A stretch of DNA of 63,774 nucleotides, the filler included, from Collodictyon triciliatum (taxonomy: Eukaryota), in assembly GCA_043381765.1 (NCBI GenBank). It is 8 parts of 8 records of this genome, joined end to end, with 100 filler letters (N's around TTAATTAATTAA, not from the genome) between each part and the next. Parts side by side here need not be neighbours in the genome. Positions count along the whole stretch, not along the records: positions 16,133 to 24,088 come from JBHJMP010003710.1; 7 more parts are not named here. One strand, 5' to 3'. Numbering within the stretch: the stretch's first letter is position 1; each line of letters begins with the position of its first letter. This document shows positions 1 through 63,774 of the stretch, piece after piece. A model generated the notes under the pieces. It worked only from the letters and a program-made list of their open reading frames with translations, did not search any database and had not been told where the DNA came from. The position numbers and the translations under genes are program-made.

Positions 1-16132: not shown

Positions 16133-19100
16133 TTAGATATTGGATTTGCTTTCAGGTTGGTTTTTGATCTGTTTGCTTTTCTCTTCTCAACTCGGCCTTT
16201 TTCATGGGATTCGCCTATTGGTGGAAAAAAATAAATCCCTCGTTTATACATAGTTTCCTTTATTCGATACAAGTGAATGAAGGTTTTTTAAAAAATCTAC
16301 AGGACGCCGTAGTTGTTGCATCTTGGTTGAAAGCAGTGACACGTGTCGGTTAAGGGGTTCAGGCCAGCAGCGTACGGAATCTGGATTTGTGGCTCATCAA
16401 TATGCAACCGATAGGGTCGAGAATAGTTGCAACTTTTAAGAGGTGCGATTGCCAAGGATTCTGACCTCAATTTGATCGGAGGCCAAATTCTCCCTTGGGG
16501 CGAAAGTCCACGCGACTACCCTGCTCTCCTTTACTATCAGATTCCATTATATTCGTTCATTCTATTAGACTCCAAATTCAATACCCTTGACTTATATATG
16601 TCTAGTATTCAACAGATACCATATAGCAGCCGACAAACCAGCATAACTTCTTCAGCATAGGCATTAGCGGAACCGGCAAGAATATTGTTTATTATTTTTG
16701 CAGACTCTGAAGAAATATACCTTTATTTTTTGAATCAGAAACTACAGTATTACTAAAATTTTTGGAAACATAAGTAATGCATTATCCATTCTTATAATCT
16801 GAAGATAGTCATCCGTTCAACTTTACTCTTTGAAACTCAAAATCATACTTTAATCAACCAGATTCAGGTATGACACATGTTTGGGAAAATCTATATGTAT
16901 TTTTATGATTCCAAATAAACGGTAGATTCTGATAATTTGCTATCTTAGTTAATTTTTACCCTAACATTTCATAAGGCTTAAATGATATTGAGTAATATAT
17001 GAAATAAAAATAACTAAGTTGGAAATAATCAATCATGAATTAATCTAACGATATTAAAGGGGGTTTCATTGATACAAAAAAATCTATACGTAATTAATAC
17101 AACAATTTGACTCTTTTTTAATTATTCCATTCCATTTTGTGCAGGACGGTGGGGATGTTGGCTTTGGTTCGCTAGCCATCGTTTGCATGGACGCTACTTG
17201 GTGGCTGGGTGGCAGGAAGTAGTCGGTAATCAGGAATTGCATCCTGTAGTTTGGCCTGTAGCCCGGGTCTTGTGCTTGGATAAGAAAGACCAGGACAAAA
17301 ATTTCAACTCTTAAAATATCTTGATTATTTCTCAGGATGAACTCAAAAAAACCATTTATAATAGCACTGCATGAACTTTCAGAAAGGGCCCATCTGTCAT
17401 ACCATTTCATCGTACAAAGAACTCTGAAGCTTTCATTTTTTTGGTAATGGATAAGTCATACAGTAAGTTGATCAAGCCGATTTATAGTATCGAAAGGAAA
17501 TTTATCTTAAGGTATCAAGTACCATTAATCTAATTTTTATAATAATTAAAGAAACTCATGATTAAAACTTTGAGGGTATTACAAACAATTGTGCAATCTT
17601 TGGGCCAGATTGACCAAGATTCTGACAGTAAAAAAATATGATTCTTGTCTAATTTTACCTTCTAATTCTTATCATAATTGAAAAGCACGAAAAATTTTAA
17701 ATTTATACGACAGAAAATTCGTCATATGTTTGATATTCAACGATAGAAAAACCAGATACACACACTACAAGTACATGTGTGTATAGCCTAATTTTTAGCA
17801 GATCATCAATCAAACTTCATTCTCAATTTAGGTCTCGTTTTGGTAAATGGTTCAATCTGACAACTTCATAGACCAGCTGAAAAATCGCATTGCTTTATTC
17901 AATCTACCATATTAAGCATTAATTGTTCATCTTCAATCGGAAAATGTTCAAACTAAAGTCATGGGCAAAACTCAGATACAGTTGCAAATGGAAGGGACAA
18001 AAGACAAAATCCGTGGGAAAGGGAACTGTTTCGATCTACTACTTGGAGGAGGGGGAGGGGTGGTGGATCGGCGGCTCCTAGTTTTCCCGATGGTCTGAAG
18101 TAAAGGTCTAAGAACGTGCGGTGGGAGTATTGGGTCGTGTTGTGTGTGGAAGTAAGTATGTCTTTGTCCAGTCCAGTCATTCATGACCAAAAAATAAATA
18201 AAATAATAATATTTGTTGTAAATTTTTGTAATCGAAAGTCATGTATCCTTTTTTGCGGTAAGGAGACTTTATTTAATTTGAAAACGTTGCCTAATTACAA
18301 AAGAAAAAACTTATATAAATACGAATAATTTTTATTAAAAACATTTCAGTTGTAAAACTATTACTAATGATGATAGAACAAAAATCTATAGAATTAAGAA
18401 TTATAATCGGAGTCTGGCCATGCTAGTTATTTCATTATTCAGTTGGTAGATTTAATCCTAACATAAAATACATGGAATCAATATTTTAATACTTACAATA
18501 AATACAATAATATCAGCTATATATTTTCTAATTAATTTTAATCGAGATGAAATGTCTGTCTAAAGCATCTGCATTGCTATGTCGTTGGTATTTGTAATAA
18601 TCTTATTACGTATCACCTTATGAATGCTAAATCTACAAAAAAATTCTTTAAATTACGTATCTACTAGAGAAGCTTAGTTATTTGCATACTCTTAGTATCC
18701 GTATTTTAAATTCCATTTTAATTAAATCAATAGATACACTTTTGCATCAAATGTGAATTAAAAAACCAACTAACCAAAATATGAACCATTATTATGTCCA
18801 AATCGAAAAACACATATCATATCCCCGCTAAAAACCAGTTTGTCGCTGAATGATACACCACCCCTCCCCTTGACCGAACTGCAATCTTTTGTCCACCGCT
18901 TTACGCCCATACCCTTCACCTAACTAGACCTTGTTCGTTTCTCCAAGTGAAATGATTTGTTAGTTTACTGCTCAATAAAGAAACCTATTTGATAATTAAT
19001 CGTTGTTAAATCATCTAAATTAGTTTAATTTTCTCCCTTAAAGATTTAGATGTCGATTTATCAAATCCAAAAAAATGCACCCTCCTCCTTCCAATTCCAA

Positions 19101-20430
19101 ATCAATCAGAGGTAATGAAAAGGTATTTCTTATATGTATTTTTATGTTCTCCCGACTAACCAAGGATATGGTAGACGGTCCACGCCCTTTTTTTGTTTTA
19201 CGATTACCATCATTCAAATATATTTAAAAAAATCCTTTTATGCATACAATATTATTTTCGTATATTTATGTTGATTTCTTAATGATTTATTTATTTAATC
19301 CACCACATACAGTATGCCTTCTATGATTGTTTCATATCAATGATTCTATCATTTTATCAAATCCTTGATATTGTTCGGTTTATTCCTATTCGGTCAAAAT
19401 ATGGCCGAGTACAAGTATTAATGCATACACACTTTTATTGATAATCTATATTATTCATTTTTATCAAACATTCAAAAACAAGGATTCAATTTGTCTGCAT
19501 TGATAGAAATGTAAACCAATTGAATAGCTAAACTTTCAGTTCTAAAATATCTCTTGAAATGATTGTGATTGTAAATTAAATAATATCAATACGTTTTTTT
19601 ATATTTGTATCATAATGAGTTTTAGCTTTTTATAAACACTGATTTTATCTTAGGTTTCGAAGAAACTTAAAAATCTCATGGTTTAGAGCTCAATGAAATA
19701 TAATATTTACATAAAACATATCGTTATTAATAGCCAAAAGAATATAGTCAAATTTTTATCTATATAACTAATCAATGCTTTGCTTTTGATTTGTATAGCT
19801 GGTTTTGATTTAATGAATAATATGAATATGGGAACTGACATACGATTGGATTTAAGATAGTTGGTTGATTTGAATCCACAATTGAGAGCCTTTTTATAGA
19901 GAATGAAATAATCACGATGAAAAAGATACATGAAAATCTATAGTGAAACTGATCGCTAATCACTGAACCTCTTAGAGATGATACCCAGCTCTCAAAAAAC
20001 ATATTTTGGTGTTTCAATCAGTTGTTAATGTAAGTTTACCGAATATTAGGATGAGACTCGTCGCTTGGCCGCCGTTTCCATATACATAGATGCTTGTGCT
20101 TCATGAGTAAGCATAGTTCTAAAACAATTAATAATCCAGCTAACTGAAGGGAGATTTCATATACTCAATTTTAGACTTTTAAATCCAGAACAAATTATAT
20201 CGGAAGCCATTTGGAAGGGCGATATCATTTTTCTCATATAATAATTATTTGTCATTGTCAATCAAACAGGGGTTCTTTAATAATTGATTCAATATAAATT
20301 ATCTAATAATATGGCTGTTTTAACCTCTGGTTGTTTGATTAATTACTGTGTGATTATATGTTTAACACTAATGTGATTCAAATAAATGGTTCTTCTTATA
20401 ACATTTTTCATTATCATGACGAATAACAAT
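16133..20430. repeat. Dispersed duplicated block, copy B (inverted relative to 2560-6890)
   Basis: See copy A. Examples: 19141-19300 matches the reverse complement of ~3720-3870, and 20000-20070 matches ~2940-3010. Cut off by the scaffold start. Confidence 0.92.
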
Positions 20431-21310
20431 TTATACGAATCCAACAACCAAGAACTTTTTTTTCCAATTTGGAACTGACATTATAATTTTAGGAATGACT
20501 AAAGTTCTAGCCGTCACAATGATTTTATGCAAATAGTTCCATTCTCTTTTAATTATTTTAGTCATTAATCAACTCATATGAATCAAAAACTCATGATAGT
20601 CTTATCTATCAGAATTCATTTGTATTTACAATCATACGTTTTAGCTTATCGGTGAATATCCAAAGATGATGAATAATAGATTATTTATCTGGTTTATTTG
20701 ATATTGAAAAATGAGAGAGGATTATAAATAGTGAATTAAGATATATGTGTGTACAAAAAGACAAGTGGTTTACGGATATGAGATTGATTTATTACAAGGA
20801 AAGTAAAAAATATAAATAAGACAGTTCATATGAAAATTATAAAATCAAATAATGAATATAAATTTATACACTAAAAAATTCATTCATTTTTCCTACGCAA
20901 TATGTTTGTGTTGATTTAATTTTATAAATGATGCATTATTTTCATCGTATCAACTTTATATCACATGAAAAATCGATAATATTTGATAAATAGACACAAA
21001 ATTAAGCTTCAATTTAAGAATTACTTTATTTAATACTGAATATTTTTGAAATCATATTTGCTGAATATTCCTATGTTTGGTGAATAAAATATCGGCAGAA
21101 CTGATTATATTCAACTTATACTGAGAAATTGTTGCAATAGAACAGAAATGCACTCATTAGATGAAAAAAGAACTGCTTTCCAACGCGATAATAACTTCGA
21201 ATCGAGAAGGACATCTCCCAAAATTCCTGCAACGTGCGTTTCATAATTAAATCTGTGATAAATACATTTGATTAATTAGTCTTAATTTTAAATATATACC
21301 CAGAAATTCG

Positions 21311-24088
21311 ATGCTTTTGGTTGTGTTTATTGCCATCGTTTTCATTGTTTCATCGGCATCCTCAATTCATCCACGTCAAAGGTATATTTTGATTTATGAA
21401 TATTTATAGAGTACACTTTTGACTCAAATAAGGAAAACAGATGCCAGTATTCAAGAGATGAGTTGCTTTCCATGAAAATCGAAGATGCATTCCAAATTCT
21501 GTTGAGCTACTACGGTGAGACATGTCCTTTGTTAAAAGATAGTGAGGATAACTTTTCAGGGTTGATGAATGGTTGGAAAGATGGAGAATACTCGCTAGAA
21601 AATGGACATGGTGCTGAATGGAATTATGGAAGAAAATTAACATTTAGTAAGGCCGATTTTTATCAAGAAATTCATCCGCCTAAACGAAGTGGAAACAGGG
21701 AACGGGGGTTGGAGAACGAAGAGAACCGAAATGTGGCAGATGGAGATACTGAGACCCAATACGAACTCCTTGTCCAACTCTATGATTTACTTGGCGGCGA
21801 TAATTGGTTTCGGAACACTGGATGGAAGAATGAAAGTATTCCAATATGTGATTGGTATGGAATATCGTGTCATCAGAGTTGTTTGGATGAGGATTATAAG
21901 GTGATTTCTTGAAAAGATAATCATATCTATTGATTTTATTCTTGACATATTTTCTTTTATTTATAGAACAACACATGTCCTATATATGAAGTCAGGATGT
22001 CAGGAAACAACCTTAATGGTGACATTGAAGCTGCCTCTGCAATTTTTGAGAAGCTTCAATTGTTGGATTACTTGGACATGAGCTACAACTTCATTTACGG
22101 AAATCCTCCAGACTTTAATATCCCAAGTATTACGTATCTGAAACTCCATGTGAATCAAATTACAGGAACAGTTCCAATCTTCAGTGGAATCCCAAATGTT
22201 TTAAGAATTTATCTTTACAACAATCGGTTGACTGGTAAATTTTATTTTAATTCCATGTGTTATTGATAAAAACTAACTTTATATTACAGGAACTGTTCCA
22301 AACTTCAGTGGAATTCCAAATGTTTTAAGAATTTATCTTTACAACAATCGGTTGACTGGTAAATTTTATTTTAATTCCATGTGTTACAAGTACAAAGCTA
22401 AATTTATACTACAGGAACAGTTCCAAACTTCAGTGGGGTTCCAAATGTTTTTGAGATATATCTTTACAGCAACCAATTGAATGGTAAGTTTCAATTATTA
22501 TTTTCATGTATTATTGATAAAAACTAACTTTATATTACAGGAACAGTTCCAAACTTCAGTGGAGTTCCAAATCTTGAAAGAATTTATCTTTCCAACAATC
22601 AGTTGACCGGTAATTTATATTATTATTTCATGTAATATTGATGCAAAGCTAACTTTATACAACAGGAACTGTTCCAAACTTCAGTGGAATTCCAAATTCT
22701 TTAGGAATTTATCTTTACAACAATCTATTGGATGGTAAGTTTATTATAATAATTTTATTTATTATTGATGAAAACTAACTTTATACCACAGGAACCGTTC
22801 CAAAATTCAGTGGAATTCCAAATGTTTTAATAATTTACCTTGATAGAAACCGATTGAATGGTGATTCCTATTCATTTTTCCTTCTTTTTTTTTTGATTTT
22901 CATTTTTAACTTAATTTAATGAGTAATTTTAGGCACAATTCCAAACTTTTCATATATTCATAAACTGGAGATTTTTTCTGTCTATGATAATCAACTGGAG
23001 GGAAATGTTCCTGATTTCAAAGATTGCATAAACATCAAGGAAATAGTGTTGTTCCGAAATATGTTGTCAGGCACATTACCGATGTTCAATCTGAATAACC
23101 TGACAAGACTGGATGTGAGTGAAAACCAAATCAGTGGCTCTATACCAGAAAATTGGATATTACCTTCAATTAAATACATCGACTTGTCTTGGAACAAAAT
23201 GAACGGCAGAGTTCCAACCTATTTTCAGGGACTGCCAGAGCTGAAATCACTCGTTTTCTCTCACAACAAATTCTCTGGAAGCATGCCTGATTCGTTCTGG
23301 AATCTGCCCAATCTAGTCACCATTGACTTGAGAAACAATTCGTTTTCAGGAGACATTGGTATTTTTATTGTTCCAGCTTCAGGAAATTACGATTATTTTT
23401 ATGAAAACCTTTTGCTTGATGACAACCAACTCTATGGAGTATTGAAATGGAGGATATTTCAATATGCGGTAAACATAAAAACATTAAGTATTAAAAATAA
23501 TAACATCACCAAGCTTGATGAACTTACAAATCTCTTGAGCTGGACTTACCTTGACCTCACTGGAAATCCGATTGTTGGGAGCATTCCTGAATCATACATA
23601 GGATTTTCAAAGCTTGAATATTTGGGATTAAATACAACATCGATGAATCACGGAACAGCTAATTTTCTTCCTGGTTTTATGAATTTTACGACATCTTTCA
23701 ATCTACAAGATGAAACAAAACGCTACCTTTGTCCTTCCATTATTTCGAAATCTGGTCTGATTGAGTTGGAGGTTGACTTGAATCCAGAATACTATGACTT
23801 TGAATTTTGTAAATGTTTGACTGGATATTTTGGCTTTGGAAATAATTGCGTTCAATGCCCAAGAGGATGTGATTGCCTTGATGGAACGTCCTTGAAATTT
23901 TGTCATGCTTCACCAAGCGTCACCTCTGTGAAATCAATACTGCCGTGTCCACGTCGCGAGTCATGTGATGTGTCCATTCCAGAGAAAATTTCGAATTCAA
24001 ATACGACGGTGGAAATCATAGACCTGTGTCAAGAGGGTTATGAAGGTTATGCCTGCTCAAAATGTCAGAATGGATACGGAAATCAAGG
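21311..24088 (+). CDS. Signal-peptide LRR receptor-like protein (LRR N-cap, LRRs, Cys-rich module); 3'-partial
   Basis: Exons at 21311-21381 (MLLVVFIAIVFIVSSASS), 21441-21900 (N-cap LVQLYDLLGGDNWFRNTGWKNESIPICDWYGISC), 21967-22234, five 69-nt exons, and 22933 to the scaffold end. The last exon has plant-type LxxLxLxxNxLSGxIP repeats, then CKCLTGYFG..CVQCPRGCDC...CQEGYEGYACSKCQNGYG. All junctions are GT-AG and in frame. Confidence 0.92.
22166..22860 (+). repeat. Tandem exon+intron array (~125-nt period), one 23-aa LRR per exon
   Basis: Exons 22290-22358, 22415-22483, 22541-22609, 22666-22734 and 22792-22860 are each 69 nt, phase 1-1. The 55-57 nt introns are homologous, carry CTAAC/CTAAA branch points and end in ACAG. 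Confidence 0.93.
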
Positions 24089-24394
24089 NNNNNNNNNNNN
24101 NNNNNNNNNNNNNNNNNNNNNNNNNNNNNNNNTTAATTAATTAANNNNNNNNNNNNNNNNNNNNNNNNNNNNNNNNNNNNNNNNNNNNAGTGAAAGTCAA
24201 TAAAAAGCGAAAAATTCCACAAAAAACAAAAAAAAAAAATTAATAAAAAAAAAAAACCCAAAAACCAACCCAAAAAAAAAAAAAAAAAAAGAGCCTAAAT
24301 CGTGCCTATGAATATAACTTTACTCGAAGAGAAAAAAAAAAGAAAAAGGAAAGACAAGAGCCAAAGGAAAGAACTCAACTTTGTTTTCTCTTTT

Positions 24395-25810
24395 CAAACA
24401 GTGGGTCTGGTGTTAATGCCCTTGGATATTTCTTTGGAACCCTCTGATTCGTACCTGCATGTATTTTACATATAGTAATATATGTCGTATGACTTATGAT
24501 AAAATTCATTTTTATGCAGTTCGGTTTTCCAGACATCTGTGTTTATATATTATGACCGTTTATCATCATTAATGACCTTTTAAAAAAATAATTGATATGA
24601 GAAAGCAAACAAGTTGAAATTTTCTATTGAACGATTAATCAATAACAAAATTAAATCAAATCAAATAGTATTGAAGATGAAGTGATTTGAGAAGCACAGG
24701 AATTTCCAAAAGGAACGAACCCAAAAAATCGCTCGAAATGCAGTCTTCGGCATCATCTGGATGTGAAAATGTCAGAAAGAAAAATTAGCTGGAAAGCAAA
24801 ACAACTAGAGAGGAGAAAATGGTTAATTAAAGCTAGAAATAAATTCCAAGCATAATACCTGTAGGGTAGGATTATCTGCTAAATGATTTCCATTTCATTA
24901 AAAAAAATACATTATTTAGATGTGTGCTCTTGCCTGTAGCGCCAAGCACAAAGTCACTATCGTATTGGGCTTCGAAATGTACATGTGCATGACTCTCCAT
25001 TCCTGAAGAGGATACATCGGTTGGGGTGGACGAATCCGTCTCTATTTTTTAATTATTATTATTATTTTTAATTCCGTCGTAAGGATATGGGATGTCTCTG
25101 TAAACTAGAAAACTATTATGTCTTTACATTACATATAGGGGGAAAGAGACGTCATAACATATTCGTCGATTTTGTCATATTCGTTTCTCTTTTATTCACT
25201 TTCTTTTATTTTTATTTTTTTAAAAAAAAGAAAAAGAAAAAGAAAAAGAAAAAGAAAAAGAAAAAGAAAAAGAAAAAGAAAAAGAAAAAGAAAAAGAAAA
25301 AGAAAAAGAAAAAGAGAATATATACCTAGACTTGATTTTCGCCCACTGCGGAAGTGAACCGGGTTTCCCGGATGGTAGTTTGACGGTAACGCGCCCTTGA
25401 GAGCAGGCAAAGCTCGCGCTCCCTTCCCTCCAGCTAATTGTGAAGAGATAGACCTTCGCACCAACACAAGCACAAAGTTTATTGGAAAATAACGAGAGAA
25501 AATGATATAAATGACAGAAAAGCGGAAAAGGTGGGAGGACAGTTAAGCGCCCGTCGAGAATGGCACTGACAAAGCGACACATACGAGCGATCTGCTCCGC
25601 TGGGAGGCCGAGTAGACGTTGGTGTTGGTGCAGACGAAGTCATGTCGCGCAATCTCTGCAAATAATAATAATGATAATAATACTGAGTTCGCAAATCTAG
25701 GAGAAGTAGCAGGAAAAGCCTGAGGGAAACAACGGTTCCTGAGTCATAGGCTCTCTCCCACAGCCACAAAAGCACTGTCTCGTTTGCTCAGACTAGTTGG
25801 TTCTGTTGGT
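24395..25810 (-). CDS. Probable multi-exon hypothetical gene (or 3' exons of the upstream LRR gene)
   Basis: GC-richer islands bounded by AG/GT on the minus strand (~25655-25585, 25433-25327, 25043-24935, ~24455-24395). The reading frame could not be resolved and no domain was recognised. Confidence 0.3.
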
Positions 25811-25834
25811 TCGCTATGATTCTTCGTTATTATT

Positions 25835-25877
<43 letters not shown>

Positions 25878-25880
25878 TTA

Positions 25881-25972
<92 letters not shown>

Positions 25973-26151
25973 GTTGTTGTTGTTGTTGTTGCCTGCAAAT
26001 TTATTTAATGGCGCGAAGAGGGAGGCGCTTAATTAAAGTTGTTTGCTGCGATAATGGAAATGCCTATTTTTGACAGAAACGGAACTCTGGTTTCCATTGT
26101 GTCGATCGCCCGGTGGCGGCAGCGGCAAAGGGAGCGAAGGGAGGCCAGGCT

Positions 26152-28000
26152 TCATCCGGACGAGAGAATCAGATTGTGCGAGATGTCAAGCGAGACCAAG
26201 GAGGCCAAGGAGAACACACAACGCGGTATCTCCCTCAACTGGGTGTGTGGCAGCAAAGATTAAAACCGTGCCAATATATATGACTGAGGTATTGACAGCG
26301 AAAAAAAAAAAAAAGGGAAAAAAAGGAAGAAAATAAGGGAGTATCCAACAATCTCATACAAGATGTAAAAGCAAAAGACTGTATTCCAAATGGCACAATT
26401 AATAGCGGAAAGACAACAGCATATGTAGGCGAATTCTTTGTGTTTGGCTATGATTTCATAACTTGTGAACACATAATGACAAAGGGAGAATATGAATACT
26501 TGGTTTTTGCTCAAGCAAAATTTTTGCAACCCCGTGAGAAGAGACATAGAATCTGGAAGTGACTTAAGCTATTTAAAAAAAAAAGTGATTGATAGCTTTC
26601 AACAAAATATTTTTGAGTGCATCGCTTTTCAGGTATATATACAGGGTTCCCTTTGAAGAAAATCAGGGTAAGGGGGGGTTTTCTTCTTCAATTAATACAT
26701 TATGTTGTGTAATTATGTGAGAATAAAACTATAGTGACGAAAAATGAAACGTGACCTTGTTGAATGGGATATAAATGATTCTACTACCTGGTTGTACGAT
26801 ATATCTATCGATGTAAACCCTGTCCATTTATTTATCAAGGATGGCGATGCCGCGAAAGCCGAGTGTGCGCAGATTACATCATAAAGTTCAATTAACTTCA
26901 GTCTTTCAGAGAAAGGTATTTGCATCTTGAAGTCAAGTTGATCGATGTGATTTTGTGATATGGACATAAGGCTTTTAGGAGCCCGTCGAACGTCAGTCAT
27001 TCCTTCGGATTCTATAGACAAGACTCGCAGTTTCCTTAAAAAAGCTAACCCGCTCGGAAGGACGTCAATCTATCAGTTCAGCAGTACGATAAGGATAAGG
27101 TTATATATACATTTATATATTGGTTAAATTCATATGGAAGAAAAACGATTCGATTAATTCGGAACGAAATGCATGACTTACAGGGTTTTCGTGGATGGAA
27201 AGGCTTGTCAATTTGGTCAGGGAGGAAATATCGTCTGGTAAGACCTCGATACAGTTCTTGTGAAGATAGAGCATAACAAGGTTTTTCATTTCCCATACGC
27301 AATTGGGTACCGATGTCATTATATTATCGCTTAAATCTAACATAAAGAGGTTCTGCAGTTGGGATGCGTTGTAAGGGAGGGCATCAATTTTGTTTTCGTT
27401 GAGACAGAGCAGCTGCAGTCTTTTCAGGCGAGAAATACCATCCGGGATAGATGACAAGTTGTTACGACCGAGCCATAATGAAATCAAATTGGACAGTGCG
27501 GATATACCAAACGGCACTCCAGTGATGCTGTTATTTGCTGCGTTGAGTGTATCCAATCTTGTCAATAGCGATACGCCTTGTGGGAGAGACGATAGGAAGC
27601 GTTCATTGTAAAGGCCGAGCTCTCTCAAATTGGTCAGGCATGAAAGGCCCTCTGGCAGTGCAGATAAGCGGTTGCTGCTCAAGTTGAGAACCGTCAGGTT
27701 GGTTAGAGTAGAGACGCAGTCAGGAAGCTCTACAAATGAGTTTCCAAATAGATTAAGCAAAAGCAGGCCTGTCATCAGAGATATCCAATGGGGTAAAAGA
27801 ACAAGAGAGTTTGAGTTTGCAAATAGTTCCTGTAGATGAGGCAGTAAAAGCAGAGACTCAGGCAAGTTGTCGATGGAGCGAACATTGAACGAAAGGTGTG
27901 TGCACTGCCTGAACGGTTTGTCCCTGGGCTGGTATTGCGGATGGAGTTTCTTGAGCGCTTGCAAGGCAATTTCTTCGGGTGTGCTGGGTTTGTTGCCCAT
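26152..28000 (-). CDS. Intracellular LRR protein with N-terminal myristoylation-like motif, multi-exon
   Basis: MGNKPS start, about 9 LRRs in the 28000-27180 exon (e.g. LTNLTVLNLSSNRLSALPEGL), and further exons IDVLPSGLAFLRKLRVLSI, LKSLPDSMSLLTGLQKFCLSKNQ and LREIPRCVFSLASLVSLDISHNLI. The 3' end is uncertain. Confidence 0.8.
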
Positions 28001-28319
28001 GGCTTCTCGGAGGCTCTTACTGCTTTGCTGGTCGCCCTGCTGGGGTAATAGTCGGCTGTGTTTGGGTTGAAAGGTACTTTTAGGTTCGCGGACTCATACT
28101 TATCAACCTTCGTTGCTTTGTTGTTTTTTTGTTTTTTGTTNNNNNNNNNNNNNNNNNNNNNNNNNNNNNNNNNNNNNNNNNNNNNNNNNNNNNNNNNNNN
28201 NNNNNNNNNNNNNNNNNNNNNNNNNGTTTTTTGTCGTTTTTCCCAAAGTTTTTGTTTTATTTTCACAGGTATTTTTTTCATGTGCTATGCAGTCTAGTTT
28301 TGTTCATCTGAAATAAAAT

Positions 28320-28910
28320 CACCACGAATTCCCCTGGAGGTATCAATTTTGTTAACCGTAAAGATGTAGAGACTATTGATTTGTGACATTTCATGTAAAT
28401 AGATCTTTAGGTATTTTTGGGCGTTTATGCTGAAACTTTGTAAAAGCATATTGTTAAATTTGTCATAATCAAATATATAACAGGCAATTCAACAGAGTAA
28501 AATCTATATTAAAAAAAACCTGTGTTTCCGAATGAGTCAAACAAAAATTCATTCATTCCTAGTACAGGGTAGAAATTAAATATTTGCCTATCGGGTAAAT
28601 ATCGAGTCGAAGTGCACATTGTTTTTGTTTACCCAACAGCCCATACGAAACAGTCCCGATGTCGATGACAATTTTTGTGCTTGTTCCCTCATGAAAATCG
28701 CATCCCCTCAATAGTGAAAGTTTATCTCGGACCTTTTTTGGCGTATCAAAAAGTATTTCTAGAATGCCTTATTTTTTTTTTTAAAAAAAAAAGATTGGTT
28801 TGATAACTTACTTCAAAAGAAAACCGAAAAGCTCTATTCAAAACGCTGGTGTTGTTTTCAAAAAATTCATCTGCATACATCGGTTTGGAAAGGGCCTGAT
28901 AGAATAGGTG

Positions 28911-28965
<55 letters not shown>

Positions 28966-31900
28966 GGAGACCCACTAAACGTCCTTTATTTTCATATTAA
29001 CTTGAAATAAACCATTATCGTGGAACTACTGGATTTTAACATTTCCATCTCGTGCACGTTCGCGATTGCTTCTACTTTTCGTATGATTTCTGTTGGTATT
29101 TTTTTTTTTTTTTAGAAAAACGATATTTTGTGCGACATTATTATTTATACTTATAATATTACCAGAAAGGGTAGAAAAATATGACTTTGGCGATTGCTCT
29201 TCAAAATCATGGTGCTTCATGAATTCAATTACTACTAAAGCAACATTATCGTGCCTATGAACTGAAGAAAAATTTCCTTTTTTTAAACTATCGTAAAGTT
29301 CTTGATTAAGTGTTGATTTTAAAGCCTTTTCATGCATCTCATTCCCCACTGTAAGATCATGTATACCCTATGCATGTATATATTGCTGAAATTATAAATA
29401 AGTCTTCGTTTCTTTGACTGAAAAAACGTATGTACAAATTTTAACAAAAATATATATGACCAATTCCCCTAAGATTTTTTGAGAAAAAAATGTATAAAGT
29501 GACTGTTAATATAATTAAAAGTACTGAGTCTTGTAGTTTATTACCTTTTGCATTCGGTCTCTGCACATATATTCCTTTCTGAAATGATAGTCTCTGGAAT
29601 AAGTGAAGATTGAAAATAGTGCAGTTGTGAGAATCATCCAGTTGAAAATGAAAAATGGGACGGAAAGTGCCACGTATCTATGAGGCAAAAATTTATGTCA
29701 ATATGTGCAGGCCACATGTTGTATGTCCGATTTAGAAAAGGCCATATATGCGAATCGTTTTTATTTATATTTACCCCATCCGATCATGATAAATGGCCAT
29801 GCATAACATTGAATATAATATCCAAACAATAAATTGAGATATTATTCGAATAGGAAGAATTGAAATGGAAGAGACGTAAAATATGGCCACCTGAAATATT
29901 TCAGAGTACAAAAAGGTATGGTGATACCATATGACATTACAATTCAACTCATTATCTCCATATATTAATAACAATCTCAACAGGGTGAATAATCCGTATA
30001 GCGTCCCGAATATATAGGGTATTTTCCATTCGTTGATATTAATTGGTTGAAGTATTGATGCTTCCTTCGAAAAAATGAATGTAAATGCTAAAAGAATCAT
30101 GATTGGCGATATGATAAAGAACCGCGACAGTATTACTAAATTCGAATTGACTTGTAAATTTTCGCAATGCTGATCCATTATGTCGTAATCAGTGAAACCG
30201 AACGTCATCAAAAAGCCAATCACGGACGTCAGTTGCACCCTGTTGAAAATATGCTCGATTAAATTCGTTTAAATTTTTTTCCTTTATTCGATTCAAAATT
30301 CGTTTGAACTTTAAAATGTAAAAATACATACGAGGTAATTTTCTTATTCCTCGATGACTGAAGGCCTCTTTGAAAATTTTCTTCATCGTACGGGTTGGGA
30401 AATCTAAGATCTCCTAGGTATCTCGCAAGTCCTCTTTGATCTTTCGCCAATACGTACGGATCATCTAGGTAGCCGCCCTGTTTTATTTTATTGAATTAGT
30501 TGTCAACCCCCTCACGCATTTAATCGTCGGTATGAATTTAGATAGTAAATTGGTCGATTAAGCTATAAATCATGCTTACATCCTTGGCAATTAAAGTCGG
30601 TTTTTTTTCTTCATTATCTATTTCTTTAATTTTTAATTTTTCAAAATCAGAGTCCTCGTATCCAGCATAACTATCGCTGCGTGTTTTGTGATGAACTTTC
30701 CAATAACGCAAAGTTTTTCCATTTTTGTTCGAACTAACCTCCTCAAAACCGTAAATATTTCCCTGATTATAAAAAATTCATTTATAATTATAAAATCATT
30801 TTATGGGTCATTTAATACATAAATTAAAATATATAATTACTGAATAAACTGAAAAACTGTCTAGGTGCTTACAATTTTAGAAAGCATGCCCTCCCATTTA
30901 TTTTTCAACTTATCATTAATAATAATGTTTGAATCCGATGCAAAAGGTGCGATTGAAAGGGCATTTTCGTGAGCTATTGTAATTATGCATATGGATATTT
31001 ATTCTTTTCTGCTATTCATCGATGAATTTTATATTCAAAAATCGTTTTTTATATTAATAAGATATTACCATCTCCGATTACATCAAAACTATTCTTTGAA
31101 CATTGGAGCATTCCACCCCGGAGCCAACCATTAGCCATGACGATGGATATTTTGGTCTAAAGAGAATTTTGTCAGAGATGAATTATCGATTTGCATTTTT
31201 GAGAAAAAAAGTGTTACATGGCCAAAACTGTTCTCTGACACCTTATCCATTAACATTCTTGATATTTCTATTAAGTTTTTGCCTTCTTCTCCAAATAAAC
31301 CAGTGATGAACTAACACCAAAGTAAAAATGAGGACACGAAAAGTAATTATAGATTGAATGGTGTTATCAAATTTTTATTTTATTTTCTTTATTATATTTG
31401 AAGGAAAAAATATTACTGTGATCCAAAGACCTGTTATTGGTTCGCATTCATCGTTAAATATAAAATAATATTTGATTATCAAAGGCGGTATGAACTCAAA
31501 TTAAGAATTATAATAAATAAATCAATTGTGCTCCATTCATAAATTCACTACAGAGGCAAATTAGAGATTACCTGTCGACTTAACTTTATGTATTCCAAAT
31601 CTATAGTTATAATATTTTCATTTTCATTTTCATTTTCATTTTCATTTTCATTTTCATTTTCATTTTCATTTTCATTTTCATTTTCATTTTCATTTTCATT
31701 TTCATTTTCATTTTCATTTATTGGATACTTACTCTTTTGCTAGGCAGATGATTATCCTTTTTAATTAAAGACAGTAATAGAAATTAGAATTAATTTTCAA
31801 TTATTACTTCATAGACAGATGATTACCTAAGGACTTTTTCAACCTCCATAATGTTTTTTTGATGGAGCTTGTCATAATCAGAAATTTCGAGCAAAACTAT

Positions 31901-31975
31901 CATGACTGAACACTCAGTCGCTTCATATAAAGGACATATTGAAGGAGTCTCTATCAAAGAATTGGCTACCGGCCT
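28320..31975 (-). CDS. Membrane class III adenylyl/guanylyl cyclase-like protein (C1-TM-C2), highly degenerate; 5'-partial
   Basis: C1-like exons PVANSLIE...CSVMIVLLEISDYDKL and TKISIVMANGWLRGGMLQCSKNSFDVIGD|AHENALSIA. Multi-TM exons at 30240-29545. C2-like exons SVHRHDNVALVVIEF, TKIVIDIGTVSYGLLGKQK and IVSTSLRLTKLIPPGEF. The order matches the cyclase consensus HxNVSILFADI...RIGIHxGPVVAGVxG...YDxWGDTVNxASR. Confidence 0.65.
31616..31719. repeat. (ATTTTC)n microsatellite
   Basis: Directly visible in the sequence. Confidence 0.92.
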
Positions 31976-33406
31976 GAAAAAATCAATAATAAATTAATAA
32001 AGGATTTAGAAAACGATTTATGGTAGTTGTCNNNNNNNNNNNNNNNNNNNNNNNNNNNNNNNNNNNNNNNNNNNNTTAATTAATTAANNNNNNNNNNNNN
32101 NNNNNNNNNNNNNNNNNNNNNNNNNNNNNNNGAAAAAAAGAAAAAAGAAAAAAGAAAAAAGAAAAAAGAAAAAAGAAAAAAGAAAAAAGAAAAAAGAAAA
32201 AAGAAAAAAGAAAAAAGAAAAAAGAAAAGAAAAAGAAGACTCAATTATGATTTTCCCCTTTATTCGACTCAAAGTGCAAAGTACTCATTTAAAATTTAAT
32301 CAAATTATTATACCGATTAACATAAACTAGAAATAATCTCCTTTTGTTAATAATATGTGACTCCAAAAGCAACGAAATTTAATTCTATTGACTGCCTTGA
32401 TGAAAAAATGAGCATAGTTTGCTTCCAGGTCAGGATAATGCATAATTTTTTGGTTACTCTGACACGATTGCTACTCCATTTTCCAAATTTTATTTCATTG
32501 CATGAAACTCATTTGAAAATTGAAAGGACGAGTATGTGTGAAAATTTTATATTCTGCACGATGAGGCAATCATTTTTTTTTTTATTCTTCCTTTCAATTT
32601 TTGTGCAGGACCGTGGGGTCGATAAGGCAATCATAATTTTTTTAGAATATCATCTTCATGATGCCATATACAACTTTACATAGCAGGATTTTTTGAGGAG
32701 GGCATTTTATTAATGACACAGTCCAGCTATTATAGTCGTATTTTTCATTTTTTGGTGAGATATTTCAACAAAATAGTATATTGCTGCTAATTTTATTCAT
32801 AATTGATCATCATATATATCCGTGAGTGTGGCTGTAACAATTCATTATGTGTTGCTCTTCAAGCATTTCATGAACTTCACCTTTTACTCGCGTATCCTTT
32901 AATACAATAGTTCTCACCTTTTCAATTATTTAACAGCAAATGTACATTTCCTTTTAATATATTAGTATTTTAAATGAGCGAATCAAATGATGAATTATAA
33001 TAAGTTCCATAATAAAAAAAAATAATTAGTTCAAAAATCAAGATGGCTTTGTAATAAAAATAGTCATTCAACACAAGTTTTTGTTCAAAGAAAACAGTTA
33101 TCGATCTTCTATAATGATGATATTTTTCATAGGAATTAAATTCGATTCGTAGAGAAATGTATTTATTCAAAATAAAAGTGATGAGGGACTACAACCATCT
33201 CTTCAATTTTCCATATAACAAAAATATATCGCTATTATGGAATCAATGAAATAGGACAAAAATCAAAAAATTATAGTCCTGATTTTTTCGGATATTTTGT
33301 GAATCGGAAAGCTGTTTAAGAGAGCTGGTACTTTAAGTGTGTGTCATCTCTATAAAATATGATGTTTCAGTAGCTCACTAAATTAAGTCCTATTATCAAA
33401 TTAGGA

Positions 33407-36400
33407 ATGAAACCGACACTATTATCATCAATAGTGGCTGCTATACTAATTGGTATGCAAAAATAAATTTCAAAATTTAATCAGATAATTAATTGGTATC
33501 TAAATATTTGTATAAGTATTTCAGTATTCAGCAATTTTTATTTGATCCAGATTATAATACATATTAATGATATATAATACCATAAAATATTGATGCTGAT
33601 CTATCAGACAAAGAGAGGCATTTATTTCACTTGTGATAGATGGGTGTTTTCTCTAAACAAGCAGATTGATGAGTATTGGATATCGATTAGAATGACCGTG
33701 TCTATCATTTTAGATAGTTTCAATAATTTGTAATTTAAAAGATTTTTGTATCATCTTGTGTATTTCAGGGCTAATATCAAGCAACCAGTTGATGCAAGTT
33801 CAAGGACAGGACAGTTTGACACTCACAATAGGCGGGTACAGAAACTACATTTGGAGCGTCGCTGTTACTCCTGATGGTTCAAAGATTGTATCTGGAAGTG
33901 AAGATATGACTGTAAAAATTTGGAATCTTGCTGATGGGTCTTTAATTCGCTCCTTAACTGGGCACACAAACCCTGTTTATGGGGTCGCTGTTTCCCCTGA
34001 CGGGTCAATGATCGCTTCTGGTAGTGGCGATTTGTCAGTAAGAATATGGGATCTTTATGAAGGACGATTAATGGGCATTATGACCGACCACGTCAGAAAA
34101 GTCAGCAGTGTCACCTTTTCTCCTGACGGCTCAAAGATTCTTTCTGGAAGTTGGGATCATAATATCAAAATATGGAATTTTCCTCAATACACCTTGAATC
34201 GTACATTAAACGGGCATACTGATTGGATTAGTGGTGTTACTGTTACCCCAGATGGTTCAAAGATTGTATCTGGGTCTGGTGGTGATTACGACAATTCAGT
34301 AAGAGTTTGGAATTTTTCTGATGGATCTTTAATTTTCTTGGTGAAGGGTCACGTTGGAGTTAGTGGGGTTGCTGTTGCTCCTGATGGTTCAAAATTTGTC
34401 TCTGTTGGAAACGAAGGTACCATAAAAGTTTGGAATCTTTCTGATGGAGCACTACTTCACGCTATGATTGATACTCGTTCGTTTAAAAGTGTTGTTATAT
34501 CCCCCGACAGCCTTACTATTGTCTCTGGTGACGTCGATGGTAGAATCAAAACGTGGGGTCTCTTTGATGGTGCTCTTATCCAAGTATTAACGAGTCATTA
34601 CAGCTGGGTTTATAGTCTCGCTATCACTTCAGATGACTCAAAAATTATTTCTGGGAGTGAAGATAATACAATCAAGATATGGAACCTATCAGACGGTTCA
34701 TTAATTCGTACAGTGACCGCTAATGATGGCGCTGGCAGCTATGGCCATGTTGATATTGTTACAAGCGTCACATTCACCCCTGATAGTTCCAGTATTGTTT
34801 CTGTATCCCGTGATCTTACTGTCAGAGTCTGGAATGTAACAAATGGGTTATTGATTCGTACATTGAGAGGTCACAGTGACTGGGTTAGTAGCGTTGTTAT
34901 TACTCCTGACGGCTCAACTATTATTTCCGGTGCTGGAGGTGGCGCTGATAGTTCTGTCAGACTTTGGAATTATTCGGACGGAGTCTTGATCTACTTAGTC
35001 AAAGGGCATTACGGGGTGGATGGTGTTGCTGTTACCCCGGATGGCTCCATATTCGTGTCCGCTGGGAATGATAGAGTGTTGAAGCTTTGGAATATTTCTA
35101 ATGGAGCCTTAATTAGAACACTGAGCGGTCATAATGGTTCAATCAAAAGTGCCGCTGTAACTCCTGATAGCTTGAAAGTTGTATCTGGAAGTATTGATAA
35201 AACAATAAAAATTTGGAATATATCCGATGGAAATGTGATTCGCACACTGATTGGTCATAATGACGGAGTCAATAGTGTCTTTGTGACCCCTGATGGCTCA
35301 AGGATTGTTTCAGGAAGTAGTGATAACACAATCAAAATTTGGGGTATATCAGATGGAAATCTGATTCGCACACTAATTGGTCACAATGGTGATGTTAATT
35401 GTGTTTTCGTAATCGCTGATGGTTCTAAAATTGTTTCTGGAAGTGCTGACAAGACAGTAAAATTATGGAGTGTTTCAGACGGAGTATTGATTCGTTCATT
35501 AGATGGTCCAGGAGGTCACACGGACTCTGTCAATTCTGTTTCTATTGCACCTGATAGCTCACAGATTATCTCTGGGAGTGCAGATGGTACAATCAAAGTT
35601 TGGGCGATGTGTGGTGCTGGGTTCTTTTACGACTCTTTAATGAAGGCGTGCGCACCATGCAAAGCTGGAAGCTATAGCACTGGAGGAACATCTATATGCA
35701 CTTCATGTCCCTCTGGAACATACAATCCATTAAGTGGTCAATCAGAATGTGCTTCGTGTCCTGTGGGAACCTACAACTCGGAAATCGCGTCAGTAAGTTT
35801 GGATGCTTGCCTTCTATGTCCTATAGGAACATACAACCCATACAATGGTTCAAAAAGTGAAAAATCATGCCTGTTGTGTGGAGCCGGAGCATTCAATCCA
35901 TCAAGTGGTCAATCGGAATGTACTTTATGCCCTGCCGGAACATATAGTACAGAAACGGGTTCAATAAGCAATACCACTTGCCACCTGTGCCCAGTAGGAA
36001 CACACAACCCATCAGCCGGTCAAACATCTTGCCTTATTTGCGAAGCAGGAACATATAGTCCATCCGTTGGCTTAAGCACCAATTGCATCTTGTGTCCTTC
36101 TGGAACATATAATCCAACAATTGGACAGTCAGAATGTATTTCATGTGGAAGTGGATGGAATGGTGACATAACTGGGTCAAAAAGCATTAATGACTGTTTG
36201 TGTCTTCGTTCCACTTATTTAGACTCAAAGTCTAGACAGTGCAAGGAATGTCCGAAAGGGTTCGTGTGCGATGGAAGCAGTCATCTGAAAGTTGAATCAG
36301 GATATTGGCAAGCCCCTAGCTCAAGTGATAAGTATATTGCATACAAGTGCTTAAATGAAGATGCATGCACCGGAGGAAACAATACATGTGCTGATGGTTA

Positions 36401-37685
36401 TACAGGGGTATTATGCGGTACCTGCGATGAAGGCTACGGTAAAACAGGCGGATATTTTTGTACAAAATGCACATCAAGAGAAGTCAATGGATTCTTGGTT
36501 TTTTTGACCATCACAATTCCTTTGGGATTTGTATTTTATATGATAGAGCAATCAAGACAGCCTAAAACAGAAAGTATACAAATTTTAAAGACGCTGGCAA
36601 CACATTTCCAGATTTTGTCGTATCTTGCCAACTTTGATGTCGACTGGAGCTCGGCCATTATTTCGGTGATGAAAATCCCTGCTCTTTTTTCATTTACCCT
36701 ATCGATAGATAGCTACACGAATGAATGTCAGTTTGAAATGTCCATTTATGACAAGGTACTTTACTCGATGATGACCCCTTTTATTTTGATGGCAGTTGTC
36801 ATTTTTATTATTTTCCTGAAGATAATGTGGAAATTAAGGACAGAGCAAATGAAAAAACACGAGATTAAATTCTCTGAATTAAATCAAGAATTTATATTTT
36901 CGATGTTGGTGATGTTATTTTTTGTCCATCCAACAATTACGTCATCAATATCAAATATTTTTGGGTGTGAAGTGCTGGGGGATGAAAGTTACTTGAGGGC
37001 TGACATGTCGATTATGTGTGACAGTCAGACATATCTGTCTTGGAGGGATGCATCTTTGGTTTATGTTGTATTGTATTGCTTCGGAGGGCCATTAGTTCTT
37101 GCTGCATACATGTTTCATGAGAGGTCATCACTGGTTAATCCTTCGTCTAAAATTTACAGCTTACTTAGATTTTTAGTGGATGGATATACAGTAGATTGCT
37201 TTTATTGGGAAATTGTGAGTATGATGCAAAAGCTTATTGTTGTTATCATAAGCGTAACTCTCCTGCCTGTTCTACAAATATATTTTGGCTTGTGGATTTT
37301 AATTTTAAGTGGGATATCGTCTGCTTATTTTGAGCCTTTTATGTCGAGTGTATTGAAGAAATCTCAGATTTATTCCATATCAGTCCTTTACTTTACGATG
37401 ATGACAAGTTTGTTATTCCGCTATATGGATTTGACTAGCTCAACTGAAGTTGTGCTTTTAATTTTAGTTATTCTGTTCAACGGCTTGTTTGCTGGTATGT
37501 CATTGTTTAAGGCCGGACCGTCTGTTCTGATTTCATTCTTTGACAAGATCTACAGAATGGCACGTCTAGTATTTGAAACTGTGATGAATTCATCTATAGT
37601 CATAAACACCAATAAAAAATGGAAAGGATTCAGGGAAGAAAAGGCGATGAAGAATTTTCTGACTGGTTCGGCGCCACTTCTCTAA
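33407..37685 (+). CDS. Signal peptide + 14 WD40 repeats + Cys-rich repeats + multipass membrane domain
   Basis: Exon 1 is 33407-33452 (MKPTLLSSIVAAILI-G), then a phase-1 GTATGC...TTTCAG intron, then exon 2 at 33769-37685. It holds 14 WD repeats, about 8 CxxCPxGTYxP units (GCC2_GCC3/ephrin-receptor-like), CADGYTGVLCGTCDEGYG, about 9 hydrophobic segments including YLRADMSIMC and FLVDGYTVDCFYWEIV, and a short tail. Confidence 0.93.
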
Positions 37686-37718
37686 TTAAGAAAGAAAAAT
37701 AAAAGAGAAGGCATACAC

Positions 37719-37827
37719 TCTCACTCACTCACTCACTCACTCACTCACTCACTCACTCACTCACTCACTCACTCACTCACTCACTCACTCACTCACTCAC
37801 TCACTCACTCACTCACTCACTCACTCA
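37719..37827. repeat. (CACT)n microsatellite just 3' of the WD40 membrane gene
   Basis: Directly visible in the sequence. Confidence 0.95.
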
Positions 37828-39070
37828 CATACAAAACAAATGACAATATCTGATTTTTTTCCATAAAGCTGATGGGTACGGCCATGATTTGACTGCATGG
37901 GGAGCATGGAGAGAAACACCAACAAAAAATAAATAAAATAAAAAACAAAAAAAAAAATAGCCTTTTGGTTTCCTCTCTTTAACTTTTGCCCGTTTGTGTT
38001 GATTTAGATGTCGAATAAATAAAATAATCAAGTGGATGAGGAATAAATAAAAAAGGGTGCATATTAATATTTTGCACATAACTATTTTTTTTTAACATGG
38101 CTCTGGGTTTGTGAGGCGTTACGGCGTTTAACGTGGTCTCGCAAAAAATAGGTTGGAATTAATGAAGTCTTCAATACACAGACGACACAGTCCCCATCCT
38201 TCGCTCTTCCGAGGGCGCCATTTCTACCGGCAAATGCACAAGCGAATTACTGCATATTGCATGTAGAATCAAAATTGAAAAAAAAAGCGATTTTTTTTCA
38301 CGTGGCTAGTAAGACGGAGAGACTTTGCCAAATGTATATTGGAAAACCAAACAATACACCCAGATACCTCGACATAACGTCGCGGGTGTTTTCTGCAGTG
38401 AGAGGGATACGTTTACTATAAAAAACTATTCAATAACCACCCCTGGTAAAAAAGTTTATACATCTGGCATAGGCATGGTAAGATTGCAAAGTAAATCCAT
38501 ACTACCAATTCTTATCCACTATACAGAAGCTTCAATCTTCCCTAGAGATTGACGCACATAACGTATTTACAGCCTACCAATCAAGCGCGCTGGTAAAGTA
38601 TAAAAGCAGTCCACCGCATAAGCCATCCCAAGTAGCTATTGAACCCATCACACTCAAACATACTCNNNNNNNNNNNNNNNNNNNNNNNNNNNNNNNNNNN
38701 NNNNNNNNNNNNNNNNNNNNNNNNNNNNNNNNNNNNNNNNNNNNNNNNNNNNNNNNNNNNNNNNNNNNNNNNNNNNNNNNNNNNNNNNNNNNNNNNNNNN
38801 NNNNNNNNNNNNNNNNNNNNNNNNNNNNNNNNNNNNNNNNNNNNNNNNNNNNNNNNNNNNNNNNNNNNNNNNNNNNNNNNNNNNNNNNNNNNNNNNNNNN
38901 NNNNNNNNNNNNNNNNNNNNNNNNNNNNNNNNNNNNNNNNNNNNNNNNNNNNNNNNNNNNNNNNNNNNNNNNNNNNNNNNNNNNNNNNNNNNNNNNNNNN
39001 NNNNNNNNNNNNNNNNNNNNNNNNNNNNNNCCCAGACAACCCAAAGAACAAGATACACATCGTTGCAAGG

Positions 39071-39718
39071 ATGAAGGTATGTTTGACCCTCCTTTTCCTT
39101 TCTCTTCAGCTGTCTCTGCTGCTGTTTCCCTGCCGGATGGCGCAGTTCTCCTTTCGAATCAGATGAAAACAAGGAACAGTCGCACACAAGAATGCCGCAT
39201 AGAAATAGAAACCAAAGAATATATACACAAAATGAGCTTAGCGGCGATAACAGCCCTACCCACACGTATCGCATCTCCATCTCTATTCTCTTATTGATAG
39301 ACTTTTTTCTTTTTTGCTATCCACACCTGCAGACCTTCGAAGAGTTTTATCCGTACTACTTGAAAGAGCACTCCAACCCTTACAATCGCATAATGCACTT
39401 TATTGGGACATCAGGCGCTTTGTACTTTGTAAGAACCCATGAGTCAAAAACTCTTCCTTCCATTCTGTTTCTCACTCGTTCCAAAAGAAAAAAAGAAAAA
39501 AAGAAAAACATTGACATGAATACAATAAACAAGCTGCTGATGACAATTGTGAAGCTCGCCCCCATCAACATCCTGTACGGCCTTCTTTGTGGATACGGGT
39601 TTGCATGGTACGAATATTTCATCCACAATCGTGTCGAATCAAACCAACGCTCCCGTCTCCCCATATCAACAGGGTGGGCCACTTCTTCATCGAGCGCAAC
39701 AAACCGGCCACCTTCAAA
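39071..39718 (+). CDS. DUF962 / Mpo1-like membrane protein, multi-exon; 3'-partial
   Basis: MK|TFEEFYPYYLKEHSNPYNRIMHFIGTSGALYF|LLMTIV...LLCGYGFAW|VGHFFIERNKPATFK, with the family's EH, HxxG and GHxxxExNxPA motifs. Confidence 0.88.
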
Positions 39719-39736
39719 GTATTCCCATCTCAACAG

Positions 39737-39737
<1 letters not shown>

Positions 39738-39827
<90 letters not shown>

Positions 39828-39915
39828 AGACAAAGAAAGACAAAGAAAGACAAAGAAAGACAAAGAAAGACAAAGAAAGACAAAGAAAGACAAAGAAAGA
39901 CAAAGAAAGACAAAG
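39738..39915. repeat. (CAA)n followed by (AAAGACAAAG)n simple repeats, intronic
   Basis: Directly visible in the sequence. Confidence 0.9.
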
Positions 39916-40196
39916 AAAAACAAGGAAACAGATACATGGATGCGGCGTGTGTTCAATCCTGTCGTGATTNNNNNNNNNNNNNNNNNNNNNNNNNNNNNNN
40001 NNNNNNNNNNNNNTTAATTAATTAANNNNNNNNNNNNNNNNNNNNNNNNNNNNNNNNNNNNNNNNNNNNCACCATGCTGTCTCCATAACATAAAAGAAAC
40101 ATTTCAAAATATCATAGGGCTAATTTTCATTTTCCTTTTTCTTTCAATTCTCTTTATCGGTTCACATTTCACGATATCCTGATTTTCCTCCTCCTA

Positions 40197-41058
40197 TTAT
40201 TTGGACGAATTCTTGGTCTCTTCGTCCTCCAATGAGCGAATCAGATGCTTTACGCGGTACTCTAACTTTGCTTTGTCTGTGCGTAGCTGTTTCACTTCGG
40301 TGACGGCCTAAGAATCATGGCAGGTCAACACCCATAATCCAGAGGAAATCCATATGTTTTTATCCCAAGAACCAATTGACAATGTACAGTAATCATATGA
40401 GCGAGTAAGATCGGAATTAAGAGGATGAAAAGGGGAAAAGGAACAGAGTGCAACTGGCCATCTTATTTGGAAATGGCAATACAATCCAACCAGGCAAAAA
40501 AAAAAATAAAATAGTATTGATGCATAGCCATAAAAGAAAAAAAGAAACAAATACGATATTGTTACCTTTACAAAAAGACATAAAGGAGAGGGATGAAACT
40601 GTTGTGTCATTTACCTCATCGCGCTCCTTCTGCAGCTGATCCTGCTCTCGTCTCGCAGCACCAAGAGATACTCGCAACACTCGAAGTTCGTTCAACATCC
40701 TCAGCTGGTATTCACGAAGCGCAGCCGAGTCTCCCCCATTTGTGGTTGGTGCCTCTAATCGCATGTTTTGTTCCAGCAGAATGAGTATCAGAAACTAGGT
40801 GGTTAGGCCGGGTGTGTCTTTGGGCTTTAAGAAGGGTCTTGACTATGTTTACTTGTGAATTCATGTGCAGGTTTTTTTCTTTTTTTCTTTTTTCTTTTTT
40901 TTCTTTTTTCTTTTTTGCGAAGCAACTCCATAATGCATTTAATTACACTGTGGCCGAGATAATTCACCTGCGATGCTTTGTGCAAGCTTGGCCAGCGTTT
41001 CCTCTACAGCACCGATGCGTTCCTCGGACTTGATCAGCTTTTCCTCCGTGGTTGCCAT
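40197..41058 (-). CDS. Small three-exon coiled-coil protein (~110 aa)
   Basis: MATTEEKLIKSEERIGAVEETLAKLAQSIA|EAPTTNGGDSAALREYQLRMLNELRVLRVSLGAARREQDQLQKERDE|AVTEVKQLRTDKAKLEYRVKHLIRSLEDEETKNSSK*, with GT-AG junctions. Confidence 0.75.
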
Positions 41059-41520
41059 TTGCTGCTTACTGTTTCACACATACACATACCCTCAATCCTT
41101 TTATTTTCGCAGCACTTTATAAACAAACATATTCTCTGCTTCGATTATGTGCGTCAGGCAAGTAGTATCGCCAGTCCGCGTGGTCTGTGTATACAAACTC
41201 TTTCTTTGCTGCCCGCTCTTAGCATCCCGATTCGAATAGGAGGGAATCTTGGTTTGCTGTGCAAGAAATGAACAAAAAAATGTCGCAATTCAAAATATAA
41301 ATATATTCCACATGTGTTTTCCTCATATGTCATGACTGAAATTTTTAAGAAACAAATGGTTGTCTTTTTTCGTTGCGCTTTTTTGCCTCTTTTTTTTTCC
41401 AAGTAAAAATTTAGCTTTGCCTTTTGTCGCGCCTTCGGGATGGGAAAAACGTGCCATCGGAACCAGTTATATCTCATTTTTCTTCAGTTTTTTGTGACTG
41501 AAAAGAATATTATTTATTAA

Positions 41521-41645
41521 CTAGAAGGGACACACCATCTTTCGATTGGTAAACTTGGTGCGCTAGTACCCAAGGTCTCACCACTTTCTTTTCATGAAGA
41601 TTGTGTGGTGGTGAAGGCTGCCAGGAAAGACCCAACAGCCTATGT
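41521..41645 (-). ncRNA. Candidate Fanzor omegaRNA scaffold / element 3' end
   Basis: Four consecutive stems directly 3' of the Fanzor RuvC-III region: 41616-41640 (GGCTG/CAGCC), 41578-41614 (TCACCAC/GTGGTGA), 41554-41574 (CTTGG/CCAAG) and 41534-41550 (ACCAATC-GAAA-GATGGT). They are followed by CTAG. Confidence 0.6.

Positions 41646-63774: not shown

What the first reader, a model, noticed from the sequence alone, without database searches (positions are those of the whole stretch)
22166..22932. One-LRR-per-exon cassette array with variation around the predicted binding face
Seen: five 69-nt phase-1/phase-1 exons encode GTVPNFSGIPNVLRIYLYNNRLT, GTVPNFSGVPNVFEIYLYSNQLN, GTVPNFSGVPNLERIYLSNNQLT, GTVPNFSGIPNSLGIYLYNNLLD and GTVPKFSGIPNVLIIYLDRNRLN. 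The N-terminal half is almost invariant, and changes cluster at the x positions of LxxLxLxxNxL. The other LRRs of the same gene sit in long exons. Any cassette can be skipped, duplicated or exchanged without a frameshift. Known analogue: exon-per-repeat shuffling in brown algal LRR-ROCO and NB-ARC-TPR genes. Inference: a combinatorial receptor-diversification module.
Basis: partly seen in the sequence, partly recalled or inferred. Interest (0 to 1): 0.78.

Follow-up and report, generated by a model that had tools for sequence, protein, structure and literature searches.

The report
Tandemly duplicated LRR exons, protist receptor
A receptor-like gene of an AT-rich protist has lengthened its leucine-rich-repeat domain by repeatedly duplicating a 125-base exon-plus-intron unit, a known way for such genes to grow, and nothing yet shows that the copies are mixed and matched.

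Summary
Five 69-nt exons (22290-22860) are flanked by phase-1 GT..AG introns of 55-57 nt. Each encodes one 23-residue plant-type LRR. The repeated unit is exon plus intron (124-126 nt). The introns are as alike (69-89%) as the exons (74-96%). There is also a 251-nt two-unit period, and intron 1 is a recombinant of introns 2 and 3. This is a young germline tandem expansion by unequal crossing-over. Amino-acid changes do cluster at the x positions of LxxLxLxxNxLx (6 of 7 variable against 3 of 16 elsewhere). Their rate (pN 0.29) is about the neutral one (intron distance 0.21-0.23, pS 0.27), so no excess was shown. No RNA contig covered the array, so skipping is untested. No related cassette was found in the rest of the window or in metagenome contigs. 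The gene is cut by a contig end. It belongs to an LRR, Cys-rich, multi-pass membrane family whose best full-length relatives are Diphylleia rotans transcripts. Same-length, same-phase LRR exon arrays are already described in brown algae, Tetrahymena and gonadotropin receptors. This is a new member of a known kind, and the combinatorial function is unproven.

The parts
21234..21303 (+). probable 5'-UTR intron (GT..AG)
   Evidence: The loose end of RNA contig X7 record 22 before 21304 matches window 21220-21233 (read). This is an inference from one metatranscriptome contig.
21311..21381 (+). coding exon 1: ATG and hydrophobic signal-peptide-like N-terminus
   Evidence: Gene model. The hydrophobic stretch was read from the translation; no signal-peptide program was run.
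21382..21440 (+). intron (59 nt), spliced in RNA
   Evidence: X7 RNA contig joins 21379 to 21439, skipping 59 nt, GT..AG with cut +2. This matches the model.
21441..21900 (+). exon 2: N-terminal domain with LRRNT_2-like cap
   Evidence: Pfam LRRNT_2 scores 18.3 bits, below the cut-off of 20.7.
21967..22234 (+). exon 3: about three LRRs plus array copy 0 (22166-22234) fused to them
   Evidence: Pfam LRR_4 and LRR_1 hits.
22235..22289 (+). array intron 1 (55 nt), a mosaic
   Evidence: Its first 28 nt are identical to intron 2 and its last 30 nt are identical to intron 3.
22290..22358 (+). cassette exon 1 (69 nt, phase 1/1)
   Evidence: It matches copy 0 in 22 of 23 residues.
22359..22414 (+). 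array intron 2 (56 nt)
22415..22483 (+). cassette exon 2 (69 nt, phase 1/1)
22484..22540 (+). array intron 3 (57 nt)
22541..22609 (+). cassette exon 3 (69 nt, phase 1/1)
22610..22665 (+). array intron 4 (56 nt)
22666..22734 (+). cassette exon 4 (69 nt, phase 1/1)
22735..22791 (+). array intron 5 (57 nt)
22792..22860 (+). cassette exon 5 (69 nt, phase 1/1)
22861..22932 (+). intron 6 (72 nt, T-rich), same position in the LRR but not alignable with introns 1-5
   Evidence: The unit model stops 12 nt into this intron.
22933..24088 (+). last visible exon: about ten more LRRs and a Cys-rich module, cut by the contig end
   Evidence: Pfam LRR_8, LRR_4 and LRR_1 above cut-off. The N-run linker starts at 24089.

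Best explanation
The array is the product of recent germline tandem duplication. A 125-nt unit, made of one 69-nt LRR exon plus its downstream short intron, was copied by unequal crossing-over or gene conversion inside one gene. This includes at least one duplication of a two-unit (251-nt) block and a later exchange between neighbouring units.

The gene encodes a secreted-face receptor-like protein: a signal-peptide-like N-terminus, a cap, about 19 plant-type LRRs and a Cys-rich stalk. By homology the part beyond the contig end is a multi-pass membrane domain. The six copies add a contiguous block of six turns to the LRR solenoid.

The structural half of each repeat (GxVPxFSGxPN) is held by purifying selection. 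The x positions of the beta-strand and the loop after it drift at about the neutral rate, which gives each turn a different inner-face surface. Because the introns are short, each has its own full set of splice signals, and the gene's other introns are of the same kind, the copies are most likely all spliced in constitutively.

Shown: the anatomy, the DNA-level duplication and recombination, transcription of the gene and splicing of its first intron. Inferred: constitutive inclusion of the cassettes, the membrane topology, and ligand binding on the concave face.
For: Unit is exon plus intron:
- Six copies lie at 124-126-nt spacing. TRF finds periods of 125 and 251 nt.
- Introns 1-5 are 69-89% identical pairwise, exons 74-96%.
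- Mean intron p-distance is 0.21-0.23, against pS 0.27 in the exons. Non-coding and silent sites have therefore diverged alike, as expected for duplicated DNA.

Two-unit block: the unit 251 nt downstream of the reference unit is the most similar one (87% against 71-81%), and the 251-nt blocks are 83% identical.

Recombination inside the array: a 71-nt exact tract is shared by units 0 and 1, and a 34-nt exact tract is shared by intron 1/exon 1 and intron 3/exon 3. This makes intron 1 a mosaic.

Selection:
- pN/pS is 0.27 in the N-terminal half and 0.17 at the convex x positions.
- It is 0.70 at the concave x positions, where pN is 0.29.

Youth of the array: adjacent copies share 16-22 of 23 residues. 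In 8 Diphylleia relatives, the best 23-residue window at offset 23 reaches 15 of 23 in one protein and 12 or fewer in the other 7.

Gene reality:
- The frame is open through all splices.
- LRR Pfam hits are above cut-off.
- A metatranscriptome contig is spliced exactly at intron 21382-21440, and two more RNA contigs lie on the last exon with 1-2 differences.

Family:
- P0001 matches Diphylleia rotans proteins at 36-42% identity over 99-100% of its length.
- Unnamed paralogue-like proteins P0002 and P0003 continue into a hydrophobic segment after the Cys-rich part.
- The closest solved structures are plant LRR receptor ectodomains such as FLS2 and GSO1, E 2e-69 and 5e-69.

Precedent for the mechanism, from passages read: unequal crossing-over building same-length, same-phase LRR exon arrays in Tetrahymena (PMC6564038).
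Against: Constitutive splicing is not shown. None of the 3 RNA contigs laid from run X7 touches 22137-23624, and no run holding half or more of the sampled words was found (0 of 11).

The symmetric phase and near-identical splice sites would allow in-frame skipping. In the brown-alga precedent such arrays do give several splice variants (PMC11378527, passages).

Contigs of about 85-90% likeness in freshwater metagenome X2 carry 'goes back' joints inside the array (22340 to 22228 and 22531 to 22410). This could mean other arrangements or extra copies in relatives or paralogues.

pN at the concave x positions (0.29) is slightly above the intron distance (0.21-0.23). Weak diversifying selection therefore cannot be excluded with six 69-nt sequences.
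Confidence: 0.7

Rival explanations
1. One reading: the cassettes are a combinatorial module. Alternative splicing, by skipping any subset of the five symmetric exons, would yield up to 32 in-frame receptor isoforms with different inner-face surfaces.
For: All five exons are 69 nt with phase 1 on both sides, and their donors and acceptors are near-identical. Variation is concentrated at the x positions of the strand motif: 6 of 7 vary against 3 of 16 elsewhere. Brown-alga ROCO genes with one-LRR exons have up to nine splice variants (PMC11378527, passages read).
Against: There are no RNA data over the array. The introns are 55-57 nt with complete signals, like the gene's other introns of 59-72 nt. 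From general knowledge rather than a call, genomes with such short introns favour intron retention over exon skipping. In 15 pairwise comparisons of Trinity isoforms from 7 clusters of the Diphylleia relatives, 0 showed an LRR-sized (23-residue multiple) indel in the LRR region. That sample holds only isoforms within 90% clusters, and short-read assemblies handle repeats poorly.
Confidence: 0.1
2. Germline exon shuffling under diversifying selection, as proposed for Ectocarpus ROCO and Tetrahymena LRR genes. Cassettes would be exchanged between many paralogous receptor genes, and copy number would be polymorphic in the population. Diversity would then arise over generations rather than by splicing.
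For: Recombination between units is visible in the mosaic intron 1 and the 71-nt exact tract. The family has several members: P0002 and P0003 (unnamed, possibly the same genome) and many Diphylleia genes with about 20-40 LRRs. Contigs of metagenome X2 with rearranged joints and different intron flanks lie on the array at 85-90% likeness. pN at the concave x positions is at or slightly above neutral.
Against: No cassette-like sequence lies in the other about 55 kb of the window (nhmmer, E up to 10). An exact-pattern scan of JGI metagenome contigs gave 0 hits, and a protein-guided scan gave 0 relatives. All exchange seen is inside one gene. There is no significant excess of nonsynonymous change. 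The whole genome was not available.
Confidence: 0.15
3. Assembly artefact: a short-read assembler expanded or mis-joined a repeat, so the true gene has fewer or more copies.
For: The assembly is very fragmented: the window is 8 contigs of about 7.8-8.1 kb joined by linkers. Units 0 and 1 share a 71-nt exact tract.
Against: The six units differ from one another at 4-26% of exon positions and 11-31% of intron positions, so most k-mers are unique. The reading frame and all 12 splice sites of the array are intact. A chance mis-join would rarely preserve both.
Confidence: 0.03

Closest known systems
Brown-alga (Ectocarpus, Saccharina) LRR-ROCO genes with one LRR per exon (PMC3341825 and PMC11378527, passages read)
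   Same: One LRR per exon. The exons are of equal length and are flanked by introns of one phase, so they can be added or removed in frame. Variation lies on the concave face. The arrays grew by exon duplication or shuffling.
   Different: There the exons are 72 nt in phase 2; here they are 69 nt in phase 1. Those are cytoplasmic LRR-ROC-COR GTPases; this is a signal-peptide-bearing extracellular LRR protein with a Cys-rich module and no ROC/COR Pfam hit. Those papers analysed hundreds of exons in many loci, non-coding LRR copies in introns, site-model positive selection and annotated splice variants. Here there is one locus with six copies, and none of those features is shown.
Tetrahymena 90-bp-exon LRR gene arrays (PMC6564038, abstract and passages read)
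   Same: Tandem exon-plus-intron units of exact length and uniform phase. They are explained by clonal expansion through unequal crossing-over, and young copies are still alike at the nucleotide level.
   Different: There the exons are 90 nt in phase 2, tens of thousands of them occur in thousands of genes, and they are associated with a LINE-like element. Here five 69-nt exons lie in one gene, and no transposon was examined.
Gonadotropin (LH/FSH/TSH) receptor LRR exons
   Same: The LRRs of an extracellular receptor domain are encoded by successive in-phase exons, which is taken as evidence for exon duplication. This is stated in PMC11378527 (passage read); the original papers were not read.
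   Different: Those are animal 7TM GPCRs with old, diverged exons in phase 2. There is no nucleotide-level similarity between units or their introns.
Plant LRR receptor kinases and receptor-like proteins (FLS2, GSO1, MIK2, PEPR1 ectodomains)
   Same: Same LRR class by sequence: LxxLxLxxNxLxGxIP with a 23-24-residue period. They are the best PDB sequence matches, E 2e-69 to 4e-56, and supply most of the named database hits after the two unnamed close relatives.
   Different: No kinase domain is seen in the window gene or in its full-length relatives. The C-terminus of the family is a Cys-rich module plus a multi-pass membrane domain. From recall, many plant genes of this class encode the LRR domain in one exon, while SERK-type genes put domains in separate exons (PMC3061892, one passage read).
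Diphylleia rotans (CRuMs, Collodictyonidae) LRR, Cys-rich, multi-pass membrane proteins (EukProt transcripts P0123-P0126, P0129, P0268)
   Same: Same family: 36-42% identity over 99-100% of the last exon's product and 42% over exon 3. They share the N-terminal domain, the 23-residue LRRs and the Cys-rich module.
   Different: Their neighbouring LRRs are old: at most 15 of 23 identical in 1 of 8 proteins and 12 or fewer in the other 7. Their gene structure is unknown because only transcripts are held.

Membership tests
Plant-specific-type extracellular LRR proteins | LRR Pfam models above the gathering score | tested here: met
   For the last exon: LRR_8 73.2 bits (cut-off 27), LRR_4 70.3 (27), LRR_1 63.3 (20.6). 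For exon 3: LRR_4 30.1 (27).
Plant-specific-type extracellular LRR proteins | LxxLxLxxNxLxGxIP consensus with a 23-24-residue period | tested here: met
   All six copies fit with a 23-residue period. Positions 4, 6, 9, 11, 13, 15 and 16 are invariant.
Plant-specific-type extracellular LRR proteins | N-terminal cap (LRRNT_2) | tested here: inconclusive
   18.3 bits, E 0.0029, below the cut-off of 20.7.
Plant-specific-type extracellular LRR proteins | Closest solved structures are plant LRR ectodomains | tested here: met
   FLS2 4mn8 E 2.1e-69, GSO1 6s6q E 5.2e-69, and 81 chains at E up to 1e-10. This is a sequence comparison only. The one fold attempted (exon 3, single sequence) was unusable, with mean pLDDT 41.5.
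Exon-per-LRR shuffling arrays of brown-alga ROCO type | Each LRR on its own exon of fixed length, with all flanking introns in one phase | tested here: met
   Five exons of 69 nt with phase 1 on both sides. The length and phase differ from the 72 nt and phase 2 of the described family (PMC11378527).
Exon-per-LRR shuffling arrays of brown-alga ROCO type | ROC-COR GTPase module after the LRRs | tested here: not met
   No ROC/COR hit in the three exon products or in the full-length relatives P0123 and P0124. The window gene's own C-terminus is beyond the contig end.
Exon-per-LRR shuffling arrays of brown-alga ROCO type | Related exons shared among many loci, with non-coding copies in introns | tested here: inconclusive
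   None in the other 7 contigs of the window and none in the metagenome scans. No whole genome was held.
Exon-per-LRR shuffling arrays of brown-alga ROCO type | Positive selection at concave-face sites | tested here: inconclusive
   Pooled Nei-Gojobori pN/pS is 0.70 at positions 2, 3, 5, 7 and 8. pN is 0.29 against an intron distance of 0.21-0.23. Six sequences of 23 codons give no power for site models.
Exon-per-LRR shuffling arrays of brown-alga ROCO type | Splice variants with different LRR sets | not testable with these tools
   The only RNA run laid (X7) has no contig on 22137-23624.
Tetrahymena 90-bp-exon LRR arrays | Exactly 90-nt exons with phase-2 introns | tested here: not met
   69 nt and phase 1.
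Tetrahymena 90-bp-exon LRR arrays | Exon-plus-intron units multiplied by unequal crossing-over | tested here: met
   Introns are conserved like exons. There are 125- and 251-nt periods and a mosaic intron 1.
LRR, Cys-rich, multi-pass membrane family (Diphylleia type, unnamed) | Homologous LRR block plus Cys-rich module | tested here: met
   E 1.9e-134 to 6.4e-110, 36-42% identity and 99-100% coverage to five Diphylleia proteins.
LRR, Cys-rich, multi-pass membrane family (Diphylleia type, unnamed) | C-terminal multi-pass membrane domain | not testable with these tools
   The contig ends at 24088 inside the Cys-rich module. P0002 and P0003 run on into a hydrophobic segment that aligns with the start of the Diphylleia membrane domain.
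Dscam-type mutually exclusive exon clusters | Alternative exons encode the same part of the protein, and exactly one is used per transcript | not tested
   There is no RNA over the array. The copies are successive solenoid turns, so the natural product contains all of them. Docking and selector RNA pairings were not searched.

The most novel reading that the evidence does not exclude
The five symmetric, near-identical cassettes are skipped or re-paired stochastically or under regulation, or vary in number between cells or strains. One gene of a CRuMs-like freshwater protist would then yield a family of LRR receptors with different inner faces. This would be a third, independent case, in another eukaryotic supergroup and on a membrane receptor, of the exon-cassette diversification proposed for brown-alga ROCO and Tetrahymena LRR genes.
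Probability: 0.12. Interest if true: 0.6.

Novelty: new member of a known kind. Interest (0 to 1): 0.3.

Why it matters
If the plain reading holds, this is a clean, young example of how LRR domains grow. One repeat plus its intron is copied as a unit, the scaffold half is kept, and the ligand-facing half is free to change. It occurs in a poorly studied protist receptor family (LRR, Cys-rich stalk, multi-pass membrane domain). It adds a 69-nt, phase-1 case to the known 72-nt and 90-nt phase-2 cases, which suggests that such arrays arise repeatedly wherever an intron happens to sit between two LRRs. It would matter more only if the cassettes proved to be used combinatorially. One RT-PCR or one long-read cDNA run would settle that.

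Tried and rejected
1. Introns born from coding sequence. I tested whether array introns 1-5 derive from the LRR-coding 66 nt just upstream of copy 0. Alignment scores were no better than for other exon windows or shuffles: for intron 1, 121 of 540 windows and 134 of 500 shuffles reached the observed score. The best case was intron 2, with 14 of 540 windows and 107 of 500 shuffles. Rejected. Only the 7 nt before copy 0 equal the 3' end of introns 1 and 3.

2. Whole genome. None is held, so there is no genome-wide cassette count.

3. Sequencing runs. All 11 listed runs hold 9% or less of the sampled words. Laying 4 of them gave no RNA cover of the array, so that absence says nothing about expression or splicing of the cassettes. 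The depth peak at 22881-22973 lies on the T-run of intron 6, and I do not interpret it.

4. Metagenome contigs. The exact cassette pattern gave 0 hits. The protein-guided scan found 441 pattern matches, none of them a relative.

5. Fold of exon 3 (89 aa, single sequence). Mean pLDDT was 41.5, which is unusable. The spliced product of the array could not be given to the fold or family tools, so the six-copy block itself was never folded. Placing positions 2, 3, 5, 7 and 8 on the concave face rests on general LRR knowledge and on the passage in PMC3341825.

6. Trinity isoforms of Diphylleia relatives. No LRR-sized indel appeared in 15 comparisons. An apparent 46-residue gap was an end artefact of a fragment.

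7. Introner or transposon origin of the introns. No copy of the unit model lies elsewhere in the window. This is a weak test on 62 kb.

8. Earlier findings of this scan. There were none for this genome, sequence or words.

9. Supplementary tables of the papers (exon lists, site-model tables) were not seen.
Full report
WHAT THE WINDOW IS. The 63,774-base window is not one stretch of chromosome. It is eight contigs of about 7.8-8.1 kb in descending length, joined by 100-base linkers of N runs around a stop-in-all-frames motif. The finding lies on the contig 16133-24088, which has 32% G+C. No whole genome is held for this window.

THE OBSERVATION.
- Reading 20500-24500 and locating the repeat starts gives six copies of a 69-nt coding unit, not five.
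- A gene model with GT..AG introns only keeps the frame open from an ATG at 21311 to the contig end at 24088. The exons are 21311-21381, 21441-21900, 21967-22234, the five 69-nt exons 22290-22358, 22415-22483, 22541-22609, 22666-22734 and 22792-22860, and 22933-24088.
- All five short exons begin and end in phase 1.
- The sixth copy (22166-22234) is the 3' end of the 268-nt exon and has no intron in front of it. It differs from the first cassette at one residue.
- Without splicing the region is closed. No ORF of 150 aa or more lies between 21912 and 22923. Four of the six array introns have an in-frame stop, and introns 2 and 4 have lengths that are not multiples of three.
- The repeat is far beyond chance. 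TRF gives period 125, 5.4 copies and score 858, and period 251, 2.7 copies and score 918. nhmmer gives E 1e-15 to 6e-36 for the six copies.

THE GENE IS REAL AND EXPRESSED. Pfam LRR_8, LRR_4 and LRR_1 score well above their cut-offs on the last exon and on exon 3. An LRRNT_2-like cap scores just below its cut-off. No public run holds half or more of the sampled words of the gene (0 of 11; the best share is 0.09). Laying four runs gave three useful results:
- A lake metatranscriptome contig (X7) is spliced exactly at my intron 21382-21440. Its loose 5' end matches 21220-21233, which implies a 5'-UTR intron at 21234-21303.
- Two further RNA contigs lie on the last exon with 1-2 differences.
- Freshwater DNA contigs (X4) match parts of the gene with 0-2 differences.
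No RNA contig touches the cassette array, so its splicing pattern is untested.

WHAT THE ARRAY IS.
- The repeated unit is exon plus downstream intron, 124-126 nt.
- Introns 1-5 (55-57 nt) are 69-89% identical pairwise, and the exons are 74-96% identical.
- Mean intron distance is 0.21-0.23, and the synonymous proportion in the exons is 0.27. Non-coding, silent and coding DNA were therefore copied together and have since diverged by about a fifth.
- The unit 251 nt away from the reference is the most similar one (87% against 71-81%), and 251-nt blocks are 83% identical. At least one step therefore duplicated two units at once.
- Intron types alternate: introns 1, 3 and 5 against introns 2 and 4.
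- Intron 1 is a mosaic. Its first 28 nt lie in a 71-nt exact tract shared with unit 1. Its last 30 nt lie in a 34-nt exact tract shared with intron 3 and exon 3. This is the footprint of unequal crossing-over or gene conversion inside the array.
- The last intron (72 nt, T-rich) sits at the same place in the LRR but does not align with the others.
- My idea that the array introns descend from the LRR-coding sequence upstream of copy 0 failed its test.

SELECTION.
- Nine of the 23 positions vary. In LRR numbering these are 17, 21, 1, 2, 3, 7, 8, 10 and 12.
- Six of the seven x positions of LxxLxLxxNxLx vary, against 3 of 16 others (Fisher p 0.005). The other x positions, on the convex side, are nearly fixed, with 1 of 6 varying.
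- The rate is not elevated. Pooled Nei-Gojobori pN/pS is 0.53 overall, 0.27 in the N-terminal half, 0.17 at the convex x positions and 0.70 at the concave x positions.
- pN at the concave x positions is 0.29, close to the neutral yardsticks of 0.21-0.27.
- Synonymous differences do occur in the conserved half (pS 0.18), so its constancy is purifying selection and not only youth.
- With six 69-nt sequences this cannot separate relaxed constraint from mild diversifying selection.

THE PROTEIN FAMILY.
- At similar length, the product of the last exon (P0001) finds two unnamed close relatives on short contigs: P0002 at 54% and P0003 at 62% identity. After those come plant LRR receptors.
- P0002 and P0003 continue past the Cys-rich module into a hydrophobic segment.
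- Among longer proteins, five of the seven best hits, including the top four (E 1.9e-134 to 6.4e-110, 36-42% identity, 99-100% coverage), are Trinity transcripts of Diphylleia rotans. This species belongs to the Collodictyonidae in the CRuMs clade.
- Exon 3 finds a sixth such transcript at 42% identity.
- These proteins show the whole architecture: signal peptide, N-terminal domain, 20-40 LRRs of 23 residues, a Cys-rich module, then a long multi-pass membrane domain with no Pfam match.
- Language-model neighbours of that membrane domain are clusters carrying Ephrin_rec_like or TRP (PF06011). This is a lead only.
- A WD40 plus Ephrin_rec_like gene on another contig of the window (33714-37685) shares this C-terminal module (E 2e-8 over about 450 residues).
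- The closest solved structures by sequence are plant LRR receptor ectodomains, FLS2 and GSO1.
- In the Diphylleia proteins, neighbouring LRRs are old: the best 23-residue window at offset 23 has 15 identities in one of eight proteins and 12 or fewer in the rest. Adjacent copies here share 16-22. The window's array is therefore a young, local expansion in an old LRR domain.

TESTS OF THE COMBINATORIAL READING.
- Splicing is untested, because no RNA covers the array.
- Copy number has no direct data. Contigs of about 85-90% likeness in metagenome X2 show 'goes back' joints and different intron flanks within the array. These may be relatives or paralogues with other arrangements. This is a weak hint.
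- Cassettes elsewhere: none in the other seven contigs, none by exact pattern in JGI metagenome contigs and none by protein-guided scan. The genome itself could not be searched.
- Isoforms of the Diphylleia relatives: 0 of 15 comparisons in 7 clusters show an LRR-sized indel. The sample is limited to 90% clusters of a short-read assembly.
- Short introns with their own complete signals argue for constitutive, intron-by-intron splicing. This argument is from general knowledge.

COMPARISON WITH WHAT IS KNOWN. Equal-length, same-phase LRR exon arrays built by duplication of exon-intron units are documented in three systems:
- Ectocarpus and other brown-alga ROCO genes have 72-nt exons in phase 2, with proposed positive selection on the concave face and several splice variants (PMC3341825 and PMC11378527, passages read).
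- Tetrahymena has tens of thousands of 90-nt phase-2 exons, explained by unequal crossing-over (PMC6564038, abstract and passages read).
- The gonadotropin receptors have phase-2 LRR exons (as cited in PMC11378527).
The present case shares the mechanism but not the family. Its exons are 69 nt in phase 1. It is an extracellular receptor-like protein without ROC-COR. It is a single locus with six copies. Two literature searches tied to the relatives' lineage listed no paper on LRR receptors in collodictyonids. I claim no more than that about what is in print.

VERDICT. The mechanism that made it, germline tandem duplication and recombination of an exon-intron unit, is well supported (confidence 0.7). 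The functional inference of a combinatorial diversification module is possible but unsupported (about 0.1 for splicing and 0.15 for shuffling between genes). It is a new member of a known kind, of moderate to low interest.

Noticed in passing
window 8076-8175, 16033-16132, 24089-24188, 32032-32131, 39970-40069, 47909-48008, 55843-55942: 100-base linkers (N runs around a stop-in-all-frames motif) split the window into eight contigs of descending length (about 8.1 to 7.8 kb). Neighbouring genes in the window are therefore not genomic neighbours, and the finding's gene is cut at 24088.
   Followed up: partly
window 33714-37685 (+): An intron-less 1323-codon ORF with 13 WD40 stretches, four Ephrin_rec_like Cys-rich repeats and a long multi-pass membrane C-terminus. 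The Cys-rich and membrane part aligns with that of the Diphylleia LRR protein P0124 (E 2e-8). One membrane module therefore seems to carry either LRR or WD40 N-terminal domains.
   Followed up: partly
window 22157-22165 versus 22281-22289 and 22532-22540: The 7 nt of coding sequence just before copy 0 equal the last 7 nt of introns 1 and 3, ending in the acceptor AG. This could be a trace of where the first duplication began, with an exonic ..ACAG|G reused as an acceptor. Beyond these 7 nt, similarity is not above chance.
   Followed up: partly
window 21234-21303: A probable 70-nt 5'-UTR intron. The loose end of a spliced metatranscriptome contig before 21304 matches 21220-21233.
   Followed up: partly
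window 27113-28093 (-): A 326-codon ORF on the next contig with LRRs of another type, all in one ORF without cassette structure.
   Followed up: no
window 61353-62582 (+): An uninterrupted actin ORF of 409 codons from stop to stop on the last contig.
   Followed up: no
window 25225-25315 and 25875-25972: Perfect or near-perfect microsatellites: (AAAAAG) x15 and (TTA) x33. Several contigs also carry long low-complexity ORF-like tracts.
   Followed up: no
protein P0002 (unnamed), residues 1-9: Its annotated N-terminus reads like a translated intron end followed by the same 'GTIP' exon start as window 22933. This suggests that the intron before the long LRR exon is conserved in this paralogue-like gene.
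   Followed up: no

What the first reader, a model, noticed from the sequence alone, without database searches (positions are those of the whole stretch)
33407..37685. Candidate modular surface-receptor family with interchangeable WD40 or LRR sensors
Seen: this gene reads signal peptide - 14 WD40 - Cys-rich repeats - CxC...CxxCPxGxxCxG...CxxGYxGxLCxxCxxGYG - multipass TM - short tail with no kinase. The LRR gene (21311-24088) carries a module with the same Cys pattern (CKC...CVQCPRGCDC...CQEGYEGYACSKCQNGYG) behind an LRR array. The gene at 1-1184 has the same leader-exon structure as this one, with 7 blades and a QS stalk. Known: this Cys-rich + TM module (FLxxGY...YWExV, reminiscent of the FLC/TRP-like C-terminal domain) occurs in many uncharacterised protist proteins. 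Inference: three of eight unlinked scaffolds carry a member, which suggests a large expanded family that swaps repeat-based recognition domains onto one membrane signalling unit, for prey, pathogen or self/non-self recognition.
Basis: partly seen in the sequence, partly recalled or inferred. Interest (0 to 1): 0.82.

Follow-up and report, generated by a model that had tools for sequence, protein, structure and literature searches.

The report
WD40-propeller receptor on CRMP-like membrane core
This is an intact protist gene for a surface protein that puts two WD40 propellers, normally found inside cells, outside the cell on a cysteine-rich nine-helix membrane module that thousands of protist proteins share under many different outer domains.

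Summary
A two-exon gene (33407-33452, 33769-37685) encodes a signal peptide, 14 WD40 repeats, six Ephrin_rec_like Cys repeats, a DUF7630 Cys module, about nine TM helices and a tail of about 50 residues with no Pfam domain.

The Cys+TM module is a very large protist family: 7693 clusters at E<=1e-3, and C-terminal in nearly all of the 150 listed. Its outer domains vary widely: TIG, cadherin, MAM, beta-helix, LRR, and RCC1, Kelch, FG-GAP and PQQ propellers. Domain swapping on one membrane unit is therefore real.

None of the relatives I examined carries WD40. The repeats resemble cytosolic STAND-type arrays, with 50% identity to a Reticulomyxa NB-ARC protein.

The LRR gene carries the start of the module before its contig ends. 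The 7-blade gene shares only the leader-exon structure and similar WD40 repeats.

The closest characterised look-alikes are the alveolate CRMPs. Relatives, but not this protein itself, match Pfam TRP (PF06011). No solved fold matched above background.

Expansion within this genome could not be tested because no genome is held.

Verdict: a new variant of a known kind, of moderate interest.

The parts
33407..33452 (+). Exon 1: start codon and signal-peptide h-region (MKPTLLSSIVAAILI plus the first base of a Gly codon)
   Evidence: Read directly from the sequence. The same phase-1 leader exon, splitting a Gly codon, is found in the WD40 gene at 1184-1142.
33453..33768 (+). Intron, GT..AG, 316 nt, phase 1
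   Evidence: Not covered by any laid contig, so it is inferred from the sequence and the paralogue only.
33769..37685 (+). Exon 2: the rest of the coding sequence with its stop codon
   Evidence: A single open frame. Protein P0001 was translated from 33768.
33810..35603 (+). 14 WD40 repeats (two propellers' worth). Seven carry an N-x-S/T sequon directly after the closing Trp.
   Evidence: Pfam WD40 E 5e-119; repeat parsing; sequons.
35604..36194 (+). Six Ephrin_rec_like (GCC2/GCC3, TNFR-like) Cys-rich repeats forming the stalk
   Evidence: PF07699 E 7.5e-40 with 6 stretches; TNFR_ELAPOR1_6th E 1.8e-15.
36195..36479 (+). Family Cys module (CxC...CxxCPxGxxC...GYW...CxxGYxGxLCxxCxxGYG...CxxC), containing DUF7630
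   Evidence: PF24633 at 29.5 bits against a cut-off of 27. Conserved Cys columns in A1. Beta-rich in the model.
36480..37532 (+). Multipass membrane domain of about nine TM helices, with an extracellular disulfide hairpin and the cytosolic motif FLxxGY....YWE....(R)K
   Evidence: Hydropathy. AF2 models with pLDDT 88.3 and 91.9. Invariant C258, C275 and W338. Contigs of run X1 cover 36829-37601 with 0 and 2 differences.
37533..37685 (+). Cytosolic tail of about 50 residues plus the stop codon; no recognisable domain
   Evidence: No Pfam match. Low pLDDT after residue 470 of the C-terminal piece.
21311..24088 (+). Partial paralogue: signal peptide, N-terminal region, about 20 LRRs (five of them in one-repeat exons of 69 nt), then the start of the same Cys module (23808-24088). 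Cut by the contig end.
   Evidence: Exon assembly. LRR_8 E 1.5e-20 and DUF7630 E 0.0017. Profile match of 17.0 bits against at most 0.9 in 200 shuffles. tblastn E 4.7e-4.
1..1184 (-). Possible relative: the same leader-exon structure, 7 WD40 repeats (47-54% identical to the target's array), then a (TCTCAG)n microsatellite to the contig end. No module seen.

Best explanation
This is a real, intact gene of an AT-rich microbial eukaryote that uses the standard genetic code. It encodes an N-out, roughly nine-TM, C-in surface glycoprotein.

The membrane-proximal Cys module (DUF7630) plus the TM domain is a conserved cassette found at the C-terminus of thousands of protist proteins, beneath highly variable extracellular domains. 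This copy carries an outer domain not seen on the cassette in any relative I examined: 14 canonical WD40 repeats of the kind normally attached to cytosolic STAND NTPases. They sit on a stalk of six Ephrin_rec_like repeats.

Shown:
- the gene structure and domain order;
- family membership;
- the diversity of outer domains among relatives;
- a confident nine-helix model with no solved counterpart found.

Inferred:
- the propellers bind an external ligand or surface;
- the rigid Cys-rich stalk couples binding or force to the TM core;
- the TM core acts as a dimer (a symmetric TM7/TM8 interface is predicted);
- the core passes the signal inward, either as cation flux, as reported for fission-yeast Pkd2 of the distantly related Pfam TRP family, or by licensing regulated exocytosis, as CRMPs do in Toxoplasma and Tetrahymena.
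For: Gene and architecture.

Family:
- phmmer of residues 810-1305 found 7693 clusters at E<=1e-3, 2283 at E<=1e-10 and 133 at E<=1e-30. The match lies at the C-terminus in nearly all of the 150 listed proteins (293-6169 aa).
- Named sources include Rigifila, Clastostelium, Euplotes, Paramecium, Anaeramoeba, Prymnesium and Mesostigma.

Outer domains: of 37 relatives scanned, 20 have Ephrin_rec_like, 16 TIG, 5 Chlam_PMP, 4 RCC1, 2 FG-GAP, 2 PQQ, 2 LRR, 1 Kelch and 1 OpuAC. Cadherin, MAM, ANF_receptor, Notch and pentraxin also occur. These are classical extracellular domains, so the N-terminal side lies outside the cell.

Topology:
- There is no hydrophobic segment in residues 1-904.
- There are 33 Cys in residues 613-905 against 1 in the WD40 part.
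- An N-x-S/T sequon follows the closing Trp in 7 of 14 repeats here and in 6 of 7 in the 7-blade gene. The figure is 67 of 1883 repeats in the 120 best WD40 hits.

Models: pLDDT 88.3 with pTM 0.83, and pLDDT 91.9 with pTM 0.88.

Dimer: ipSAE 0.46 against a best control of 0.00. The three runs agree in at least 100% of contacts and the partner's pLDDT is at least 73. That mark was reached by 21 of 30 proteins solved as pairs of one chain and 0 of 23 solved as single chains. On eukaryotes it was reached by 17 of 29, but by only 1 of the 7 with no older solved relative. The model supports binding; it does not show it.

Link to Pfam TRP: P0175 scores 42.5 bits and P0184 32.5 bits against a cut-off of 28.5, over the stretch that aligns with positions 224-455 of the window's C-terminal piece. 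Five of 28 A1 members hit PF06011 at E<=0.01.

CRMP build: a conserved core of two EGF-like domains plus 9 TM, a predicted TM heterodimer, and a requirement for rhoptry secretion (PMC9815656, passages read). Tetrahymena CRMPs were found in a screen for exocytosis factors (PMC9670195, passages read). Reconstituted Pkd2 passes Ca2+ when the membrane is stretched (PMC9727806, abstract and passages read).
Against: - The window protein itself gives no PF06011 hit even at E<=10.
- I made no direct sequence comparison with any named CRMP, so that link rests on shared build only.
- The nine-TM count is my reading of helices in the models plus charge distribution. No topology predictor was run.
- No ligand, partner or cytosolic signalling motif is known.
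- The signal peptide and intron are inferred from the sequence and one paralogue, not from RNA.
- The dimer score comes from a model without an alignment. The published CRMP predictions found heterodimers, not homodimers (PMC9815656).
- WD40 repeats outside the cell are unusual, so the orientation deserves an experiment.
Confidence: 0.6

Rival explanations
1. The TM core is itself a force- or ligand-gated cation channel of the fungal Pkd2/Flc (Pfam TRP, PF06011) type. The propellers and Cys stalk act mainly as an external tether that pulls on it, for example during pseudopod adhesion or prey capture.
For: Two relatives pass Pfam's PF06011 threshold in the region aligned to TM5-TM9, and 5 of 28 family members hit PF06011 at E<=0.01. 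Atlas neighbour clusters carry PF06011 in 12-15% of members. Conserved polar residues lie in or next to helices (Q139, Q361, E of YWE, R/K). An oligomer is predicted. Reconstituted S. pombe Pkd2 passes Ca2+ on membrane stretch (PMC9727806, abstract and passages).
Against: The protein itself does not match PF06011 at E<=10. No pore-like match to any solved channel rose above background; the best was Z 8.4 to Hrd1. A dimer of nine-TM subunits has no obvious central pore. No channel activity has been shown for any member with a DUF7630 module.
Confidence: 0.3
2. One reading: this organism holds a large expanded family that swaps repeat-based sensors (WD40, LRR) onto one signalling unit, and it serves immune-like recognition of prey, pathogens or self/non-self.
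For: WD40 and LRR versions both occur within 64 kb of sampled sequence. The WD40 repeats are of the STAND/NLR-associated type. Variation among repeats is concentrated after GH and before the closing strand. The LRR paralogue has five tandem one-repeat exons of 69 nt with similar introns, a layout suited to gain and loss of repeats. A 60%-identical TM fragment (P0010) exists in public data.
Against: No genome is held, so there is no census. Only one hit above 35% identity was found among 1.84 billion representatives. The target's repeats average 46% identity, so they are not near-identical. The 7-blade gene has no demonstrated module. No polymorphism or selection data exist.
Confidence: 0.25
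3. It is a passive adhesin or surface-coat glycoprotein. The multipass domain is only an anchor or a sorting device, and no signal is transmitted.
For: The tail is short and has no recognisable domain. Many relatives carry adhesin-like beta-helix/PMP, TIG and cadherin arrays.
Against: A single helix would suffice as an anchor. Yet the nine-helix core, its extracellular disulfide hairpin and the cytosolic FLxxGY..YWE..RK motif are conserved across eukaryotic supergroups, with invariant C, C and W. CRMPs of the same build are needed for triggered secretion (PMC9815656).
Confidence: 0.1
4. It is an artefact: a chimeric assembly or wrong gene model, in which the WD40 array is really a cytosolic protein and the Cys/TM part a separate gene.
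For: No laid contig bridges the WD40/Cys junction at 35604 or the intron. WD40 fused to this module was not seen in any relative examined.
Against: One uninterrupted frame of 1305 codons crosses the junction with no N and no stop. A second gene has the same signal-peptide exon in front of the same kind of WD40 repeats. The sequon enrichment fits secretion. Other propeller types occupy the same position in relatives.
Confidence: 0.03

Closest known systems
Cysteine Repeat Modular Proteins (CRMPs) of Apicomplexa and Tetrahymena
   Same: Both have a signal peptide, a large modular outer part with EGF-like, Ephrin-receptor-like or TNFR-like Cys repeats, then a 'conserved core' of Cys-rich domains directly followed by about nine TM helices and a short tail. 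A TM-domain dimer is predicted for both. Singer et al. note Dictyostelium proteins with a similar nine-TM core (PMC9815656, PMC9670195 and PMC3083381, passages read).
   Different: CRMP outer parts carry Kringle, lectin and similar domains, not WD40. The CRMP dimer is predicted to be a heterodimer. Homology to a named CRMP was not tested here because no CRMP sequence was obtainable. The organism here is a free-living freshwater protist, so rhoptry biology does not apply.
Pfam TRP family PF06011 (fungal Pkd2 / Flc proteins)
   Same: Both have an N-terminal extracellular domain, a multipass core and a cytosolic tail. Relatives of this protein pass the family's threshold over TM5-TM9.
   Different: This protein itself does not match at E<=10. 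The outer domains differ: the ML-like domain I recall for Pkd2 is absent here, and that recollection comes from no call. Fungal members lack the DUF7630 Cys module as far as I saw.
Uncharacterised protist proteins with DUF7630 (PF24633) plus a multipass domain
   Same: Full-length collinear homology of the Cys module and TM domain, with invariant Cys, Cys and Trp and shared motifs.
   Different: The outer domain differs. Relatives examined have TIG, cadherin, MAM, beta-helix, LRR, RCC1, Kelch, FG-GAP or PQQ. None of those examined has WD40.
STAND NTPase WD40 arrays (NB-ARC/NACHT-WD40, HET-E type)
   Same: The repeats are the same type. Identity is 50% to the array of a Reticulomyxa filosa NB-ARC protein and 36-51% to cyanobacterial and fungal arrays.
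   Different: There is no NTPase domain. The array sits behind a signal peptide and in front of disulfide-rich domains. The closing 'WD' is mostly 'WN' followed by x-S/T.
Plant CRINKLY4 receptor kinases
   Same: The ectodomain consists of a seven-bladed WD40-like propeller followed by a TNFR-like Cys-rich domain (bioRxiv 10.1101/2020.08.10.245050, abstract in the search listing).
   Different: CRINKLY4 has a single TM helix and a cytosolic kinase. Its blades are, as I recall, not canonical WD40 by sequence. This is an analogy only.

Membership tests
DUF7630 + multipass-TM protist family | DUF7630 Cys module above Pfam's gathering score | tested here: met
   29.5 bits against a cut-off of 27, E 8.3e-7, residues 51-92 of the C-terminal piece.
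DUF7630 + multipass-TM protist family | Collinear homology across the Cys module and the whole TM domain, located at the C-terminus | tested here: met
   133 clusters at E<=1e-30. Typical matches cover query positions 1-430 at the C-terminal end of proteins of 293-6169 aa.
DUF7630 + multipass-TM protist family | Conserved Cys pair of the extracellular hairpin, and the FLxxGY....YWE....RK motif | tested here: met
   Invariant C258, C275 and W338; nearly invariant G330, K346, Q139 and Q361 in A1. The same holds in A2 and A3.
Pfam TRP (PF06011; fungal Pkd2/Flc) | The protein's own match to the PF06011 profile | tested here: not met
   No PF06011 row even at max E 10.
Pfam TRP (PF06011; fungal Pkd2/Flc) | Link through relatives that pass the threshold over the aligned region | tested here: met
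   P0175 at 42.5 bits and P0184 at 32.5 bits (cut-off 28.5), profile positions 227-415. The same stretch aligns with positions 224-455 of the window piece. Five of 28 A1 members hit at E<=0.01.
Pfam TRP (PF06011; fungal Pkd2/Flc) | Stretch-activated Ca2+ permeability | not testable with these tools
   Needs reconstitution or electrophysiology.
CRMPs | Signal peptide, modular Cys-rich outer part, Cys-rich domains abutting a multipass core, short tail | tested here: met
   compared with the descriptions in PMC9815656 and PMC3083381.
CRMPs | Nine TM helices in the core | tested here: inconclusive
   The models show ten helical segments. I read nine as membrane-spanning and one broken segment as extracellular, from conserved Cys and charge distribution. 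No topology predictor was run.
CRMPs | Sequence or profile homology to a named CRMP (PfCRMP1-4, TgCRMPA/B, TtCRMP1/2) | not tested
   No CRMP sequence could be obtained with these tools. No named CRMP appeared among 25 long hits or in the Atlas rows.
CRMPs | Requirement for regulated exocytosis | not testable with these tools
   Needs genetics in the organism.
GPCRs (7TM) | Seven-helix GPCR fold | tested here: inconclusive
   Class B GPCR chains appear only at Foldseek E 0.05-0.3 with TM-scores 0.13-0.22. None is among the VIA rows above background.
STAND NTPases with WD40 sensor arrays | Canonical WD40 repeats of the STAND-associated type | tested here: met
   PF00400 E 5e-119. The best relatives are NB-ARC, NACHT or nSTAND proteins.
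STAND NTPases with WD40 sensor arrays | NACHT or NB-ARC NTPase domain | tested here: not met
   No such family appears among the Pfam rows shown for the protein (the best 25 of 54 at E<=0.1). The WD40 array starts about 15 residues after the leader, which leaves no room for an NTPase domain.

The most novel reading that the evidence does not exclude
A free-living freshwater protist has moved NLR/STAND-type WD40 sensor arrays from the cytosol to the cell surface. It converted the closing 'WD' into N-glycosylation sequons and mounted the arrays, alongside LRR arrays built from one-repeat exons, on the same CRMP/Pkd2-like dimeric nine-TM core. That would be an extracellular, repeat-diversifying recognition system. 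It would also show that the 'apicomplexan-specific' CRMP invasion receptor is one branch of a pan-eukaryotic receptor superfamily.
Probability: 0.2. Interest if true: 0.75.

Novelty: new variant of a known kind. Interest (0 to 1): 0.48.

Why it matters
CRMPs are essential invasion factors of Toxoplasma and transmission factors of Plasmodium, yet nobody knows what their nine-TM core does. If this module is the same core, then thousands of free-living protists carry it under interchangeable outer domains. That offers tractable, non-parasitic systems and a large alignment for working out its mechanism: channel, receptor or exocytosis licence.

The WD40 version is a clear case of a normally cytosolic repeat array being redeployed outside the cell. 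The sequon pattern gives a simple glycosylation test of that claim.

Taken alone, the gene is one more member of a large uncharacterised family. Interest is therefore moderate, not high.

Tried and rejected
- Family census in this genome: not possible, because no genome is held.
- Earlier findings of this scan: nothing by place, sequence or words.
- Fold assignment of the TM core:
  - Foldseek against PDB gave no match at E<=1e-3, for the 496-residue model and for the 381-residue TM-only model.
  - VIA-align against 48,161 chains gave a best Z of 8.3 and 8.4 to Hrd1 (rmsd 6.1-6.5 A, 193 aligned). The tool's own notes place that within the background for helical bundles.
  - This does not show that the fold is new.
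- PDB sequence search with the A1 profile: only the Cys-rich part matched (Mst1 mastigoneme protein 3.7e-6, ELAPOR1, Eph receptors, TNFR). Weak rows to HKT transporters (E 0.0015 and 0.037) were not pursued.
- WD40 fused to this module in other organisms: not seen.
  - 0 of 166 stored module-bearing proteins match a WD40 profile built from this gene.
  - 0 of 25 long hits list PF00400.
  - 0 of 120 best WD40 hits contain the Ephrin or Cys/TM parts.
  - No WD40 repeat family (PF00400) appears among the 25 of 32 families shown for the 37 relatives; WD40_RLD, the RCC1-like domain, matches 4.
  - These are only the best-scoring few of 7693 clusters.
- CRMP link by name: no CRMP-named row.
- Literature: a full-text search for 'DUF7630' found 0 papers. 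'extracellular WD40' found 2 papers, one of them on CRINKLY4. 'Reticulomyxa filosa' with 'WD40' found 7 papers, none on such receptors judging by their titles and abstracts.
- RNA evidence:
  - No RNA holder is listed.
  - Run X1 is only guessed to be RNA. Its contigs cover 36829-37601.
  - One X1 contig has a loose end at 36829 that I recall as a template-switch cDNA adaptor. That is a weak hint of transcription.
  - The intron and the WD40/Cys junction have no cover.
- Organism name: the window's actin is found letter for letter only on unnamed contigs. The taxon remains open. A Reticulomyxa-like rhizarian is a guess from one WD40 hit.
- HET-E-like near-identical repeats: rejected for the target, whose repeats average 46% identity. 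The 7-blade gene's repeats average 67%.


Full report
**What the window is.** The 63,774 bases are eight pieces of about 7.9 kb joined by N spacers. No whole genome is held. The DNA is AT-rich (24-45% GC in 2-kb bins). It reads with the standard code and has short GT-AG introns.

**The gene.**
- An ATG at 33407 opens a 46-base exon encoding MKPTLLSSIVAAILI plus the first base of a Gly codon.
- A GT..AG intron (33453-33768) follows, then one open frame runs to the stop at 37685.
- The 1305 residues of exon 2 (P0001) contain the following:
  - 14 WD40 units by repeat parsing, or 13 Pfam stretches at E 5e-119;
  - six Ephrin_rec_like repeats in residues 613-809, E 7.5e-40, which also match TNFR-like models;
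  - a Cys module with DUF7630 at 29.5 bits against a cut-off of 27;
  - hydrophobic segments only from residue 905 on;
  - a last stretch of about 50 residues with no domain.

**Orientation.**
- There is no hydrophobic segment between the leader and residue 905, so the WD40 array lies on the same side of the membrane as the 33-Cys region.
- Relatives carry TIG, cadherin, MAM, LRR, ANF-receptor and Ephrin_rec_like domains at the same position. That side is therefore outside the cell.
- An N-x-S/T sequon follows the closing Trp in 7 of 14 repeats here and in 6 of 7 in the second WD40 gene. The figure is 67 of 1883 repeats (3.6%) in the 120 best WD40 hits.
- The closest named relative, a Reticulomyxa filosa NB-ARC protein, reads 'WD-V-S-S-G' at that place. 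This fits a secreted, glycosylated array, but it is not proof. One fungal hit also has 9 of 13.

**The membrane core.**
- AlphaFold2 with family alignments gave confident models: pLDDT 88.3 with pTM 0.83 for 496 residues, and pLDDT 91.9 with pTM 0.88 for the TM part alone.
- The models show a beta-rich Cys module followed by ten helical segments.
- I read nine of these as spanning the membrane. A broken segment and a beta hairpin lie outside, and the hairpin carries the invariant Cys pair C258/C275.
- On that reading the K/R-rich loops, the conserved FLxxGY....YWE....RK motif and the tail lie inside. This topology is inference; no topology predictor was run.
- Neither model matched a solved structure above background. 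Foldseek gave nothing at E<=1e-3, and the best VIA Z was 8.3-8.4, to Hrd1. GPCR chains appear only at TM-scores of about 0.13-0.22.
- A two-copy prediction of the TM part scored ipSAE 0.46, against 0.00 for the best of three controls. The interface is symmetric, on positions 357-377 and 399-411.
  - The three runs agree in at least 100% of contacts, and the partner's pLDDT is at least 73.
  - That mark was reached by 21 of 30 proteins solved as pairs of one chain and 0 of 23 solved as single chains.
  - On eukaryotes it was reached by 17 of 29, but by only 1 of the 7 with no older solved relative.
  - The model supports binding; it does not show it.

**The family.**
- Residues 810-1305 found 7693 clusters at E<=1e-3, 2283 at E<=1e-10 and 133 at E<=1e-30 among 1.84 billion representatives. 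The match lies at the C-terminal end in nearly all of the 150 listed proteins, which range from 293 to 6169 residues.
- Only one hit exceeds 35% identity: a 293-residue fragment at 60% (P0010).
- Named sources span several eukaryotic supergroups:
  - Rigifila and Clastostelium;
  - Euplotes, Paramecium, Anaeramoeba (labelled 'G protein-coupled receptor-related'), Prymnesium, Tetraselmis and Mesostigma.
- Among 37 relatives scanned whole, Pfam found Ephrin_rec_like in 20, TIG in 16, DUF7630 in 12, Chlam_PMP in 5, RCC1 in 4, Beta_helix in 4, FG-GAP in 2, PQQ-type propellers in 2, LRR in 2, Kelch in 1 and OpuAC in 1.
- Long hits add cadherin, MAM, ANF_receptor with NCD3G, Notch, pentraxin, TIR and TPR.
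- One membrane cassette under swapped outer domains, several of them propellers or LRRs, is therefore a property of the whole family.
- WD40 itself was not seen on the cassette in any protein I examined (0 of 166, 0 of 25, 0 of 120; PF00400 is not among the 25 of 32 families shown for the 37). Those are only the top of a very long list.

**The two other genes.**
- I assembled the LRR gene from nine exons with GT-AG introns of 55-72 nt. It has a signal peptide, an N-terminal region, about 20 LRRs and then the Cys module.
- Its last 92 residues align collinearly to profile positions 1-83 at 17.0 bits, against at most 0.9 bits in 200 shuffles. The contig ends just before the first TM helix would be expected.
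- It is very probably a member, but the TM part is unseen.
- Five of its LRRs each sit in their own 69-nt exon.
- The minus-strand gene at 1184-1 has the same phase-1 leader exon splitting a Gly codon. It has seven WD40 repeats that are 47-54% identical to the target's array.
- After the seventh repeat it runs into a (TCTCAG)n microsatellite at the contig end. Neither a stalk nor a module can be claimed for it.
- tblastn found nothing else in the window.

**Links to known proteins.**
- *Pfam TRP (PF06011, fungal Pkd2/Flc).*
  - The window protein does not match, even at E<=10.
  - Five of 28 family members match at E<=0.01.
  - Two relatives pass the curated threshold (42.5 and 32.5 bits against 28.5), over the stretch that aligns with TM5-TM9 here.
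  - I therefore call it a probable distant relative, not a member.
  - Fission-yeast Pkd2 has an extracellular N-terminal domain and a cytosolic tail, and when reconstituted it passes Ca2+ on membrane stretch (PMC9727806, abstract and passages).
- *CRMPs.*
  - The papers describe a signal peptide and modular Cys-rich outer parts.
  - They define a conserved core of two EGF-like domains plus nine TM helices, and predict a TM heterodimer.
  - CRMPs are required for rhoptry secretion.
  - Singer et al. note Dictyostelium proteins with a similar core (PMC9815656 and PMC3083381, passages). Tetrahymena relatives came from a screen for exocytosis factors (PMC9670195, passages).
  - The build is the same as here, but I could not obtain a CRMP sequence. 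Homology is untested.
- *CRINKLY4.* Its ectodomain combines a WD40-like propeller with a TNFR-like domain (abstract only). This is an analogy.

**Source and expression.**
- Contigs of three runs labelled freshwater metagenome, from three studies, hold exact pieces of 151-223 nt of the gene.
- One run of unknown library type holds 36829-37601 with 0 and 2 differences.
- The window's actin occurs letter for letter only on unnamed contigs.

**Verdict.** This is a real gene and a new WD40-bearing variant of a large, known-but-uncharacterised modular membrane family. The mechanism (ligand or force sensing, passed to a dimeric nine-TM core) is inferred.

Noticed in passing
window 22290-22860 (+): Five tandem units, each a 69-nt exon encoding exactly one 23-residue LRR plus a 55-57-nt intron of similar sequence. 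The layout looks like recent exon-plus-intron duplication and would allow repeat number to change by unequal crossing-over or exon skipping.
   Followed up: partly
window 61455-62582 (+): An intronless actin gene (Pfam Actin E 4.4e-149) sits in a locally GC-richer stretch (41-45% GC). Its exact protein is found only on unnamed contigs in the public collection.
   Followed up: partly
window 27116-28093 (-): An open frame for an LRR protein without a signal peptide (LRR_14 E 6.8e-24). An internal Met followed by Gly (MGNKPS...) could be the true, possibly myristoylated start. It is not related to the receptor family.
   Followed up: partly
window 14293-14691 (+): An exon-sized open frame with RCC1 repeats (E 9.6e-29). 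RCC1 propellers are also outer domains of some family relatives, but no link to this fragment was seen.
   Followed up: no
window 1-150, 8900-9400, 12400-12950, 39700-39960, 47800-47908, 55943-56090, 59900-60900, 63300-63774: Long microsatellite and low-complexity tracts (TCTCAG, CT/TTC-rich, CAA/CAG, poly-T), often at the ends of pieces. Assembly probably broke at such repeats, which is why two of the three genes are truncated.
   Followed up: no
window 34200-34470 and 34830-35100 (repeats 4-5 and 9-10 of the WD40 array): Repeats 4 and 9 (58% identical) and repeats 5 and 10 (68% identical) are each other's closest partners. This points to an internal duplication of a block of five repeats, not a clean 7+7 doubling.
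   Followed up: partly
window 29774-30268 (-): A hydrophobic open frame of 165 codons with no Pfam match. It may be part of an unrelated membrane protein.
   Followed up: no
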